From sequence record PZ496580.1: a stretch of 64,000 bases of DNA; one strand, 5' to 3'. A model generated the notes under the pieces. The model was not told the DNA's origin. It made no database searches and saw only the letters and a list, made by a program, of their open reading frames with translations. Shown here in pieces: positions 1 to 64,000 of the stretch. Both the position numbers and the translations under genes were made by a program. How positions within the stretch are numbered: the first letter of the stretch is position 1; every line of letters begins with the position of its first letter. This DNA comes from a phage.

Positions 1-1827
<1,827 letters not shown>

Positions 1828-1858
1828 CGATAATGCATAAAAAGATGAGGAAATTCTA

Positions 1859-3865
1859 ATGACTCTATTATCACCGGGTTTCGAAACGAAAGAAACTACT
1901 CTCTCCACTACCATTGTGCAATCTGCGACTGGTCGCGCGGCACTGGTGGGTAAATTCCAATGGGGTCCAGCTTTCCAGATTGTTCAAGTAACTAATGAAG
2001 TTGAATTAGTTAATAAATTTGGTCAGCCGGATAATAACACCGCAGACTATTTCATGAGTGGGGCTAACTTCCTCCAGTATGGTAATGATCTGCGTGTTGT
2101 TCGTGTACTGAATAAAGAAAAAGCAAAAAACGCAACTGCACTGGCTGGTAACGTAGAGTTTGAAATCACAAACGAAGGTTCAAACTATGAAGTTGGAGAC
2201 ACTATCAAGATTAAACATAACCGTCAAGATATTGAAACGGCGGGTAAAGTAACTAAAGTTGATGGTGATGGTAAAGTTAAGGGCGTATTTATCCCAACTG
2301 GTAAAATTATCGCTCACGCTAAAGCAATCGGTGTATATCCAGAACTTGGTGGCGGTTGGACGGCAGAGTTCACTTCTTCGTCAGGTAACGGTAGTGCGGC
2401 GCTGTCAGTAACTAAAATTGTTACTGATTCCGGTCTTCTGTTAACGGATCTGGAAACTTCCCGCGCCAATATCACAAATCAAACTTTCTTGACTAAACTC
2501 AAGAAGTATGATATGCCAGCGGTAAGCGCGATCTATGCTGGTGAGATTGGCAACTCGCTGGAAGTTGAAATTCTGGCGCGTAGTGCGTTTAAGAACACTG
2601 CACCGGATCTGACCATGTATCCTTATGGTGGCGAGCGCACCGCAGCACGCAACCTGATTCCATATGCACCGCAGAATGATAATCAATATGCATTTATTGT
2701 TCGTCGCGATGGTGTTGTGGTAGAATCCTATGTACTGTCTACTCTGAAAGGGGATAAAGACGTATATGGCAATTCTATCTATATGGACGACTTCTTTGCT
2801 CGTGGTTCTAGCCAGTACATCTATGCAACCGCTCAAGGGTGGGTAGATGGTTTCAGTGGCATTATCTCTCTTGCTGGTGGTGTTTCTGCTAACGAATCCG
2901 CAACTGCTGGTGTTGGTGTTGGTGCTGATCCGTTCATTGGCGCAATGATGAAAGGATGGGATCTGTTTGCTGAACGTGAATCTATTCACGTAAACCTGTT
3001 GATTGCTGGTGCATGTGCTGGCGAAGGCGATGCGTTCTCTACCGTACAGAAACATGCTGTTTCCATCGGTGATGAGCGTCAGGATTGCTTAGTGATGGTT
3101 TCTCCGCCACGTAGCACTGTTGTTAATATTCCGGTCACTACCGCAATTGATAACCTGATTGCATGGCGAGAAGGAAAGAGCAATTATTCAGAAAACAACA
3201 TGAACATTAATACCACTTACGCGGTTATTGATGGTAACTACAAGTATCAGTATGACAAATATAACGATGTAAACCGTTGGGTTCCGTTGGCTGCTGATAT
3301 TGCCGGTTTGTGTGCTCGCACTGATGCTGTATCTCAGCCGTGGATGAGTCCGGCAGGTTATAACCGTGGTCAGATCATGAACGTGGTTAAACTGGCAATC
3401 GAGCCTCGCAAGGCGCACCGTGATCGTCTGTATCAGGCCGCAATTAACCCGGTAATCGGTGCTGGTGGTGAAGGGTTTATCCTGATGGGCGATAAAACCG
3501 CTACGACTGTTCCTAGCCCGTTTGACCGCATTAACGTTCGTCGTCTGTTTAATATGCTGAAAAAGAATATCGGCGATTCAAGCAAATACAAACTGTTTGA
3601 AAACAACGATAACTTTACTCGCGCTTCCTTCCGTATGGAGGTTTCGCAATATCTCAGCACGATTCGCTCTCTGGGTGGCATTTATGACTTCCGAGTACAA
3701 TGCGACACCACGAACAACACGCCGGATGTAATTGATCGTAACGAATTTGTTGCTAGTATGTTCATCAAACCAGCAAAATCGATCAACTATATCATGCTCA
3801 ATTTCACTGCTGTTGCAACTGGTGCTGATTTTGACGAAATTATCGGTCCAGCTAACCAGGCATAA
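1859..3865 (+). CDS. 18: Tail sheath protein (gp18)
   Basis: 668 aa; size and position match T4 gp18; N-terminal MTLLSPGFETKE sheath-like start. Confidence 0.9.
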   Translation: MTLLSPGFETKETTLSTTIVQSATGRAALVGKFQWGPAFQIVQVTNEVELVNKFGQPDNNTADYFMSGANFLQYGNDLRVVRVLNKEKAKNATALAGNVEFEITNEGSNYEVGDTIKIKHNRQDIETAGKVTKVDGDGKVKGVFIPTGKIIAHAKAIGVYPELGGGWTAEFTSSSGNGSAALSVTKIVTDSGLLLTDLETSRANITNQTFLTKLKKYDMPAVSAIYAGEIGNSLEVEILARSAFKNTAPDLTMYPYGGERTAARNLIPYAPQNDNQYAFIVRRDGVVVESYVLSTLKGDKDVYGNSIYMDDFFARGSSQYIYATAQGWVDGFSGIISLAGGVSANESATAGVGVGADPFIGAMMKGWDLFAERESIHVNLLIAGACAGEGDAFSTVQKHAVSIGDERQDCLVMVSPPRSTVVNIPVTTAIDNLIAWREGKSNYSENNMNINTTYAVIDGNYKYQYDKYNDVNRWVPLAADIAGLCARTDAVSQPWMSPAGYNRGQIMNVVKLAIEPRKAHRDRLYQAAINPVIGAGGEGFILMGDKTATTVPSPFDRINVRRLFNMLKKNIGDSSKYKLFENNDNFTRASFRMEVSQYLSTIRSLGGIYDFRVQCDTTNNTPDVIDRNEFVASMFIKPAKSINYIMLNFTAVATGADFDEIIGPANQA

Positions 3866-3899
3866 TCAGTAAATTAGCATAGATTAAAAGTTAAATCAA

Positions 3900-3924
3900 G
3901 CGGGGAGAAAATCCCCGCTCTATT
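3900..3924 (+). terminator. Hairpin GCGGGGAGAAAATCCCCGC plus T-rich tail after gene 18
   Basis: Perfect inverted repeat followed by TCTATT. Confidence 0.5.
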
Positions 3925-3938
3925 AAGGAATATCAATT

Positions 3939-4433
3939 ATGGCACTCGATTTGAATGATATTACACGCGGTTTCGAGTCTGGCGATTTTGCTCGTCCTAA
4001 CCTGTTTGAAGTTGAGATCCCTTATCTGGGGCAAAACTTTAAGCTGATGTGTAAAGCGGCAACTGTCCCTGCTGCAACCGTAGAAAAAATCGCTATAGGT
4101 TATCAAAACCGTAAAATTAACATCGCTGGCGACCGTGTATATGACGACTGGACCATCACTGTATTCAACGATGACGCGCACAAGATCCGTGATGCTATCG
4201 TTGCATGGAGCGATCAGACACATGGCACTGGATCGGCGATCACTGGCGCAACTCCTGCACAATATAAGAAACAAGCTATTGTTCGTCAACTTAACCGTAA
4301 CACCGAATCAACTAGCGAAAAAACATTGTACGGTATTTTCCCGACCAACGTTGGTGAAGTAACCCTAGATTGGGAACAAAACAACGAAGTTGAAACGTTT
4401 GAAGTTACTTTTGCTATCGATTGGGTAGAATAA
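3939..4433 (+). CDS. 19: Tail tube protein (gp19)
   Basis: 164 aa; size and synteny with T4 gp19. Confidence 0.85.
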   Translation: MALDLNDITRGFESGDFARPNLFEVEIPYLGQNFKLMCKAATVPAATVEKIAIGYQNRKINIAGDRVYDDWTITVFNDDAHKIRDAIVAWSDQTHGTGSAITGATPAQYKKQAIVRQLNRNTESTSEKTLYGIFPTNVGEVTLDWEQNNEVETFEVTFAIDWVE

Positions 4434-4445
4434 ATATATTATCAT

Positions 4446-4471
4446 GCGGGGAGAAGTTCCCCGCTTAATTT
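4446..4471 (+). terminator. Hairpin GCGGGGAGAAGTTCCCCGC after gene 19
   Basis: Inverted repeat followed by TTAATTT; near-copy of the hairpin after gene 18. Confidence 0.5.
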
Positions 4472-4491
4472 CTCCCAATTCGAGGTGAATA

Positions 4492-6057
4492 ATGTTTAGT
4501 AGATTAAAAATGCTTGCGCGTTGGGCTGATTTTGACAACGACAAATACGAAGAACAAATTAAAGATAAAGCAGAGTCTATCGCCGCACCTAAAAACAATG
4601 ATGGTGCTACGGAAGTAGAAATTAATGATAACTCCCCGGCTAGCGCATGGAACTCTCTTACCCAGCAATTTTACAGCACCGACCAGAAAATCAGTACAAC
4701 TAAGCAATTAGTTAACACATATCGCGGTTTGATGAATAACCATGAAGTCGAAAACGCTGTACAAAATATCGTTAACGATGCGATTGTATTTGAAGAAGGT
4801 CATGACGTTGTTTCATTAAATCTTGAGGCGACTGGTTTTAGTGAATCTGTAAAAGAGCGCATTCATGAAGAATTTAAAGATCTTTTAAACACTATCCAGT
4901 TTGATAAGCGCGGTCAGGATATGTTCCGTCGCTGGTATGTCGATTCGCGTATTTTCTTCCATAAGATCATCGGTAAAAATCCAAAAGATGGTATCGTAGA
5001 ATTACGCCAGCTTGATCCACGAAATCTTGAATATGTTCGCGAGATCATTACAGAAGACACGCCAGAAGGTAAAATTTATAAAGCAACGAAAGAATATTTC
5101 ATTTACACTGTAGGCAATAGCTCTTATTGCGCAGGTGGTCAAGTATTCTCTCCTAATAGTCGCGTTAAAATCCCGCGTAGTGCTATTACATACGCTCACA
5201 GCGGCTTGATGGATTGCGATGATAAATATATCATTGGTTATTTGCATCGGGCTGTTAAGCCAGCAAACCAGCTTAAATTGTTGGAAGACGCAATGGTCGT
5301 TTATCGTATCACGCGTGCACCGGAACGCCGAGTGTTCTTTATTGATACCGGAAACATGAACAACCGCAAGGCTGCACAGCACATGAACTCAGTGGCACAG
5401 TCTTTTAAAAACCGCGTTGTTTATGATGCATCGACTGGTAAACTTAAAAACCAGCAAGCAAATCTATCAATGACAGAGGACTACTGGTTACAGCGTCGAG
5501 ATGGTAAAGCAATCACCGATGTTACTACTTTACCGGGTGCCTCCGGTATGAGTGATATCGATGATATTCGCTACTTTAACCGTAAATTGTATGAAGCGTT
5601 GCGTGTACCATTGTCACGTAGCAATCTCTCCGATGCTAATATGGTGATCGGTGGTGACGGTTCAGAAATTACTCGCGATGAGTTGGAATTTTCGAAATTC
5701 ATTAGAACTCTGCAATCACAATTTTCGGAAGTATTGCGCGATCCGCTTAAATATAATCTGATTCTCAAAAATGTAATTACGGAAGACGATTGGGATCGTG
5801 AAATAAATAATATCAAGGTGGTTTTCCATCGGGACTCTTATTATACAGAAGTTAAAGACGCGGAAATTTTAGAACGTCGAATCGGTCTAATCGAACGTAT
5901 CGCCCCTTACATTGGTAAGTATTTCTCCAACCAGACAGTGATGCGTGACATTCTGAAATATACCGATGACCAGATGGACACCGAGAAGAAACAGATCGAA
6001 GAAGAAGCGAACGATCCGCGCTTTAAACAAACTCCCGATGAAATAGAGGATTTTTAA
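4492..6057 (+). CDS. 20: Portal vertex protein (gp20)
   Basis: 521 aa; size and position as T4 gp20. Confidence 0.9.
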   Translation: MFSRLKMLARWADFDNDKYEEQIKDKAESIAAPKNNDGATEVEINDNSPASAWNSLTQQFYSTDQKISTTKQLVNTYRGLMNNHEVENAVQNIVNDAIVFEEGHDVVSLNLEATGFSESVKERIHEEFKDLLNTIQFDKRGQDMFRRWYVDSRIFFHKIIGKNPKDGIVELRQLDPRNLEYVREIITEDTPEGKIYKATKEYFIYTVGNSSYCAGGQVFSPNSRVKIPRSAITYAHSGLMDCDDKYIIGYLHRAVKPANQLKLLEDAMVVYRITRAPERRVFFIDTGNMNNRKAAQHMNSVAQSFKNRVVYDASTGKLKNQQANLSMTEDYWLQRRDGKAITDVTTLPGASGMSDIDDIRYFNRKLYEALRVPLSRSNLSDANMVIGGDGSEITRDELEFSKFIRTLQSQFSEVLRDPLKYNLILKNVITEDDWDREINNIKVVFHRDSYYTEVKDAEILERRIGLIERIAPYIGKYFSNQTVMRDILKYTDDQMDTEKKQIEEEANDPRFKQTPDEIEDF

Positions 6058-6276
6058 ATGAAACAATTTATCGAAGCAATTAAAACTCGCGATCTAACGC
6101 TGATCGAAAAAGAATTTGATAAGATCATGGAGGCTAAAAAAGCCCAGATCATCGAATCCCAGCGTGTCGAAATCGCATCCAGTGTCATGATCGAAGGTGA
6201 AGAAGAAAAAGACCGCGATGATGAGGACGACGAAGATCACAAAGACGATAAAAAAGACAAAGAAGACGACGAATAA
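6058..6276 (+). CDS. 67: Prohead core protein (gp67-like), acidic C-terminus
   Basis: 72 aa; position between 20 and 68; highly acidic tail. Confidence 0.6.
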   Translation: MKQFIEAIKTRDLTLIEKEFDKIMEAKKAQIIESQRVEIASSVMIEGEEEKDRDDEDDEDHKDDKKDKEDDE

Positions 6277-6288
6277 TAGGAAGCCAAC

Positions 6289-6696
6289 ATGATTAAAGAT
6301 TTTACTCCTAAAGCTGACTTGGAAACTTTTCTGCCGGAAGCACAGGAAAAATTGGACATGTTGGCTATGTTTGAGTCAGAAGAACTATTGAAAATCGTTG
6401 AAGGTATCTCCGAAGATGAGCCAGAATTGGCTGTAGCAATGTTGTCTATTATCGACGGAATTACTGTAAACGAAGCAATGGTTAAACATGTAAACGCACG
6501 CGGGGAAGTTGCACGTAAGAAAGATCGCAAAACCCGTGAGCGTAATGCTTACATGACTACTGGCCTAAGCAAAGCTAAACGCCGTCAAATTGCCCGTCGT
6601 GCTGCAAAAACCAAACGTGCAAATCCATCTATCGAACGTCATGCGGAACGTAAACGCAAAAAAGCAATGCGCAAACGTAAGGCGTTAGGATTATAA
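6289..6696 (+). CDS. 68: Prohead core protein (gp68-like), basic C-terminus
   Basis: 135 aa; synteny; Lys/Arg-rich C-terminal tail. Confidence 0.6.
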   Translation: MIKDFTPKADLETFLPEAQEKLDMLAMFESEELLKIVEGISEDEPELAVAMLSIIDGITVNEAMVKHVNARGEVARKKDRKTRERNAYMTTGLSKAKRRQIARRAAKTKRANPSIERHAERKRKKAMRKRKALGL

Positions 6697-6707
6697 CAGG
6701 AAACAAC

Positions 6708-7403
6708 ATGGAAAAGAACGAATTACTGATCGAACAATGGGGCGTTCCTTGTGCTCGCGGTAGTTCGTCATTGCTTGAATCATTTGATGATAAGGCTACA
6801 GGAAATCTCTATATTCAAGGGATTTTCCTGCAAGCCGAAACGGTAAACCGTAATAAACGCTGGTATCCTCGCAGTGTTCTAGAAAATGCGGTTACTAAAT
6901 ACATACATGAACAAGTTGAGACACATCAAGCTCTAGGCGAACTTAATCACCCAGCAAGAGCAATGCCAGATCCATCTAATGCTTGCATCATAATTGAAAA
7001 ATTGTGGTGGGAAGGTAATAACGTGATGGGTAAAGCCCGTGTTATTGAAGGGGATAAAGGCGCAGGTGATAAACTTGCTGCACTGATTCGCGCTGGCTGG
7101 ATTCCTGGCGTTTCATCCCGTGGGTTGGGTCGTTTAAAAGACTCTGGTCGCGGATACAATATTGTACAGGAAGGTTTTGTGTTGACGGTTGGTGTTGATG
7201 TTGTATGGGGTCCGAGCGCACCAGATGCGTGGGTAACTCCGGTGGTTGAGTCAACGGATAGCGATTCTAGCGCGTCAGACGCACCAGAAAGCGATAAAAC
7301 CGAAAAAGTGACTAACACTACAGCCTCACAACAAAACATCGTAGAATCGAATAATAGCGCGTTTATGGCGCTCGCAGAAGCGTTATCTAAACGCTATAAA
7401 TAA
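6708..7403 (+). CDS. 21: Prohead core scaffold protein and protease (gp21)
   Basis: 231 aa; strong similarity to T4 gp21 (LLIEQWG..GIFLQAE.VNRNKR.YP..ALGELNHP..). Confidence 0.85.
   Translation: MEKNELLIEQWGVPCARGSSSLLESFDDKATGNLYIQGIFLQAETVNRNKRWYPRSVLENAVTKYIHEQVETHQALGELNHPARAMPDPSNACIIIEKLWWEGNNVMGKARVIEGDKGAGDKLAALIRAGWIPGVSSRGLGRLKDSGRGYNIVQEGFVLTVGVDVVWGPSAPDAWVTPVVESTDSDSSASDAPESDKTEKVTNTTASQQNIVESNNSAFMALAEALSKRYK
7395..7402 (+). promoter_or_regulatory. Late promoter TATAAATA upstream of gene 22
   Basis: Exact TATAAATA about 33 nt upstream of ATG. Confidence 0.45.
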
Positions 7404-7434
7404 TAACGTCGTTATCAACAAGAAGGTTATAACC

Positions 7435-8229
7435 ATGCTTAAAGAAATGCTGCTCGAAGAAGCAAAACAGATCACCGTAGACGTTGCTCTCGATGACCTG
7501 TTTGAATCCGTCGAACTGTCGCCGGAAGTAAAAGAAAATTTTGGTACTATCTACGCTCAAGCGGTAAAAGCTAATGCTGTTGCACTGGCAGAAAGCCACA
7601 TTGAAAAAATCGCCGCTAAAGCCGATGAACTGGTAGAATCAAAGGTCGAAGAAGCACGCACCGAGATCGAAACCAAACTGTACGAAGATGCGGATAAATT
7701 CCTGAATCACTTAGGAGCTAAATGGCTGGCAGAAAATAAAGAAGCCGTTACCCGTAATATTAAAGCGGATCTGTGCGAATCCCTGATTGGTTCTCTGAAA
7801 GATGTTTTCGTTACTCACAATGTTGTAGTACCGGAAGAATCTGTAGACGTTGTTGCTGAACTTGACGAAGCACTCAAAGAAGAAAAAGAAAAAACATCTG
7901 AACTCTTTGATGCCAAACTGCAACTTGAAAGCGAAATTCGTGGCATGAAGCGCGAACAAGCGATCAATGAAAGCACTCGTGATCTTTCCGATACTCAGAA
8001 AGAAAAAGTAACCGCGCTGATTGAAGGTCTGGAATATAGCGAAACTTTCGATAAGAAATTAACTGCAATTGTCGAAATGGTTGCTAAGAAAGAAGACAAA
8101 CCAGCGAAGATTGAAGAATCACTAAATACTGATGCCGACAAGCTGAATGTTATTGCAGAAGCTGTCGAAGAATCAGAGAAAAAGGCAACTGTAGATTCCG
8201 GCGTATCCCGCTACCTGAATTTCATCTAA
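7435..8229 (+). CDS. 22: Prohead core scaffold protein (gp22)
   Basis: 264 aa; acidic coiled-coil-like composition; synteny. Confidence 0.8.
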   Translation: MLKEMLLEEAKQITVDVALDDLFESVELSPEVKENFGTIYAQAVKANAVALAESHIEKIAAKADELVESKVEEARTEIETKLYEDADKFLNHLGAKWLAENKEAVTRNIKADLCESLIGSLKDVFVTHNVVVPEESVDVVAELDEALKEEKEKTSELFDAKLQLESEIRGMKREQAINESTRDLSDTQKEKVTALIEGLEYSETFDKKLTAIVEMVAKKEDKPAKIEESLNTDADKLNVIAEAVEESEKKATVDSGVSRYLNFI

Positions 8230-8247
8230 TGTAATTCAAATCTACTT

Positions 8248-8255
8248 TATAAATA
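8248..8255 (+). promoter_or_regulatory. Late promoter TATAAATA upstream of gene 23
   Basis: Exact TATAAATA about 34 nt upstream of ATG. Confidence 0.55.
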
Positions 8256-8288
8256 CTTTAGGTTAACAACAAACAAGGTTTAAAGAAC

Positions 8289-9875
8289 ATGAAAACTACC
8301 AAAGAACTGATGGAAAAATGGTCCCCGCTGCTGGAGAACGAAAAACTGCCGGAAATCGCAACTGCGTCTAAGCAGAAACTGGTTGCTAAAATTCTGGAAT
8401 CTCAGGAAGCGGATTTTGCTGTAGATCCGATCTATAAGGATGAAAAAGTTGTTGAAGCATTTGGCGGCTTTATCACCGAAGCAGAAGTTGCTGGCGACCA
8501 CGGTTATGATGCATCCAAAATCGCCGCAGGTCAGACTACTGGTGCAATCACCAACGTAGGTCCGGCTGTTATCGGTATGGTTCGCCGTGCTATTCCTAAC
8601 CTGATCGCATTTGATATTTGTGGCGTTCAGCCGATGAGCACCCCGACTAGCCAGATCTTTGCAATCCGTTCTGTGTACGGTGGTGATCCGCTGGCTGAAC
8701 ACGCTAAAGAAGCATTCCATCCGATGTACTCTCCGAATGCGTTCCATAGCTCTCTGGCTGCTAAAGGTGCAACCACTGGTTCCCCTACTGGTACTGCATT
8801 TGGTAAATTAACTCTGCAAACTGCTATTCCTACTGGCGATATTGTATATCACGTATTCGCAGAAACTGGTATTGCATATCTGCAAAACGTAACTGGTGAA
8901 TCTGTAACACCACAGAAAGCAGGTAGCGAATCCGAAGATGAAGTAGTAATGAAGCTGATGGAAGAAGGTAAACTGGTAGAAATCGCTTTCGGTATGGCTA
9001 CCTCTATTGCCGAAATTCAGGAAGGCTTTAACGGTTCTCGTAATAACCCGTGGGCTGAAATGTCAATGCGTATTGACAAACAGGTTGTTGAAGCGAAATC
9101 TCGCCAACTGAAAGCCCGTTATTCTATCGAAGTTGCGCAGGATCTGCGTGCTGTACACGGTATGGATGCTGACGCTGAACTGAATGCTATCCTGGCTAAC
9201 GAAGTTCTGCTGGAAATCAACCGTGAAATCGTTGACGTTATCAACTTTACCGCACAGGTTGGTAAGACTGGCATGACTCAGACCGTTGGTTCTAAAGCTG
9301 GTGTATTTGACCTGCAAGACCCGATCGATACTCGCGGTGCTCGTTGGGCTGGTGAATCCTTCAAATCTCTGATCTACCAGATCGACAAAGAAGCTGCTGA
9401 AATCGCTCGTCAGACTGGTCGCGGTGCTGGTAACTTTGTTATCGCTTCCCGTAACGTTGTAAACATTCTGGCTTCTGCTGATCAGGGTATCAGTGTTGCT
9501 ATGCAGGGTGCTGCAAAAGGTCTGAATACCGACACCACTAAAGCTGTTTTCGCTGGTGTTCTGGCTGGTAAGTACAAAGTATTCATCGACCAGTATGCTC
9601 GTCAAGACTACTTCACCGTAGGTTACAAAGGCGACAACGAAATGGATGCTGGTATCTACTATGCGCCGTATGTTGCTCTGACTCCGCTGCGTGCGACTGA
9701 TCCGCAGTCTTTCCACCCGGTTCTGGGCTTCAAGACTCGCTACGGTATCGGTATTAACCCGTTTGCAGACAGCAAAACCCAGGCACCGTCCGCTCGCATC
9801 ACCTCCGGTATGTTGAGCAAAGACAGCGTAGGTAAAAACGCATACTTCCGCCGTGTATGGGTTAAAGGTTGCTAA
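8289..9875 (+). CDS. 23: Major capsid protein (gp23)
   Basis: 528 aa; size, composition and position match T4 gp23. Confidence 0.95.
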   Translation: MKTTKELMEKWSPLLENEKLPEIATASKQKLVAKILESQEADFAVDPIYKDEKVVEAFGGFITEAEVAGDHGYDASKIAAGQTTGAITNVGPAVIGMVRRAIPNLIAFDICGVQPMSTPTSQIFAIRSVYGGDPLAEHAKEAFHPMYSPNAFHSSLAAKGATTGSPTGTAFGKLTLQTAIPTGDIVYHVFAETGIAYLQNVTGESVTPQKAGSESEDEVVMKLMEEGKLVEIAFGMATSIAEIQEGFNGSRNNPWAEMSMRIDKQVVEAKSRQLKARYSIEVAQDLRAVHGMDADAELNAILANEVLLEINREIVDVINFTAQVGKTGMTQTVGSKAGVFDLQDPIDTRGARWAGESFKSLIYQIDKEAAEIARQTGRGAGNFVIASRNVVNILASADQGISVAMQGAAKGLNTDTTKAVFAGVLAGKYKVFIDQYARQDYFTVGYKGDNEMDAGIYYAPYVALTPLRATDPQSFHPVLGFKTRYGIGINPFADSKTQAPSARITSGMLSKDSVGKNAYFRRVWVKGC

Positions 9876-9945
9876 TTAAACTCCGGTCGGGTGCAATGCC
9901 CGACTTATCATAAACCTTATGACAGTGTAAAGTGTTAATTCCAAA

Positions 9946-9977
9946 GGGAAGACTCGAAAGGGTCTTCCCTTTTTGCG
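9946..9977 (+). terminator. Rho-independent terminator after gene 23
   Basis: GGAAGACTCGAAAGGGTCTTCC hairpin followed by CTTTTTG; a second hairpin lies at about 9885-9905. Confidence 0.6.
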
Positions 9978-9990
9978 TATTATATCCCGT

Positions 9991-9998
9991 TATAAATA
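9991..9998 (+). promoter_or_regulatory. Late promoter TATAAATA upstream of the inserted fibre-like module
   Basis: Exact TATAAATA about 38 nt upstream of the ATG at 10037. Confidence 0.45.
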
Positions 9999-10036
9999 AG
10001 GTTGCAAGCCTATATTCTAAGGGGAGCGAAAATTAG

Positions 10037-10345
10037 ATGCACACACTTATAAAGACCAAAACTCCAGCCGTTTCCGCGTCGGTAAACTGCGTTCATAGTA
10101 CGCACATGACAGTACAGATGACCGTAGAAGGTGCGCGGGAAGGGCAAAAAGTCATTGCGGAAGCCTCGTTAGAAGGTTCTCTAGATGGCAAAGGTTGGTT
10201 CACTATTTCAGAATTGAAAGCTGATGGTAATGAATATGCAACTGATGGTGGAGCGTTTGAAACATTATGGTCATTTATTAGGGCAAAAGTAAAATCTGTT
10301 TCTAATGATTCTACTGTAACCGTGTATCTTGCTAAACGGGGGTAA
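10037..10345 (+). CDS. Hypothetical late protein (102 aa)
   Basis: ORF with SD GGGGAG; first gene of the module inserted between 23 and 24. Confidence 0.5.
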   Translation: MHTLIKTKTPAVSASVNCVHSTHMTVQMTVEGAREGQKVIAEASLEGSLDGKGWFTISELKADGNEYATDGGAFETLWSFIRAKVKSVSNDSTVTVYLAKRG

Positions 10346-10352
10346 TTATTAT

Positions 10353-12083
10353 ATGAAGCTAAATCCACAAGCTATCATTAATGCTGGTTCCGTGAGTGGT
10401 GGTTGTTCTGGTGGTGGTATTCAGATCGGAACTAACGTACCTAGTGGAATTAAAAATACTCACCGTTTCGAAAATGAAGAAGCTAGGGATGCATATTTTA
10501 CCGAACATTTTCCAGAATTGGAGAGACTAAAAACAATTATTGTTTGTGGCGAAAAACTCCAATTATGGACGGGTAAAACAGCACAATCTCCCTACGATAA
10601 ATCAAAATGGGTCGATATGACCTGGGTTATTCAGGGTGAACAGGGTATTCCTGGTGAGAAGGGCGAAAATGGTCGTGGTATTGCTAAAATCGAAGCGAAT
10701 TTGTCCGAGGACGATCGCAACTGGACTCTAGAAGTCACGTACTCAGACGGAACACAGGAGTCTCTTGTATTTCCAGTACCAGAAGTATTAGCTAACGTTG
10801 CGCAGCGTCTATCTGCAATTGAAGTAAAATGGACTACGACGAATCCGATTAATAATCTGGATGTAACCACATCACCCGGACGCTATCCGGTAGGTGATGC
10901 AACCTATGGCAAACCTCCAATGATGGCGAATAAGGGGTCCGCAGATGTATATGTCGTTGATGGTAGCATTCTTCAAGTGGTCCGTTCTATTGATGGTGGT
11001 GTTTACTCTCGTATCCGACACAATGGTGCATGGCGTGAGTGGAACTCTCAAAGCGGGGAAGGAAGTGGTGGCGGTGGTTTAAATGGTGATCAGGAGGCGA
11101 TGTTAACCAGTCTGGGTAAACGTCTACCTGAAATTTCACCCGAAACACTGGACCTAAACACCTTGACTAAACAAGGCCGTTTCTGTTACTTTGAGGGGTC
11201 GGCAAACCGTCCAAATGGAACACAAACACATGGTTCTGTAGATGTTCATGCATGTAAAGATCATGTATTGCAGATCGCAACAAGCATTGATGGCGTAATG
11301 TATCACCGTTCCTATACAAAGAGAACTGATCTATGGACCGAATGGTTGCAGATCAGCGATCACACTGGCGGTGCTACCATTTATGCATTCCCTCGTGTAT
11401 CAAGCGTGTTTACTACGGCACAAAACCTGATAGAAGTAACTAATCCAGGAACAGGGAACGGTTCATTTTATATTCCGTGGAAATATGTTATTCATGATAA
11501 CTATGGATGCACACCACAAATAAAAGAGCCACAAAGACAGGAAGACGCTGATCATTGGTGGGTCGCGCCTAAATCCGGTAGCTATGATATGGAATTGCTT
11601 TTTGATGTTGGATTTATTAAAACACAACAAACAATTCCACCAATTTTCGTAGTAACTGCATGGCACAGGACCAATGAAGGAAATGAGCGATTAGCCGCTC
11701 GTTATAATATCGGTTTTGACGTATCAACAAAAAACCAAAAAACCAAATCTCTAAAATTGAGATTGAATCAAATACCATCCGGTGAGATGTTCCGCTGGCA
11801 AGTTACATTTAGCGGTGGTAGTTGGTCATCAAACGATAACCCAGATGTTTCACTTGTACCATTCCGCACATTGCTGATGGTCGACGAAGTAGAACACGAC
11901 ACAGCAAAACGAGTTGGTGCATTGGCGTATAACACATGGGCTAACTTCCAAGCTAAAAAAGGTCTCGCGGCAACCGTAGGTGAGGATGAACTACAAAAAG
12001 CTCGTCTTAACGCGGTTAAATGGGGTGCTATCATCGAAAGCGTTGAAGCAACTCCACAACCAGGCCAGCAACCAGTGCAATAA
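10353..12083 (+). CDS. Fibre-like protein with collagen-like Gly-X-Y run and repeated knob-like segments
   Basis: ATG at 10353 with SD GGGGG (track ORF begins at an upstream TTG); GEQGIPGEKGENG triplets; two similar segments (SILQVVRSIDGGVYSRIRHNGAWREW and HVLQIATSIDGVMYHRSYTKRTDLWTEW). Confidence 0.55.
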   Translation: MKLNPQAIINAGSVSGGCSGGGIQIGTNVPSGIKNTHRFENEEARDAYFTEHFPELERLKTIIVCGEKLQLWTGKTAQSPYDKSKWVDMTWVIQGEQGIPGEKGENGRGIAKIEANLSEDDRNWTLEVTYSDGTQESLVFPVPEVLANVAQRLSAIEVKWTTTNPINNLDVTTSPGRYPVGDATYGKPPMMANKGSADVYVVDGSILQVVRSIDGGVYSRIRHNGAWREWNSQSGEGSGGGGLNGDQEAMLTSLGKRLPEISPETLDLNTLTKQGRFCYFEGSANRPNGTQTHGSVDVHACKDHVLQIATSIDGVMYHRSYTKRTDLWTEWLQISDHTGGATIYAFPRVSSVFTTAQNLIEVTNPGTGNGSFYIPWKYVIHDNYGCTPQIKEPQRQEDADHWWVAPKSGSYDMELLFDVGFIKTQQTIPPIFVVTAWHRTNEGNERLAARYNIGFDVSTKNQKTKSLKLRLNQIPSGEMFRWQVTFSGGSWSSNDNPDVSLVPFRTLLMVDEVEHDTAKRVGALAYNTWANFQAKKGLAATVGEDELQKARLNAVKWGAIIESVEATPQPGQQPVQ

Positions 12084-12099
12084 TTAGCGGGGGTGATTG

Positions 12100-13032
12100 A
12101 TGACCGATATTAAAGCAAAGATCAGTAAGTTGCAAAATGATTTTGTTCAAGGTGAAATTACACATTTCACTGGTAATGAGTCTAATGCTCTAATGGAAAG
12201 TGATGTTGAAAGAATTTCAAATTCAATCAACACTCAGTTAATAGATCCTGTAATTGATTTTGTTATTGCGTGTGATGACGTAATATCAGAAACAGCAAGT
12301 TCGGCACACCGAACGGCAGAAGTCGCAAAAAATACGGCTGATGTTGCGGATCGAACGGCTGGGCAATCTATGAGCAAAGCAACTGATGCACTGACTAAAG
12401 CGACTACCGCAGAATCGGAGGCAGCACGAGCACACAGCCGATTAGATGGATTGAATATTCCACAATTGCCAAACCTAGACAATCAAACATGGAATTGGCT
12501 ATCACGTTCATTTGATAGTGTCAGTATTAAGCCAGCCGTAGGTGTGACTCTTGTCGATCCTGTAAGCGGAAAACCACACATCACATGGACACCAATTAGA
12601 CAAAACTTTGAAACTGGTCGGTATTACGTGGAAGGGCGTTTTGAGGCTAGATTTAAGGTTATGCTAATGGACTGGACACAATCTTCACAAGGTGGTCATA
12701 TTCATTATCTAGGTGGTGGTCAAAGTCTGGCGTCATTTAATGGACGAGTAGAACTATCTGGTTTGTCTAACGATGTAATGAAACCAACCAACATACAGGT
12801 CAATGCATATACGGCAAAAGATACTCAAGTAATTTTTGGTGCATGTGCTGACGCTGCGATCTCAAATTCTAATGAGATTAAATTAGCGTTCATGGTTGAT
12901 ATTGGGTCGGATCGATTTGATAGATTTACAGATCCGGTTTATGTCGACCTTGTTATGACATTCCAGCGTGACGCTAGCGGTAATTTTGGTTTTGGTACGC
13001 TGTTCCCTGAATTAACCCCAAATTCTCCATAA
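12100..13032 (+). CDS. Fibre-like protein with Ala/Thr/Ser-rich N-terminal repeats
   Basis: ATG at 12100; N-terminal TAEVAKNTADVADRTAGQSMSKATDALTKATTAESEAARA resembles tail-fibre stalk repeats. Confidence 0.5.
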   Translation: MTDIKAKISKLQNDFVQGEITHFTGNESNALMESDVERISNSINTQLIDPVIDFVIACDDVISETASSAHRTAEVAKNTADVADRTAGQSMSKATDALTKATTAESEAARAHSRLDGLNIPQLPNLDNQTWNWLSRSFDSVSIKPAVGVTLVDPVSGKPHITWTPIRQNFETGRYYVEGRFEARFKVMLMDWTQSSQGGHIHYLGGGQSLASFNGRVELSGLSNDVMKPTNIQVNAYTAKDTQVIFGACADAAISNSNEIKLAFMVDIGSDRFDRFTDPVYVDLVMTFQRDASGNFGFGTLFPELTPNSP

Positions 13033-13203
13033 GGAGGAATGCATGAGTAAGAAAGAAAACAGCTATGTTATGACTCGTAAGGAATACGACGAATTGATGT
13101 TAGCATTAGCTTATGCAATTATTCGTTCTGATCATGCAATTAATCTGGTAAACAAAGTTAACCGTAGCGTTGATAATGTTTCTAGGAAGAAGTAATTTTA
13201 TTT

Positions 13204-13234
13204 GGGAATCCTTCGGGATTCCCTTTTCTTTTTG
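13204..13234 (+). terminator. Hairpin GGGAATCCTTCGGGATTCCC plus T-run after the fibre-like module
   Basis: Perfect inverted repeat followed by TTTTCTTTTTG. Confidence 0.55.
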
Positions 13235-13242
13235 TATAAATA
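13235..13242 (+). promoter_or_regulatory. Late promoter TATAAATA upstream of gene 24
   Basis: Exact TATAAATA 38 nt upstream of ATG 13280. Confidence 0.5.
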
Positions 13243-13279
13243 TGATATATCCATTAAGGCAAATACAGGATTCATAAAC

Positions 13280-14521
13280 ATGACTCATATTTTTACTGAA
13301 CTGTTGCGGGAATCTACTTCCTCAGTAGCTAACCAGACAGCGCGACCGCAACTATTATCATTAACTCGCGCGGTAAACAACCTGATTTTCTCTGATCTGG
13401 TAGCAATCCAGCCAACGGATCAACCAGTGTCTGCATTGTACGGCCTACGCTATCTTAACCGTGATGGTCAGATGACTTTCCGGTCCGCTGCAACCTATGG
13501 TGGCGCGGCTGGCGATCGCACAGAGATCGAAGAGTTTTCAAAAGAAAAATCTTATGACGAAGGCGCATTATTCAAATCAGGCGATGTTGTATACGAAGTT
13601 GTGACCGCTGGTACAGTCGGTGAAGATGCCGCAACTCCAGAAGCTGCGATCTTTAAAGGCGTAATGACGAATAAAATTCGTTTCTATAGCGATTGTGCAT
13701 CGGTAGAATACTTTGAAGATAAAAACACAGAAATTGCGTCTACCTCTATGCAGTTTGACAAGTGGCAAGTTAATGTAGGTTCTCGTAAACTGAAAACCTC
13801 GTTCACCACTGAATTAATGCAGGATCTTGAAGCAAGCCAAATCAACTCGGAAAACTCTGTAATTGATCTTCTGGCTACTGTCGCTTCCGAAGAGATCAAC
13901 AAAGATATTATACAGAAGTTGATCACTGTATCATCTCGCTATAAAATTAAAGGAATCACCCCTGATGGCGTACTTTCTCTAGTTAGCGTTCAGGATGCAC
14001 CGAAACAAGCTCGAGAACTTTACCGCTACGCGTGCGAAATGAGCAATCAAATGTTGCGTACTTCCTCCTTTGCTGGTACATACGTTTTGGCGTCTTCTCG
14101 CGTGGTTGGCCTCCTGCAATCTACCGGATGGATGGAAGAAACCGACAACGCTCTAAGCGAAGGTCGTCTACGTTGCGGTCTGGAAGTGTACGCAGACACG
14201 ACAACACCTTTCGATTATATGCTCGTTGGTTGTAAGCACATGATCGGTGATATGGAGAGTGTAGGTTCTCTGTTCTACTCCCCATATACAGAAGCCGACG
14301 GCGCTGGCGCGTATAAGAGCGTAATTGACCCTAATAGCTTCCAGCATCATGTAGCTATTATGAATCGTTATTCACTCTCTGTCAACCCATACACATCAAA
14401 AGTTGATCAGGAAGCACACCAGATCATCAAGGGTGACGATTGGGGTAAAATGGCTGGACGTTCAGAAATGTCCTACATTTTAGGAATCGAACTGCCACCG
14501 CTTGAGATTGACAACGCTTAA
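13280..14521 (+). CDS. 24: Capsid vertex protein (gp24)
   Basis: 413 aa from ATG 13280 (SD AGGA); similarity to T4 gp24 (ELLRES..RP.L..LTRA...L..SD.VA.QPT.QPV). Confidence 0.85.
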   Translation: MTHIFTELLRESTSSVANQTARPQLLSLTRAVNNLIFSDLVAIQPTDQPVSALYGLRYLNRDGQMTFRSAATYGGAAGDRTEIEEFSKEKSYDEGALFKSGDVVYEVVTAGTVGEDAATPEAAIFKGVMTNKIRFYSDCASVEYFEDKNTEIASTSMQFDKWQVNVGSRKLKTSFTTELMQDLEASQINSENSVIDLLATVASEEINKDIIQKLITVSSRYKIKGITPDGVLSLVSVQDAPKQARELYRYACEMSNQMLRTSSFAGTYVLASSRVVGLLQSTGWMEETDNALSEGRLRCGLEVYADTTTPFDYMLVGCKHMIGDMESVGSLFYSPYTEADGAGAYKSVIDPNSFQHHVAIMNRYSLSVNPYTSKVDQEAHQIIKGDDWGKMAGRSEMSYILGIELPPLEIDNA

Positions 14522-15109
14522 CTAAATATCTAACCAAGACAAGTCAGATCCGCCCAAGATTTTTTCGACGGCGGATCTATTTTCTTGATGATATAAGTTA
14601 AAACATGGTATCCCATGTCTACGGGCAACATAAACAGCAATTCGAGTCCCGCCAGAAACAATCCCATTAACTTCTTTCGCCCAGAATAACACACAATCTA
14701 CAGGATCATCAAGTGTCTCACCTAAGACTTGAGCAACATTTCTAGAAAACAGATTTTGCATGTATAACGGTATAGAACGAGGATTATCATAAACGTGTTC
14801 TAATTCATCCATCGCCAGATCTTTTTGTTCTAAGGTTTGCCATGCAATCACATCATGACCGTTATGCTTGTGGTCATAAAACTTCCAATTTGGAATGAAA
14901 ATTTTTCTATAATCTGGATCGTAATACTTCATGAAAGCATTGTCCATACCGTAAGCCCCTCCAGAATGCGCTACAACGCGATTTTCTGACAATACCCTCC
15001 CAATGGTACTAGCCATTATCAAAATGTCGCTAGGAGCTTTTCTAGAGCCGATTAAAGCACATCTACGAAGTGGTTTTACTCCAAATAGATCTTGTAACTG
15101 GTCAAACAT
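14522..15109 (-). CDS. DprA/Smf-like (SLOG-fold) Rossmann protein
   Basis: 195 aa; IGSRKAP...HSGGAYGMD and VSGGTRIAVYVA motifs resemble the DprA/LOG nucleotide-binding core; SD GGAGG. Confidence 0.45.
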   Translation of the reverse strand: MFDQLQDLFGVKPLRRCALIGSRKAPSDILIMASTIGRVLSENRVVAHSGGAYGMDNAFMKYYDPDYRKIFIPNWKFYDHKHNGHDVIAWQTLEQKDLAMDELEHVYDNPRSIPLYMQNLFSRNVAQVLGETLDDPVDCVLFWAKEVNGIVSGGTRIAVYVARRHGIPCFNLYHQENRSAVEKILGGSDLSWLDI

Positions 15110-15261
15110 AATATTTCCTCCATAGAAAGCAATATCATACTACAAGTTAATAACAAATACAAGTATCCGCGTAGCGGAAGCGAGCACAGCGAGCAATAAA
15201 ACACTTCCAGTAATTGATTAATAAATGTTCGAAACAAATTTTTATTATTCTATAAGATAAG

Positions 15262-15287
15262 TCTTCGTTTTGATCATAATTTAATCA
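15262..15287. repeat. 26 bp direct repeat copy 1 (TCTTCGTTTTGATCATAATTTAATCA) in a 410 bp non-coding region
   Basis: Identical 26-mer recurs at 15411-15436; both are followed by CACATGTAAA(A)CT. Confidence 0.6.
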
Positions 15288-15410
15288 CACATGTAAAACT
15301 ACACAAAAAGGATATCGCTTCGCGAACTCCTACGGAGTATAACATTTGTGTTACATTATGTGGTGATTAATAATTAATCAAAGATACATTTTCTATGTTC
15401 TAAAGATCTT

Positions 15411-15436
15411 TCTTCGTTTTGATCATAATTTAATCA
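15411..15436. repeat. 26 bp direct repeat copy 2
   Basis: Identical to 15262-15287. Confidence 0.6.
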
Positions 15437-15489
15437 AACAGTATTAATATTGTCCACATGTAAACTAAAATTATGTCAATAATAGATAC

Positions 15490-15513
15490 AAAAAAGCCGC
15501 CCAGAAGGACGGC
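15490..15513 (-). terminator. Rho-independent terminator after ORF 15523-15960
   Basis: Minus-strand hairpin GCCGTCCTTCTGGGCGGC followed by TTTTTT. Confidence 0.55.
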
Positions 15514-15522
15514 TAATGTTAA

Positions 15523-15960
15523 TTATTTGTTGATAACGATCTGATTTCGGCGAATGGTAACATTACTCTTAGAGATGATCAGATCATCCGGCACTACGTT
15601 AGTTTTGTATGGCTGGAAGCGAACAAGCATCTGATTGCGTTTAGACCCTTCCTTAATCTTGATTTCCATCTGGATATTGTTGCCTACGTGAGCAACCGCA
15701 ATTTCACCTTTATTCTCATAGACCCACTTGCTGGTAACGTCGCCAGCAAAAGCCTTAATAACTTGCAATGCTTCGTCGTATGCGGTAGAGCTGTGAACTT
15801 TCAGAAGGCCAGCCGTAGCAAGACGGGAGCAGGTGATCGCCGGAGATTGCCAAACATCAACATTAATTTGCTCAATCAGAGTAACACCGCCCTGATCAAC
15901 TGCTTTGAATGCTTCGAACATTGCTTTTTTCATTGCTACGTGATTTTTACGGAATTTCAT
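15523..15960 (-). CDS. Hypothetical protein (145 aa)
   Basis: ORF with SD GAGGTG; no recognised motif. Confidence 0.5.
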   Translation of the reverse strand: MKFRKNHVAMKKAMFEAFKAVDQGGVTLIEQINVDVWQSPAITCSRLATAGLLKVHSSTAYDEALQVIKAFAGDVTSKWVYENKGEIAVAHVGNNIQMEIKIKEGSKRNQMLVRFQPYKTNVVPDDLIISKSNVTIRRNQIVINK

Positions 15961-16006
15961 AATTAGTCACCTCTATTGATTAGTTATTCAGAATATTAAT
16001 TACAAA

Positions 16007-16282
16007 TTAGGACATTGCCCGTTTGAATGCGTCCATTATAACAGTGTTATTTGGCTTGTCAACACGTTTTTGAACTTTATTTTTAAATTTTTTGTTGATG
16101 TGGTGTTTACGATAAACAACCTTTTCACGGTTGGCGTAAGCCTCTCGTGCATCTTTTACCATCAACCATGCCTTAGCCGCATCTTGTCCGCTGATCCCGC
16201 CAATCTTTTTAGCAATATCAACAAAATTAAGACCGTGGTCTTCACGTAGCATGTAAACCATTAACGCTGTTTTCTTGTCCAT
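16007..16282 (-). CDS. Hypothetical basic protein (91 aa)
   Basis: ATG overlaps stop of the upstream ORF (TGATG coupling); Lys/Arg-rich C-terminus. Confidence 0.4.
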   Translation of the reverse strand: MDKKTALMVYMLREDHGLNFVDIAKKIGGISGQDAAKAWLMVKDAREAYANREKVVYRKHHINKKFKNKVQKRVDKPNNTVIMDAFKRAMS

Positions 16283-16479
16283 CACTTCGCCCCATTGACG
16301 ATTAACAGGATAGTGATCAGTACCGGAAACTGGATCATGACAGTACCAAAAAACCGGATAAACGCATTTTCTGACTTCCACACATGACATGCGACTAGCT
16401 GATAGACCATTGTTGCAACCAAAGCCAGAAAATACATCTCGATTGGTGCTTCTTTGATCAATCGTACAATCTCATTCAT
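16282..16479 (-). CDS. Small membrane protein (65 aa)
   Basis: Two hydrophobic segments; SD GAGGTG. Confidence 0.4.
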   Translation of the reverse strand: MNEIVRLIKEAPIEMYFLALVATMVYQLVACHVWKSENAFIRFFGTVMIQFPVLITILLIVNGAK

Positions 16480-16624
16480 ACTTCACCTCATACATTCATA
16501 AACACAACAACGAATAGGACAGTAACAGTTATTAAAGCCATTTTCAACCCCATATTCATAATATTTTCCTCATAGGGTAACGCCCTGTTGATGTTTGCCA
16601 TTATAAGCCACTAAATCACACTGT

Positions 16625-16653
16625 CAAGCACTAAAAACAAAAAAGCCACCCCG
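16625..16653 (-). terminator. Rho-independent terminator after the short Hoc paralog
   Basis: Hairpin GCCATCCTTCGGGGTGGC plus T-run on minus strand. Confidence 0.55.
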
Positions 16654-16674
16654 AAGGATGGCTGATAAATTTCA

Positions 16675-17901
16675 TTAAGCAGGAGGCGTTTCACGAATCC
16701 GTAGGACACGCTCTAATGTCTCGCGATCCAGCTTGTGGAACTCTTTGGACTGATACATGAAACCATTGCGAGATTCCATGCAAGTGCAATCACTATATTT
16801 TTCTTCCGCTGCCGCGATTGTCTCCAGATCTTTGGCGTACTTGCTGGTTGAATAAACTTCTCGGTGACGCCACTCTAAACCAGCCTCATTGAATTTAACA
16901 ATCTCGTCAAATACCCACCATCCAATATAGATGAATGAAGTTTTGCGCCACGGGATCGGGTGCACGTAACGGAACATTTTATGAAGAGATTCAACAACTT
17001 CCATTGAACACTTTCTGCTTGTACGTGCTGCAAGTTCTACTGTTGCGTCTTCGATCTGTTGATATAGTTTAGCAACACACCAGAATTTGGCTGTATCATC
17101 GTAAGTAGCACGCTCTTTGAACAGATGACCGTCTGGCATGATAGAAAATCCTTCCAGTGCTTCGCCGACCTCACTACCGATCAGAGTCGGTGACGGTTGC
17201 CCTTCGCGCTGCAAATACCAGTTATGTTTGATCGTCAATTTAGGCATACCGCTAGAATCGCCTACAATGTCCTCTGACACAACATAATTAAGTAAGATCT
17301 CCTTACCTAGTGCTACGGTCTTTGATTCCACCACATCCTGATCTACGCTCATTGTAGCCAGCATGATTTTAGTGGATGCGCTATCGGCTGAATCTTCCGA
17401 TTCGCCCCATACTTTGACAGTATACACGCCGTTGTTATCTGCTGTAAATTCTTGGATCGTGATATCCTGTGTCGTGTCTATAACTTCTTCGCCCTTACTC
17501 CAACTATAATGTAGTTCATAATTGTCTGTTGGAGTCTTCCCGCCAGAAAATTTTACTGTTGCATGTAATTCTACGTCTGTTTGTGTTGGTACGTAGAATT
17601 GCGGCGGTTCGGTGATCTTAACGATTAATTCAGCTTCTTCCATACGGAAAACGTCAGATTCTACCGATTCCCCGCTATCGGTATCTTGCACAGTGACTTT
17701 ATAGTTACCCGCATTTTCACTTGTTGCACCTGCTACAGTTAGCGTAGCGGTGTTATTTTCGTGTGGTTTGTTGTCTTTTGTCCATGTATAGGTCAAATTG
17801 CTGGGTAATGGTTCGTCACCTGCTACCGTCGCTGTTAATGTGAAACCATCTCCAGCAAGAAAACATCTTTTGTCAGATTTAATTGATACTGTGAAAGCCA
17901 T
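16675..17901 (-). CDS. hoc: Hoc-like outer capsid protein (3 Ig-like domains)
   Basis: N-terminus MAFTVSIKSDK resembles T4 Hoc MTFTVDITPK; C-terminal YVHPIPWRKTSFIYIGWWVFDEI...ESRNGF matches the T4 Hoc capsid-binding domain; start placed at second ATG with SD. Confidence 0.8.
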   Translation of the reverse strand: MAFTVSIKSDKRCFLAGDGFTLTATVAGDEPLPSNLTYTWTKDNKPHENNTATLTVAGATSENAGNYKVTVQDTDSGESVESDVFRMEEAELIVKITEPPQFYVPTQTDVELHATVKFSGGKTPTDNYELHYSWSKGEEVIDTTQDITIQEFTADNNGVYTVKVWGESEDSADSASTKIMLATMSVDQDVVESKTVALGKEILLNYVVSEDIVGDSSGMPKLTIKHNWYLQREGQPSPTLIGSEVGEALEGFSIMPDGHLFKERATYDDTAKFWCVAKLYQQIEDATVELAARTSRKCSMEVVESLHKMFRYVHPIPWRKTSFIYIGWWVFDEIVKFNEAGLEWRHREVYSTSKYAKDLETIAAAEEKYSDCTCMESRNGFMYQSKEFHKLDRETLERVLRIRETPPA

Positions 17902-17916
17902 ATAAAGCCACTCCAT

Positions 17917-17940
17917 AGAAAAGCCGCCCCGAAGGACGGC
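17917..17940 (-). terminator. Hairpin terminator after the large Hoc paralog
   Basis: GCCGTCCTTCGGGGCGGC hairpin with short T-run on minus strand. Confidence 0.4.
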
Positions 17941-17950
17941 ATTTAATTAA

Positions 17951-20491
17951 TTAAAATAGTTGAGTACCATCAACCAGATAACCATTACGAGATTCCAATA
18001 CATGAGTATTAGAATAGTGATGCAACGAGGCTGCAATAGTCTCGATCTCGTCCGGGTATTTGGTATGTTCAAAGTCTTCTAACCAGTTAAGCCCTTCTCG
18101 GTTGCAACGATCAATTTCATCAAGTACCCAATAGCCTTGATACTGGAACGAAGTACGACGCCACGGAATCGGGTGTACATAGCGTTTTAATTTCGCGGTA
18201 GTAAACACTACACGAACTTTTTCACTATGTTTAACATGTCCTTCGTCGTCAGTAATTTCTGCATAATAGGTTGCTTGATGTGTCTCCTTGCTAATTTGTT
18301 CTTTAGGAATAGTATACACCTTACTATTAGCACCCTCAATAACAGTATCTTTACCGCCCTGAATTTTATGCCACTTCCATTGAACTTCTTTTTCATCATC
18401 AACGTGTTCGGCATGAGCTTCTAAGGTAATATCCTGTTTCTGTCCTTCTTTAGCAACCACATCCACCGGATGTTTCAGAATATTGATATTTGAATGATGA
18501 GTCATTGTCACTAATGCAGGATTAGATTCAATGGTATTCTCACCAGCCGTAATTACCGCTGTGTAGCTGCCTACGTCAGACGGTTTTGCGTGTTCAATAA
18601 TCAATACATCTGAATTTGCACCAGGAATAATCTCACCGTCTTTTTTCCATTGATATGATGGTTTAATACCAATAGATGTTTGTGCGGCAGCGTGTAACAT
18701 AATTTTTTCATTATATTTCACATGCGCATCTTGTGGGTGAGTTGTGACTGCTAGGTCATTTGGAACAACCGTCACATCGTCGGAGATCAATACCCTAACC
18801 GCCTCTGACATTTTAGAAACTCGATGTTCACCGAATCCAGCCGATACACGGCATGTATAAACGCCAGTAGATGTTAATTGTGCATGGTCTTCGCCGTATA
18901 CGTTTCGTTGTTCAATTCCTGCTGGGAAAAGATCCTCACCATCTTTAAACCAACGGTAGCGAACTGGTAAAGCATCGTTAGACGTTGCTTTGATCGTCAG
19001 CGCCCATTGTCCACCTGAACGAACTTTAACGGCTTTAGGTTGTACAGTGATTTCAAGATTAGCCTTTGAGTTGTCTACCGTCACCTGAACTTCGTTAGAT
19101 TCCTTAGAAATACGATGATTCTGTATACCCATAGAAACCTTACATTTATAACGTCCTTCGTCAGATTTGGCGATTGAAGAGAAATGTAATGTTTTAGCAG
19201 TTTTACCCGGTAATAGTTCATCGTCTTTATACCACTGATAATCAAGTTTATAATGCTCGTAGGTAGTTTCTGCCTCACAAATTAAAGTTTGTGAAGAACT
19301 AACGCGAACGTTATTGATTGCTTGTGGTTGTTTCGTGATTCTAATTTCAGGTGCAGCACCAACTAAAAGATCGGCCTCGTCCGAGTCTGCGACTTGATTG
19401 TCGCCATAAGTGACTTTAGCCTTATATTTCGCCTGATTTAATTCTTGCGTAGCAGGTGTAATATGAAGATCTTTATTTGTTGCGCCAACAATTGGTTTAA
19501 ATTCCGGTTCCCCATTTTTCTTGATGTACCATTGAACTTTTACCGGTTCGTAGTTGGTTGCAAAATCAACACTGAACAAACCTAAAGCACCAGCACCAAC
19601 ATTTATTGTGAGTGGTTGTTTAGTGAAGCGGAAAAACGCTCGTCCTTGTATTGTAACATGACAATCTTTCGAATAGACCGTAGTTTCTGCTTGACGAACT
19701 TCAAGACGCCAAACACCCTCGTCTTTTTTGGTTACATGTGGTATGATCAGTGCGGTCCCGTCTTGTTCCAGCACCATCCTGTCATTATGAATCCACACGT
19801 AAGACAATGGTCGCGTTTTATCGTCTGTCGTGACAGACACTTCAAGATCCAATCGCGTGTCCTCTGCCACTGTAACCGCTGATGGGTAATGTTCCTGAAT
19901 ATGAACTTTAGGAGCATCTTTATTTTGTTCCACTACTACCGGACTGATCCAATAGTGAGAACGTGCATCATCGGTAACAAATACCTTACAAGTATAGTTA
20001 CCAAAATCCTCATAACCAACTCGATCTACATGGACGTTTTTTTCTCTAACTTTATTAGGATCTAACTGAATGTGGTTTTTATACCAAATAGTATCAAATT
20101 GCTTGTTATCTTCGATGAACGGAGTAACAAAAATATCCAATTCTTCGCCTAAACGCTTATAAATGTAGGTCGGAGATTGATCCTGTGGTGCAAGGAAGGT
20201 GCGACGTTCAACAAGAATAGGCTTAATATCAACCGATTCAAGCGGATTATCTTTCAGCTTAACTTTCGCTGTATACGTGCCGAATTGATCTTGAGTCATT
20301 TCAGCAATATACAGAGATTGATCTGGTTCTGCAACCTGATCTGATGGTACGCTTTGACCGTTTAGCTTCCATTCTACGATATAGTCTTTAAAATCTGCGG
20401 TACTTACTACGAGCTTAAGAACAAGTTCATGTCCTACAGACGCGTAGACCGGACCCATAGTTTGATGTAAAATGTTGATTTTATCAGACAT
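17951..20491 (-). CDS. Giant Hoc-like protein with expanded Ig-like array (about 846 aa)
   Basis: Repeated Ig-like segments (recurring W-x-K/R-D/N-G and Y-x-C-x-V patterns) and C-terminal Hoc capsid-binding domain YVHPIPWRRTSFQYQGYWVLDEI...ESRNGY; start at ATG 20491 with SD AGAGGA. Confidence 0.75.
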   Translation of the reverse strand: MSDKINILHQTMGPVYASVGHELVLKLVVSTADFKDYIVEWKLNGQSVPSDQVAEPDQSLYIAEMTQDQFGTYTAKVKLKDNPLESVDIKPILVERRTFLAPQDQSPTYIYKRLGEELDIFVTPFIEDNKQFDTIWYKNHIQLDPNKVREKNVHVDRVGYEDFGNYTCKVFVTDDARSHYWISPVVVEQNKDAPKVHIQEHYPSAVTVAEDTRLDLEVSVTTDDKTRPLSYVWIHNDRMVLEQDGTALIIPHVTKKDEGVWRLEVRQAETTVYSKDCHVTIQGRAFFRFTKQPLTINVGAGALGLFSVDFATNYEPVKVQWYIKKNGEPEFKPIVGATNKDLHITPATQELNQAKYKAKVTYGDNQVADSDEADLLVGAAPEIRITKQPQAINNVRVSSSQTLICEAETTYEHYKLDYQWYKDDELLPGKTAKTLHFSSIAKSDEGRYKCKVSMGIQNHRISKESNEVQVTVDNSKANLEITVQPKAVKVRSGGQWALTIKATSNDALPVRYRWFKDGEDLFPAGIEQRNVYGEDHAQLTSTGVYTCRVSAGFGEHRVSKMSEAVRVLISDDVTVVPNDLAVTTHPQDAHVKYNEKIMLHAAAQTSIGIKPSYQWKKDGEIIPGANSDVLIIEHAKPSDVGSYTAVITAGENTIESNPALVTMTHHSNINILKHPVDVVAKEGQKQDITLEAHAEHVDDEKEVQWKWHKIQGGKDTVIEGANSKVYTIPKEQISKETHQATYYAEITDDEGHVKHSEKVRVVFTTAKLKRYVHPIPWRRTSFQYQGYWVLDEIDRCNREGLNWLEDFEHTKYPDEIETIAASLHHYSNTHVLESRNGYLVDGTQLF

Positions 20492-20568
20492 GTAATATCC
20501 TCTTTTTAATTGCATAACGGAACTACAATTAAAAACATAACAAATATTTCACAACTTTTACGCTCTTA

Positions 20569-21294
20569 TTATTTAAGAGTGTGGAATTGGCTGTGTTTAG
20601 TCTCTCGCACCTTGACAGACCCATCACGTTTGATATAATAGATCAGTGACTTGAGGGTGTCGTGTACATACGCGTGAGGGAAACGCTCTGGATACTTCTT
20701 CCAATCTGGAGTATTAACGATCCAGTCGAAAATCCACCACGGGCAGGAGTAGTAACCACGACCGCCACCGATCAAGCAAATGGTCGGACGGAAGCCAGTA
20801 AGATCGCAAAATGAATCAGTGTCATGTGCTGGGGAACGATGCTCTGCTTCGTCGGAGAAAATGTTTGCTACCGGAGATTCCACTTTAACTTCCGGTGCTT
20901 CTTCAACATCTGACTTAACTTCTTCGACCACTGGTTCAACTGCTGGAGATTCTTCTTTTGTTTCTTCAATGACGATCTCAGGTTCTTTCATTGCTTCAAC
21001 CAGAGACGGATCAACTTCGTCGAATACCACTTTATCATCTGCGGTGTCTGCTGCCAGAATAAGATCGTTAATACTGGTTCCTTCTTCTTGGGTTTCTTCT
21101 TCCATTTCGGAAGCCAGTTTAGTTAATTCGGTTTCTACGAACTCGATCATGTTCTCTAGCGATAGCGTCTTTTTGACCTTGATATCAAATTGTTTTGCAT
21201 AGTCAGCTAATTCTGTTTTAGCTGTTTTCTGTGCTTCTTTGTCGTCGGACGCCGCAATAGCGCGGAGTTCTTCGAAATATTCTTTATCAAACAT
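20569..21294 (-). CDS. Acidic protein, Inh-like by position only
   Basis: 241 aa; very acidic middle; lies between hoc and uvsW where T4 has inh; assignment by synteny only. Confidence 0.35.
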   Translation of the reverse strand: MFDKEYFEELRAIAASDDKEAQKTAKTELADYAKQFDIKVKKTLSLENMIEFVETELTKLASEMEEETQEEGTSINDLILAADTADDKVVFDEVDPSLVEAMKEPEIVIEETKEESPAVEPVVEEVKSDVEEAPEVKVESPVANIFSDEAEHRSPAHDTDSFCDLTGFRPTICLIGGGRGYYSCPWWIFDWIVNTPDWKKYPERFPHAYVHDTLKSLIYYIKRDGSVKVRETKHSQFHTLK

Positions 21295-21320
21295 GTTATT
21301 CTCCTGATTGGGGGTGTTTG

Positions 21321-21328
21321 TATAAATA
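21321..21328 (+). promoter_or_regulatory. Late promoter TATAAATA upstream of uvsW
   Basis: Exact TATAAATA 37 nt upstream of ATG 21365. Confidence 0.45.
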
Positions 21329-21364
21329 TTTGTATACTGTATTTATTGAGTGAGGCTATTCGCT

Positions 21365-22867
21365 ATGCAAGATATTAAAATTCACTTTCTGAACTACTCC
21401 CATGTTCAAATTGAATGTAGCGATTCAATTTTATTAGAAATGCGAGATTATTTTAGTTTTGAAGTCGAGGGAGCAAGATTTCAAAAACGATTTAAGTACG
21501 GCGGTTGGGATGGGCGTATTCGTCTTTTAGATTACAATGGAAAGCTGCCAATCGGCCTAACTAAAACCGTGGGAATTTTCGCTAAAAATATGGGCTATAG
21601 CGTATGGGTAGACCCTCGCTTATTCGAGAAAGAACAGGTTACAGAAGAAGAGATCACAAAATGGTGTAACGACTTAGAATTATATTCCGGTGCTAACAGG
21701 ATCACCCCGCATTGGTATCAATCAAAGGCTGTCTTTGAAGGTATTCATCATAAACGCCGTATGTTAGTTTTGCCTACGTCCGCTGGTAAATCTGCGATTG
21801 CTTGTATGTTGTCTCGCTGGTACTTAGAGAACTACGAAGGGAAAGTGCTGATCATCGTTCCTACCACGTCGCTAGTGCTGCAAATGCGTGATGATTTTGT
21901 TGATTATCGCCAGTTTCCTTATGAAGCAATTCATACTATCATGAGCGGTACTAGTAAACACGTAGGTGATCGCCTGATCGTTGTTAGTACGTGGCAGTCT
22001 GCATGTAAACAACCTCGTGAGTGGTTCCAACAATTCGGGATGGTTATTGTTGACGAATGTCACAAGGCCACTGCTAAAAACCTGCTAAACATCGTTACTG
22101 ATATGGAACATTGCCAATTTAAGATCGGTATGACTGGTTCCCCTCGTGACGGGAAAGCTAACATGATGCAGTATGTCGGGCTGTTCGGTGATATTTCTAA
22201 GATCGTGAGTATTGACCGCCTGATGGAAGAAGGCCAAGTTACGAAACTGAAAATTAACTGTCTTTTCCTTCGTTATACCGATGAGGAATGTAGCGCGGTT
22301 AAGGGGAGAGAATATGCGGAAGAGATCAAGTATATTACATCTAACCCACGACGAAATAAGTTTGCTTGCAATTTGGCGCTAAAACTCGCTAAGAAGGGCG
22401 AAAACGTATTCCTGATGTTCCGCAACACTAAGCACGGAAAACTTATGTATGATGCGTTACAGAAGGTACACGACAAGGTTTATTATATTGACGGTGGAGT
22501 TAAGACAGAAGAACGTGATGAATTTAAGAAAATGGCGGAGGGTGACACCGGGATCATCTGTGTTGCGTCTTATGGTGTGTTCTCTACTGGTGTTTCAATT
22601 AAGAATTTGCACCATGTTATTTTCGGTCATCCAGTGAAGGAATCAACTATCGTTCGTCAGAGTATCGGTCGTGCATTGCGTAAACATGGTTCTAAAGACA
22701 TTGCAACGGTCTGGGATCTTATCGATCATTTGGCGGTTAAGACAAAGAGCAAGAATGCTAAGAAACAGTTTAGCCACCTTAATTATGCTCTTAAACATGC
22801 GCTTGAAAGAATAAAAATTTACAACACCGATCGATTCGAATATGTCACGAAAACAATCGAGATTTAA
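21365..22867 (+). CDS. uvsW: UvsW helicase
   Basis: MQDIKIHF start matches T4 UvsW MDIKVHF; helicase motifs PTSAGKS, DECH, GSLRDGKAN conserved. Confidence 0.9.
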   Translation: MQDIKIHFLNYSHVQIECSDSILLEMRDYFSFEVEGARFQKRFKYGGWDGRIRLLDYNGKLPIGLTKTVGIFAKNMGYSVWVDPRLFEKEQVTEEEITKWCNDLELYSGANRITPHWYQSKAVFEGIHHKRRMLVLPTSAGKSAIACMLSRWYLENYEGKVLIIVPTTSLVLQMRDDFVDYRQFPYEAIHTIMSGTSKHVGDRLIVVSTWQSACKQPREWFQQFGMVIVDECHKATAKNLLNIVTDMEHCQFKIGMTGSPRDGKANMMQYVGLFGDISKIVSIDRLMEEGQVTKLKINCLFLRYTDEECSAVKGREYAEEIKYITSNPRRNKFACNLALKLAKKGENVFLMFRNTKHGKLMYDALQKVHDKVYYIDGGVKTEERDEFKKMAEGDTGIICVASYGVFSTGVSIKNLHHVIFGHPVKESTIVRQSIGRALRKHGSKDIATVWDLIDHLAVKTKSKNAKKQFSHLNYALKHALERIKIYNTDRFEYVTKTIEI

Positions 22868-22873
22868 TAAATA

Positions 22874-22896
22874 GGGGCTTTAATGCCCCTTTATTC
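22874..22896 (+). terminator. Hairpin GGGGCTTTAATGCCCC plus TTTATT after uvsW
   Basis: Inverted repeat followed by T-rich tract. Confidence 0.45.
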
Positions 22897-22910
22897 TACG
22901 GAGATTAAAA

Positions 22911-23147
22911 ATGATTAGCTTTAAACGTTTTTTGGTTGAGGCCGCTATTGACGGTTTCATGAGTAAGATTTATTCTTGTAATACTATCGAGGGATTAAAT
23001 GAACTTGAGGCATATTATGAGAAGCGCAAGAAAGAAACAGAATTGAAACCTGCTGATGACATTTCGATCCGTGATGCCATCGCTGGACGCCGTAAGCAAT
23101 TGGAAGCGGACAACGAGCCAGAAGAGGAGCCGGAAGAGGATTTTTAA
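22911..23147 (+). CDS. uvsW.1: UvsW.1-like small protein
   Basis: 78 aa ORF directly after uvsW as in T4; acidic C-terminus. Confidence 0.55.
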   Translation: MISFKRFLVEAAIDGFMSKIYSCNTIEGLNELEAYYEKRKKETELKPADDISIRDAIAGRRKQLEADNEPEEEPEEDF

Positions 23148-23152
23148 GATAT

Positions 23153-23177
23153 AAAAAAGCCCCATCAATGATGGGGC
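23153..23177 (-). terminator. Terminator closing the uvsY transcription unit
   Basis: Minus-strand hairpin GCCCCATCATTGATGGGGC followed by TTTTTT. Confidence 0.5.
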
Positions 23178-23211
23178 AAAATAAACCAATTAAAATCGGT
23201 TATCAACAAAT

Positions 23212-23388
23212 TACATTAACAGCATTGTTTGCTCTACGAGTTGTTCTTGTTCTTCGCCGTTCGCATCTTCACTAATCGAACGTTCTGTTACTAGCTGTAA
23301 GCAGTAGCCAGTGTGAACAACGCCGTTTTCTGTCTGGACGGCTAACGCATCCTCGACAGGTTGTTTACAACAAATACAGATTTTCATA
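23212..23388 (-). CDS. Small Cys-rich ORF downstream of uvsY (58 aa)
   Basis: MKICICCKQP...; below the track length cutoff; position of T4 uvsY.-1. Confidence 0.3.
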
Positions 23389-23407
23389 AAATTCCTCCTG
23401 CATGTAT

Positions 23408-23815
23408 TTAGCGACCAGATTCCAGCATACGCAATTCTATAGCATTCTTGATCGCAAATCCACGAGATTTAACGATATCAAGTGCGCGACCAGCGAAATC
23501 CATTACCATCTGGTAATATGCAATTTTCGTATCAAGTGGTAAGATCTCGTCGTCTGCTGCCATGACAACTTTCAATTCTGATTTCTCATACTCGGCGCGA
23601 CACCAGTCATCACTACGGTTAGTGTAAAAGTCAAGACGATTTTTCATAGCCTTTTTCTTTTTAGCCTCAAGAGCAATCGTCTCTCTTTTCGCCTCGCTGT
23701 AAATCCTTAACCACTTTGAGTATACTACCGGATTATTCAGCGCCTCCCATTGCAACTTAGTAGCATCGATCTTCATGTCAGCTTCTAATTGTTCTTTCAA
23801 ATCGTTTAGGTCCAT
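23408..23815 (-). CDS. uvsY: UvsY recombination mediator
   Basis: 135 aa; similarity to T4 UvsY incl. C-terminal KSRGFAIK. Confidence 0.9.
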   Translation of the reverse strand: MDLNDLKEQLEADMKIDATKLQWEALNNPVVYSKWLRIYSEAKRETIALEAKKKKAMKNRLDFYTNRSDDWCRAEYEKSELKVVMAADDEILPLDTKIAYYQMVMDFAGRALDIVKSRGFAIKNAIELRMLESGR

Positions 23816-23862
23816 AATATCCCCTTATTCACACTAAGACCTATATCATATCACACACAAAA

Positions 23863-24249
23863 TCACTTTGCAAGTCTTATGCGTAGTTGTTCAAGATCAT
23901 CCGGGTTATCTATTACTGAAAAGTAGATTGATACTATGATTGAATTATCGTCGTACTGCGGAGTTACTTCTACTGTCAGGTTTCGGACCCGTGGTTCATA
24001 GTTTCGGATCGCCTCATTGATGTTTTTTGATAAGGTATCCACCGTTAGTGGGTTCATGTTCTCAAACAGTGATTTATTGAGATCGCATCCAAACAGTGGA
24101 TCAAATGGACGAGATCCCTTGCGAGTAGTCACGATCAGTAGAATAGAATCCTTAACCGCTTTAATCCCTATGTTCTTTTTAACGTCGTTATTCCACGATC
24201 TGGATATATTGAGATCCAAATCAGTATACATCTGATTAATAGTTGCCAT
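23863..24249 (-). CDS. 25: Baseplate wedge subunit (gp25)
   Basis: TTRKGSRPFDP.FGCDL...SVIDNPDD matches T4 gp25; start at MATINQ. Confidence 0.85.
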   Translation of the reverse strand: MATINQMYTDLDLNISRSWNNDVKKNIGIKAVKDSILLIVTTRKGSRPFDPLFGCDLNKSLFENMNPLTVDTLSKNINEAIRNYEPRVRNLTVEVTPQYDDNSIIVSIYFSVIDNPDDLEQLRIRLAK

Positions 24250-24257
24250 GTTATACC

Positions 24258-24887
24258 TCAAAGAATTTTAAGGAAACTGGATAGACCTGATAATGAATAT
24301 ACACCAGATTCCCCGCATTCGCACTTGATCGGTACTGCCAGCGTGATTTGATTTCTTGTTAGCTCGTCGATCACTTCTTCCACTTTATCAGTGGTAAGCA
24401 TATCCAGAACGCGGTCAAAGTCCTGTGCGTTCAGGTCGTCTATATTGAATTGCTGATCGCCGATCACGATATATTCGATACATGCAATTACCATCTGCAT
24501 AATATCAACATCTTCTGTAAACTTAGGTTGACGAAACTTGATTTTTATTTGTCCTAAGTCTAGAATATACGGTTCGACTTCTGGTATCTGTGTGCGTGAA
24601 ACATCAAGAGAATATACTTTCTCTTTATTGCATACACCACATACCCAAGTAGCATCAATTTTCATCTTATTGAGGCTGTGACACCATAAGAGAAGAAAAA
24701 TATATTCTGCTTCGCATTTCTCTAGCTCTAATGCATTGATCCCCGTACATTCATGTATGATCTCTATAACAACCTCTGACAGCTTGCCAGTCTCTTTTGC
24801 TGCTACCAGTTTTTGAAATTCGCCGAAGGTGAAAGCACGGGCGTGTATCAACTTTTCGCCTAATTGGATCTTGAAAAAGTATTGCAT
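24258..24887 (-). CDS. 26: Baseplate hub subunit (gp26)
   Basis: 209 aa; synteny between 25 and 51; opposite orientation to 51-27-28 as in T4. Confidence 0.65.
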   Translation of the reverse strand: MQYFFKIQLGEKLIHARAFTFGEFQKLVAAKETGKLSEVVIEIIHECTGINALELEKCEAEYIFLLLWCHSLNKMKIDATWVCGVCNKEKVYSLDVSRTQIPEVEPYILDLGQIKIKFRQPKFTEDVDIMQMVIACIEYIVIGDQQFNIDDLNAQDFDRVLDMLTTDKVEEVIDELTRNQITLAVPIKCECGESGVYSLSGLSSFLKIL

Positions 24888-24929
24888 AATAAAACACCCT
24901 TTATAAACACATAGAATTATTTAGTATTT

Positions 24930-24937
24930 TATAAATA
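24930..24937 (+). promoter_or_regulatory. Late promoter TATAAATA upstream of gene 51
   Basis: Exact TATAAATA 21 nt upstream of ATG 24958. Confidence 0.45.
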
Positions 24938-24957
24938 CCCGAAAGGGGGATTATACC

Positions 24958-25728
24958 ATGAATATTATCCGAATAAAACTGCCGGAAGGTGTGCAGAGAT
25001 TTAAACCATTCACGGTAAAAGATTATAGAGATTTCCTTCTGGTGTCAACTGAAATTAAGATGAATCCAGAAGAAGAACAAACGATTCTGGATGAGCTATT
25101 AGAAGAAATATATCCAGAAGTAGATCCGGCATTTCGTGAATATATTTTCCTGAATGTCTTTACTAGTTCAATTGGTAAAACTAAGATACCGCTTTGCTTT
25201 ACTTGCCCGACTTGCAACAAAGAAAGAAAAATGTTGCTTAACTTACAGGTTGAAGCACTAAAACCAATCGTTCTAGAGGCCGCAGGGCTTAAAATAACTT
25301 TCCGGTATGTTAAACCATCAACCGACTATGCAAAAACGTTTCTTGATGCGATAGAGCGTGTATCTGATGGTATTAATGATTATCTATGGACTGAATTACC
25401 GGAAGAAGTTAGAGAACAGGTTATCGATTCAATCTCATTTGCTGAATTTGAAGAAGTTGTTAAGCAGATGCACACAATCAAGATCGAACAAAAGATATCT
25501 TGTTGTGAAAGTCATGACCTGAAATACATAGGTCTTCTTCCATTATTCAAATTGTTGTTGAATCCAGATGAGTTATTCATCTTTTATCGAATAAACCATT
25601 TATTGGCAAAATCAAATTATTCTATCAGTGATCTTATGGACATGTTACCAGTCGAGAGAAACATTGCACTGACACTGGTCGAGAAAGACGTAAAAGAGGC
25701 AAATAATGCAAAGAACGGGGTTTCCTAA
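24958..25728 (+). CDS. 51: Baseplate hub assembly catalyst (gp51)
   Basis: 256 aa; synteny. Confidence 0.65.
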   Translation: MNIIRIKLPEGVQRFKPFTVKDYRDFLLVSTEIKMNPEEEQTILDELLEEIYPEVDPAFREYIFLNVFTSSIGKTKIPLCFTCPTCNKERKMLLNLQVEALKPIVLEAAGLKITFRYVKPSTDYAKTFLDAIERVSDGINDYLWTELPEEVREQVIDSISFAEFEEVVKQMHTIKIEQKISCCESHDLKYIGLLPLFKLLLNPDELFIFYRINHLLAKSNYSISDLMDMLPVERNIALTLVEKDVKEANNAKNGVS

Positions 25729-26815
25729 TGTCTCAATAAAACTTTATCAGGATTATGAGGCATTTCTAAATCATCGCTTTATAGAATTGGGTGCTACCTT
25801 TGTTACAATGACTCTGCGTGATTCGATTCGTGGGGTGAACGAAGGATTGTTGCAATTCTATGATAATAAGGCGATGCATACAAAATTAAACGGGAGAGAG
25901 ATCATTCAGATTTCGCTATCCACTGCTAATACAGATGAAGTGTTTAACCGAATCTATGGGATCTCTCATAGTAATGTAACAATTGACCAAAAATCCGACA
26001 ACATTTTAACATTCCAGTTAAAGAGCTATCACGAAACACTAAACCTTAAATTTTCTCGCTCATTGACAAATAACGCTGTTAATAACGTAACTAGCATGAT
26101 TGATGCCATCTATAAGGAAGTTCCTTTATGGAAACCTACTATAAAGGGTGATAACGTTGTTATTCCTCGTTGTCCGTGGGTTAGTACCATAAATGACTAT
26201 ATGGATTATGTGAGGGCATACGGGCAAAGCGTAGAAACCGAGTCTTTCGTGTATTGCTGGGAAGATTTTGATGGTATAACGATCGCTGGACACGATACAA
26301 TATTAAAAAATGAGCCAATACCAGCTATAATCTGTGAGCCTCGACTCATGGGGCAATTTATTGATATGTCGCCTAATCTGATGGTTTTTAATTTCGAGTG
26401 GCAGACTAAGAGCAATGCTAAAGTTAAAAATTCATTTAGCAATGTGACATACACAACTATTGATTTTGTTACTAAGCAGTATAATAAAATTGTTGTTGGT
26501 AATGGGGATAATATTGCACACTTTGCTCATGGTGGCGCTTATGGCGATTTAACTTATAAGAATGCGTTTTTGGAAGGTTCTAAACTTGCCACAATAGAAC
26601 AATATGATTCATATGCTACCGCCGTGTGTCACGGTAATTTTTCGTTGCGCCCTGGTATGGTTATTCGATTCTTTGATGAGAAGCAACAAGCACGCAATGA
26701 TTTTATTGTTGACGAAGTGGTGCATGAAATTAGCCGAGAGCAATCATTAACTCACCTGTATATGATCGGTAACAGCGAAGAATTACAGGAAGTCAAATTT
26801 GAAGGTAAGATATAA
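25706..26815 (+). CDS. 27: Baseplate hub subunit (gp27)
   Basis: MQRTGFPNVSIKLY... matches T4 gp27 N-terminus (MLQRPGYPNLSVKLF). Confidence 0.85.
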   Translation: MQRTGFPNVSIKLYQDYEAFLNHRFIELGATFVTMTLRDSIRGVNEGLLQFYDNKAMHTKLNGREIIQISLSTANTDEVFNRIYGISHSNVTIDQKSDNILTFQLKSYHETLNLKFSRSLTNNAVNNVTSMIDAIYKEVPLWKPTIKGDNVVIPRCPWVSTINDYMDYVRAYGQSVETESFVYCWEDFDGITIAGHDTILKNEPIPAIICEPRLMGQFIDMSPNLMVFNFEWQTKSNAKVKNSFSNVTYTTIDFVTKQYNKIVVGNGDNIAHFAHGGAYGDLTYKNAFLEGSKLATIEQYDSYATAVCHGNFSLRPGMVIRFFDEKQQARNDFIVDEVVHEISREQSLTHLYMIGNSEELQEVKFEGKI

Positions 26816-27333
26816 TGACAGAAACTAAACCTATGTTAAAATTTGTTGTTCCTGTAAAAAAATTAGAGATAAACGGGAAATATATCAAGATCCCAAAAAT
26901 GGGGATTAAGCAACATCGATTATTAAAAGATGTTCGTAGCTGTGATGAAACATTAAAGATTCTTCTTGATTCAATCTGTCCTGGGTTAAACGCTGCCGAG
27001 TCTGAATTAGTTATGCTTAACCTTTGTGCGTTTAATGGTAAGTGTCTGGAAGAAAAAGATGGTCTTAAGCTGTCTGATGTGTATATTTGTACAGAGACGG
27101 AATTTACTTTAAATGGTAAAGTCTTTAAATTTAAAAATCCAATGTATACTTCTGACCCCATTATCGATGACGCTGATTTCTTGAGTCATCATTATCACGA
27201 TCCTAGTGTAGACTTCCATGATTTCCCAGCTTTTATTATGGATTGGGCTACAGGATTAAGAAAAACTATTGCACTGGATACACCGGAAGGTACTATCTAT
27301 GGTGGAATTAACATATTGGATCGCCTATCATGA
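26815..27333 (+). CDS. 28: Baseplate hub distal subunit (gp28)
   Basis: 172 aa; TAATG coupling to gp27; synteny. Confidence 0.65.
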   Translation: MTETKPMLKFVVPVKKLEINGKYIKIPKMGIKQHRLLKDVRSCDETLKILLDSICPGLNAAESELVMLNLCAFNGKCLEEKDGLKLSDVYICTETEFTLNGKVFKFKNPMYTSDPIIDDADFLSHHYHDPSVDFHDFPAFIMDWATGLRKTIALDTPEGTIYGGINILDRLS

Positions 27334-29063
27334 ATGACGCATTAACATCATTTCGCGGGATGCGCAAGGAAGCGGAAGAAAACCCGATTGATAAACTTAA
27401 CAAATTAGATAAACTTGATTCTATTGATAATTTGCAAGCCGCTACCGAATTGGTGGCGGAGACAGTAGAACAAAAATCTAATGAAGTTGTTGGTGCGGTA
27501 GAGGATAACACCGCAGCCAATGAATTGACGGCAGAGAATACCCAATCTACCGCTGGCAATACCCAAAAAACTTATGAAGAATTGCAAAAACTCAATAATT
27601 TCTCTTCTCAGATGAATGAGAAATTACGTGGTTTTGGTGTTATGATGGAACGTAGATTTGGTGTTGTCAGTAAAATGGCTAGCGGTATTGGTGCGATTGA
27701 AGAAGCACTGAAAAAACCGGAACAACCGCAAACAATGCCATCACCTCAGCCAGTTTTGCCTACTGTACCGGAACAGCCTAATAATGACAACTATCAAGGT
27801 CTTCCAAAGAAAAAACCAGATGTTGAGGAACGGAAGAAAAAGAACGCCGCAGATAAGCGCAATGCGGATTCTATGGAAAATCTTCTTAAAGTTGTTCGTG
27901 GAGGATTTAAAGAAACCATAGGTATCTCTAATAAGGTCTTAGGGATGTTATTTAAGATCACCTTGACCGCTATGGCAGAAGCCGCAAAATGGGGCGCTAT
28001 TTTGATGGGTATTGTTTTTGCCATTGATACCCTTATGATTCATTTCAGATATTGGAGTGATTTATTCGAAACAAAATTTGATGAATTTATGGATAAAGCC
28101 GGAGAATGGGCTGGACCAATTAGTGATATTCTAACAACTATTCGTCAAGTTCGAGATTATTGGTCTAAAGGTGAATATGGAGAATTAATTAAATCTCTTG
28201 TTATGGGTATTGGTGATGCATTCTATAAAACCTTTATCCAACTTGATCGAATTATCACTACTGGTATTGCTAAAATTCTTCGCATGATCCCTGGTATGGG
28301 TGATTATGCCGATAAGTTAGAATATGGTGCTTTAAAATCTGCTGTCGCTCAAGGCTATACGCCAAATGAAAGAGAACTCGAATTAATGGATAAGGTCGAG
28401 TCTGAACACGAAGAAGACAAATACGGGGAGCGTACTGGTTGGACCGGAAAAGCCCGTGATATTGGTGAGGCTATCGGTGACTCCATTAAAGATAAAGTTA
28501 ACGAGGGTCTTGTTAGTCTGGGCTGGAGAGATCAAAAGGATGTTGACGCAGAGAAGCGACAAGAAGAATTAAAGCGCGGAGAATATGAGTCTGTTTCTGC
28601 TGAACAACGATCTGCTAGTCGTAAACTTAGAATTAAAAGTGAGGGCGCGATCAACAATATTAATGAAGTTATGGAGAATTTGAGCGGTGACTATGACAAA
28701 GAAAGAATTGGAGAGTTGAAAAAGGATATTGATGTTTACCGTGAGAAAGTTCAAGATCCTACATTAGTTGAAAGTGATCGTTCTCAGTTAGAGCGTCTTA
28801 TTGAAAAATTTGATGAGATGTATGCTGATAAAACTAAGGGTGTGGTTCCAACTAAACCTGTTCCTGCAACTGAAACGGAAACAGCAAGACAAGCGGAACG
28901 TACTGAACAAATGCAGAAACAAGCTGCAATCCAGCAACAAACGACAAATCAGACCTCAAACGTAAATAATACACAGATTGTAACAAACAATAGAACTATT
29001 AAACAGGGTGCACCAACAACTAGAATTGATGCCCCTGGTACAATTAATATGGGGAACTTTTAA
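27330..29063 (+). CDS. 29: Baseplate hub / tail length determinator (gp29)
   Basis: 577 aa; synteny and size. Confidence 0.75.
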   Translation: MNDALTSFRGMRKEAEENPIDKLNKLDKLDSIDNLQAATELVAETVEQKSNEVVGAVEDNTAANELTAENTQSTAGNTQKTYEELQKLNNFSSQMNEKLRGFGVMMERRFGVVSKMASGIGAIEEALKKPEQPQTMPSPQPVLPTVPEQPNNDNYQGLPKKKPDVEERKKKNAADKRNADSMENLLKVVRGGFKETIGISNKVLGMLFKITLTAMAEAAKWGAILMGIVFAIDTLMIHFRYWSDLFETKFDEFMDKAGEWAGPISDILTTIRQVRDYWSKGEYGELIKSLVMGIGDAFYKTFIQLDRIITTGIAKILRMIPGMGDYADKLEYGALKSAVAQGYTPNERELELMDKVESEHEEDKYGERTGWTGKARDIGEAIGDSIKDKVNEGLVSLGWRDQKDVDAEKRQEELKRGEYESVSAEQRSASRKLRIKSEGAINNINEVMENLSGDYDKERIGELKKDIDVYREKVQDPTLVESDRSQLERLIEKFDEMYADKTKGVVPTKPVPATETETARQAERTEQMQKQAAIQQQTTNQTSNVNNTQIVTNNRTIKQGAPTTRIDAPGTINMGNF

Positions 29064-30121
29064 TGAAAATTAGTGTTATCAATGATGCCGTTGATAGCTT
29101 TAAAGCGGGGGTTAAAACCTCCGCTGGTTTTACCTCAAAAAATAAAGGGAAAACATTAACCGCTCAATTCCCCGCTGAACGTGCTAGCGGTAATGATGCT
29201 AGCGGTTATTATATCAACGACTTATATAATAATGGTCTGTTATTCACTGCATACGATTACACATCTCGTACTACTGGATCGCTGCGTGATTTCAGGAAAA
29301 AGAAAAATGTTGCTGGCGGTTTTGGTGGTAGCGTTAATATCGCTGGTTTTGATTTAAATTTGGGAGGGAGAAATGCTGCATTTGACCGCGAGGCAATTGC
29401 TAATATTCTTCTTCCTCGTAGTCAATCTGACGTTGACGCTGCTAGCCATAAGTTTAATGATGTTGGTGAATCTGTTATTTCTCGCGGCGGTGGTACTTTA
29501 GGCGGTGCTCTTTCTAATATGGCATCTACTGCCGTTTTTGGTGGTATCGAAAGTATTACTGGTGGATACCTTGCCGATCACGGTGAACAGATTTATAATA
29601 CTGCAAGAAGCATGTATGCTGGTGCTGACGCACGAACTAAAAACTACGTATGGCATCTAACCCCACGTAGTATTGAAGACCTTCGTAATATTCTGATCAT
29701 ATACGAAACGTTTTTAGAGTTGTCTTATGGTTCTAGTGGTATTTCCAGCACCGCAAAAGAATTAAAAGCGGAAGTTGATGCGTGGTATAAAAATACACTA
29801 TTGAGCAAATCCACTCCAGCCGAGGCAAAGAGAAATGATACGCTGTTTGAAGGGATCACCGATTTTCTATCCAACGTAATTACTGTATCTAACCCGACAA
29901 TATGGATGATCTCTAACTTCGGTAAGCGTACATCATTTGAAGGGCGTAGCGATGCATTTGGTCCCGCTCAGATCTCAAGTGTACGTCTGGACAAGTCGCC
30001 TGATGGTAAGTTTAATGGCCTTGCTATTTCTCCTAACTTGCCTAGTACCTTTGTTCTGGAAGTATCATTTAGAGAGATCTTGACACTTTCCCGTGGTACT
30101 ATATTTGGGAGTGCGGCATAA
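29063..30121 (+). CDS. 48: Baseplate tail tube cap (gp48)
   Basis: 352 aa; synteny and size. Confidence 0.75.
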   Translation: MKISVINDAVDSFKAGVKTSAGFTSKNKGKTLTAQFPAERASGNDASGYYINDLYNNGLLFTAYDYTSRTTGSLRDFRKKKNVAGGFGGSVNIAGFDLNLGGRNAAFDREAIANILLPRSQSDVDAASHKFNDVGESVISRGGGTLGGALSNMASTAVFGGIESITGGYLADHGEQIYNTARSMYAGADARTKNYVWHLTPRSIEDLRNILIIYETFLELSYGSSGISSTAKELKAEVDAWYKNTLLSKSTPAEAKRNDTLFEGITDFLSNVITVSNPTIWMISNFGKRTSFEGRSDAFGPAQISSVRLDKSPDGKFNGLAISPNLPSTFVLEVSFREILTLSRGTIFGSAA

Positions 30122-31053
30122 TGTTTGATTTAAATGATTTTAACGAACAAGCCGCTAACCTTGACTTTCAGCGATCTAACTTATTCAGCGTGGCATTTGC
30201 CACCACTCCAAGTAATAAGACACAAGCGATCCTAGAAAGTATGGGTGGTGCGGTATATGATATTATACCAAATGCATTAAATGACTATTTCGGGATTACT
30301 CGCGGTGATTATACGGACGCATTAACAAATCTTGCTGTACAGGGCGTTAGGCGTGCTGTTGATTCATCCGGCGTCAAAAAGTATCTTTTAGGTGCAATGT
30401 CATCCCGCGTAGTTCAATCTCTTCTGGGGCAATTTGATGTTGGTACATATGCGCTTGATTGGTTCAATATGGCATATAAGACAAGCGGTCTTCTGGTGTA
30501 TGCTGTTAAGGTTCCAGAAAACAGATTGAGTTATGAAATGGACCGTAACCACAATGCGCCAAACATTCGAATTACCGGACGTGATTTTGATCCGCTTGTA
30601 TTGAGCTTTAGAATGGACTCTAGCGCATCAAACTATAGAGCAATGCAGGATTGGGTTAACTCAGTAGAAGACCCCGTTACAGGGCTTCGTGCGCTTCCTG
30701 TTGACGTTGAAGCAGATATTCAGGTTAACTTACATAACCGAATGGGAGTTCCTCACACGATCATGATGTTTAACGGTTGTGTTCCTGTTGGTGTGAGTGC
30801 ACCGGAATTAACCTATGAAAATAACAACGAAATCACAACATTCGATGTTACTTTTGCATATCGTTCTATGCAAACTGGTGCTGTGGGAGAGCAAGCCGCG
30901 CGAGAATGGATTGAGGATAAGGCAATAAACGCAATAACAAACACTTTCGGCAATAATTTACTTGATAGTGGGTTATCTGCTGCTGGTAATGCTTTATCGC
31001 GTCTAAATGGCGTTGGTGGGCGTGTGGTGAATACTGTCACTAACTGGTTCTGA
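30121..31053 (+). CDS. 54: Baseplate tail tube initiator (gp54)
   Basis: 310 aa; synteny and size. Confidence 0.75.
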   Translation: MFDLNDFNEQAANLDFQRSNLFSVAFATTPSNKTQAILESMGGAVYDIIPNALNDYFGITRGDYTDALTNLAVQGVRRAVDSSGVKKYLLGAMSSRVVQSLLGQFDVGTYALDWFNMAYKTSGLLVYAVKVPENRLSYEMDRNHNAPNIRITGRDFDPLVLSFRMDSSASNYRAMQDWVNSVEDPVTGLRALPVDVEADIQVNLHNRMGVPHTIMMFNGCVPVGVSAPELTYENNNEITTFDVTFAYRSMQTGAVGEQAAREWIEDKAINAITNTFGNNLLDSGLSAAGNALSRLNGVGGRVVNTVTNWF

Positions 31054-31060
31054 TAAGCGA

Positions 31061-31092
31061 AAGGCGGGGATTATCCCCCGCCTTTTTATTTT
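31061..31092 (+). terminator. Terminator after gene 54
   Basis: GGCGGGGATTATCCCCCGCC hairpin followed by TTTTTATTTT. Confidence 0.6.
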
Positions 31093-31571
31093 GCTAAATC
31101 ATTGCAATATTTTAGTGCCTTAGTTTGAAATTCTGCGCTGTTAAGTTCTTCATAACGGTCATAATCACCGTTTAATGCTGCCTTTCTTGCTTCTTGCTCT
31201 ATCTGCATGTCAGACATGATAATACAGCGATCCCGTGCTTTCATCTTCTCAAGTTGTATAGACTCTTCTTTCTGCTTGCGCAATTCTTCTTGACGCTTCT
31301 TTTCTTCTTGTGCTTTCTCTTCCCGCGCTTCTTTGATTGCATCCTTGAACATCTGCGTTTGTGGTGCTAAACCAACTTTAACGCGATCCACGTCTCGACG
31401 TTCCATTTTAGAAATAAAGCATGATTCGATCTGATCATCGCTTGCATATGCTGCTTTACATTCACGAAGCAAGAAAACCGGATCTGATTTAGCATTCATC
31501 ATAGCTTCCATGTTAGCACAACCAGTAAGCATGAATGCAGCCGCAAGACCAATCAGTTTAATCATTTTCAT
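31086..31571 (-). CDS. Putative lipoprotein (161 aa)
   Basis: Signal peptide with lipobox LTGC; charged coiled-coil region. Confidence 0.55.
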   Translation of the reverse strand: MKMIKLIGLAAAFMLTGCANMEAMMNAKSDPVFLLRECKAAYASDDQIESCFISKMERRDVDRVKVGLAPQTQMFKDAIKEAREEKAQEEKKRQEELRKQKEESIQLEKMKARDRCIIMSDMQIEQEARKAALNGDYDRYEELNSAEFQTKALKYCNDLAK

Positions 31572-32392
31572 TTAGTCACCTCACCGAAAATTGTAAATTG
31601 TCTACGATTCTCATCGCCGAAGGATTCTACTACGTCGTTTACCTTGATGCAAGTCCCGCGCGGTAAAATTACTTCACATTCGCAAGGATTCCATGCAATA
31701 GACCCAACAACAAAACCTTTATGATCTTTTACGTCAATTACCCATGATACATTACAAGAATGTTGCATCTTTCCGGTCATTGATTCATATCGATTCTCAC
31801 AATAAAGGCTAGTGCTGTTTGAAAGCCATCCTCCAAAGATGATCGGTGTCATGCTGGTCGACACAAAGTTTTTAAAGGTAAACTCCTTATCTTCAATGAT
31901 ACGCTCTATTGTCTGAATGTCAAGATGTTGACCACGATAAAGAGTACCGTTTAACTTTTCGGTTTTATCCATGACGCAATCCATCAAATCAACAATTTCT
32001 GATATCTCGTCGGTCATGTCTTCTTCCCCTAAGAGAGCACCATTTACCCATTCGTATTGTTCAGACACATAATCACAGATTGCATTATATTCTGCTGGGG
32101 TTATGTTGTTATGTTTGTAATGTTTGAATACATTATCTCCAAAGTCTTCGGAGTGTACTTCATACATCACATTAATGATTTTCTTGACAAATCCATAATC
32201 TTGCGTCTCACGCTCAAGGAAGCGAATAACCTTCACGTAATCATCAAAGTTAATCTGATCGCTGATCATCTCAGTGATCATGTAACCATTAATCCCCTCA
32301 ATGCCATATGTTTCGATGTAATTATCCATACGTTCCATCATTGATTCGCGTGATTCTTCTGAAAGACGAAAATCCTGTAATTGTTTGAACAT
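31568..32392 (-). CDS. Alt-like ADP-ribosyltransferase paralog (274 aa)
   Basis: R-S-E triad: LYRG, FVSTS, CECEVILPRG. Confidence 0.7.
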   Translation of the reverse strand: MFKQLQDFRLSEESRESMMERMDNYIETYGIEGINGYMITEMISDQINFDDYVKVIRFLERETQDYGFVKKIINVMYEVHSEDFGDNVFKHYKHNNITPAEYNAICDYVSEQYEWVNGALLGEEDMTDEISEIVDLMDCVMDKTEKLNGTLYRGQHLDIQTIERIIEDKEFTFKNFVSTSMTPIIFGGWLSNSTSLYCENRYESMTGKMQHSCNVSWVIDVKDHKGFVVGSIAWNPCECEVILPRGTCIKVNDVVESFGDENRRQFTIFGEVTK

Positions 32393-32410
32393 TTTAAACC
32401 TCCCATATAA

Positions 32411-32446
32411 CAGAAAACGGGGCTAGTATAAAACTAGTCCCCGTTT
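32411..32446 (-). terminator. Terminator after alt
   Basis: Minus-strand hairpin ACGGGGACTAGTTTTATACTAGCCCCGT followed by TTTTCTG. Confidence 0.5.
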
Positions 32447-32470
32447 GAGTCAACCATTATTTCTTAAAAA

Positions 32471-34522
32471 TTACATTTTAAATTTATCTGGCATTGCGTC
32501 TACAGATACCAGATCAGCGATAAGCTGACGTAGAGTTGCCTTATCTGCTTTCTTACGTTCGGTTTTAGCTTCGGTAATGAAGCTGGAGAAAGAAAGGTCA
32601 GAAGCAGGTTTAACAACACCTTCACGGATGAATGCATCACCGTCCGCGATCATCTCGCCAGATTCTTGTAATGCTGCCAGTTCATTTTTGTTCATAATAT
32701 GTGCCTCAATGTAATAAGTTTCTTGTGAATCCGTTGATGCCGTAGCACGAGTTACCGTATCAAAGGATAACACAACACCGCGAGGAAGTAAAATCTCGCA
32801 TTCTTTGTAAGCAAATGCCTTGTTACCTACTGGCAATACAGGGATGTTTTCCGCGCCAGCGATAGAGAAAGCAACATTAGCGCCACCTTCACCGCGAGAT
32901 CCCGCCATAGAATCAACACCAGCAACGGCACTAGCCACGTTTGCATTCCACCCACCAAAAATATTAGGTGCAAGGGAAGTGCTCACATAGTTTTTAAAGT
33001 AAAACGCTTTTTGCTTACGTGCAGTTTCCCACATTTGAGACCGGAAGTCCATACCACGATACAGAATAGTACCAGGATCAAGTTTAACGCCATAGTTAGA
33101 GAAGGCATTATCCAGTGCATCACACATCTTGACCAATTCTTCTGGGTCTGCGATGCCATCAAACTCTTCCAGCTTACGATCGGTTAGGAAGTTGTTCATA
33201 TTGATGTATGCTGCATCGGCATATTCGCTCAACACAAAACCTTCCGCGCCAGGCAGGTCAAGATCAATATCTGCCATCATTTCACCCATGTTGCTAGCAA
33301 TTGCTTCAAACATACCGGAAGCAACATTACGCAGGGCATCGGTTTTAATCTGCGTGATGTGACTACGAAGCATTTCAGCTTTTACATCTGCTGGCATAGA
33401 CTGGTCTACTCGATCCATTGCTAAGGCAGTGATCTTGTTTTCGAATACTTCCTCGTTCATGATTTCTTTTAAGCGTTTGATTGATGCTGCGATAACTTCC
33501 GCAGACAACGGATCATATTGATCCTGAACTTTTACCAGTTCGCTTACTGCGTATTTTGCATCGGCCTCGCTTTCAAAAATAGTACGCATGAAACCATAGC
33601 GAGTGATAATATCACTTGTCCAATCATTCAGAGAACGCGCGGTTGAACGTTCTAAGGCTTGACGGTCAATCAGAGTATTAAACTGTTTCTTAGGTTCGGC
33701 TTCGGTGATATCTTCTTCCGGTTTAAGATTAATTTTTTCTGGATGATTCACATAGTCGCTGTTATAGGTCGCTTGAGTTTTCAGCATTTCTTCTTTAGTC
33801 AAACGAGATTTAGCCGCTACGCGTTGTTCTGCTTCCGCGTTTCGTTCTTCTTCTGACACAAGACTAGCCGCATACGCTTCATCTTTAGTCAGAGATTCGC
33901 CAGTAGCCTTAGATACCCAGCGATCACCTAAATCACTTTCTACTTTAGTGAACAAGGATTCATCAAGTTTAATCCCTTTAATCTTATCAATCGCCATCCC
34001 GCGACGTTTGACAACAACTAAAGCGATCTTTTTGCTGGTCATTACTTCCTGCTGGAATACTTCAAACTTCGGTGTACGACGCACCAAACGCTCTATAACG
34101 CGCTTAACCAGTTCGGTCTTACCTTTCATGCGGGATACGTTAAAACGGAACATAACAGCGTCTAATTGCGCTTTACGGGCTGTTTCCATAACCACATCAA
34201 AAGCACTTGCCATAACTGCAATCGGGTTATCGCCTAGACCATTTTTAAGCTGTACAATACGACCGCTTTTGTTCATTTCGCACAGTACAACATGTGCGGT
34301 CTTGTCACCCATACGAATGATTTTAGGTGTTTTGTTGGTGAAGTTACAAAGACGGACAATCACATCTTTATCGCGTGTCTGTACTGCAAAAAGCTGTTTA
34401 GGATTCTGCTTAGGCTTTAAGCACTGTACCGGGGCAATACTGCCAAAGTTTTCTTCCTCTTCTGTCAACAGCCATTTCTCGAAAGATTCAATCATTAGAT
34501 CGTCGATTTCTAAGTTAAACAT
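32471..34522 (-). CDS. alt: Alt ADP-ribosyltransferase
   Basis: 683 aa (T4 Alt 682); R-S-E triad ILYRG, YVSTS, ECEILLPRG. Confidence 0.85.
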   Translation of the reverse strand: MFNLEIDDLMIESFEKWLLTEEEENFGSIAPVQCLKPKQNPKQLFAVQTRDKDVIVRLCNFTNKTPKIIRMGDKTAHVVLCEMNKSGRIVQLKNGLGDNPIAVMASAFDVVMETARKAQLDAVMFRFNVSRMKGKTELVKRVIERLVRRTPKFEVFQQEVMTSKKIALVVVKRRGMAIDKIKGIKLDESLFTKVESDLGDRWVSKATGESLTKDEAYAASLVSEEERNAEAEQRVAAKSRLTKEEMLKTQATYNSDYVNHPEKINLKPEEDITEAEPKKQFNTLIDRQALERSTARSLNDWTSDIITRYGFMRTIFESEADAKYAVSELVKVQDQYDPLSAEVIAASIKRLKEIMNEEVFENKITALAMDRVDQSMPADVKAEMLRSHITQIKTDALRNVASGMFEAIASNMGEMMADIDLDLPGAEGFVLSEYADAAYINMNNFLTDRKLEEFDGIADPEELVKMCDALDNAFSNYGVKLDPGTILYRGMDFRSQMWETARKQKAFYFKNYVSTSLAPNIFGGWNANVASAVAGVDSMAGSRGEGGANVAFSIAGAENIPVLPVGNKAFAYKECEILLPRGVVLSFDTVTRATASTDSQETYYIEAHIMNKNELAALQESGEMIADGDAFIREGVVKPASDLSFSSFITEAKTERKKADKATLRQLIADLVSVDAMPDKFKM

Positions 34523-34561
34523 TTTATATCCTCTAGTTGATAACCTATAAACCTATATTTA

Positions 34562-34587
34562 TGAAAAAGGGGCTTAACGCCCCTTTT
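34562..34587 (-). terminator. Terminator GGGGCGTTAAGCCCC plus T-run
   Basis: Same hairpin recurs at 39020-39040. Confidence 0.5.
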
Positions 34588-34588
34588 A

Positions 34589-34801
34589 TTATAATGCACC
34601 ATCAAGCAATTGCTCTAAGGTGTATCCTGAATAGTCTTTTTCAATCAGGATATATTTTCCTACTCGTTTAATCCAACCGCGCATTTCAACGTATTCTGCG
34701 TAGTTGATGGTACGAGTTGTTCCATCTTCCAGTAATGCAGTACCGATTTCGTTGATGCGGTCATAAGTTACGTCGGTAATGATGATTTCGATGTTAGCCA
34801 T
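34589..34801 (-). CDS. Hypothetical protein (70 aa, MANIE start)
   Basis: ATG 9 nt after SD AAGGAG of promoter cassette 34838-34866; shares first five codons with ORF 36856-37107. Confidence 0.45.
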   Translation of the reverse strand: MANIEIIITDVTYDRINEIGTALLEDGTTRTINYAEYVEMRGWIKRVGKYILIEKDYSGYTLEQLLDGAL

Positions 34802-34837
34802 TTGATACTCCTTAGTAGTTCGTTTCGGTATGTGTGC

Positions 34838-34866
34838 ATTATAGGGGATCACCGATCCCCTGTCAA
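34838..34866 (-). promoter_or_regulatory. Early promoter cassette (PeSL-type): TTGACA-N17-TATAAT with palindromic spacer
   Basis: Minus strand reads TTGACAGGGGATCGGTGATCCCCTATAAT; spacer is a perfect inverted repeat. Confidence 0.7.
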
Positions 34867-34874
34867 CAACTTTT

Positions 34875-35393
34875 TTAGTTATTTTTTAATTGCTCATCTT
34901 GCAATAGGGCAATCACATGCTGGCGATGTTCTTCCGATTGAGGCACACCGAAAAAGTTTGTTTTGTAGAAATACTCTAATCGGTCTTCTCGTGTGCTCTC
35001 TTCCATCATGATCGCTGGTAGACCAAGATTGCGGAAACGTCGCTTTTCTGCTGGCGTAAAATCGCTGTAATACAGCATAGAATCATCATTACCAGCAATG
35101 CTAAACTCATCCTTCATGAAGGAGAATATTGCGTTTAAACGCTGTTTACCGTCCACGATTTCGATCTCATAGCGAGAGCCATCATCAATCTTAGCCATTG
35201 CGATAGCGCCTACCGGAAAATCATTAATCAGGTTTTCGATAAACATACGTTTGTTTTCTGTGTCCCATACCAAAGGACGCTGATAATCTGGGTTCATGTT
35301 GATATAGCCATCTTCTAACCATGCTTCGTAAACAGAGATGACAAAGTTTTTAGTATTGGTATAGTAACGGCGTTTAGGCGTTAAACGGTTCAT
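34875..35393 (-). CDS. DUF262 / ParB-like nuclease-domain protein
   Basis: DYQRPLVW...FPVGAI...IVDGKQRL matches the DUF262 (GmrSD N-terminal) signature. Confidence 0.6.
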   Translation of the reverse strand: MNRLTPKRRYYTNTKNFVISVYEAWLEDGYINMNPDYQRPLVWDTENKRMFIENLINDFPVGAIAMAKIDDGSRYEIEIVDGKQRLNAIFSFMKDEFSIAGNDDSMLYYSDFTPAEKRRFRNLGLPAIMMEESTREDRLEYFYKTNFFGVPQSEEHRQHVIALLQDEQLKNN

Positions 35394-35569
35394 AATGTGC
35401 TTACCTTTTCAATATATGCGTCCGCATACTGGCGAATGCTCATTTCTTCTCGTACTGCTGCTACAAATTCTTTCATGGATTCAAACCATTTGTAGGTGTC
35501 GCGATACATGACCAACTCTTCCCAAGTAAGATCGCAAATCTCTTTACCGTGTAGTTGTGGTGTTATCAT
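35390..35569 (-). CDS. Small ORF (59 aa), translationally coupled
   Basis: ATGA overlap with the downstream DUF262 gene; below track length cutoff. Confidence 0.3.
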   Translation of the reverse strand: MITPQLHGKEICDLTWEELVMYRDTYKWFESMKEFVAAVREEMSIRQYADAYIEKVSTL

Positions 35570-35901
35570 AATATAGTTCTCCTGAATGGATCATCACGTA
35601 AATCAATATCTTTTAAGAACTCATCCCATGAATGGCGGATATTGTTCTTAATTCTCCAGATAAGCGCAGGGATTGAACGCTCACCCATCTGGAAGTAAGG
35701 ATCATATGATCCGTATGCCCAATATGCTACTACAATTCCACAATCAGCGCAATAGTATTCTATCTCGCTTGCTGGCGACCAAAGTCCATCAATATGATCG
35801 GTGATCTTGCTTTCAATGTTATGACTATGGCAATTAGGGCAACGTATGCAATGACCTTGTTTATCGTAATTTGACGTTAGAGAATACTTAAACAATCTCA
35901 T
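35566..35901 (-). CDS. Zinc-ribbon protein (111 aa)
   Basis: CIRCPNCH ... CADCG four-Cys arrangement; TAATG coupling to the upstream MTase-like gene. Confidence 0.5.
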   Translation of the reverse strand: MRLFKYSLTSNYDKQGHCIRCPNCHSHNIESKITDHIDGLWSPASEIEYYCADCGIVVAYWAYGSYDPYFQMGERSIPALIWRIKNNIRHSWDEFLKDIDLRDDPFRRTIL

Positions 35902-36617
35902 TATAGATCCTTATTGGCTTCAAATACTGCCTTTGCGAATCCTCGCGGGGTAAGTGACCTGATAGTCTTTGTTCTGGTTCCTTTCCCGCCTAGCTTAGAA
36001 TGCTGTTTGCTGTACCCTTTATTAATCGGCAACGGTTTCTTTTCTGGCATTATAAAGCCTTGTCCGGTCCACAAGCAAGTCTTTTTCGGGTACATATCAC
36101 GGGAGGCAATATACTCAGGAAACGTAGGATGTATATCATCTTCCGGCAAATAACCGCCATATTCCCACGGATGGAACATGTAATCAGGCTTACGCCACAT
36201 GCTAGAGATAACGCTTACAGGATTCTCTATCATGTAGGGAACTCCTAGCCATTCACCCAAATAAGCGGTTATTTTAGCTGCCCTTACATCATGAATTTGA
36301 ATTAATGGTCCTTGCTCTCGTTTCTTTCGTTCAAAGTGTGCAGCGCCACTAACAGCTAAATTGGTGCATGGTGGGAATGCAAATATAATATCCGGTTTCC
36401 CCCATTCAAGGTCCATTGCTCTTTCCAGCCAGTTCAAATCAATCCATGTGTTTACATAGGTAATGTTTGGATGTTCAAATCGGGTATTATATTTTTTGTA
36501 TGTACCGTGGTCGCCATCGTCAGCATTAAAGCAGATCACCTTATGACCTGCTTTAGCCCATTCTAGCCCCATTATCCCCGATCCGTCAAAGTTGCAGAAT
36601 ATTAATTTTTGTTTCAT
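35901..36617 (-). CDS. Minimal C5-cytosine methyltransferase-like protein (238 aa)
   Basis: Motif I-like FDGSGIMG, motif IV DIIFAFPPC, motif VI ENP, motif IX-like RSLTPRG; no room for a target-recognition domain. Confidence 0.55.
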   Translation of the reverse strand: MKQKLIFCNFDGSGIMGLEWAKAGHKVICFNADDGDHGTYKKYNTRFEHPNITYVNTWIDLNWLERAMDLEWGKPDIIFAFPPCTNLAVSGAAHFERKKREQGPLIQIHDVRAAKITAYLGEWLGVPYMIENPVSVISSMWRKPDYMFHPWEYGGYLPEDDIHPTFPEYIASRDMYPKKTCLWTGQGFIMPEKKPLPINKGYSKQHSKLGGKGTRTKTIRSLTPRGFAKAVFEANKDL

Positions 36618-36859
36618 ATACGCCCCTTTAACCCAACACAGATTTTAGAAGGTTCTTTACCGTGCCACATTAAGTAAAGTCCGTTAGTGCGGCCTTGTTT
36701 TGTATATGATTCTTTTCTAATCTTCTTATAGTGTCGTGCTTCCTCAACCGATTGTTTAGAATACCAATCATAAAGGAAGATGAACAAAGGCCAACCATTA
36801 GCGGCCTTAATGCAGTTATTAAGAAATTCCTTATTGCGTTTAATTAATTTTCTTTTCAC
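36614..36859 (-). CDS. Hypothetical basic protein (81 aa)
   Basis: Probable GTG start overlapping upstream stop; hydrophobic core segment. Confidence 0.35.
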   Translation of the reverse strand: MKRKLIKRNKEFLNNCIKAANGWPLFIFLYDWYSKQSVEEARHYKKIRKESYTKQGRTNGLYLMWHGKEPSKICVGLKGRI

Positions 36860-37107
36860 GCTGCCCCCGTTGGTTTGATAGTAACAGAATCTAAAAGACC
36901 TTTGTTAGCCAGTTCGCGGCAAGTTTTCAGATCCGCAACTTCCCAGCCAGCCGCAATCAGGTTATCAATCAGGCTGTTAGCAACTTCTTCGCTCATGAAA
37001 GAGCACTGTTTGCCGATGGTGTAGCGTACACGCTGTAATTTCAGTTTACGGAAGCCTTTAACGTTCAGGTCTTTAGCGATTTTCTTTGCGGTTTCGATGT
37101 TAGCCAT
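36856..37107 (-). CDS. Hypothetical protein (83 aa, MANIE start)
   Basis: First gene behind promoter cassette 37148-37176. Confidence 0.5.
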   Translation of the reverse strand: MANIETAKKIAKDLNVKGFRKLKLQRVRYTIGKQCSFMSEEVANSLIDNLIAAGWEVADLKTCRELANKGLLDSVTIKPTGAA

Positions 37108-37147
37108 TGTTTGATTCTCCTAAGTAGTATCTCGTCTTGATGTGTGT

Positions 37148-37176
37148 ATTATAGGGGATGGTGTCTCCCCTGTCAA
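37148..37176 (-). promoter_or_regulatory. Early promoter cassette (PeSL-type)
   Basis: TTGACA-GGGGAGACACCATCCCC-TATAAT on minus strand. Confidence 0.7.
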
Positions 37177-37190
37177 CACTTTTTATAAAA

Positions 37191-37358
37191 TTATTTGTTA
37201 ATTTCCGGTGCGTTGCTCGGATAGTAACCTTCTTTAACTCCGAGGTATTTCGCAACCATCCCTACAATCTTCTGTGCTACTACAATGTCAAATTTCAGAT
37301 AATCTTCGCCGTGGGTTTCAATGATATATGCTTCACATGCTGCTTTAGTCTCGAACAT
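37191..37358 (-). CDS. Small protein (55 aa), paralog of 40945-41112
   Basis: MFETKAACEAYIIETHGEDYLKFDIVVAQKIVGMVAKYLGVKEGYYPSNAPEINK; about 85 percent identical to the copy at 40945-41112. Confidence 0.45.
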   Translation of the reverse strand: MFETKAACEAYIIETHGEDYLKFDIVVAQKIVGMVAKYLGVKEGYYPSNAPEINK

Positions 37359-37391
37359 TTTGATTCTCCTATTTCGTTTCGGTATGTGTGT

Positions 37392-37421
37392 ATTATAGGG
37401 GATCTCCCGATCCCCGTCAAC
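37392..37421 (-). promoter_or_regulatory. Early promoter cassette (PeSL-type)
   Basis: GTTGAC-GGGGATCGGGAGATCCCC-TATAAT. Confidence 0.65.
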
Positions 37422-37434
37422 AACTTTTTTAAAA

Positions 37435-37716
37435 TTATTCGTGATTAGTTTCGATATTGTACATTTTGCACCAGTTCAGCCAATCGCCCAGATCTTGATA
37501 GTTGATGCTTTTATCTGCTGCCATAGTTTTTGTCTTGATACCCATATGTGCGTTATGAGTAAGCATTTTTACAGTGAACTCGATTTTATCGCCTTTAGCT
37601 TTAACATCAACCAGTTTGGTCCACTGGCTACCAGCGCCGCGAATGTTCATACCAACGATGTTTCCGATGTATGCTTCTTTGTTTTTCAGGATTTCGGTTG
37701 CTTTGATGAATTTCAT
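37435..37716 (-). CDS. Hypothetical protein (93 aa)
   Basis: ORF behind promoter cassette 37750-37778. Confidence 0.5.
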   Translation of the reverse strand: MKFIKATEILKNKEAYIGNIVGMNIRGAGSQWTKLVDVKAKGDKIEFTVKMLTHNAHMGIKTKTMAADKSINYQDLGDWLNWCKMYNIETNHE

Positions 37717-37749
37717 TTTTGATTCTCCAGTTCGTTTCGGTATGTGTGT

Positions 37750-37778
37750 ATTATGCTATGTTCTTACTTTGGTGTCAA
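37750..37778 (-). promoter_or_regulatory. Early promoter cassette (variant, -10 CATAAT)
   Basis: TTGACA-N17-CATAAT plus conserved UTR ACCGAAACGAACTGGAGAATCAAAA. Confidence 0.6.
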
Positions 37779-37786
37779 CAACTTTT

Positions 37787-38056
37787 TTAGATATTTTCAG
37801 AAATAAATTTTAAAACTTGACGTAAATGTTTCTCATCTTTGATAGTCGCCGGAAGTTCTTCTTTTACTTCCTGTGCAAGATAGATATTTCCGTTCCAAGT
37901 GAAAGATCCGTCTTCGTTTACGCGATAGCTGAACATCCACTCGCAATCATTTTCGATTTCATATACACACAGAAGGGTGTAATCATTAAAGCTGTTGATT
38001 TCAAGGTCGAGGCCGTGACGTTTTGCAAAGTTGGTAGTGGTTTTAGTCAATGCCAT
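37787..38056 (-). CDS. Hypothetical protein (89 aa)
   Basis: ORF behind promoter cassette 38097-38125. Confidence 0.5.
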   Translation of the reverse strand: MALTKTTTNFAKRHGLDLEINSFNDYTLLCVYEIENDCEWMFSYRVNEDGSFTWNGNIYLAQEVKEELPATIKDEKHLRQVLKFISENI

Positions 38057-38096
38057 TGTTTGATTCTCCTAAGTGGTATCTCGTTTCGATAGGTGT

Positions 38097-38125
38097 ATTA
38101 TGATATAGGCGTGATCTGGTGTCAA
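38097..38125 (-). promoter_or_regulatory. Early promoter cassette (variant)
   Basis: TTGACA-N17-CATAAT. Confidence 0.6.
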
Positions 38126-38145
38126 CAACTTTTTTAAAATTTAGG

Positions 38146-38172
38146 CAATAAAAAGCCGACACTAAGGTCGGC
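38146..38172 (-). terminator. Terminator GCCGACCTTAGTGTCGGC plus TTTTTATT
   Basis: Hairpin plus T-run; duplicated at 38653-38679. Confidence 0.6.
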
Positions 38173-38177
38173 ACATT

Positions 38178-38432
38178 TTAAAAATTCTTGCTATATATGC
38201 AAGCCTCATAATCTAGAGGATGACCGCCAATCCTACCAGGCTTAATATTCCAACCGCATCGATATTTGCTGACCATGCTAACCGTTTCGGTTCTTAGAGC
38301 ATTTCTTTGCAAATCATACCCCCTAAATTCTTGTCTATAAGGACAGTCCGCTTTGCAAGTTGGCGGTTCTACGTCATTTAGCGGGTCAGAAGCAGTTGGC
38401 TTTATTATCAATTCTTTGTTTGCAATAATCAT
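38178..38432 (-). CDS. Hypothetical protein (about 84 aa), overlapping the preceding ORF
   Basis: Start placed at internal ATG (MIIANKEL); overlaps the 3' end of ORF 38386-38565 in another frame; start uncertain. Confidence 0.3.
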   Translation of the reverse strand: MIIANKELIIKPTASDPLNDVEPPTCKADCPYRQEFRGYDLQRNALRTETVSMVSKYRCGWNIKPGRIGGHPLDYEACIYSKNF

Positions 38433-38565
38433 AAGCACATCCCATTGAAGGCAATTTAACATCTTCGCAATAAGTGTTGAATCCGTCAAATACAATCACT
38501 TCGTATTTGACTCCATCGGCGATAGCTTTTACTTTATACCATCCATGCTTGTATAAAATCTTCAT
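38386..38565 (-). CDS. Hypothetical Cys-containing protein (59 aa)
   Basis: ATG at 38565 after promoter cassette 38599-38627. Confidence 0.4.
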   Translation of the reverse strand: MKILYKHGWYKVKAIADGVKYEVIVFDGFNTYCEDVKLPSMGCAYDYCKQRIDNKANCF

Positions 38566-38598
38566 CTTTATTTCCCTCAATCTCGTTTCGATGGGTGT

Positions 38599-38627
38599 AT
38601 TATGCTATAGGCGTGATCTGGTGTCAA
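38599..38627 (-). promoter_or_regulatory. Early promoter cassette (variant)
   Basis: TTGACA-N17-CATAAT. Confidence 0.6.
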
Positions 38628-38652
38628 TGCCTTTTTTTTTAAAAATTTTATG

Positions 38653-38679
38653 CAATAAAAAGCCGACACTAAGGTCGGC
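38653..38679 (-). terminator. Terminator GCCGACCTTAGTGTCGGC plus T-run
   Basis: Copy of 38146-38172. Confidence 0.6.
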
Positions 38680-38687
38680 TAATAAAA

Positions 38688-38997
38688 TCATTTAGACAAA
38701 TAATCATTCTGTGCAATCCGGTCGGCGTATGCTGGTGTTATGTCAATCGCCAGCACTTTAACGCGTGCTTTCTTGCGACCTGAGTTTTCTCGTAACCAGT
38801 GCTCATGACCGTGAACATTTTTATACTTTGATGCTGTTTCGAAAGTACGGATCGGACCTGGGTAATCAGCGTAAAGGATCTCTAGGTCTTCGGTGATGTA
38901 AAAATATACATCATAATTACTGTTCTCTAGTTTAAGCAGAGAGTTGCGTAATTGTGGTAAATTCTCGCGGGTAAATTCAACTACAAGATTTTTCATA
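38688..38997 (-). CDS. Small protein, HxHW family member A (102 aa)
   Basis: C-terminal GHEHW...VKVLAIDI signature shared with four or five other ORFs; start at MKNLVV. Confidence 0.5.
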
Positions 38998-39019
38998 GTG
39001 ATATCCTCATTCAGATAGA

Positions 39020-39040
39020 TTAAAAGGGGCTTAACGCCCC
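39020..39040 (-). terminator. Terminator GGGGCGTTAAGCCCC plus T-run
   Basis: Same hairpin as 34562-34587. Confidence 0.5.
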
Positions 39041-39045
39041 ATATA

Positions 39046-39333
39046 TTAAAACAGTCCTTCCTGTACACCGTAGTAGAGTTCATCGCTGATAATTTCATTA
39101 ATGCGACGGTGTGCATATTCCTGATTTGCGAAGTTGTCAGCAAGTTCTACTTTAGTTTCGCCGTCATGAGTCCATTTAGTGATAACTTTACCATCTGCAA
39201 ATTTGAAGTTGAACTCTTTAGCTACTGCATCGCGTACCAGACGTGCAAACTTGTTGTTACGGATTGCATTATCGGTCTCGTGTGCAGCGTGAGCAAATTT
39301 GTTAACTTTCAGCGTGATAGTGATGTATGCCAT
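39046..39333 (-). CDS. Hypothetical protein (95 aa)
   Basis: ORF behind promoter cassette 39374-39402. Confidence 0.5.
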   Translation of the reverse strand: MAYITITLKVNKFAHAAHETDNAIRNNKFARLVRDAVAKEFNFKFADGKVITKWTHDGETKVELADNFANQEYAHRRINEIISDELYYGVQEGLF

Positions 39334-39373
39334 TGTTTGATTCTCCTAAGTGGTATCTCGTTTCGATGGGTGT

Positions 39374-39402
39374 ATTATGCTATACACCCGATCTTATGTC
39401 AA
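39374..39402 (-). promoter_or_regulatory. Early promoter cassette (variant)
   Basis: TTGACA-N17-CATAAT. Confidence 0.6.
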
Positions 39403-39407
39403 CACTT

Positions 39408-39686
39408 TTATAAAATAATTTTTTGATATTTTTCTATGATGTTTGAGTAGGTCACATCAACCGCTAGCACCGTTGCTTCGAATCCACCGTCTAGCCAATG
39501 GCTATGGTCATGATCGTGAAAGAAACCAAGACCAGTACGAAGACCTTCTTTATATTCGGCGCGTACATTCAGTTTGTCGTCGATAAACAGATAAAACCAT
39601 GAATTTTTACTAGGATTGATGATACAACCTTTCAGATTAGGGAGAATATCACGACTAAGAATAAACTTATCACCTACTTTGAACAT
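39408..39686 (-). CDS. Small protein, HxHW family member B (92 aa)
   Basis: FYLFIDDK ... HDHDHSHW ... TVLAVDV; SD GAGGA. Confidence 0.5.
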   Translation of the reverse strand: MFKVGDKFILSRDILPNLKGCIINPSKNSWFYLFIDDKLNVRAEYKEGLRTGLGFFHDHDHSHWLDGGFEATVLAVDVTYSNIIEKYQKIIL

Positions 39687-39709
39687 AATATTGTCCTCAC
39701 TTATAAAGT

Positions 39710-40009
39710 TTAACTGTTGTTTTTCTCGTAATGCTGCATACGTGCTTGATCTGCTTCCGCTGGTGATAGATTCCATGCGATCACTACAACTTCTGACGCA
39801 TCATGATCATTATCACTTACCCAATGATTATGATTCATACAATTGTTTGCTATCGCGTGAGCAAATGATCTCATTACAGGAGACGTATAATCATAGTAAC
39901 GGATTTTCAGATTTTCATCAACGTACAAATAGATCGTATAAGGTTTATATTCAGTAACCAGTAACAGACAGTTACGCAATTCTGGGAAAATCTTTTTAGT
40001 TAATTTCAT
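39710..40009 (-). CDS. Small protein, HxHW family member C (99 aa)
   Basis: YLYVDENL ... NHNHW ... VVVIAWNL. Confidence 0.5.
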   Translation of the reverse strand: MKLTKKIFPELRNCLLLVTEYKPYTIYLYVDENLKIRYYDYTSPVMRSFAHAIANNCMNHNHWVSDNDHDASEVVVIAWNLSPAEADQARMQHYEKNNS

Positions 40010-40211
40010 ATTCTAGTTCTCCGTAATACACGGTAATCCATTTTTCTTCATACTTTGTATCTTTCCAGCACACAATCCCGTTTACTGCGCAATCTTTGGA
40101 ATTGACGAATGATTCATATTGTTCTGCATCTTCCATCATTGCATGAGCGGTCTTTTCATCGAATATATCGCAGATCGCTTTATATGCTCGATAATCTTTA
40201 AATTTGCTCAT
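39996..40211 (-). CDS. Small protein, MSKFKDY family copy 1 (71 aa)
   Basis: MSKFKDYRAYKAICDIFDEKTAHAMMEDAEQ; tandem paralog of 40214-40423. Confidence 0.45.
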   Translation of the reverse strand: MSKFKDYRAYKAICDIFDEKTAHAMMEDAEQYESFVNSKDCAVNGIVCWKDTKYEEKWITVYYGELEYEIN

Positions 40212-40213
40212 AA

Positions 40214-40423
40214 TTAACACCATTCAAGAGTTTTTGAAAACACGTCTATCCATTGTTGAGTGTAGCATGTTTCTTTCCATGATACAATACGAGTAGAATA
40301 ATGGTTTTTGTTTCCAGAAAAGGACGGGCATTTTGATGCATCTTCCATCATCTTTTCGGCGAACTCTGGTTCGTATACCCGCAGGATCTGTTGATATGCT
40401 TTATAATCTTTAAATTTGCTCAT
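40214..40423 (-). CDS. Small protein, MSKFKDY family copy 2 (69 aa)
   Basis: MSKFKDYKAYQQILRVYEPEFAEKMMEDASK. Confidence 0.45.
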   Translation of the reverse strand: MSKFKDYKAYQQILRVYEPEFAEKMMEDASKCPSFSGNKNHYSTRIVSWKETCYTQQWIDVFSKTLEWC

Positions 40424-40688
40424 AATTGTTAACTACCTTATCAGCTTCTTTTATTGTTTTTACATCAACTGCGATAATCCGTAAAGGTTCGTCGAAGGTC
40501 CACCAATGATCGTGAATATCAGCTTGTGATTTATCACCAAAGGAATCACGAATATCATTTTTACATTTATAGCTAATATGGCCTTCATAGTCAACATAAA
40601 GGTAATTATCGAAAATCGGCGTTTTTAAGATCATACCGAAAAATCTTTCTTTGTGTGTCTTATCCAGCGTTGCAGTAATTCGCATCAT
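40410..40688 (-). CDS. Small protein, HxHW family member D (92 aa)
   Basis: YLYVDYEG ... DIHDHWW ... RIIAVDV. Confidence 0.5.
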   Translation of the reverse strand: MMRITATLDKTHKERFFGMILKTPIFDNYLYVDYEGHISYKCKNDIRDSFGDKSQADIHDHWWTFDEPLRIIAVDVKTIKEADKVVNNYEQI

Positions 40689-40700
40689 AATATATTCCTC

Positions 40701-40880
40701 TTAGAAAGGGATGGTCATTTCTTGAGCTTGTACATTCTCATTAGGATTAAACTTCATCCAGCCGATATTGTCTACCAGCATATGCACATTTTTATCATAT
40801 CCTACGTGGGTAGTCAATACTGTATGTGCTTTACCTTCAATTATGAGTTCCATGTACTTCTGAACTTCGATAGCTTTCAT
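40701..40880 (-). CDS. Small ORF (59 aa)
   Basis: MKAIEVQKYMELIIEGKAH...; ATG after promoter cassette 40913-40941; below track cutoff. Confidence 0.35.
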   Translation of the reverse strand: MKAIEVQKYMELIIEGKAHTVLTTHVGYDKNVHMLVDNIGWMKFNPNENVQAQEMTIPF

Positions 40881-40912
40881 TTTGATTCTCCGTTTGTTGT
40901 CTTGATGGGAGT

Positions 40913-40941
40913 ATCTTACTACTCCCTTTAATCATTGTCAA
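40913..40941 (-). promoter_or_regulatory. Early promoter cassette (variant, stem-loop overlapping -10 TAAGAT)
   Basis: TTGACA-N17-TAAGAT with GGGAGTAGTAAGATACTCCC palindrome. Confidence 0.5.
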
Positions 40942-40944
40942 CTA

Positions 40945-41112
40945 TTATTTGTTAATTTCTGGTGCGTTGCTCGGATAGTAACCTTCTTTAACACCCAGAT
41001 ATTTTGCAACCATTCCGGTGATCTTCTGTGCTACTACGATATCGAATTTCAGGTAGTCTTCACCGTGGTTTGCTACAATGTATGCTTCGCATTCTGCTTT
41101 AGTCTGGAACAT
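40945..41112 (-). CDS. Small protein (55 aa), paralog of 37191-37358
   Basis: MFQTKAECEAYIVANHGEDYLKFDIVVAQKITGMVAKYLGVKEGYYPSNAPEINK. Confidence 0.45.
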   Translation of the reverse strand: MFQTKAECEAYIVANHGEDYLKFDIVVAQKITGMVAKYLGVKEGYYPSNAPEINK

Positions 41113-41147
41113 TTTTTGATTCTCCTATATCTCGTTGGTATGTGTGC

Positions 41148-41176
41148 ATTATAGGGGATCACCGATCCCCTGTCAA
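41148..41176 (-). promoter_or_regulatory. Early promoter cassette (PeSL-type)
   Basis: Core is a reverse-complement copy of 34838-34866 (spacer GGGGATCGGTGATCCCC). Confidence 0.7.
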
Positions 41177-41181
41177 CAACT

Positions 41182-41475
41182 TTATAATGCTTTATATGCG
41201 TATTTCATAAATTTGTCTGCCACTTCATTGGCATGTTCAGCTTCTACGCCTGATTCGAGAACAATAGCTAGGTCGGTTTCGTCATTCCCGCCGTACCAAT
41301 GATTTGATGTTCGATTTTTTTCAATTGGAAATTGGTCACTTTTATCTGTGCGACAAAATACATCTAAATGCTCGTCGATGTAAAAGATCCAATCTTCATA
41401 AAGAATAACGGTATTAGCCAGATTTTTATTGCCTTCAACGAAAGGTTCGGCTACAAACAAATTAGTATGTTCCAT
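41182..41475 (-). CDS. Small protein, divergent HxHW-family member F (97 aa)
   Basis: ILYEDWIFYIDEHLD ... NHWYGG ... LAIVLE; start at MEHTNL with SD GAGGAA. Confidence 0.4.
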   Translation of the reverse strand: MEHTNLFVAEPFVEGNKNLANTVILYEDWIFYIDEHLDVFCRTDKSDQFPIEKNRTSNHWYGGNDETDLAIVLESGVEAEHANEVADKFMKYAYKAL

Positions 41476-41491
41476 AACAATTTCCTCAAAA

Positions 41492-41683
41492 TTATACAAC
41501 TTCGTAAACTTCCCAATGTTCAGCGCCAGCACGCTTAACGAAAAGGTTTTCTTTGATGTTATTCATAAACGTATGAATGGATTTAATGCGGTTGGAAGGT
41601 TTCCAGTCTTCGTTAGCATTGCGGCGATACATTATAACATTACCAGATCGCTTATATTCAGCAACCATTTTAAGACCACACAT
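41492..41683 (-). CDS. Hypothetical basic protein (63 aa)
   Basis: ORF with SD GAGGAT. Confidence 0.4.
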   Translation of the reverse strand: MCGLKMVAEYKRSGNVIMYRRNANEDWKPSNRIKSIHTFMNNIKENLFVKRAGAEHWEVYEVV

Positions 41684-41740
41684 AATATTATCCTCAATTT
41701 GTGGGAGAGTATTACCCCTCCCGATGTTTGTTATATTACA

Positions 41741-42061
41741 TTACACAAAATGGCGTGTCAATGCTTCTTTTGCTGTTCCGCTAAGACTTTCGATCTCGCC
41801 TGGCATAACATCAACTGCCAGAACTTCTACAACATCCTCGGACCCTAACCAGTGAGTATGACCTTTGTAGAACTTGATGACCAGACTACCTTCCTCGTCC
41901 CATTTAACGCTATCGCTAGCCCACCACACATCACCGTCGATAAAGTTGATGTAAAGCACACTACGCCACATTGAATTAATTACTTTCAATACTGCGCCTT
42001 TCATCTCTTCCACGGTATGGTCTTCCATTTTGAAGACCTCACCTACCTGAACTTTTGCCAT
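41741..42061 (-). CDS. Small protein, HxHW family member E (106 aa)
   Basis: VLYINFIDGD ... KGHTHW ... VEVLAVDV. Confidence 0.5.
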   Translation of the reverse strand: MAKVQVGEVFKMEDHTVEEMKGAVLKVINSMWRSVLYINFIDGDVWWASDSVKWDEEGSLVIKFYKGHTHWLGSEDVVEVLAVDVMPGEIESLSGTAKEALTRHFV

Positions 42062-42081
42062 TTAGTTTTACCTCTCGTTAA

Positions 42082-42261
42082 TTACATTACGATCACGCCA
42101 GCCGTTGAAAGTTGATGTTTCAACTGAGCATTTTCTGCTACCGTCAAATCAATGATTTCTTGTGACGCTGCAATCATATAGCCATTGGTGATATTGTTTT
42201 GCATCAGTTCAATGGTTTCTTCGTTGTAGCGGATTTTAGCGATGATTTCGTTGAAGTTCAT
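42082..42261 (-). CDS. Hypothetical protein (59 aa)
   Basis: ATG behind promoter cassette 42296-42324. Confidence 0.4.
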   Translation of the reverse strand: MNFNEIIAKIRYNEETIELMQNNITNGYMIAASQEIIDLTVAENAQLKHQLSTAGVIVM

Positions 42262-42295
42262 AATTGATTCTCCTAGTTCGTTTCGGTATGTGTGT

Positions 42296-42324
42296 AGTAT
42301 AGGGGATCGGTGATCCCCTGTCAA
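42296..42324 (-). promoter_or_regulatory. Early promoter cassette (PeSL-type)
   Basis: TTGACA-GGGGATCACCGATCCCC-TATACT. Confidence 0.65.
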
Positions 42325-42337
42325 CAACTTTTTTGAA

Positions 42338-42814
42338 TTATTTTTCTTGATGCTCGCGCTCGTACTTTTCGAAATAAAATTCTACTGGCTGGTCGTGGAT
42401 TGAAAGCAAGCCAAAGCGTTTAGCCGCTCGTAATCCCATATTGCGCTGAATGTACTTCTGGAAGTTCTCGCGTATACACTTACGCCAGTATTCTAAGCCC
42501 ATACAGCTTTTATAAAGATTGCATTGCACACATGCCGGATTCATGTTATCAAGTATATCATGCTCCGGTTTATGCATTCCTACAACCTTATACTTCCACG
42601 ATCCATCATCGTTACGGGAAATGCGCCCATTTTCATCATAGACTACTTTTGAGCGTCGTAATACTGGTTTGATATGATCCGCGTGCCAGCGTTCTCCTAG
42701 TACCTCTCCGCAATAGGCACAACGTCCACCGTATTTCATTTTCAGGATCTGGCGTTGCTCTTTCTTTGACAATTTTTTAGGTTTAGGGGCTTTCGCCCCT
42801 TCATTATCACACAT
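42338..42814 (-). CDS. HNH endonuclease
   Basis: CAYCG...HADHIKP...NMNPACVQCN HNH motif; overlaps the ligase 3' end by 8 nt. Confidence 0.7.
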   Translation of the reverse strand: MCDNEGAKAPKPKKLSKKEQRQILKMKYGGRCAYCGEVLGERWHADHIKPVLRRSKVVYDENGRISRNDDGSWKYKVVGMHKPEHDILDNMNPACVQCNLYKSCMGLEYWRKCIRENFQKYIQRNMGLRAAKRFGLLSIHDQPVEFYFEKYEREHQEK

Positions 42815-44309
42815 CGAATACCTCTTTTACTGTATTTGCAGTGGTCTTGTCGTAGCGAATACGTTTGATGATCGGGAGAAATAAAGAGAACTCCGGTTCA
42901 TCTTCTTTACGTGATTTGCTGCGGATATACCCGTTGCATGTCATCTCAATGACTTTTCCGATCAGGTTATGACGGTCAGCCCATAACATTTCTCGGTCAA
43001 GTTCATTTCGACGATCGAACGGAATTACACGTTCAATACCATCATCACCTTTTTCGGTTGTGGTGTCGGTCAATCCCGATCCGGTGTTAGTCATCATTCG
43101 TCCGCACGCACTACGGACAGTAAAACCGCCTACCTTATTAGGATCTTTACTATGCGGATATACATCAACAATTTCCGCGTCGAAGTCAATCACTTCTTTA
43201 AATTTAACCTGATCTTTACTGCGACGATCTTCAAATACACCATGTAAATTTTTAAGGATAATACCTTCTAAGCCCATGTTTACATAGCGATGATATACTT
43301 CGCGAGCTTCATCTATATTGTTAACTACAGTGTTTTCGATTATCTGAACACGAGGATCGTTAAGTTCTTCAACAATCTGTTTTAGTTCTTCGAATCGATC
43401 TTTATATTGCTTCGTTGCTTTCTCGTTTCCGTAATACACATCACGGTCGATAACATCCCAGACAGTGTAAACAATACATTGGGCTTCTTCTTTTGGAATA
43501 GTTCCTTTCAGTGATTTGTTGAGGATGCCATTTCCGGTCTGACGATCTGCAACAACGGATTCTTTCACTGCTTCCGCTACTGGCGTTAATGGCATTTCCT
43601 CTTCTTCAAATATCCATGACAGAGTACCGTCATAAACGCTCTCAACGAAGTTCTGCGCTGGTGTTTGCGAAAGGGTAGGCATATATACCAATTCGCCATC
43701 TAGAACAATTCCACGTCCTCGTAGACGCTCTAAAACCGCAAACAAATCATCAAGCCCCTGATAGGTATTACCTGAACGGGTATAGATTGCTAATGTTTCC
43801 CCGTCAATATCAGCCATACCACGAGCGCCATCGCTTTTAAGTTGTGCATATGCAGGATATTTGATATTAGCAATGGCCTTATCAGAATATGACGATGCAA
43901 GGTGGCACGGTTGCTGGGGGATCAGTTTCTTCCATACCTTGTTTGCAGTGGTAGCGGAACAACCGCATTCCAGGTCACGATTCAGGACCATCATTGCAAC
44001 TTTAGCATCATCTTCTGACAAGCAAGTCAGAGTATCGGTAACTAGCTGTAATGCTGCATTGCCAGTTACTTGACGTGTGGCAAGTTTATTTTTAAAGACT
44101 TGTAATGCACCGGATAAAGACAATACAGACGAATATCGCGATGGTTTATCGTATTTCTTTACGCCAAACGTAACCTGTTTGCAATATGCCAGATAAAAGC
44201 ATTCTTTCAGAGTGTCATTGCTTGCTGATTCTTTCAGGATCTTTTCTTTCAGCGATGTTTTGTCTGTTGCTGCAAGCTGATTAATGATATTAAGAATTGA
44301 CATTTTCAC
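42807..44309 (-). CDS. 30: ATP-dependent DNA ligase (gp30)
   Basis: 500 aa; adenylation motif AQLKSDGAR and overall similarity to T4 ligase. Confidence 0.9.
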   Translation of the reverse strand: MKMSILNIINQLAATDKTSLKEKILKESASNDTLKECFYLAYCKQVTFGVKKYDKPSRYSSVLSLSGALQVFKNKLATRQVTGNAALQLVTDTLTCLSEDDAKVAMMVLNRDLECGCSATTANKVWKKLIPQQPCHLASSYSDKAIANIKYPAYAQLKSDGARGMADIDGETLAIYTRSGNTYQGLDDLFAVLERLRGRGIVLDGELVYMPTLSQTPAQNFVESVYDGTLSWIFEEEEMPLTPVAEAVKESVVADRQTGNGILNKSLKGTIPKEEAQCIVYTVWDVIDRDVYYGNEKATKQYKDRFEELKQIVEELNDPRVQIIENTVVNNIDEAREVYHRYVNMGLEGIILKNLHGVFEDRRSKDQVKFKEVIDFDAEIVDVYPHSKDPNKVGGFTVRSACGRMMTNTGSGLTDTTTEKGDDGIERVIPFDRRNELDREMLWADRHNLIGKVIEMTCNGYIRSKSRKEDEPEFSLFLPIIKRIRYDKTTANTVKEVFDV

Positions 44310-44769
44310 CTCGTTTTGTTAAACGTTCACGAATATCATTGAGGATACTACAAAATTCTGATTCGGTCAATATGGTCTTTAACGGATCAGTTCCACCTAT
44401 GCTATGACGTAATTTCTTATTTCCGGTAGCGAGTAACGCTTTACAAAATTCCGGGTTATTCCTTGCCATCGTAACAAATGCCAGATGTACCAGTCTGTAA
44501 TAATGCTCACTCATTCGATGAATCGGGCGACCCTGAAAATATAACATGTGATTCTCTATCTTTTCAGTCCTTCCGGTTCTTTTTGCTTTGCCACCGTACA
44601 TCAAAAAGATTTCTCTTTGTCTCTGAGGGTTCTTAAATCTTAGCCCCTGTAAAAATCCTTCTGTGCTGTTAATATCGCAACCAAATAGACGGAATGGTCT
44701 TTTATTGAAATTACTCAATTCACCAGATGGATAAGGTCCACCCGCATAGATATCAATTTCAGAAGTCAT
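44290..44769 (-). CDS. NADAR / YbiA-like domain protein
   Basis: GELSNF ... EFCKALLATGNKKLRH resemble E. coli YbiA (GDFSNF ... ELRALLLAT) landmarks. Confidence 0.55.
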   Translation of the reverse strand: MTSEIDIYAGGPYPSGELSNFNKRPFRLFGCDINSTEGFLQGLRFKNPQRQREIFLMYGGKAKRTGRTEKIENHMLYFQGRPIHRMSEHYYRLVHLAFVTMARNNPEFCKALLATGNKKLRHSIGGTDPLKTILTESEFCSILNDIRERLTKRGENVNS

Positions 44770-45006
44770 TGAAACTAATCTCGCTAATCAGAGAGAACGG
44801 ATCATAATCGTCATGAGGAATATCGATAGTAATCGAATGAGGATTTACCCATACACCAAACTGGTCTTCTTCGGTGAATACTTCGGTATGGATTTCGTGG
44901 ATGTTTACATTCATAGTTTTCATAATAAAAATTCCTTAATAATCAATAACTTACAAAATCATATAGCCAAAATATAGGCGGGATTATTACCCGCCGTTTA
45001 AAATCA

Positions 45007-45330
45007 TTAACCGTAAACTACCACAATATTCTGTTTGTGCGTTACAGTCCATTTCAGGTCGATCTCTTCTTCCTTCTTAACGCCGTTAATAACGTCTGGA
45101 TGAGGAACTTTATTCATCTTTCCATGTGGCAGTAGAACAGTTTTACCCAGCAATTCTTTATCTACCGTTTCACCAATATCAATAATCTTACCTACCAGCG
45201 GAATCTCGCCCATAGTGCGCTTTTGCTCAATAATGATCCCCATAGAGCTTTTTACTTCGGTCCCTGCGCTTTCTGCTTTAGCTTCGATAATTACATAATC
45301 ACCAAGTGCTTTAGGAGTTTTAACGGTCAT
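45007..45330 (-). CDS. 31: Co-chaperonin (gp31, GroES-like)
   Basis: 107 aa; GDYVII ... KVPHP match T4 gp31 landmarks; synteny. Confidence 0.75.
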   Translation of the reverse strand: MTVKTPKALGDYVIIEAKAESAGTEVKSSMGIIIEQKRTMGEIPLVGKIIDIGETVDKELLGKTVLLPHGKMNKVPHPDVINGVKKEEEIDLKWTVTHKQNIVVVYG

Positions 45331-45371
45331 AATTTTATTACCTCTTCAAATCAATACAGTTTAATGATGAA

Positions 45372-45686
45372 TTATTTATAAATTTCGACGATCTGCGCTG
45401 GCGTCAATCCGTCTACATGAATCAGGCTATCAAGACCAAAACTACGAAAACCTTCAACTGCAATTTCATATACTGGCAAAGATGTTTCTGATTCTTTACG
45501 CGGTTTTTCAACATTCGGAACTAACCATTTTTCGTATGTTTCGAAAGGCATCAGTGCCGGATCTCGCGTGGCGATCATCTCGCGGACAGTACCATCTTTC
45601 TTAGTAAACTGCAAAGAGTGAGTACCGACCGAAAACATTTTCTTTAGTGCTTCACGAAGTGCGATATTATCAATTTGTTCAGTCAT
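45372..45686 (-). CDS. Hypothetical protein (104 aa)
   Basis: ORF between cd and 31; start at MTEQID. Confidence 0.45.
   Translation of the reverse strand: MTEQIDNIALREALKKMFSVGTHSLQFTKKDGTVREMIATRDPALMPFETYEKWLVPNVEKPRKESETSLPVYEIAVEGFRSFGLDSLIHVDGLTPAQIVEIYK
45373..45380 (-). promoter_or_regulatory. Possible late promoter (TATAAATA on minus strand) upstream of gene 31
   Basis: Plus-strand TATTTATA about 43 nt upstream of the gp31 ATG. Confidence 0.3.
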
Positions 45687-46185
45687 TATCAATACCCTTC
45701 AAATCAGTCAATAATGCTTTTGGAATACGCGTGATCGTAATATCTGCATTATTCAGAATATCAGCCCAATCACGCCCACCATTTCGATCATATGTGTCGC
45801 AATAGTATAGATGTTTAATTCCACTGTTTGCAATTGCTTTAGCGCAATCTGGACACGGTGAAGCAGTACACCACATACTAGCGCCTTCAATCGATACACC
45901 GCTACGGGCAGCAAACAAAATAGCATTTAATTCAGCATGGATCTCGTTTTTCTGTGACCATGCACTATGTTCTGGTCGTTTTTCTGGGATCATTTTGCCG
46001 TCATCATCCAGCCAACCGCTTTTATGTGCATGACAGCTACAATTTACTTGCCCTGCTGGAGTGCCGTTAAATCCAGTAGAAATGATTCGCCCGTCTTTTT
46101 CAATTAGTGCGCCTACCTTCCACGAAACGCATTTAGAGTTCTTTGCGATTAGATAGGCGATCTGCATGTAAGTTTGTGACAACAT
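45679..46185 (-). CDS. cd: dCMP deaminase
   Basis: HAELNAI and CTASPCPDCAKAI zinc-binding motifs. Confidence 0.85.
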   Translation of the reverse strand: MLSQTYMQIAYLIAKNSKCVSWKVGALIEKDGRIISTGFNGTPAGQVNCSCHAHKSGWLDDDGKMIPEKRPEHSAWSQKNEIHAELNAILFAARSGVSIEGASMWCTASPCPDCAKAIANSGIKHLYYCDTYDRNGGRDWADILNNADITITRIPKALLTDLKGIDND

Positions 46186-46206
46186 AATATAATCCTCACA
46201 TATTAA

Positions 46207-46410
46207 TTAACCGTATACGCGAAAGTATTCTACCGATCCGTCGCTATACTGTTTTACATTGAATGTATTCACACCATGATCATTGCTCATAATGACATAT
46301 ACACTGCGACGCTCATCACCAAACGGGTTAACTGGTGCGGGTTCAATTTCAACATTAAAACCACGTTTAGCAAGTGCTTCGCCTAATTGCTTGAGTTTAT
46401 CGGTAAACAT
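46207..46410 (-). CDS. Hypothetical protein (67 aa)
   Basis: ORF between pseT and cd. Confidence 0.4.
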   Translation of the reverse strand: MFTDKLKQLGEALAKRGFNVEIEPAPVNPFGDERRSVYVIMSNDHGVNTFNVKQYSDGSVEYFRVYG

Positions 46411-47288
46411 TAAAAGTCTCCGTAGTTAACCTGAAAACATTCTACACCAATTGAGCGGTACATGTCAACCACTTGATCACGGTCATCTACTGCCAAAACA
46501 ACATGATAACGCGGTGCAATTTCAGAGAAGAAAATCTCTTTCTTTACTTCATGATCAGGACGACGATCATTAGTTTCACGCTGGAAGTGATCGCTAGGTT
46601 CAATACCCTGTTCACGCAGCCATTGCAGAGTATCTTCTTCGCAAACATCCTCACGCCCTGAGCATGTAATGATACGATAACCATTATCACGATACAGTTT
46701 AAGCATTTCGATCACTTGCGGACGCGGTTTATCTTCTTTGACCTTTGTCCAGTCAAACGGATGACGACCGCCCTTATCCGCTAATGTACCATCAATATCA
46801 AAGATCACTGCCTTTGGCAGCATGGTATTAGGTTTGTATACTTCTTGACCCATATATTCCTGCATCAGATAAAATTGGTTACGCAAATGAGATAGCGGAA
46901 TTGCTTTCTCTCCGCGATAGAAATTACGTTTCTTTAGTGTCTCAAACGGTTCATTGAACACTTGTTCAGTATACACCGCGTTAAATTCTTTTGCAAGTTC
47001 TTTGTAGAATACACGATGTTTTTCTTTCAGGTTGGTATCAGAGATAATGATACTCAATCCGCGTGATAGAGTCTCACGAGCAATCATTCTCTGAATAGAC
47101 TCTACCAGCTTTTCTTTTTCCTTAGTATACTTGTATTTCAAAAGTGAGTCAACACCAAACAACATAAGACGAAGATCATCACGATTCACATTACGATAAT
47201 TACTAAACCGTTTACATGTTTCCATAGCCCATGTAGTTTTACCGGACCCAGAACAACCAACGGTTAAAATCACTTCACATTTCGGCAT
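46410..47288 (-). CDS. pseT: Polynucleotide kinase / 3'-phosphatase (PseT)
   Basis: Kinase P-loop GCSGSGKTTW and phosphatase motif FDIDGTL; C-terminal GVECFQVNYGDF matches T4 Pnk; start at MPKCEV. Confidence 0.9.
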   Translation of the reverse strand: MPKCEVILTVGCSGSGKTTWAMETCKRFSNYRNVNRDDLRLMLFGVDSLLKYKYTKEKEKLVESIQRMIARETLSRGLSIIISDTNLKEKHRVFYKELAKEFNAVYTEQVFNEPFETLKKRNFYRGEKAIPLSHLRNQFYLMQEYMGQEVYKPNTMLPKAVIFDIDGTLADKGGRHPFDWTKVKEDKPRPQVIEMLKLYRDNGYRIITCSGREDVCEEDTLQWLREQGIEPSDHFQRETNDRRPDHEVKKEIFFSEIAPRYHVVLAVDDRDQVVDMYRSIGVECFQVNYGDF

Positions 47289-47740
47289 TATTTCTCCTTC
47301 GGTTTGCACCTTTCCTCATTAAGTTCTTTGCGATAATAACACATGATCATCTTACTTTCAAGTGTATATCTCTTAATATCCGCAAGCCAGACTCTGAATT
47401 TTTGGGAGTCCTCCCACGACATAGAAACTCTAGGTTTACCGTCTATTGTATCCACTTTCAGGTCAATGTCAACTTTTTCTATTGGTGCTGGTAGTGGTGG
47501 ATGTAATTTCGGTTCCTGTGAATAATGGTCCATTGTACACGAAGAAAGAGCAAATACAATAGGTACAGCGAAGACATGGATTATGGCGGTCTGAAAATTC
47601 TTATGTGCTTTCTTAAACATCCAGTGTATCACGAAAATTGAAAACACCATCAGGATAATAATGCTTGCACCTATCCCCAGATAATCAACCAGATTAAAAT
47701 TGCTTATCTGCTCTTGCGTAGGCAATATTTCTATGCTCAT
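47288..47740 (-). CDS. Membrane protein (150 aa)
   Basis: Two hydrophobic helices; TAATG coupling to pseT. Confidence 0.45.
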   Translation of the reverse strand: MSIEILPTQEQISNFNLVDYLGIGASIIILMVFSIFVIHWMFKKAHKNFQTAIIHVFAVPIVFALSSCTMDHYSQEPKLHPPLPAPIEKVDIDLKVDTIDGKPRVSMSWEDSQKFRVWLADIKRYTLESKMIMCYYRKELNEERCKPKEK

Positions 47741-48060
47741 TTAGTCGCCTCCTTTAATTCTTCGGTAAACTCCTTAAATGAATCATTAAGCTGTTTCTCT
47801 ACCAACTTGGGTTTTTGTGCTACTACATAGCCTCGTGTAGCGTCTTTCATTGCTTTGTTTTGTTCTTCTGCAAACTTAGTTCTTATTCCGTACATCTCCT
47901 TTTGCAGCGAGTCTACAATCTTCATCTTCTCATCTGTCTTTTTCTTATATTCTGTAAATTCCTGATTCAGTCGATCTACCTCCTTTTTATTTTCCCACCA
48001 CATATTGCCACCTACCCCCAGCAACACAGATATGATAACAATGTATATCAGCTTTGACAT
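47737..48060 (-). CDS. Membrane-anchored coiled-coil protein (about 107 aa)
   Basis: N-terminal TM segment; start at MSKLIY with SD GGGGGT. Confidence 0.4.
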   Translation of the reverse strand: MSKLIYIVIISVLLGVGGNMWWENKKEVDRLNQEFTEYKKKTDEKMKIVDSLQKEMYGIRTKFAEEQNKAMKDATRGYVVAQKPKLVEKQLNDSFKEFTEELKEATK

Positions 48061-48073
48061 ATTACCCCCAACG

Positions 48074-48098
48074 ACAAAAGGCGGGGAACTAGCCCCGC
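48074..48098 (-). terminator. Terminator after rnlA
   Basis: Minus-strand hairpin GCGGGGCTAGTTCCCCGC followed by CTTTTGT. Confidence 0.5.
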
Positions 48099-48104
48099 TT
48101 ATTA

Positions 48105-49274
48105 TTACCAATCAATCTTATCAGCCGGAATCAGTTTCTTATAATTCCGTAGATAGTAAGTTTTCATTGAAGCCAGAATACGGTCATAATCAAGACCATC
48201 AAATGCAATCATCAGACACATGAAAATATATGCTTGTGCATCACCATGTTTACGTGATTCGATAGTCGCATTGGATGCATATGTCTTTCTGTCTTCTCCC
48301 GCGTGCGCGTTATAAAATTCTGTTGCTGTCGTAAAGGCATTGCGAAGAATGGACCTGAATGCTTCCTCGAATAGCTCGATTCGTTCCAGTGCTTCCGGTT
48401 CGCCTTCATATGCAGCACGCAAATCATCGGTTTCACTTTCTACGACATAGTAGATCAGGTTATTAGGAAACATCGATGTGTTTTTAATGTTATGCACACC
48501 AATATACCATTCACTCTTCACCTTGAACATTTGACCGTCTTTAGTGCGTGCAACAATTCCTTCGATACCTTCTGCGGTCCGAACTTCATCAAGAATATTG
48601 CTAAACCGCGCTGAATCAACCTGTAACGCGTTTACCAGATGAGGACGTAGGATTGCATCGGCGAATAGCATTTGATGCGGTACATACTCTCCTGTGACGT
48701 TATGGCGTACATTCAGAAGTGTTAGCGACGGTTCAGAATATTCTACAACAATTCGGTTGCTGGGTGCTGTATATTCAAAGTTGAAAGTATAATCAGATCC
48801 AATATCGGCGATCTTAGCGCGTAGATCCGCATACTTCTCGGAATACAGAAGACCGTTTGCTCTCTCTGCCTGGCTTGAGTACAAGGCCGCTTTAGACTTC
48901 AACTGAACATAGCCGTTATCAATGTATGTGCTTACTAGACTACCGTCCATTTTGTCCATGACCATTTCCACATCTTCCGGCTTAAAGCGAGCGCGATCAT
49001 TCTCACCTAAATTAAAAAACTTCTCCATAGGACGAGATGCAATGCGGACAGGTCGGTCTTTATCATCGATTTCAAACATGATCCCTCGACACTCTAACGC
49101 GTCTGGTTTATTCCACATTTCCGGTTTGCTCAAGTACAGATAACTAAAAATGCGCATACGGGTTTGCATCGCCGTAATTTCATCTTTGTAATAGAACGTA
49201 TCAGATCCGTTACATAGTGCCATCAGATTTTTGAACAATGCTAAAACTTTTTTGTTGTTTTCTTTTGTTGACAT
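48105..49274 (-). CDS. rnlA: RNA ligase 1 (RnlA, gene 63)
   Basis: PDALECRGIMFE ... VRIASRPMEKFFNL matches T4 Rnl1. Confidence 0.85.
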   Translation of the reverse strand: MSTKENNKKVLALFKNLMALCNGSDTFYYKDEITAMQTRMRIFSYLYLSKPEMWNKPDALECRGIMFEIDDKDRPVRIASRPMEKFFNLGENDRARFKPEDVEMVMDKMDGSLVSTYIDNGYVQLKSKAALYSSQAERANGLLYSEKYADLRAKIADIGSDYTFNFEYTAPSNRIVVEYSEPSLTLLNVRHNVTGEYVPHQMLFADAILRPHLVNALQVDSARFSNILDEVRTAEGIEGIVARTKDGQMFKVKSEWYIGVHNIKNTSMFPNNLIYYVVESETDDLRAAYEGEPEALERIELFEEAFRSILRNAFTTATEFYNAHAGEDRKTYASNATIESRKHGDAQAYIFMCLMIAFDGLDYDRILASMKTYYLRNYKKLIPADKIDW

Positions 49275-49671
49275 AATTTGTGTTCCATTCTGGTTTAAAT
49301 TTGGTGATCAAAACAGGTTCTTCGATATCGGCAGTGCTTATAATATCCTTACCCGTTGGATTCTCGATGTACAACTCAAAGCACTGGCGGTAATAGAATG
49401 TTACTGTCTTACCTTCCTCTAGCGCCTTATGAATATTCTTACTCTTGCGAGTATCCGCCGTTGGTGTTTGTCTGTTAATGCTAGTCCGGTAATAATTGAT
49501 CCGCTTTCTGAGATTAACAGTCTGACCAATGTATACCAGTTCATCATCAACCGCAATAGCGTAAAGAACATTTAAACGGTTCTTCTGAGGCGGTAGAATC
49601 ACATCACCATCTTTACACTCTAAACATGAATATTTAACGAATCCATAGTTTTCTATTAGCTCATTAATCAT
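49210..49671 (-). CDS. denA: GIY-YIG endonuclease (DenA / endonuclease II-like)
   Basis: VLYAIAVDDELVYIGQT ... RKRINYYRT GIY-YIG motif; position between nrdB and rnlA as T4 denA. Confidence 0.7.
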   Translation of the reverse strand: MINELIENYGFVKYSCLECKDGDVILPPQKNRLNVLYAIAVDDELVYIGQTVNLRKRINYYRTSINRQTPTADTRKSKNIHKALEEGKTVTFYYRQCFELYIENPTGKDIISTADIEEPVLITKFKPEWNTNYVNKRKQQKSFSIVQKSDGTM

Positions 49672-49689
49672 TATCCTTTCCTCACGTCA

Positions 49690-49718
49690 CAACAAAGGCG
49701 GGATTTCTCCCGCCCGCC
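49690..49718 (-). terminator. Terminator after ORF 49722-50120
   Basis: Hairpin GGCGGGCGGGAGAAATCCCGCC followed by TTTGTTGT. Confidence 0.5.
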
Positions 49719-49721
49719 TTA

Positions 49722-50120
49722 TTAACTTTCCAGAATATCTCGAGCTTCGTTACGCTCCTTGATGATTTTCAGGACAAATTCCAGTTTTTCTTTGTTCAGT
49801 GTTCCGTTTTCCATTGCTTCTTTGACGGTAAACACTCCGCCACCTTGCCCGTATACAGTGACAGTGATTTCACCTAACATCGTGGTATGAAAACCGCCAA
49901 TTTTCGGTGATTCGAAAGAAACAATTACCTCGCGGACAGTATTACCGTCGTTGATTTCTGAGAGGGTAATGTCGTTTTTGTAGGCGGTTGCTTTAACCAT
50001 ACGGATCAGCATAGTCTGATCTGGGGAGATGGTCATTTTGTCCATTGCATGTTGCAATGCAGCGTAACCGAAAACTTTAACGAAGTCCAGAACGTCTTTG
50101 CGAGTTTGAAATTTAATCAT
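49722..50120 (-). CDS. Hypothetical protein (132 aa)
   Basis: ORF behind promoter cassette 50162-50190. Confidence 0.5.
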   Translation of the reverse strand: MIKFQTRKDVLDFVKVFGYAALQHAMDKMTISPDQTMLIRMVKATAYKNDITLSEINDGNTVREVIVSFESPKIGGFHTTMLGEITVTVYGQGGGVFTVKEAMENGTLNKEKLEFVLKIIKERNEARDILES

Positions 50121-50161
50121 CTTGATACTCCTTAGTAAGTGTGTTTCGTTTCGATGGGGGT

Positions 50162-50190
50162 ATATTACTACCCCCGTTTCATGCTGTCAA
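50162..50190 (-). promoter_or_regulatory. Early promoter cassette (variant, -10 TAATAT)
   Basis: TTGACA-N17-TAATAT with GGGGGTAGTAATATACCCCC palindrome. Confidence 0.55.
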
Positions 50191-50409
50191 CTACTTTTTA
50201 ATGACAAGTTCGAATTTTGCTACCTTACGTCCTCGTTTATTGAAAGCAACCCACGGACGGTTTTCAATGTAGAACAATTCTTCACCAATAATGAATACTG
50301 GCTGATTGTAAAGGCGACCCATCAGGTCACGCTGGCGAATGGTAGTAGATTCGTATACTTCGCCTACTACAAAGTGTTTGCTGATAGAGTCGGTGCAGAT
50401 AAATTTCAT
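50191..50409 (-). CDS. Hypothetical protein (72 aa)
   Basis: ORF behind promoter cassette 50443-50471. Confidence 0.45.
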   Translation of the reverse strand: MKFICTDSISKHFVVGEVYESTTIRQRDLMGRLYNQPVFIIGEELFYIENRPWVAFNKRGRKVAKFELVIKK

Positions 50410-50442
50410 TTTGATTCTCCTTTGTTTCGTTTCGATGGGAGT

Positions 50443-50471
50443 ATCTTACTACCCCCGTTATTCAGTGTCAA
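50443..50471 (-). promoter_or_regulatory. Early promoter cassette (variant, -10 TAAGAT)
   Basis: TTGACA-N17-TAAGAT with palindrome across the -10. Confidence 0.5.
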
Positions 50472-50478
50472 CTACTTT

Positions 50479-50697
50479 TTACTTGTTGTATTCATTCCAC
50501 CATTGGGTTAACTTATCAATTATTTTTGTGTTTCTATCCAACTTATCCCACCGTTTTCGAGGGTTTATCAACCGGAATAGGTAAGGTGTACTTGTTAAGT
50601 GAACTCGGTCAATATAGTGATTGATGTACTGCTTTTCGATTCTAAGTTTCATCTTTTTACGATGAAAATATGCAATGACTTGTTCTTCTGTTTCCAT
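50479..50697 (-). CDS. Hypothetical basic protein (72 aa)
   Basis: ORF behind promoter cassette 50722-50750. Confidence 0.45.
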   Translation of the reverse strand: METEEQVIAYFHRKKMKLRIEKQYINHYIDRVHLTSTPYLFRLINPRKRWDKLDRNTKIIDKLTQWWNEYNK

Positions 50698-50721
50698 ATG
50701 TTCCTCCGTTTCGATGTGCGT

Positions 50722-50750
50722 ATTATGCTATGGCAAGATCCGATTGTCAA
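50722..50750 (-). promoter_or_regulatory. Early promoter cassette (variant, -10 CATAAT)
   Basis: TTGACA-N17-CATAAT. Confidence 0.55.
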
Positions 50751-50761
50751 CACCCAATAAC

Positions 50762-50786
50762 AAAAAAGTCGCCACTATGGGCGACT
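50762..50786 (-). terminator. Terminator after the HAD-like gene
   Basis: Hairpin GTCGCCCATAGTGGCGAC followed by TTTTTTG. Confidence 0.55.
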
Positions 50787-50797
50787 TTGAACAAACA

Positions 50798-51274
50798 TTA
50801 ATCATGACCGTGATTTGCAATATCCGCTCGCGTCTTATCTTTGTGATTTCCTACGTCAAAGACACGATAACCATTTTCACGCAAAACTTTAATCACTTCT
50901 GGGTTATCCTCAAAGACTCCCACCACTTCATCTTTATCAAAGGATTTAATTACCTCTAATTTGATGTGATAGTCTTTACGAGAATCGGTACGGCCTCTCA
51001 TAAAGATTTTATCAAAACACACCCCGTTAGAAATTAACCAATCAATTGTTTCCATGTAAGCATGTGAACTTCGTCCGGTGAGGATGTAAATCAAATGCCC
51101 GTTGTCGGAAAGAGCATTAATAACACGAATTACATCGTAAATGGGGGAATCTCCCCCACATGCCTTGTTATATTCGATCCATGACTCGACTTTATCAAGA
51201 TTTTCGGTTGGCATCTTTGCTAGTCGATGTGTTGGATCTGTGATCGTAAAATCTAAATCGACAAAATATATCAT
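50798..51274 (-). CDS. HAD-superfamily phosphatase-like protein
   Basis: DLDFT (DxDxT motif I), ILTGR (motif II), FEDNP (motif IV); ATGA coupling to nrdB. Confidence 0.55.
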   Translation of the reverse strand: MIYFVDLDFTITDPTHRLAKMPTENLDKVESWIEYNKACGGDSPIYDVIRVINALSDNGHLIYILTGRSSHAYMETIDWLISNGVCFDKIFMRGRTDSRKDYHIKLEVIKSFDKDEVVGVFEDNPEVIKVLRENGYRVFDVGNHKDKTRADIANHGHD

Positions 51275-52431
51275 AGATATTTCCCGAATCGGTTGTAGTC
51301 ATCGTCTGTTAAATCGGTATTAACCTGAGATACCAGATACATGATCTCTACTTCTTGCGCCGCGTTTTGAACTTCGTCAGAGTTTAACCACTTACGCATC
51401 CACGGTAAAGGATGACGACGAACACTAAACGGGCTTTTCAGTCCGGCAGCACGCATACGGGAATCTGCCAAATATTCTACATAGGTTTTCAGAATTTCCG
51501 GTGATAGGTTAGGAATTGCCCCCATTGCGAATAGGTGGTCTACCCATTCTTTTTCTTGCTCGACAACATCCAGAAAGATTTTCGTTGCTTCGTCTTCAAG
51601 TTCTTCCGCAATCTGTTTCCACTCATCACCATCAGCCCCCGTTTGCCATTGACGAATAATGTATTGTGTGCCTTTTAAGTGAAGTTGTTCATCACGCGCA
51701 ATAAATTTCATGATCTTCGCGTTACCTTCCAGTAAACCACGTTCGGCAAAGCTGAAAGTACATGCAAAGGACACATAAAAACGGATTGCTTCCAGTGCAT
51801 TAACGCAGTGTGCACACAGATAAATCGAAGCCATCAGATCTCGTTTTGTATCTTCAAAAAATCTTCTTGCATCATCTAATGCTGTCTGGTCGTCTCGTTC
51901 TTCCCAATAGCGGAGATCTTCTTTTGCATTCTCATACTTACGAATCCAATAGAGAACATCATCATAATATTGCCCGATAGATTCCGCTCGCTTCATGATA
52001 GCAGGGTTATCGATGATCTGGTCAAACTCACTAGCCGGATCAATGAAACAGTTACGCATGATGTGTGTATAGCTTCGGCTATGAATCGTTTCGCTGAATG
52101 TCCATGTTTGCAACCATGTATCAAGAGTTGGATCAGATACAATTGGACCAAATGCTGCGGACGGTGCGCGACCTTGAATAGAATCAAGTAATGTCTGATA
52201 CTTCAAGTTTTCTGTAAAGAAACGTTTTTCAACATCGCCCATATTCAGATATTGAATGCGGTCGGTTGCAAGTGAAATCTCTTCTGGACGCCAGAAAAAT
52301 GACAATTGCTTTTCGATCAGTTCTTCAAATACTTGATGACGCTGAATATCATAGCGAGCGATACCCAACCCACTACCCAGAAACATCGGTTCGTTCATAA
52401 TATCAACATGTTCGCGGTTAAATACGCTCAT
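51271..52431 (-). CDS. nrdB: Ribonucleotide reductase beta subunit (NrdB)
   Basis: 386 aa; similarity to class Ia R2; uninterrupted. Confidence 0.9.
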   Translation of the reverse strand: MSVFNREHVDIMNEPMFLGSGLGIARYDIQRHQVFEELIEKQLSFFWRPEEISLATDRIQYLNMGDVEKRFFTENLKYQTLLDSIQGRAPSAAFGPIVSDPTLDTWLQTWTFSETIHSRSYTHIMRNCFIDPASEFDQIIDNPAIMKRAESIGQYYDDVLYWIRKYENAKEDLRYWEERDDQTALDDARRFFEDTKRDLMASIYLCAHCVNALEAIRFYVSFACTFSFAERGLLEGNAKIMKFIARDEQLHLKGTQYIIRQWQTGADGDEWKQIAEELEDEATKIFLDVVEQEKEWVDHLFAMGAIPNLSPEILKTYVEYLADSRMRAAGLKSPFSVRRHPLPWMRKWLNSDEVQNAAQEVEIMYLVSQVNTDLTDDDYNRFGKYL

Positions 52432-52446
52432 TAATTCACCTCACTA

Positions 52447-52614
52447 TCACTTTTTAACACAAAAGAACTTAGTATTTCTGTTTATTTCGTTATCCTGTTG
52501 CAATTCCTGCACGGCTTCAAAACAACTTTGATGTGATGAAAACTCCACGCTGGTAACAGTTCCTTTATTATATGATCCTACGCTAACGGAAAGCAATAAC
52601 CATATTGTAGCCAT
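52447..52614 (-). CDS. Small hydrophobic-N-terminus protein (55 aa), tandem paralog
   Basis: MATIWLLLSVSVGSYNKG...; TAATG coupling. Confidence 0.4.
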   Translation of the reverse strand: MATIWLLLSVSVGSYNKGTVTSVEFSSHQSCFEAVQELQQDNEINRNTKFFCVKK

Positions 52615-52787
52615 TAGTTCACCTTCTGCTTTTCAATGCAATACAGATTCATAAAGCGTTTATTGTCTTCGCGGATAATCTCGCGAGCTTTAACGCAATC
52701 CTGCTTTGTTGCAAATTCAATGCTTGACATATTTCCGTAATTATACATTGAATTGCTTATTGCAATCAATAACCATACAGTAGCCAT
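52614..52787 (-). CDS. Small hydrophobic-N-terminus protein (57 aa), tandem paralog
   Basis: MATVWLLIAISNSMYNYG...; TAATG coupling. Confidence 0.4.
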   Translation of the reverse strand: MATVWLLIAISNSMYNYGNMSSIEFATKQDCVKAREIIREDNKRFMNLYCIEKQKVN

Positions 52788-52954
52788 TATCCGACAACCT
52801 CAAAACATTTATCATCAGGAAGAATAGCCCATTCTACGCCGTATTCATCCTCAACGTAGTAGCAAGTCCCATCATGTCGAGCATCATATACATCACCGAC
52901 AACAAAGCTATCAGCTAGTTCAAAATCTACAGCAACACATTTTAATTTGGTCAT
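52787..52954 (-). CDS. Hypothetical protein (55 aa)
   Basis: MTKLKCVAVDF...; SD GAGGAT; first gene behind promoter cassette 52986-53015. Confidence 0.4.
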   Translation of the reverse strand: MTKLKCVAVDFELADSFVVGDVYDARHDGTCYYVEDEYGVEWAILPDDKCFEVVG

Positions 52955-52985
52955 AATAAAATCCTCACTTGTTTTTGATGGTTGA

Positions 52986-53015
52986 ATTATAGCGGGGATT
53001 TCTCCCCGCGTCAAC
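52986..53015 (-). promoter_or_regulatory. Early promoter cassette between nrdA and nrdB
   Basis: GTTGAC-GCGGGGAGAAATCCCCGC-TATAAT. Confidence 0.6.
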
Positions 53016-53022
53016 ACTTATT

Positions 53023-55266
53023 TTACAGTTTACAAGATGAACATTCACTAGAGTCTTCCGTACCATCAGCACCATCACGCACGTTAGCGTAATACAGTGT
53101 CTTGAGGCCGTAATATTGAGCAAACAACATATCATCTAATACATCAGCAATATCGACTTTACCAGTCTTATAAGTGCTTGGATCATAGGATGTGTTGGAA
53201 CTAATCGCCTGATCTACAAACTTCTGCATGATCGCTGCCAGTGTCAGATAAGGCTTGTTACCTTTCTTGATCAGTGTCCAAAGCAGGTCAATAACATCAG
53301 CATTATTCTCTACGTTCGGAATAACCTGATTAAATTGCCCTTCTTTCGATCCTTTAACCGATACAATCCCGCGAGGCGGTTCAATACCGTTTGTGCTGTT
53401 AGATACCTGAGAAGACGACTCACAAGGCATCAGAGCCGAAAGCGTACTGTTACGAATGCCATATTTTTTCAGGTCTTCGCGCAGTTCCTCCCAATCCATC
53501 TCATACACCGGATCAACCAGTTCATCTACTGTCTTTTTGTACCAGTCGATAGGAAGTTCACCGCGACCATAACGTGTTTCGTGCATCAGTTCGCAAGCAC
53601 CCTTCTCTTTAGCCAGTTGCACACTAGCCTTAATCAGAGCATATTGCAAGCGTTCAAACGTTTTATGCGTAAACTCGTTAGCGTCTTCATATGTGAAGAA
53701 ATTATCCGCGAGATACGATGCAAAGTTAGTCACACCAACACCCAGAGATCGACGTTTTTTGGCTGTCAGAGCTTGTTCTACAGGATAATCCTGGTAATCT
53801 AACAAGTTGTCAAGTGCACGCACCATAACCATAGCAATGCGTTCTACTTCTTCCATATTTTCGATATCGAAATTACCTAAAACATATGCTGCCAAAGTAC
53901 ATAGGCTGATCTCTGAATCATCACGACCCATCGGTTTAGTAGGCAGTGCAATTTCACAACACAGGTTAGATTGTTTAATCGGTGCTACATTACGAATAAA
54001 CGCCCCGTGATTGTTCATGTTGTCTGTGAACGCTGGATAGATTCGACCAGTGTTAAAACGTTCAATTGCCACCGCTAAAAACAGGTCTTCGGCTTTAACA
54101 CGAGTTTTACGAACACTCGGATCTTTTTCCAGTTTTTCGTAAAGCTGGCGGAAACCTTCCTCATCTCGGAAGTACAGATCCCACAACAAGCCACCTGCAA
54201 CATCTGGACTAAACAGAGTAATGTAATCCCGTTTAAGGAATCGCTCTACCATCAGGTTATTAATCTGTACGCCGTAATCAAGATGGCGAATGCGGTTATC
54301 TTCTACCCCTTTGTTGTTCTTCAACACAATAAGACTTTCAAACTCTAAATGCCACATTGGGTAATAGAGAGTCGCCGCCCCGCCACGAATACCGCCTTGT
54401 GAGCATGACTTAACGGCAGTCTGAAAATGTTTCCAGAATGGGATAACGCCAGTATGACGAACTTCACCATGCCCGATCTTAGATCCTTCCGCGCGAATCA
54501 TGCCAGCGTTGATACCGATGCCAGCACGCTTACTAATATACTTGATGATTGCATTTGCTGTTTCGTTGATGCCCTGCAATGAGTCATCAGATTCGATCAC
54601 CACACACGAACTAAATTGGCGTGTTGGAGTACGCACACCAGCCATAATCGGAGTAGGAAGAGAAATTTGCTTATTAGCAACAGCATTATAAAAATCAATC
54701 ACATGTTCAAGTCGATTTTCTGTCTCTTCTTGATGTAAACACATACCGATCAGCATATACGCAAATTGCGGTGTTTCGATGATTTTCTTAGTGCTGCGAT
54801 CCTGAACAAGATATTTCTCTTTTAATTGCATCGCACCAGCATAGGTCATTTTAAAATCAAGTTTATGATCGATGAATTTCTCCAGATATTCCACTTCTTC
54901 ACGGGAATACTTTTGCAGAATTTCACGATCATATTTTCCGGTTGCAATATTACGCTCAATGTGGCTATAAAAATCAATAGGTTGGAATTGACCGTATACT
55001 GATTTACGAAGCGCGAACATTGCAAGGTTACTTGCTACATATTGATAATCTGGTGTTTCTACAGTAATGTTATCTGCTGCGACCTTAATCAATACTTTCT
55101 GGATATCATTGGTAGACATACCTTCTGTCAGAAGTGGTTCAACCATATCAAACAATTCATATGGATCAACGTTATGACCTTCGGCTGCCGCTTCCAGAAT
55201 TTTCATTACTTTTTCTTTTTCAAACGGAACAGTCAGACCGGAAGACTTAACAACATTTTTAATCAT
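53023..55266 (-). CDS. nrdA: Ribonucleotide reductase alpha subunit (NrdA)
   Basis: 747 aa; C-terminal CSSCKL; class Ia R1 similarity. Confidence 0.95.
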   Translation of the reverse strand: MIKNVVKSSGLTVPFEKEKVMKILEAAAEGHNVDPYELFDMVEPLLTEGMSTNDIQKVLIKVAADNITVETPDYQYVASNLAMFALRKSVYGQFQPIDFYSHIERNIATGKYDREILQKYSREEVEYLEKFIDHKLDFKMTYAGAMQLKEKYLVQDRSTKKIIETPQFAYMLIGMCLHQEETENRLEHVIDFYNAVANKQISLPTPIMAGVRTPTRQFSSCVVIESDDSLQGINETANAIIKYISKRAGIGINAGMIRAEGSKIGHGEVRHTGVIPFWKHFQTAVKSCSQGGIRGGAATLYYPMWHLEFESLIVLKNNKGVEDNRIRHLDYGVQINNLMVERFLKRDYITLFSPDVAGGLLWDLYFRDEEGFRQLYEKLEKDPSVRKTRVKAEDLFLAVAIERFNTGRIYPAFTDNMNNHGAFIRNVAPIKQSNLCCEIALPTKPMGRDDSEISLCTLAAYVLGNFDIENMEEVERIAMVMVRALDNLLDYQDYPVEQALTAKKRRSLGVGVTNFASYLADNFFTYEDANEFTHKTFERLQYALIKASVQLAKEKGACELMHETRYGRGELPIDWYKKTVDELVDPVYEMDWEELREDLKKYGIRNSTLSALMPCESSSQVSNSTNGIEPPRGIVSVKGSKEGQFNQVIPNVENNADVIDLLWTLIKKGNKPYLTLAAIMQKFVDQAISSNTSYDPSTYKTGKVDIADVLDDMLFAQYYGLKTLYYANVRDGADGTEDSSECSSCKL

Positions 55267-55334
55267 ATTACCTCACTTCATATTTTAGCAGGAACAAGTT
55301 TATCCTCCATAACGGGGGCTTTCGCCCCCTTTGT

Positions 55335-56567
55335 TTATACTGCCATTTGAGCGGTGATTGCTGGATGGCTTTGATAGTTGTGAATTTTAAAGTCTTTCGG
55401 AGTCTTTGTCAATACCTCATCTAAAGATTTAAATTCCGGCAACTCGATTGTTGGTTTATCAAACGGAACACGGCTTAACTGTTCCATAACTTGATCAAAA
55501 TGGTTTTTGTAAATGTGAGTATCTCCACCAGAGAAAATCAGTTCTCCTACCTCAAGATCACACATTTTCGCTATGATGTGAGTTAACAGCGCATAGCTGG
55601 CAACATTAAAGGGCAAGCCCAAAAAGCTGTCTACGCTTCGCTGAAACCACATACAAGACAGTTTACCTTCATTGACATAGAATTGTACGAACGGATGACA
55701 TACACCCAATACAGCATTATGTGTTCCTTGTACGTTCCATGAGTCAATGATGATACGTCGATCCGTTGGATTGTTTTTAATTTGTTCAATCACGTTTTGT
55801 AACTGGTCTTCCCAAATCTTCGGGCGATAGACATATTCTTCATCGTCTTTAGTGCTCGATGTGTCTACGTCCATACTAGCAAAGATCGTGGTATCTGGCG
55901 CTAAAATATCCCCGCCCAGATAATCACTATCAAGCAGATAACCGAAATAACCATCATCTACCCATTCCTGGAATCCCCACAAGCAATATGCATCATTAAC
56001 AAAATTAGATTGAGTCTTCCAGTGGTCTGCTACTAAGAATAGATTATATTCAGAATCAAACTCTTCATAACGCATACCACGCCAGATAGCACATAAACGG
56101 TCTTCTGTTTCATTGGTTGGCGTAAAGTCTTCTACCCACGGGTGCTTAAATGTATGTGTATATTTGCTCTTAACGCGCTTAATTTTGATTTCACCGTGTG
56201 GATGAATCGGTTTGCGTCGCCACGCCATACCATACATATTGCCGACATTATAACCATTGAATCGCAAAGGATTCTTTTCTTTCATATCAAGACAGTTGCC
56301 GCGCCAAATGTCGAAGGCTTCTTCGTCAAACTGACCGCGTGTAATTTCCTGTAAGCGACGGCGGTCAAGTGATCCCTCCATAAACCATAGCAACTCGCCA
56401 ATTACAGAGGCTGTAGCCATCTTTTTAGTGGTCAGTAATGGGAAACCCTTGTTTAAATCGATTCGCATCTCTGCGCCGAATTTAGAGAGCGTACCTACCC
56501 CCGTGCGGTCTTCACGAGGCCAGCCATTATCAAGAACATCACGCAACAGTTTCAAATATTCTTTCAT
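55335..56567 (-). CDS. td: Thymidylate synthase with large small-domain insertion
   Basis: Catalytic VLGVCHPFVQFYV, dUMP-specific FLGLPFNVASY, C-terminal PAITAQMAV; about 135 extra residues between YGMAWRR and DQLQNVIEQ; ORF continuous. Confidence 0.85.
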   Translation of the reverse strand: MKEYLKLLRDVLDNGWPREDRTGVGTLSKFGAEMRIDLNKGFPLLTTKKMATASVIGELLWFMEGSLDRRRLQEITRGQFDEEAFDIWRGNCLDMKEKNPLRFNGYNVGNMYGMAWRRKPIHPHGEIKIKRVKSKYTHTFKHPWVEDFTPTNETEDRLCAIWRGMRYEEFDSEYNLFLVADHWKTQSNFVNDAYCLWGFQEWVDDGYFGYLLDSDYLGGDILAPDTTIFASMDVDTSSTKDDEEYVYRPKIWEDQLQNVIEQIKNNPTDRRIIIDSWNVQGTHNAVLGVCHPFVQFYVNEGKLSCMWFQRSVDSFLGLPFNVASYALLTHIIAKMCDLEVGELIFSGGDTHIYKNHFDQVMEQLSRVPFDKPTIELPEFKSLDEVLTKTPKDFKIHNYQSHPAITAQMAV

Positions 56568-56808
56568 CCCACATCACCTTTTTCTTGTTGATTGCTTTCT
56601 TACGCAGTTTTGCTACTGTCTCGTCAATATTGATAAAGACAACGCCCGGATCGAATACAGTAACAGGTCTTGAAATATCGCTATTTTCCTGTACTGGAAG
56701 CCATGATGCTTTAGCTTCATCATAGAGATATTGTAAACCGTAATAATCTACGGCTACTGCGTAGTTTTCACTGGTAGCTGACCATAATTGAATAATGGTT
56801 ATTTTCAT
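56539..56808 (-). CDS. Hypothetical protein (89 aa)
   Basis: ORF between frd and td; start at MKITII. Confidence 0.4.
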   Translation of the reverse strand: MKITIIQLWSATSENYAVAVDYYGLQYLYDEAKASWLPVQENSDISRPVTVFDPGVVFINIDETVAKLRKKAINKKKVMWDERIFETVA

Positions 56809-56901
56809 TATTGTTCCCGTCCACAATGTAAACACCGACTACCAGCAAACATCAAAGATTCACCACAATGTTTGCACTCATAATCTGTCAGAATTTTCAT
56901 G

Positions 56902-57471
56902 TTACGCCTTCTTACGTTCCAAAATTTGCTCACTGATCAGGTAATCATCAAGGAAGTAATTATGTTCTTCTTTTGTTGCAAAGTCAAAATATAATTCCTG
57001 AATCATTTCCTTAGAGATACCAACATCATATTCGAACGGATCGTTGATTCCTGAACGTTGAACATACGTTAACACAATACGGTCCGCAAAGTCAACCGCT
57101 TTTTCAATCAGGGAAGGTCCGCCGATAACACTTACCAAACCTTGCGTTTTCTCTAGGGCTTTTAACAGATCCTTCAATTCAATTCCAGTGTACACATCTG
57201 GTTGGTCGCCGTTTTTTGTTTTCGGTTCTGGCTTGCTGGTATCGGTACTAACAACCACATTCAAACGTCCCCAAAGTGCTTTAGGCAGACTTTCAAAGGT
57301 ATTACGTCCCATTACTACCGCAGCAAAATCAACCTCGCCAATAGTGCGAATTTTAAAGTTTTCCATATCCTTTTTGATTGGACGACCCCACGGTAAACCG
57401 CCTTTAAAACCAAACGCCCAATTTTCATCTGACATTTTAGTGTCACCAATCGCAAATACACATTGAATCAT
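56902..57471 (-). CDS. frd: Dihydrofolate reductase
   Basis: FGFKGGLPWGRP ... VIGGPSL motifs; similarity to T4 Frd. Confidence 0.85.
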   Translation of the reverse strand: MIQCVFAIGDTKMSDENWAFGFKGGLPWGRPIKKDMENFKIRTIGEVDFAAVVMGRNTFESLPKALWGRLNVVVSTDTSKPEPKTKNGDQPDVYTGIELKDLLKALEKTQGLVSVIGGPSLIEKAVDFADRIVLTYVQRSGINDPFEYDVGISKEMIQELYFDFATKEEHNYFLDDYLISEQILERKKA

Positions 57472-57485
57472 AATATAATCTCCTA

Positions 57486-57815
57486 TTAAATCAGTTTAAA
57501 GAAGTTTTCGTTTACATTTTCTTCGGTGATTGCTGTCTTAAATTCTTGACCGTTATCCGGTGTGATGAAATAACGGTCAGAATAATCACGAAAACGTTTT
57601 AAGTGAGATACTCCAACATTAACACCATTTTCCCAGAAACGAAAGGTAATCATTTTTGGTTCATATCGATAGTCGCTGGTTAACACAGTACCATCACCGC
57701 GACGGGCTTCATAAACCGTAATACACTCACGATTAGCGGCTTTAAGGCATTCTTCAATAGTGCCGCACGAGATAATACTTACTGTTTCATCTACGATTTG
57801 TTCTACTGTCCACAT
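57486..57815 (-). CDS. Hypothetical protein (109 aa)
   Basis: ORF behind promoter cassette 57847-57874. Confidence 0.45.
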   Translation of the reverse strand: MWTVEQIVDETVSIISCGTIEECLKAANRECITVYEARRGDGTVLTSDYRYEPKMITFRFWENGVNVGVSHLKRFRDYSDRYFITPDNGQEFKTAITEENVNENFFKLI

Positions 57816-57846
57816 AATATAATCCTCTCTTTGTTTCGATGTTTGT

Positions 57847-57874
57847 ATTATACATCATCTGTATTCGGTGTCAA
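57847..57874 (-). promoter_or_regulatory. Early promoter cassette (variant)
   Basis: TTGACA-N16-TATAAT. Confidence 0.5.
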
Positions 57875-58200
57875 CCTTTTTGTTCCATGAAAAGCGGTGC
57901 TGTTTCTTCTTTCAGTTTGATAACTAGCGCGGAAACTTCATCAAGAAAATCTTTTTCCATATGAGCAAGCATTGATTTAGAATCTTTGATGACTTTCAAA
58001 GAATATTCACTTAGATTTCCTTTTCCTAACAATAATGCGGGATACACACTATGTGGGATCTCGATTTCGTGATATTCGCTCATAGTATAATATTTGTGAA
58101 TTTTTAAATCTATATTTCTTCGTTGTACGTCTACATCAGCAATGACATACAGAAGTTCGATTTTATCACTTTTCTGGGAAAGGGTAGCATTCAAAAACAT
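57871..58200 (-). CDS. Hypothetical protein (109 aa)
   Basis: ORF behind promoter cassette 58230-58258. Confidence 0.45.
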   Translation of the reverse strand: MFLNATLSQKSDKIELLYVIADVDVQRRNIDLKIHKYYTMSEYHEIEIPHSVYPALLLGKGNLSEYSLKVIKDSKSMLAHMEKDFLDEVSALVIKLKEETAPLFMEQKG

Positions 58201-58229
58201 TGTTAATCCTCCGTTGTTTCGATGCTTGT

Positions 58230-58258
58230 ATTATACAACCTCATCTCAGCATGTCAAT
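58230..58258 (-). promoter_or_regulatory. Early promoter cassette (variant)
   Basis: TTGACA-N17-TATAAT. Confidence 0.55.
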
Positions 58259-58281
58259 ATCTTTTTCATAAAATTTTAGGC

Positions 58282-58309
58282 AATAAAAAAGCCTCCCCGA
58301 AGGGAGGCT
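58282..58309 (-). terminator. Terminator after gene 32
   Basis: Hairpin GCCTCCCTTCGGGGAGGC followed by TTTTTTATT. Confidence 0.6.
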
Positions 58310-58319
58310 GTAAAATTCA

Positions 58320-59288
58320 TTACATCGCTAACAGAGAGTCCAGGTCATCCAGATCAGAAGCGGAGGAAGTACCGCCACCCAGATCCAGTGATGCCATCAG
58401 GTCATCAGCGGAAGAATCTGACGCCGTGCTAGCTGCGTTAATACCAACTACAGTGCTAGCTGCGGTAATACCAGAATCGAATGCATTTAAAGCAGCGTCA
58501 AAATCGTCAAGCTGGCTGTTAATCGCTGCCGCAGCACTGGAAGCCGCAGCACCAGCTACCATAGAAACACCCATAGTTTTCTTAAATTTGGTTTCCAGTT
58601 CGTCAAACGGTTTAAACTGGCTAGGCGCTACAATCTCGCCCAGATCAACCATGTTTTCCATCAGATATTTCTGATATGCTTCGTCTTCAATTTTCGGAAG
58701 CTGTGATTGCTGCATGAAACGAGAATCATCATAGTTCTGGTGTTTATCAACTTTCTTAGCTTTCAGGAGGAAGTTAGAACCGGAGAACACACAAGTTACA
58801 TCTACCGGAACTTCGCCCATGTCGGTATTCACGTTCACCATTGCAACGATCTTATCATAAATTTTCTGACCGAAGCGGAATTTGAATACCTTACCTTCAT
58901 TTTCTGGTGCTTGAGGATCTTTCAGTACCAGAATATTTGCGTAGTAAGACGCTTTACGCTTAATCAGTTGCCATTCGGTTTTATCGGTATTGTACAGGTC
59001 TTTTTCGTTAATATATTTGCACACAGGGCAAGAATCAAAATCACCGTGGGTGCTGGAGCAGTTTTCCCAATACCATTTACCATTAACTTTGAAGGAATGG
59101 TTTACCAGTTTCACAATCGGCAGACCGTCTTCTGTCTTAGACGGCAGGAAGCGAATCAGGGCTTCACCGTTACCCGCTGCATCAGTCTTAATCTTCCACT
59201 CTTTCGGATCTTCTTTGGAGAAACCGTTGCCACCTTTCAGTGCGGCCAGTTGAGCTTGCAGTTTGGAAGAATCTTGGCGTTTAAACAT
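58320..59288 (-). CDS. 32: Single-stranded DNA-binding protein (gp32)
   Basis: IRFLPSK ... [14 protein letters not shown] zinc motif; acidic Ser/Ala/Asp-rich C-terminus; start at MFKRQD. Confidence 0.9.
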
Positions 59289-59348
59289 ATTCACTATTCC
59301 TTCTTTTGATTAATTTACTAGACTATTATACAGATTTAAATTTACTTG

Positions 59349-60029
59349 TCAACTATTTGTTTCGGCTTTTAATTGAGATATTTCTTTACACTCTTTAACT
59401 ACTTTAACAAATAATGCTCTTGCTTTTGCGGCGTCAATAACAAGTAGTTTCTTGTACGCCTTCATTTTAACACTATAAGTTTGCCAAATCAAGTCTTTGG
59501 CTACCTTGTCGTGTTCGTCGATTATATTTAGAAAGCTATCTAACAACATAAACGACTCAAACGATATAATCCGATTTTGCAGTAGTTTAAAGATACCGCT
59601 AGTTTCGGTTGCGGGATTGTATGTAATTAGCTCTTTAAGAGTAACCCCGCGTTTCTCGGAGAAGTATACCAGACTTTTAATGTCATCGTCAAATCTTGTT
59701 GCTGCATCGGTTATCTTTCCTATGTATTCCATATAAAAGCCGTATGCGTCAACATCAGTGATTTCACCTACCCATGCATCGGTATTAGCTACCAGATTGC
59801 TTAGGAATAGGAAGTATAATTCTCTTAGATTGTACTTTTCCGCTAATTTCGCGAAATAATACTTATCTCTGCGTTTATTGAATGCGGCATCAGACAACCG
59901 CATCCTCCAATTGTATTTTACGCAATCATAACGCCCGTTCATATGAGCTTTCATCATGCAATATAACATATACACAGATTTAGCATTAATTCGCATATCT
60001 GGATCTGGAGGAAGACGGTTTCTGATCAT
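59349..60029 (-). CDS. 59: Helicase loader (gp59)
   Basis: GKSVY.LY.M.K.HMNG.YD..KYNW.MR.SDAA..KRRDKY.F.KL.EKY matches T4 gp59. Confidence 0.85.
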   Translation of the reverse strand: MIRNRLPPDPDMRINAKSVYMLYCMMKAHMNGRYDCVKYNWRMRLSDAAFNKRRDKYYFAKLAEKYNLRELYFLFLSNLVANTDAWVGEITDVDAYGFYMEYIGKITDAATRFDDDIKSLVYFSEKRGVTLKELITYNPATETSGIFKLLQNRIISFESFMLLDSFLNIIDEHDKVAKDLIWQTYSVKMKAYKKLLVIDAAKARALFVKVVKECKEISQLKAETNS

Positions 60030-60038
60030 ACATACCCC

Positions 60039-60293
60039 TTAAATATCGAGAGTGTTGGTCGGTTCGTCGATCACTCCCTTCCTGAGCGTTCTATTTACTA
60101 TACATTCTTGTGTGATCTTGTCAATAATGGACACCGGAATATACTTCTGATAGTGACCATATTCGATAGAGTTTTCCTCTACAAACTGCGTTGTCGCTTC
60201 AAGATAAGTCAATCCCTCTTCAACAACCAGTTTTTCGATTGCAAGACCGTTTGCTGTTTTGTTCGCGGCTTTTACCGCATGTTCATTAAGCAT
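60039..60293 (-). CDS. 33: Late transcription accessory protein (gp33)
   Basis: YLEATT.F.EENSI and C-terminal TNTLD match T4 gp33; start at second ATG. Confidence 0.65.
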   Translation of the reverse strand: MLNEHAVKAANKTANGLAIEKLVVEEGLTYLEATTQFVEENSIEYGHYQKYIPVSIIDKITQECIVNRTLRKGVIDEPTNTLDI

Positions 60294-60561
60294 TGAACAC
60301 CCGATCATAGAGTTCTACTGCCTCGTCGCGTTCTGCTTCGAAAGTTTCGCGCTGTTGTTGGTGATACAGTTTAAACAGAATGCCCCACATTTTACCGTCT
60401 ACGCCTAATTCTTCTTTAGCACGCTGCTTGATCTCTTTGATCTTATCGCCATATGCTTCTTGAATGGTTTTCTGATCGCTGGCTTCTTTAATCAGTTGTG
60501 CCAGGGTATTTCCGTGCACTGCTTCGTCAAATACTACTTTTTCTTTTTTCTGTTCAGTCAT
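60286..60561 (-). CDS. dsbA: dsDNA-binding protein (DsbA-like)
   Basis: 91 aa; position between 33 and rnh as in T4. Confidence 0.55.
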   Translation of the reverse strand: MTEQKKEKVVFDEAVHGNTLAQLIKEASDQKTIQEAYGDKIKEIKQRAKEELGVDGKMWGILFKLYHQQQRETFEAERDEAVELYDRVFNA

Positions 60562-60565
60562 AATA

Positions 60566-61165
60566 TTAACCCTCTTTAGTCATTAATTGAAAACCACGTT
60601 CAGCTTTTGAGATTTCGCTAGGACTTAAATCGTCACCCACATATTCTAGCATCATTTCTCGGATAATGTCAAGTGCTTTTTCATCACCTGATTTTAACTC
60701 GAACTCAAGTTCATAGTGAGCAACATCACCAATTGATTCACCAAATTTGCCATAGTAGAACGTGTCTTTGCACATTTCAACTATACCACATCCCATATCT
60801 AGAGTCAATGCCTTGCGATATGTCAATACTTGCAATCGAGGAATGACATGGTCTGAGTTTACGCCTAGACTATCAACATAATGATCAAAATCATCCCATT
60901 TTGAAAATGTCATCTCCTCTCGGTTGAATAGCCCAGATTCAGCACTTCCTACTTTGACCATGACCAATGATCTGTTAAAGTCAAGTCGTGCATAAATTCC
61001 TTTTTGACGTAACGCATGATCTTCGGTATCATAATAAAATTCGTGTTTTAATATGTTATCTCGGTCTACGAGATTGTACCCGTCATACATTGCTACCCAC
61101 AAATCACAGATGGTTTCGACGCCAATTTGTGAGTGTGCATAGTATTTTAATTCAAGTTCTTTCAT
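60566..61165 (-). CDS. CYTH-like (triphosphate tunnel metalloenzyme-like) protein
   Basis: N-terminal ELELKY (ExExK), central FYYDTED ... LRQKGIYARL, C-terminal HYELEFEL acidic beta-strand motifs; absent at this position in T4. Confidence 0.5.
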   Translation of the reverse strand: MKELELKYYAHSQIGVETICDLWVAMYDGYNLVDRDNILKHEFYYDTEDHALRQKGIYARLDFNRSLVMVKVGSAESGLFNREEMTFSKWDDFDHYVDSLGVNSDHVIPRLQVLTYRKALTLDMGCGIVEMCKDTFYYGKFGESIGDVAHYELEFELKSGDEKALDIIREMMLEYVGDDLSPSEISKAERGFQLMTKEG

Positions 61166-61175
61166 ATGTCAACCC

Positions 61176-62123
61176 TTAGAACTCACCAATTTTCTGCAAC
61201 ATTTTAACTAACGCATTTGTTACAAAATAGTTATAAATTTTACCGCGTGGTGCTGGTTTAGATTTTTCCCATGCTAACAAAATTTCATATTCGATGTTAT
61301 CGGGAATAAATTCAAAATCAATAAGTTCGCGGTTTTCGTCAAAACGTCGTGCTTCTTCCTCTGTCATCAAAGACTTTGGATCTTCGGCATCGAAAATTTG
61401 CTCTAACCATTTGGTTGCAATTGGTTTAGCTCGTTCCCCTTCCAGTCGTGAGATAATGAAATCACTACGGCACTTGATAGAAGCTACACCGTCTTTTGCG
61501 TCACCCTTAACACATTTTACCATAAGGTCTTTGTAAGGGCTACCATATTTGCATTTCTTCCATGCTTTCTGTACTGGCGCCCACTGTTTCACGTTTTTGT
61601 ATTTGTGCAACTGTGTGTAGTCACCATCGCCGGAGTTGATCAGCACCTGACGACCTTCTACAGAAAACTTTTTAGTTAGCACAGCGATTATATCATCCGC
61701 TTCAACTTTGTCAACCTTAATAACGTGATAAGGCATGTTCTCTTTAAACTCTTCGGTGATCTTATTGATCGCAGCAAAGATCATCTCCCAATCACGCGGA
61801 TCTGCGTCTCGTTTTTCCTTACGGTTGCGTTTATAGTAAGGTGCGATATCACGTCGCCAGTAACCTTTGCTTGAATCAAAAGCAAGTACAGTAATCGGGT
61901 ATTGCTCTTTGAATTTTGTCATATTATAACGCATGGTGTCAAGAATAAGATGACGGATCATGCCTTCACTAATAGGATCTTCCGGTTTAAAGGTATGAGA
62001 GATAGTAGCAATCATAAGTTGAGACATATCAATCAAATGCACACCTTCCGGTAGTTTATCTTCTGGATCATCAAAAAAATCATTAAGTGTAGCGGTAGTT
62101 TTTGTAAACGGGTTATACGTCAT
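61176..62123 (-). CDS. rnh: RNase H (5'-3' exonuclease)
   Basis: SGDGDYTQLHKY.NVKQW.P ... KGDKKD.VASIK.RSDF ... PPRGKIY.YFV match T4 RNase H. Confidence 0.9.
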   Translation of the reverse strand: MTYNPFTKTTATLNDFFDDPEDKLPEGVHLIDMSQLMIATISHTFKPEDPISEGMIRHLILDTMRYNMTKFKEQYPITVLAFDSSKGYWRRDIAPYYKRNRKEKRDADPRDWEMIFAAINKITEEFKENMPYHVIKVDKVEADDIIAVLTKKFSVEGRQVLINSGDGDYTQLHKYKNVKQWAPVQKAWKKCKYGSPYKDLMVKCVKGDAKDGVASIKCRSDFIISRLEGERAKPIATKWLEQIFDAEDPKSLMTEEEARRFDENRELIDFEFIPDNIEYEILLAWEKSKPAPRGKIYNYFVTNALVKMLQKIGEF

Positions 62124-62125
62124 AA

Positions 62126-62311
62126 TTAAGTTCTCTCCACTCTCACAACAACATATTCGCCAAACGAGTTAGATACTTCACGATCATACCCGTATTTCTC
62201 CATAACTCGCAGAATTGCATTGTTTAATTCGGCACGGAAATAATTGTAATCCTTATCTGGGATTCTGTCAACTATCCATTTTGCACCGTCTGACAAATCA
62301 ACTTTAACCAT
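62126..62311 (-). CDS. Hypothetical protein (61 aa)
   Basis: Small ORF immediately upstream of rnh. Confidence 0.4.
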   Translation of the reverse strand: MVKVDLSDGAKWIVDRIPDKDYNYFRAELNNAILRVMEKYGYDREVSNSFGEYVVVRVERT

Positions 62312-62349
62312 AATATATCATCCTCTTTTGTTTCTATCAAGCCTTATTT

Positions 62350-62357
62350 TATAAATA
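62350..62357 (+). promoter_or_regulatory. Late promoter TATAAATA upstream of gene 34
   Basis: Exact TATAAATA 29 nt upstream of ATG 62386; SD AAGGAGA. Confidence 0.5.
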
Positions 62358-62385
62358 TGAACATACTATAAAAGGAGACCCAATA

Positions 62386-64000
62386 ATGGCAGATTTTTCT
62401 CAACATTTCAAGGCCACATTTGGCTTTGACGCTGGTAATGAAAAGGTCGTCAATGTAGCATTGGCTGATAAGAATGTCAACACCGATGCGGTCAACGTTG
62501 AATTTTTCAATTACCATAATGGTATTACTCAGTATGACACAACTCGCGGTTATGATCAATACGGAACTACAATCTATCAAAACCGCCCGTATTATGCAAA
62601 AGAAGATATCACAAAGCCAGCAGGTGATTTTGACCCGACTAAATGGCAAGCACTGCGCACGGACCCACGTTGGGATTATATTGCAGCAACTTCCGGTGAT
62701 ACTCCTTTAAAGTCTGGTGATTATATCGCAGCAGATGGTCAATTTGCAAACTTGACTTTCTCTATGCCAAATAAACCAGCAGAGGGAGACACTATAACAG
62801 TAAAAGATATCGGTGGCAAGTGTGGTGTTAACGAATTATCGTTCTTGAGTTCAGGACATGAGTTTTACCATAACGGTAATGTGTATAACCGCAAATGGTA
62901 TTGCACTACCCCGTATGCAATGAACTATTTCATCTTTGTTCGTAATCGTTGGCATGTTTATCAGACGGGAACAGAGCCACGCGGTGTGTACGCACAACCA
63001 GCGATTGATGCTATTCAAATGCAGAATGGTGATCAGGTATTTCGTCGTAGTTCGTTGGGTAATATTACCTTAGTGCTTCCTAAGTTTGCCAACAATGGCG
63101 ACATGATCCAAACTACAGATCTTGACGGGTTAACCGCAACCAACCACGTTACGGTTAAAGTTCATGAGCACGCAGAAGAACAATCAATTGGCACGTTCGG
63201 TCTAAAAGAGATTATCGGTAAGCGTAGCGGTCATGGTGTATTCATCTTTGACAAGCCGGAAAACTTATGGCGTGTGTGGGATGGTGATCAGTCTGTTCGT
63301 CTTAAACCGATCATCGATGACACTCGCTTGCAACCTAATAGCTATGTTGCTGTATTTGGTGATCATGATGTTACTCTGACGCTGCCGACCAATGTCGAGC
63401 CGGGTGATCGTATTCAAGTTTCTATGCAGTATATGCACGGAAACCAGAATTGCCGTATTATCACCGCCGCAGAGGATACAAAAATCCTTATGCAGAAAAA
63501 TATGGTTCAGTTTCCTAAGCGTAGCGAGTACCCATTCAACGGGACCGAGACATGGAAGGAAGTGTCTGAATTGTCGTTCAATGCGGCTAGTGATTATGTA
63601 CCTTATCTGGAGTTCTCTTATTCAGAAGGTGATGATGGTAAGAAACATTGGCTGGTAGCACACTCTCATCCGATCGTCGAACGAGTAGACCCTACTCGTA
63701 AAGAGCGTGTTGGTGTAATTGCACTGGCTACCCAGACTGAAACGAATAAAAACCATGAAGAGAATCCTAGCGACGAAGTTGCAGTAACACCAAAAATGCT
63801 GGCTAATAAAACCGCCAACGAAACTCGACGCGGTATTGCTCGTATTGCTACTCAGGCGGAAACGCATCAAGATACTGGTTCCAGCTTCCTGGATGATGTT
63901 ATCGTTACACCTAAAAAGTTAAATGACTGTGTTGCTACCGAAGCCCGTCGTGGTGTGATGGAAATTGCAACCCAGCACGAAACCAATGAAGGTTTAGATG
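62386..64000 (+). CDS. 34: Long tail fibre proximal subunit (gp34), 3' end outside window
   Basis: KVVNVALADKNV, FPKRSEYP, ERVDPTRKERVGVIALATQ, ETRRGIARIATQ, TPKKLND match T4 gp34; no stop before window end. Confidence 0.85.
   Translation, partial: MADFSQHFKATFGFDAGNEKVVNVALADKNVNTDAVNVEFFNYHNGITQYDTTRGYDQYGTTIYQNRPYYAKEDITKPAGDFDPTKWQALRTDPRWDYIAATSGDTPLKSGDYIAADGQFANLTFSMPNKPAEGDTITVKDIGGKCGVNELSFLSSGHEFYHNGNVYNRKWYCTTPYAMNYFIFVRNRWHVYQTGTEPRGVYAQPAIDAIQMQNGDQVFRRSSLGNITLVLPKFANNGDMIQTTDLDGLTATNHVTVKVHEHAEEQSIGTFGLKEIIGKRSGHGVFIFDKPENLWRVWDGDQSVRLKPIIDDTRLQPNSYVAVFGDHDVTLTLPTNVEPGDRIQVSMQYMHGNQNCRIITAAEDTKILMQKNMVQFPKRSEYPFNGTETWKEVSELSFNAASDYVPYLEFSYSEGDDGKKHWLVAHSHPIVERVDPTRKERVGVIALATQTETNKNHEENPSDEVAVTPKMLANKTANETRRGIARIATQAETHQDTGSSFLDDVIVTPKKLNDCVATEARRGVMEIATQHETNEGLD

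What the first reader, a model, noticed from the sequence alone, without database searches (positions are those of the whole stretch)
55880..56285. Thymidylate synthase carries a roughly 135 aa in-frame insertion and lacks the T4-type intron
The td ORF is continuous (410 aa) with all catalytic landmarks, but has about 135 extra residues between the YGMAWRR and DQLQNVIEQ segments, which are adjacent in E. coli ThyA. The insert is Trp/Tyr/Asp-rich and has no intein termini. T4 td is interrupted by a group I intron with a homing endonuclease; here td and nrdB are uninterrupted and the nrdA-nrdB interval holds three small coupled ORFs instead. The insertion may add a partner-binding module or alter substrate handling; adjacency to frd argues for genuine TS activity.
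Basis: partly seen in the sequence, partly recalled or inferred. Interest (0 to 1): 0.5.

Follow-up and report, generated by a model that had tools for sequence, protein, structure and literature searches.

The report
Decayed homing-endonuclease domain inside thymidylate synthase
The extra 135 residues in this RB49-like phage's thymidylate synthase are a folded, degenerate copy of a phage homing-endonuclease domain, sitting unspliced in a surface loop of an apparently intact enzyme; it is one member of a large family of such nested enzymes that I did not find described in the searchable literature.

Summary
The td ORF (55335-56567, minus strand, 410 aa) is continuous, keeps 20 of 21 key ThyA residues, and has one contiguous 135-aa block (residues 119-253, nt 55809-56213) where E. 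coli ThyA has a 9-residue hairpin. It is not an intron, not an intein, and hides no out-of-frame gene.

The block is homologous to the "IPA-HNH" domain of free-standing phage homing-endonuclease genes such as ICP1 gp59. AlphaFold2 models it confidently as a separate domain on a two-stranded beta stalk.

At least 150 clusters of phage and metagenomic TS proteins (392-909 aa) carry such an insert. It sits in one of the two variable TS loops. Related phages differ by its presence or absence.

Long inserts look like complete endonucleases and keep the family's invariant residues. The window's short form has lost them, lost both flanking DNA-binding modules, and is strongly acidic (net -13). It is present in all 59 Krischvirus records found and is under purifying selection (dN/dS about 0.2).

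Best reading: a fossil of an in-frame, non-spliced homing element, now a passenger or co-opted domain of an active TS. No description was found in the searchable literature.

The parts
55335..56567 (-). td gene: thymidylate synthase with a nested domain, 410 aa plus stop
   Evidence: ORF. PF00303 at 284 bits. TIGR03284 at 282.7 bits against a cutoff of 108. 97-98% nt identity to td of RB49 and 58 other Krischvirus records.
56214..56567 (-). TS core, N-terminal part (residues 1-118), ending in YGMAWRR
   Evidence: Aligns to E. coli ThyA residues 1 to about 100. R21, K48, E58, W88 and Y112 are conserved.
55809..56213 (-). In-frame insert, residues 119-253 (135 aa): a degenerate IPA-HNH homing-endonuclease domain on a beta stalk
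   Evidence: One contiguous gap in E. coli ThyA. tblastn to same-site TS inserts of KP13-7 (6e-12) and Vibrio phage D148 (4e-6). Leave-out HMM tests give 1.6e-15 and 1e-6; hhalign gives 99.6% and 97.6%. dN/dS is 0.12-0.46. All other frames are closed.
56178..56213 (-). Outgoing stalk strand (residues 119-130, KPIHPHGEIKIK)
   Evidence: AF2 strand E119-130, pLDDT above 90. Basic segment.
55860..56120 (-). Core of the IPA-HNH-like domain (residues about 150-236): helices 153-169, 181-193 and 199-204, strands 210-213 and 228-231
55809..55835 (-). Returning stalk strand (residues 245-253, YVYRPKIWE)
   Evidence: AF2 strand E245-253. YRPKI is conserved among insert-bearing TSs.
55338..55808 (-). 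TS core, C-terminal part (residues 254-410), with the catalytic Cys290
   Evidence: Aligns to E. coli 110-264. R270, R271, C290, H291, R310, S311, D313, N321, H351 and Y353 are present. dN/dS is about 0-0.06.

Best explanation
The window comes from an RB49-like T4-type coliphage (genus Krischvirus). Its td gene encodes a thymidylate synthase that is very probably active.

The hairpin corresponding to E. coli residues 101-109 is extended into a long two-stranded beta stalk. At the tip of the stalk sits a domain of about 90 residues. This domain descends from the putative nuclease domain of IPA-HNH homing endonucleases, the family of free-standing phage genes typified by Vibrio phage ICP1 gp59.

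Inferred history:
1. An IPA-HNH endonuclease gene became inserted in frame into a permissive TS surface loop. There it is translated as part of TS and needs no RNA or protein splicing.
2. Long versions in other phages still look like complete endonucleases and show signs of recent gain or loss.
3. In the Krischvirus lineage the element is present in every record found. It lost its N-terminal beta module and its C-terminal DNA-binding module, lost the residues invariant in the family, and became strongly acidic.

It most likely no longer cuts or binds DNA. It persists as a folded passenger, or possibly co-opted, domain that selection keeps foldable.

Shown here: the insert, its homology, its predicted fold, the intact TS residues, the selection regime, and its distribution. 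Inferred: the order of events, loss of nuclease activity, and TS activity.
For: - Identity and continuity of the ORF.
- Single contiguous insert at one loop.
- Homology chain, with leave-out tests. An HMM of long and medium TS inserts hits the window insert at E=1.6e-15. An HMM of free-standing proteins only hits it at E=1e-6. hhalign gives short vs long 99.6%, short vs free-standing 97.6%, long vs free-standing 99.9%.
- ICP1 gp59 hits the domain HMM at 2.4e-25 and the full-length family HMM at 4.5e-53. The family was defined by Barth et al. 2023, PMC10448857.
- The KP13-7 insert hits 1023 phage records, mostly free-standing 'HNH endonuclease' genes including ICP1.
- Family members carry AP2 (18 of 121) or I-HmuI NUMOD-like (7 of 121) DNA-binding domains.
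- Decay. R-C-Y, D-K-D, Y, C and N are kept in 76-100% of long and medium inserts, but mostly lost in the 9 short ones: 0% for R-C-Y, Y and C, 22-44% for the rest; in the window insert all are replaced except the two Asp of D-K-D. Net charge is -13 against +3 to +18.
- Constraint: dN/dS is 0.12-0.46 in the insert and about 0-0.13 in the core. The insert is present in all 59 Krischvirus records and in more distant T4-like contigs in the same frd-td-nrdA context.
- Mobility of relatives. P0142 and P0195 are TS genes of syntenic phage contigs, 92% identical in the core, and differ by an insert of about 850 nt. The P0132 insert is 67-72% identical to inserts whose cores are only 46-55% identical. 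The domain occurs in two different TS loops.
- Spread: all 150 best representatives in the exhaustive search are insert-bearing.
- TS residues are intact.
Against: - No biochemical data exist for TS activity, for absence of splicing, or for nuclease activity of any IPA-HNH protein, nested or free.
- The full-length free-standing family HMM does not detect the window insert. Only domain-trimmed profiles do.
- dN/dS of about 0.2 and a well-packed, confidently oriented domain fit an acquired function as well as they fit a passive passenger.
- The core tree is a rough neighbour-joining tree on a biased sample. Vertical descent of one old fusion, plus transfer of whole td genes, explains most of the distribution. 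The mobility evidence comes from a few pairs.
Confidence: 0.72

Rival explanations
1. Co-opted module. The endonuclease-derived domain now has a job of its own in Krischvirus TS. Candidates are an acidic, aromatic-rich protein-binding surface (tethering TS to other nucleotide-synthesis or replication proteins), a nucleic-acid mimic, or a regulator of TS. The origin would be the same as in the best explanation, but the present state would differ.
For: Purifying selection on the insert (dN/dS about 0.2). It is retained in all 59 Krischvirus records and in T4-like relatives down to 47% identity. The motifs DAYCLWGFQEWVD and GGDI(L/I)APDT are conserved among the Krischvirus-like short forms. The charge shift to -13 looks directional. 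High pTM suggests a fixed orientation on the core.
Against: No partner or activity is known. Selection against misfolding of an essential enzyme could give the same dN/dS. The insert evolves 5-10 times faster than the core at non-synonymous sites. The short forms P0141 and P0144 are not acidic (+5, +6), so the charge is not a shared property.
Confidence: 0.22
2. Still-active mobile element. The Krischvirus TS fusion protein is itself a working homing endonuclease that cuts insert-less td alleles of co-infecting phages.
For: Long-form relatives keep the family's invariant residues and show presence/absence differences between related phages.
Against: In the window's insert the invariant R-C-Y, the Lys of D-K-D, and the Y, C and N positions are all replaced. 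Both flanking DNA-binding modules are absent. Net charge is -13. The insert is present in every Krischvirus record found, so no empty target allele is seen.
Confidence: 0.04
3. Intein, group I or II intron, or a ShiLan-type insertion hiding an out-of-frame endonuclease gene. In each case the mature TS would lack the block, or the block would code in another frame.
For: T4 td has an intron. Phage ThyX genes have inteins. An unspliced insertion with a hidden HNH gene exists in a mycobacteriophage methylase (PMC11855218).
Against: No Rfam match at E<=10. No Hint or intein Pfam hit in this protein or any relative. The junctions are R118|K119 and E253|D254, with no Cys/Ser start and no His-Asn + Cys/Ser/Thr end. 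The in-frame translation is a conserved, confidently folded domain with dN/dS below 1. In-frame 4-codon indels occur among strains. The longest alternative-frame ORF is 44 codons.
Confidence: 0.01
4. The insert changes the chemistry or substrate of the enzyme, for example turning td into the missing pyrimidine-modifying enzyme of Krischvirus phages whose DNA carries modified cytosines.
For: PMC13390438 reports that Krischvirus SAP has modified cytosines. It also reports that no 5-hmdCMP synthase homologue is known in the genus. td is a member of the TS superfamily in these genomes.
Against: Asn321 (Asn in dUMP enzymes, Asp in dCMP enzymes) and 20 of 21 TS residues are canonical. The insert sits at the tip of a surface hairpin. 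The unmodified phage TB34 and the modified phage SAP gave the same score and identity to the window td. The same architecture occurs in many unrelated phages.
Confidence: 0.02

Closest known systems
IPA-HNH homing endonuclease genes (ICP1 gp59, gp114-115 fusion (also written gp115-gp116), gp209; Barth et al. 2023, PMC10448857)
   Same: The insert domain is homologous to the N-terminal divergent HNH-like domain of this family. Long TS inserts also share the upstream beta module. Like these genes, the inserts are associated with nucleotide-metabolism and replication genes.
   Different: Those are free-standing genes with a C-terminal AP2 or NUMOD-like DNA-binding domain. Here the domain is translated inside another enzyme, lacks DNA-binding modules, and has lost the family's invariant residues. 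The paper does not mention thymidylate synthase or nested copies.
ShiLan domain: unspliced homing insertion in a mycobacteriophage DNA methylase (Arsenault et al. 2025, PMC11855218)
   Same: An insertion that is read through in frame with its host gene. It has no intein or intron features, an HNH connection, is predicted to loop out of the host protein, and is patchily distributed.
   Different: In ShiLan the HNH endonuclease is encoded in a different reading frame and the in-frame product is an unstructured hairpin. Here the in-frame product is itself the endonuclease-type domain, and the other frames are closed.
T4 td group I intron with I-TevI, and inteins carrying HNH or LAGLIDADG endonucleases
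   Same: Selfish endonuclease elements living inside essential nucleotide-metabolism genes of phages, including td.
   Different: Those elements remove themselves by RNA or protein splicing. This one has no splicing apparatus and remains in the mature protein. The T4 intron site lies roughly 55-60 residues further downstream, by my own estimate from the T4 TS alignment range.
Variable 'small domain' inserts of ThyA (50 aa in L. casei; 12 and 8 aa in human TS; from general knowledge of TS structures)
   Same: The same two surface loops tolerate insertions without loss of catalysis. The window's block is in the second loop. About 13 metagenomic relatives have it in the first loop.
   Different: Those inserts are short, lineage-specific loops or helices with no relation to mobile-element proteins.

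Membership tests
Thymidylate synthase ThyA (PF00303 / TIGR03284) | Family HMM match above the curated cutoff | tested here: met
   PF00303 at 284 bits against 24.3. TIGR03284 at 282.7 against 108.35. The match is split in two by the insert.
Thymidylate synthase ThyA (PF00303 / TIGR03284) | Catalytic Cys, phosphate-binding arginines, Tyr/His/Asp network, and Asn at the dUMP-specificity position | tested here: met
   20 of 21 residues checked are identical to E. coli: R21, K48, E58, Y112, R270, R271, C290, H291, R310, S311, D313, N321, H351, Y353 and others. Only the W83 equivalent differs.
Thymidylate synthase ThyA (PF00303 / TIGR03284) | dUMP to dTMP activity | not testable with these tools
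   Needs an enzyme assay or thyA complementation.
IPA-HNH homing endonucleases (Barth et al. 2023) | Divergent HNH-like domain homologous to that of ICP1 gp59 | tested here: met
   Leave-out HMM tests give E=1e-6 (free-standing only) and 1.6e-15 (long TS inserts only). hhalign gives 97.6% and 99.6%. gp59 hits the domain HMM at 2.4e-25.
IPA-HNH homing endonucleases (Barth et al. 2023) | Family-invariant residues (M..RCY, LDKD, Y, TC, N) | tested here: not met
   The window has gaps or substitutions at R, C, Y, K (to S), Y (to L), C (to T) and N (to D). Across the 9 short forms R-C-Y, Y and C are kept in 0% and K, N and the two Asp in 22-44%, against 76-100% in long and medium forms.
IPA-HNH homing endonucleases (Barth et al. 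2023) | Associated AP2 or other DNA-binding domain | tested here: not met
   No Pfam hit in the insert. The insert ends about 15 residues after the domain. Long relatives have extra N- and C-terminal modules.
IPA-HNH homing endonucleases (Barth et al. 2023) | Free-standing gene with variable presence among close relatives | tested here: not met
   The domain is nested in td and present in all 59 Krischvirus records. Presence/absence is seen only for long-form relatives.
IPA-HNH homing endonucleases (Barth et al. 2023) | Site-specific DNA cleavage | not testable with these tools
   Needs a nuclease assay. I found no experimental demonstration of it for the family in the passages of PMC10448857 I read.
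HNH / His-Me finger superfamily | beta-beta-alpha-metal fold with a catalytic His | tested here: inconclusive
Intein | Hint splicing blocks: N-terminal Cys/Ser, C-terminal His-Asn followed by Cys/Ser/Thr | tested here: not met
   The junctions are WRR|KPIH and KIWE|DQLQ. No intein Pfam family is found in this protein or in 69 relatives.
Group I / group II intron | Ribozyme core detectable by covariance model, and interruption of the reading frame | tested here: not met
   No Rfam hit at E<=10 in 55000-57000, nor at gathering score in the whole window. The frame is open, dN/dS is below 1, and indels are in multiples of three.
ShiLan-type insertion with a hidden out-of-frame HNH | Long ORF in an alternative frame of the insert encoding an endonuclease | tested here: not met
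   The longest open stretch in the five other frames is 44 codons.

The most novel reading that the evidence does not exclude
The long-form relatives may be an unrecognised kind of selfish element. It would be a homing endonuclease that spreads as an unspliced, in-frame domain nested in permissive surface loops of thymidylate synthase. It has entered TS at least twice, at two different loops, and would be expressed as a TS-endonuclease chimera. The Krischvirus insert would then be its domesticated remnant, kept by selection for a new role, for example an acidic partner-binding or nucleic-acid-mimicking surface on TS.
Probability: 0.3. Interest if true: 0.8.

Novelty: new variant of a known kind. 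Interest (0 to 1): 0.62.

Why it matters
Homing endonucleases are thought to survive inside essential genes only when an intron or intein removes them. Otherwise they sit between genes.

Here an endonuclease-type domain is simply left in the protein, in the loops of thymidylate synthase already known to tolerate insertions. The arrangement is common: at least 150 clusters at 50% identity. It spans the stages of a homing-endonuclease life cycle, from complete-looking copies with presence/absence differences to the decayed copy shared by all RB49-like coliphages found.

This gives three things:
- A directly testable system for splicing-free homing. Purify a long-form TS and test it on an empty td allele.
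- A natural example of domain insertion into a well-studied enzyme.
- A correction for annotation. Some of these TS proteins are labelled 'HNH endonuclease' or 'hypothetical'.

For RB49-like phages used in therapy and genetics, it explains an odd 48-kDa TS.

Tried and rejected
- Sequence searches with the insert alone against Pfam, NCBIfam and PDB gave nothing. PHROGs gave only a weak 'HNH endonuclease' hint (E 0.59).
- The first large homologue search with the insert alone found no candidates, although a 99%-identical protein is in that database (P0125). This looks like a limit of the word index, and it cost one capped search.
- The full-length HMM of free-standing proteins did not detect the window insert. 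Domain-trimmed, leave-out profiles were needed.
- Intron: rejected by Rfam at lax and at curated thresholds.
- Intein: rejected by the junction residues and the absence of Hint domains.
- Hidden out-of-frame gene: rejected.
- L. casei-type small-domain insert: I first assumed the same site. The alignment shows the window's block is in the second variable loop, not the L. casei loop.
- CapR zinc-finger DNA-binding domain: considered because of the conserved cysteines. The match is to the IPA-HNH domain of gp59, not to CapR-bearing T5orf172 genes. I did not test CapR directly.
Model coordinates are not exposed, so I could not measure how the insert sits relative to the active site or the dimer interface.
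- Literature searches for a nested endonuclease domain in TS found nothing. The 2002 RB49 genome paper is not held.

Full report
**1. What is in the window**

ORF 55335-56567 on the minus strand encodes a 410-aa protein. The DNA is 97-98% identical to td of RB49 and 58 other Krischvirus phages, all of which have the full-length gene. The window therefore comes from an RB49-like T4-type coliphage.

Pfam's thymidylate synthase model matches strongly, but in two pieces. E. coli ThyA aligns to residues 1-82 and 254-410. A multiple alignment shows one contiguous 135-residue block, residues 119-253 (nt 55809-56213). It lies between YGMAWRR and DQLQNV, where E. coli has only PTPDGRHI.

Its coordinates (55880-56285, residues 95-230) are about 70 nt too far upstream. 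The block is enriched in Trp, Tyr and Asp.

Twenty of 21 catalytic or ligand-binding ThyA residues are canonical. They include Cys290 and Asn321, the position that distinguishes dUMP from dCMP enzymes.

**2. What it is not**

- No RNA family matches td at E<=10, and none reaches gathering score anywhere in the window. That includes group I and II introns.
- The junctions (R118|K119, E253|D254) have no intein signature. No Hint or intein domain is found here or in relatives.
- All five alternative frames of the block are closed, with a longest run of 44 codons. It is therefore not like the ShiLan insertion, which hides an out-of-frame HNH gene (PMC11855218).
- Among Krischvirus strains the block differs by an in-frame 4-codon indel.
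- Its dN/dS is 0.12-0.46, against about 0-0.13 for the TS core. It is translated and constrained, but less tightly than the enzyme.

**3. What it is**

The block alone has no Pfam, NCBIfam or PDB sequence match. tblastn against phage genomes does find related blocks at the same loop of thymidylate synthases:
- jumbo Klebsiella phage KP13-7 (517 aa, E 6e-12);
- E. coli phage UE-S1;
- Vibrio phage D148 (477 aa, annotated 'HNH endonuclease', 4e-6);
- Bacillus phage Kioshi (548 aa).

It also finds small free-standing phage proteins annotated 'HNH endonuclease' or 'DNA-binding'. They share the motif W..M..RCY ... V..W..F.NF ... LDKD ... Y.P.TC.F ... N.

The free-standing family is large. There were 968 hits in one search, and the KP13-7 insert hits 1023 phage records. 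Members often carry AP2 or I-HmuI NUMOD-like DNA-binding domains.

Vibrio phage ICP1 gp59 matches the domain profile at 2.4e-25 and the full-length family profile at 4.5e-53. gp59 is the founding member of the 'IPA-HNH' homing endonuclease genes of Barth et al. 2023 (PMC10448857).

My first profile contained the window's own sequence, so I repeated the test with leave-out profiles:
- free-standing proteins only vs the window insert: E=1e-6;
- long and medium TS inserts only vs the window insert: E=1.6e-15;
- profile-profile probabilities: 97.6%, 99.6% and 99.9% along the chain.

**4. Structure**

AlphaFold2 with a 121-sequence alignment gives pLDDT 94.8 and pTM 0.93 for the whole protein. Two long strands (119-130 and 245-253) form a stalk. 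The stalk carries a helical domain that ends in a strand-strand-helix unit. The only soft spot (about residues 170-180) is where strains differ by the 4-codon indel.

Membership in the HNH superfamily is therefore plausible but not established here.

**5. A large nested family**

A profile search returned 69 TS clusters of 401-613 aa. Every one carries this domain in an insert. In the exhaustive search of 1.84 billion representatives, all 150 best hits are TS proteins of 392-909 aa covering the whole profile. Of the 139 new ones, 137 hit a domain profile built only from free-standing proteins.

Inserts come in three size classes: short (about 125-143 aa), medium (about 185-225 aa) and long (about 243-285 aa).

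Long inserts align with free-standing endonuclease genes over both the upstream beta module and the HNH-like domain.

The hosts examined are all phages:
- a T4-like contig with the same gp32...frd-td-nrdA-nrdB order;
- a 727-kb contig;
- jumbo and Bacillus phages.

**6. Signs that the long forms move, or recently moved**

- P0142 (552 aa) and P0195 (299 aa) lie in syntenic contigs that are 78-85% identical in DNA. Their TS cores are 92% identical. One has an insert of about 850 nt in place of a 27-residue loop. The 60 nt just downstream of the insert are unusually divergent: 65% against 85-93% elsewhere.
- The P0132 insert is 67-72% identical to inserts whose TS cores are only 46-55% identical to its own.
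- About 192 proteins have the domain in the loop at E. coli residues 97-111. About 13 have it in the other variable loop, residues 82-92; P0376 is a clear example. There were therefore at least two separate in-frame entries.

Against this, a rough core tree puts most insert-bearing TSs together. Much of the spread may be vertical descent, or transfer of whole td genes.

**7. State of the window's copy**

Residues that are nearly invariant in free-standing proteins are kept in 76-100% of long and medium inserts. In the nine short forms most are lost: R, C and Y of M..RCY, the Tyr before S-P and the Cys of T-C are kept in none, and Lys of LDKD, the final Asn and the two Asp in 22-44%. In the window all are replaced or deleted except the two Asp of LDKD.

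The short form lacks both flanking modules. Its net charge is -13, against +3 to +18 for long inserts. DNA binding and cleavage are therefore unlikely.

Scaffold residues are retained: the Trp and Phe core, L-D-x-D and P-D-T-x-I-F. The insert persists in T4-like relatives down to 47% identity. Insert identity falls faster than core identity, 31-50% against 52-70%.

**8. Interpretation**

The best-supported account is this. An IPA-HNH homing endonuclease became nested in frame in a permissive TS loop. It did not need splicing because the loop tolerates the extra domain. In the Krischvirus lineage it is now universal and has decayed to a folded, acidic remnant on an otherwise normal enzyme.

Whether the remnant is only tolerated or has been co-opted cannot be decided from sequence.

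The suggestion that it alters substrate handling is not supported by the residues checked. A recent report finds one Krischvirus with modified cytosines and no known pathway (PMC13390438). I note this only as a remote possibility.

**9. Novelty**

The free-standing family is described (PMC10448857). A conceptually similar unspliced insertion is known in a phage methylase (PMC11855218). I found no paper describing this domain nested in thymidylate synthase, in RB49 or elsewhere. The library lacks many subscription papers, including the 2002 RB49 genome paper.

I class it as a new variant of a known kind. Interest is moderate to high, mainly because of the family-wide pattern rather than the decayed copy in this window.

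Noticed in passing
L008 1010-1300 (phage JSE td); corresponds to window about 55520-55800: JSE-type td alleles carry a recombinant patch over TS residues about 258-350, with dS 0.8-1.1 against about 0.1 in the rest of the gene. Nine Krischvirus records share it at >=99%; the others are 72-78% identical. No donor is present in the phage collection. By my estimate the patch spans the region where T4 td has its intron.
   Followed up: partly
window 52447-53017 (-): The nrdA-nrdB interval holds three small ORFs with overlapping stops and starts. The first two (55 and 57 aa, phrog_5579) are tandem paralogues, 38% identical. The third (76 aa) is phrog_16302. All are of unknown function.
   Followed up: partly
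P0376, P0177, P0179, P0307, P0330, P0340, P0342, P0360, P0364, P0365, P0367, P0372 (metagenomic proteins): These thymidylate synthases carry the same endonuclease-type domain in the other variable loop (E. coli residues 82-92, before Tyr94), not in the loop used in the window. This implies an independent in-frame insertion.
   Followed up: partly
L015 1560-3218 versus L017 4371-5270: Two syntenic phage contigs have TS cores 92% identical, and one has an insert of about 850 nt in place of a 27-residue loop. The 60 nt just 3' of the insert are only 65% identical, against 85-93% elsewhere. This resembles a co-conversion or target-immunity tract.
   Followed up: partly
L002 2138-3571 (Vibrio phage D148); L004 811-2457 (Bacillus phage Kioshi): The D148 protein annotated 'HNH endonuclease' is a TS-family protein with the nested domain and non-canonical substitutions (R127 equivalent to Tyr, GGD to LKD). 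The Kioshi TS lacks the R21 and H147 equivalents. These may not be ordinary dTMP synthases.
   Followed up: no
window 56037-56048 (td residues 174-177, 'EYNL'; written SEYN or EYNL depending on gap placement): A 4-codon indel distinguishes RB49-type from JSE/Phi1-type inserts. It falls in the only low-confidence loop of the model (pLDDT about 72).
   Followed up: partly
window 55314-55329: A perfect GC-rich hairpin (GGGGGCTTTCGCCCCC) lies 5 nt after the td stop, between td and nrdA. It looks like a terminator, and one related genome annotates it as such.
   Followed up: no
window 56539-56835 (-): A conserved 98-aa ORF (phrog_16012, unknown function) lies between frd and td and overlaps the td start by 29 nt. 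So frd and td are not directly adjacent as they are in T4.
   Followed up: no
literature: PMC13390438: Krischvirus SAP is reported to have fully modified cytosines, while the 99.96%-identical TB34 has none. No known modification genes are present. Both gave the same identity and score to the window td.
   Followed up: no

Follow-up and report, generated by a model that had tools for sequence, protein, structure and literature searches.

The gene inserted between rnh and dsbA in this phage probably encodes a stand-alone, catalytically competent YgiF-like triphosphate tunnel metalloenzyme (TTM), a phosphohydrolase and not a cyclase, as judged from its profile matches, predicted fold and catalytic residues. 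The window (the whole 64,000-nucleotide stretch that was analyzed, sequence record PZ496580.1) comes from a Krischvirus (RB49-like), the genus of RB49, JSE, GEC-3S and Phi1, and 59 phage records, all of them Krischvirus, match a 3.1-kb region of it at 96-97% identity. A 199 aa ORF had been predicted to separate dsbA from rnh, two genes that adjoin directly in T4. The ORF is found at exactly 60566..61165 on the minus strand (199 aa plus stop, ATG start, orthologue of RB49ORF244c), and the two T4 genes are indeed only 8 bp apart. The upstream neighbor is rnh, which encodes a T4-type RNase H / 5′-3′ exonuclease (61176..62123, minus strand; Pfam RNaseH_C 2.6e-37, 5_3_exonuc_N 4.6e-18), and the downstream neighbor is dsbA (60286..60561, minus strand; Pfam Phage_DsbA 5.4e-22). 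Based on Pfam and PHROG matches, the order on this strand is a 61-aa ORF, rnh, the CYTH ORF, dsbA, gp33 (Trans_coact), gp59 and gp32.

The genes are closely spaced, with 10 nt from the rnh stop to the CYTH ATG and 4 nt from the CYTH stop to the dsbA start. Inspection of the sequence identified a Shine-Dalgarno-like AAGGG at 61173..61177 (minus strand), 8-12 nt 5′ of the ATG (61165..61163), which shares bases with the rnh stop codon TAA (61178..61176), so that the coding strand reads rnh TAA, then GGGTTGACAT, then the CYTH ATG. The gene runs in the same direction as the rest of the early replication/late-transcription block rnh-CYTH-dsbA-33-59-32, is packed closely into it, and is probably co-transcribed with it. 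The 199-codon ORF did not arise by chance but is a genuine gene, since its product matches PHROG 14893 (E = 9e-126), a family without known function, since it is present in 59 of 59 Krischvirus records, and since its dN/dS is below 1.

With the window protein as a single sequence, Pfam CYTH (PF01928) is matched marginally, at 23.6 bits against a gathering score of 23.2 (0.4 bits over, E = 5e-5), and a search of the PDB returns YgiF alone, at E = 0.44. Single-sequence searches of NCBIfam and of the PADLOC defense proteins gave no match. Profiles reach much further. A 15-sequence profile (phage+1) finds bacterial CYTH proteins of ~200 aa at 1e-46 to 1e-15 and has 3322 matches in an exhaustive search of a representative library, while a phage-only profile matches a single PDB entry, E. 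coli YgiF, over its full length at 2.9e-5. Aligned with hhalign, the phage-only and bacterial-only profiles are related with 99.7% probability (E = 1.8e-25). The AlphaFold2 model (pLDDT 94.8, pTM 0.88) has eight long strands and a C-terminal helix, consistent with the eight-stranded antiparallel β-barrel tunnel of the CYTH/TTM superfamily, and YgiF ranks first in Foldseek (TM 0.77, E = 2e-12), a resemblance that is partly built in because the alignment given to AlphaFold2 included YgiF-like bacterial sequences. The closest relationship is neither to the thiamine triphosphatase (ThTPase) cluster nor to the Cet1 / viral capping triphosphatase clade. The original prediction had called for profile comparison with CYTH and for structure prediction of an eight-strand tunnel, and both agree with it. 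By these comparisons, the phage protein is securely placed on the YgiF-like branch of the CYTH/TTM superfamily.

The translated protein starts with MKELELKYY, so the expected N-terminal ELELK motif is present as E3-x-E5-x-K7 (E-L-E-L-K, codons 3-7, 61145..61159, minus strand). The C-terminal ExExE strand, which had also been anticipated, is E152-x-E154-x-E156 (E-L-E-F-E, codons 152-156, 60698..60712, minus strand) and lies within HYELEFELKSGD. The former motif is invariant in 74 sequences and the latter is likewise invariant. Alignments, together with published motif definitions (PMC8233210, PMC4641920), locate the motif Y-A-R-L-D at codons 58-62 (60980..60994, minus strand). The segment equivalent to that of AtTTM3 K200, in the plug helix, is at 60593..60610 (minus strand), is also invariant, and falls in a helix spanning residues 187-197 of the model. 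Across 74 phage and bacterial sequences, E3, E5, K7, R60, R82, E84, R117, E152, E154, E156 and K187 are all invariant, and they align with residues of YgiF and AtTTM3 that experiments have found essential. We assigned roles to these residues from a structure-function study of YgiF, AtTTM3 and ThTPase (PMC4641920). Mapped by homology, E154 corresponds to YgiF E160, the glutamate of metal site 1; E3, E5 and E156 correspond to YgiF E4, E6 and E162 of metal site 2; R60 corresponds to the essential YgiF R56; and E152 and K187 correspond to the plug-helix pair E167 and K200 of AtTTM3.

From homology to YgiF, AtTTM3 and ThTPase, we propose that a complex of triphosphate with Mg2+ or Mn2+ would bind inside the β-barrel tunnel, where E154 would complete the coordination of metal 1. 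Metal 2 would sit on E3, E5 and E156 and would activate the water that attacks the terminal (γ) phosphate, with R60 aiding the leaving group. The phosphates would be held by K7, K71, R82, R117, K158, K187 and R190, and the products would be Pi and the diphosphate form of the substrate. We considered K71 to be specific to the phage clade, and rejected this because the hmmsearch alignment had shifted the residue; hhalign pairs K71 with a conserved bacterial lysine. Taken over all of these residues, TTM-hydrolase-type chemistry is very likely.

The original prediction left room for either hydrolysis or synthesis of a nucleotide signal, and three GenBank records annotate the gene as an adenylate cyclase. 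An adenylate or other nucleotide cyclase of class IV (CyaB-type) that produces a cyclic nucleotide signal can be told apart from a hydrolase by three motifs defined in a study of SaTTM (PMC8233210): class IV adenylyl cyclases have HF four residues before ExExK, a small residue in place of the central arginine, and ExA in place of ExE. All three diagnostics fail here. There is no HF motif, as ExExK begins at residue 3 with only M-K preceding E3; the central arginine, R60, is retained in all phage sequences; and E154-F-E156 is retained in all phage sequences where ExA would be expected. The window protein also has no match at E ≤ 1 to the NCBIfam cyaB equivalog TIGR00318. Because the cyclase diagnostics and TIGR00318 all fail, the protein is expected to be a two-metal TTM hydrolase, and a cyclase is highly improbable. 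Of the original prediction, CYTH membership is borne out, while synthesis of a nucleotide signal is not supported. On these sequence diagnostics the "adenylate cyclase" annotations are wrong and indefensible; "triphosphate tunnel metalloenzyme / putative triphosphatase" would be a defensible label.

The gene is confined to one lineage and one place. All 59 Krischvirus relatives have it between rnh and dsbA, and it is intact among the 59 genomes except for a single record (G2494) where it is in two pieces. A tblastn search of a 50,697-record phage collection found the protein in no record outside the same 59, and a family-profile scan of IMG/VR yielded just three more loci, near-identical and from Krischvirus. 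Divergent alleles occupy the same rnh|CYTH|dsbA slot in Skers (60% identity), P0042 (57%) and P0043 (47%); for a fourth, P0121 (37%), a short contig reveals only the position directly upstream of dsbA. Alleles in the slot span 37-95% identity. In Bragavirus, Dhakavirus, Karamvirus, Biquartavirus, Acinetobacter phage 133 and Slopekvirus, rnh and dsbA are directly joined, 7-10 bp apart. With the divergent alleles all in one slot and the direct junction in the other genera, the CYTH gene is an insertion that is old and specific to its lineage, at a core-block junction that is fixed elsewhere. It is the sole non-endonuclease insertion seen in the rnh-dsbA-33-59-32 block across eight Straboviridae lineages.

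Within the gene, conservation is sharply divided. We compared the window with six Krischvirus loci in a sliding comparison and counted allele groups among the seven genomes. Codons ~9-150 (60716..61141, minus strand) form a variable cassette, an island of mosaic sequence where sliding and pairwise identity, dS and dN distinguish four or more allele groups. Median pairwise nucleotide identity in the cassette is 84-87%, falling to 51-56% for Skers, with dS of 0.27-0.57 (saturated for Skers) and dN of 0.08-0.11. The 3′ block (codons 151-199, 60566..60715, minus strand) is conserved, every pair, Skers among them, having 94-100% nucleotide identity. These final 150 nt of the gene are thereby as conserved as gp32, gp59, gp33/dsbA and rnh, which are 96-99% identical, again including Skers. 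Mosaic patches are present in nearby rnh, gp32 and gp34 as well. We considered positive selection as the source of the divergence island and rejected it, as dS rises together with dN and ω lies between 0.18 and 0.35 (0.61 at most). A better fit is the exchange of old alleles by recombination, with a relaxed exterior.

The variation is also distributed unevenly over the predicted structure. With strand positions assigned as inward or outward from the strand register in the model's DSSP string, 23 of 39 tunnel-facing positions in the cassette are invariant among 16 non-redundant alleles, compared with 2 of 41 outward-facing positions (Mann-Whitney p ~ 1e-4). Tunnel-facing codons have an ω of 0.18 and the other cassette codons one of 0.35 (at most 0.61), compared with 0.06 for codons 150-199. 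Given this invariance of tunnel-facing positions, the alignment places the active site of every allele under strong purifying selection, and this speaks for a working enzyme.

The conserved 3′ block contains a σ70-like match, TTGACA-18-TAGAAT, at 60643..60672 (minus strand), ~80 nt upstream of the dsbA start and identified by consensus match only. It is kept in the Krischvirus alleles, and the divergent locus L026 has a perfect TTGACA-17-TATAAT near the same position; no comparable match is present in L014. A search for a late promoter found no TATAAATA within the gene block. It is possible that the σ70-like match is an early promoter for dsbA-33-59, and if so such an embedded promoter might explain why a recombination boundary falls inside the CYTH gene.

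We aligned 43 phage-clade sequences with about 215 bacterial relatives and found in the phage clade a signature that is exclusive to it and essentially fixed, located in strand register with the catalytic residues. Phage sequences have K at position 40 (L in the bacterial relatives), E at 42 (N or S), Y at 58 (A or G), D at 62 (R), F at 80 (H or S), T at 115 (F) and H at 150 (I or L). A YgiF-type strand 3, with a small residue before the catalytic arginine and a canonical RxR, is therefore not what the phage proteins have. Y58-A-R60-L-D62 is found in 41-42 of 42 phage sequences, while ~215 bacterial relatives have A/G-x-R-x-R and YgiF has G54-L-R56-I-R58. The exceptions at Y58 are S in one allele and V in P0121. 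At the position of D62, 76 of 77 bacterial relatives keep the canonical arginine. The Y58-x-R60 pair lies at the position of W53-x-R55 in ThTPase, where W53 stacks the thiazole ring of the substrate (PMC4641920, PMC8233210), and an aromatic residue at this position is otherwise confined to ThTPases and plant TTM1/2, all other clusters having a small residue (PMC8233210). The D62 swap could weaken triphosphate binding, and judging from strand pairing the change of L40 to K on the adjacent strand may compensate for its charge. In AtTTM3 the R54A variant, altered at the counterpart of the D62 position, stays active (PMC4641920).

YgiF is specific for inorganic triphosphate (PPPi), slow on thiamine triphosphate (ThTP), and inactive on ATP, GTP, ITP, PPi and polyP. 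By analogy with this nearest homologue, PPPi would be the substrate. Because the pocket of the phage clade is re-tooled and fixed (Y58, D62, K40, E42, H150), we consider an organic triphosphate of the nucleoside-, thiamine- or 5′-ppp type about as likely as plain PPPi. The fixed differences from the ~215 bacterial relatives are of the kind that published TTM rules tie to recognizing an organic moiety. Which substrate a TTM accepts is hard to predict, and a defined new substrate for the phage enzyme would add a data point and might expose a small-molecule triphosphate relevant to T-even-type infection.

Several roles can be proposed for a phage triphosphatase, none of them directly supported. 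Most E. coli PPPase activity comes from pyrophosphatase, and a ygiF knockout causes no drop in it; because pyrophosphatase dominates, a plain PPPase seems redundant for the phage. The original prediction named the protein as a candidate for counter-defense, in which the enzyme would hydrolyze a triphosphate-bearing immune messenger or defense product and so disarm the host system. An accessory, lineage-specific gene in a slot otherwise invariant across Straboviridae, an unusually diverse exterior with alleles swapped by recombination, and a pocket re-tooled relative to housekeeping relatives all agree with such a role, and defenses of the dNTPase type that release PPPi exist, according to a preprint. 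The targets we considered are a 5′-ppp linear oligonucleotide intermediate, a non-canonical (d)NTP signal, and the PPPi from defensive dNTP triphosphohydrolases. However, clearing PPPi would leave the depleted dNTPs unrestored, ω stays below 1 even at exterior codons, and the mosaicism is shared with rnh, gp32 and gp34. The gene sits in the core replication block and not in a typical accessory or anti-defense cluster, its closest bacterial relatives are of a housekeeping type beside phosphate-transport genes, and our literature search found no link between CYTH/TTM proteins and anti-defense, so this role is unsupported and we regard it as quite unlikely. A broader version holds that the protein founds a new TTM subfamily, with a pocket re-tooled for an organic triphosphate, an exterior made hypervariable by pressure from host factors, and a role in takeover or counter-defense. 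We judge it unlikely; if true, it would be the first triphosphate-tunnel enzyme serving phage host takeover or counter-defense. Candidate messengers under that reading include thiamine or adenosine-thiamine triphosphate, a non-canonical (d)NTP signal, and a 5′-ppp oligonucleotide intermediate.

The protein could instead act on the nucleotide pool, as an NTP/dNTP γ-phosphohydrolase that removes unmodified or non-canonical nucleotides. This is the role suggested by Iyer and Aravind for the CYTH and MazG triphosphatases of jumbo phages (PMC7824862), some TTMs (SaTTM, CthTTM) do hydrolyze ATP, the aromatic Y58 could stack a base, and the chemistry of cytosine modification in Krischvirus, a genus without the T4 enzymes, is unresolved. 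No link to that modification was found: TB34, which has canonical C, and SAP, in which C is fully modified, are 99.96% identical and both carry the gene, so its presence does not track modification. Moreover, γ cleavage would yield a (d)NDP that nucleoside-diphosphate kinase re-charges, making exclusion inefficient, and the nucleoside triphosphates named above are not substrates of YgiF, the nearest relative; on balance we doubt this role and think it improbable. The fact that the gene adjoins rnh in every allele examined would fit an RNA 5′-triphosphatase acting on pppRNA, either on the ppp-primers removed by RNase H or on host mRNA 5′ ends, thereby speeding decay. Adjacency in T4-like polycistronic blocks is a weak sign of a functional link, however, and T4 and six other genera do without such a gene. 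The Cet1-type enzymes are far more distant than YgiF, and one end of the tunnel is closed by the retained YgiF/AtTTM3-type plug helix that bears K187, making this role very unlikely. Finally, two thirds of the gene is highly diverse and no phenotype is known, as might be expected of an inert passenger, or of a gene in decay, that serves no enzymatic function. Against this, only the split record breaks the run of intact genes in 59 genomes, ω in the cassette is 0.18-0.35, and no allele, even at 37% identity, departs from the invariant catalytic and tunnel residues, a conservation pattern by which the passenger reading is essentially refuted. A YgiF-like phosphohydrolase remains the preferred reading.

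The gene was presented as a fresh find by the original prediction, which does not hold: Nolan et al. tabulated RB49ORF244c with a CYTH-domain match at E = 0.0026 in 2006 (PMC1524935), and some GenBank records already name it. Among the 59 records the label is mostly "hypothetical protein", with "inorganic triphosphatase" in two besides the three cyclase labels. Our full-text literature search turned up no work on the function of any phage CYTH/TTM protein. What the present analysis adds is the placement on the YgiF branch, the refutation of the cyclase, the clade-specific pocket signature and the structure of the mosaic cassette. The phage protein is an ordinary but uncharacterized member of a known enzyme superfamily. 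If it hydrolyzes PPPi alone, it would be a minor metabolic accessory, and the main value of this work would be the correction of database annotations.

Among characterized enzymes, the closest comparison is with the N-terminal TTM domain of E. coli YgiF (PDB 5a60/5a61), a specific inorganic triphosphatase encoded by a host chromosomal gene. YgiF has 433 aa and includes a CHAD domain, whereas the phage protein ends after the plug helix at 199 aa without CHAD, as do many bacterial relatives. In the pocket, phage Y58 replaces a glycine of YgiF and D62 replaces R58, with K40, E42 and H150 specific to the phage clade. The plug-helix lysine and the glutamate before ExE, of the AtTTM3 K200/E167 type, are present as the invariant K187 and E152. 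We considered recent capture of the host ygiF gene and rejected it, as identity to YgiF is 24% and genes of uncultured gammaproteobacteria are closer, at 32-34%. The latter belong to stand-alone bacterial CYTH proteins of ~200 aa (e.g. P0045, from an uncultured gammaproteobacterium), which share the length and architecture of the phage protein at 32-34% identity and carry "inorganic triphosphatase" annotations. From this similarity, they are likely to be the source lineage of the phage gene. The phage clade differs at tunnel residues where the bacterial proteins have A-x-R-x-R, L40, N42 and I150 in ~215 of 215. The genes of the closest relatives, P0044 and P0045, are chromosomal and divergently oriented from genes for a PhoU-like protein and a PHO4-type phosphate transporter, a context that fits inorganic (poly)phosphate metabolism.

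Other members of the superfamily are more distant. The mammalian 25-kDa ThTPase (PDB 3bhd, 5a64) has W/YxRxR where the phage protein has YxRxD, and identity is ~15%. Class IV adenylyl cyclases such as CyaB and YpAC-IV have the HF, the ExA and the small central residue, all of which are absent from the phage protein. CYTH-domain proteins are scattered in other large myoviruses (Aeh1ORF004c, Aeromonas phage 65.2 and D3, and the jumbo-phage CYTH triphosphatases). These are structurally remote, with BFVD TM scores of at most 0.54 compared with 0.95 for orthologues, are unmatched by tblastn, and occupy different genome positions. Given their structural remoteness and other genome positions, we conclude that CYTH proteins were acquired independently in these phages and in Krischvirus.

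Within the rnh-to-gp32 core block, the sole insertions we observed were the CYTH gene and the homing-endonuclease genes of Skers, PSD2002, and T4. The latter, each of HNH or segG-like GIY-YIG type, lie between gp59 and gp32 (5802..6398 of the Skers locus, 3394..4029 of PSD2002, and 2410..3042 of T4). Unlike in these three phages, the gp59-gp32 junction of the window is without a homing-endonuclease gene. The CYTH gene itself is intact in every Krischvirus record but one, MK327935.1 (vB_EcoM_G2494), where the match falls in two pieces annotated as two hypothetical proteins; this split may be a frameshift, arising from a sequencing error or marking a real pseudogene.

A mosaic patch in rnh (61196..61395, minus strand) is 72-79% identical at the nucleotide level to Skers and GEC-3S, as opposed to 97-99% to the other Krischvirus loci. 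In the C-terminal part of gp32, a short segment (58385..58534, minus strand) drops to 67-72% identity against phage Ec_Makalu_001 and holds at 94-97% against the others, which makes it a further small recombination patch. Between gp32 and frd (57486..58250), the window carries two minus-strand ORFs of 109 aa each (57871..58200 and 57486..57815). Compared with five typical Krischvirus loci, 57800..58250 is only 25-50% identical, essentially non-homologous, and gene content immediately downstream of gp32 is therefore variable.

Consensus matches to sigma70-like promoters are in excess across 59900..62700, with 22 observed against 8.9 ± 2.9 expected, and 16 of the 22 are on the coding strand. One of these minus-strand matches, TTGACA-18-TAGAAT (60643..60672), lies upstream of dsbA within the CYTH gene, in its invariant 3′ end, and another, matching the consensus at 12 of 12 positions, is within rnh (61714..61687). 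Near the position of the former, the divergent comparison locus L026 has a perfect TTGACA-17-TATAAT. Further along, the dsbA ORF and the longest gp33 ORF share 23 nt (60286..60308); the gp33 start is placed at two positions in public records, giving versions of 255 and 270 nt.

On the other side of rnh, a minus-strand ORF of 61 aa (62126..62311; PHROG 3594, no assigned function) separates it from the divergently transcribed tail-fibre gene gp34. This ORF was found in every Krischvirus locus examined. T4 and five other genera are without it, and there gp34 directly faces rnh. The 61-aa ORF is thus, besides the CYTH gene, a second lineage-specific insertion adjoining rnh.
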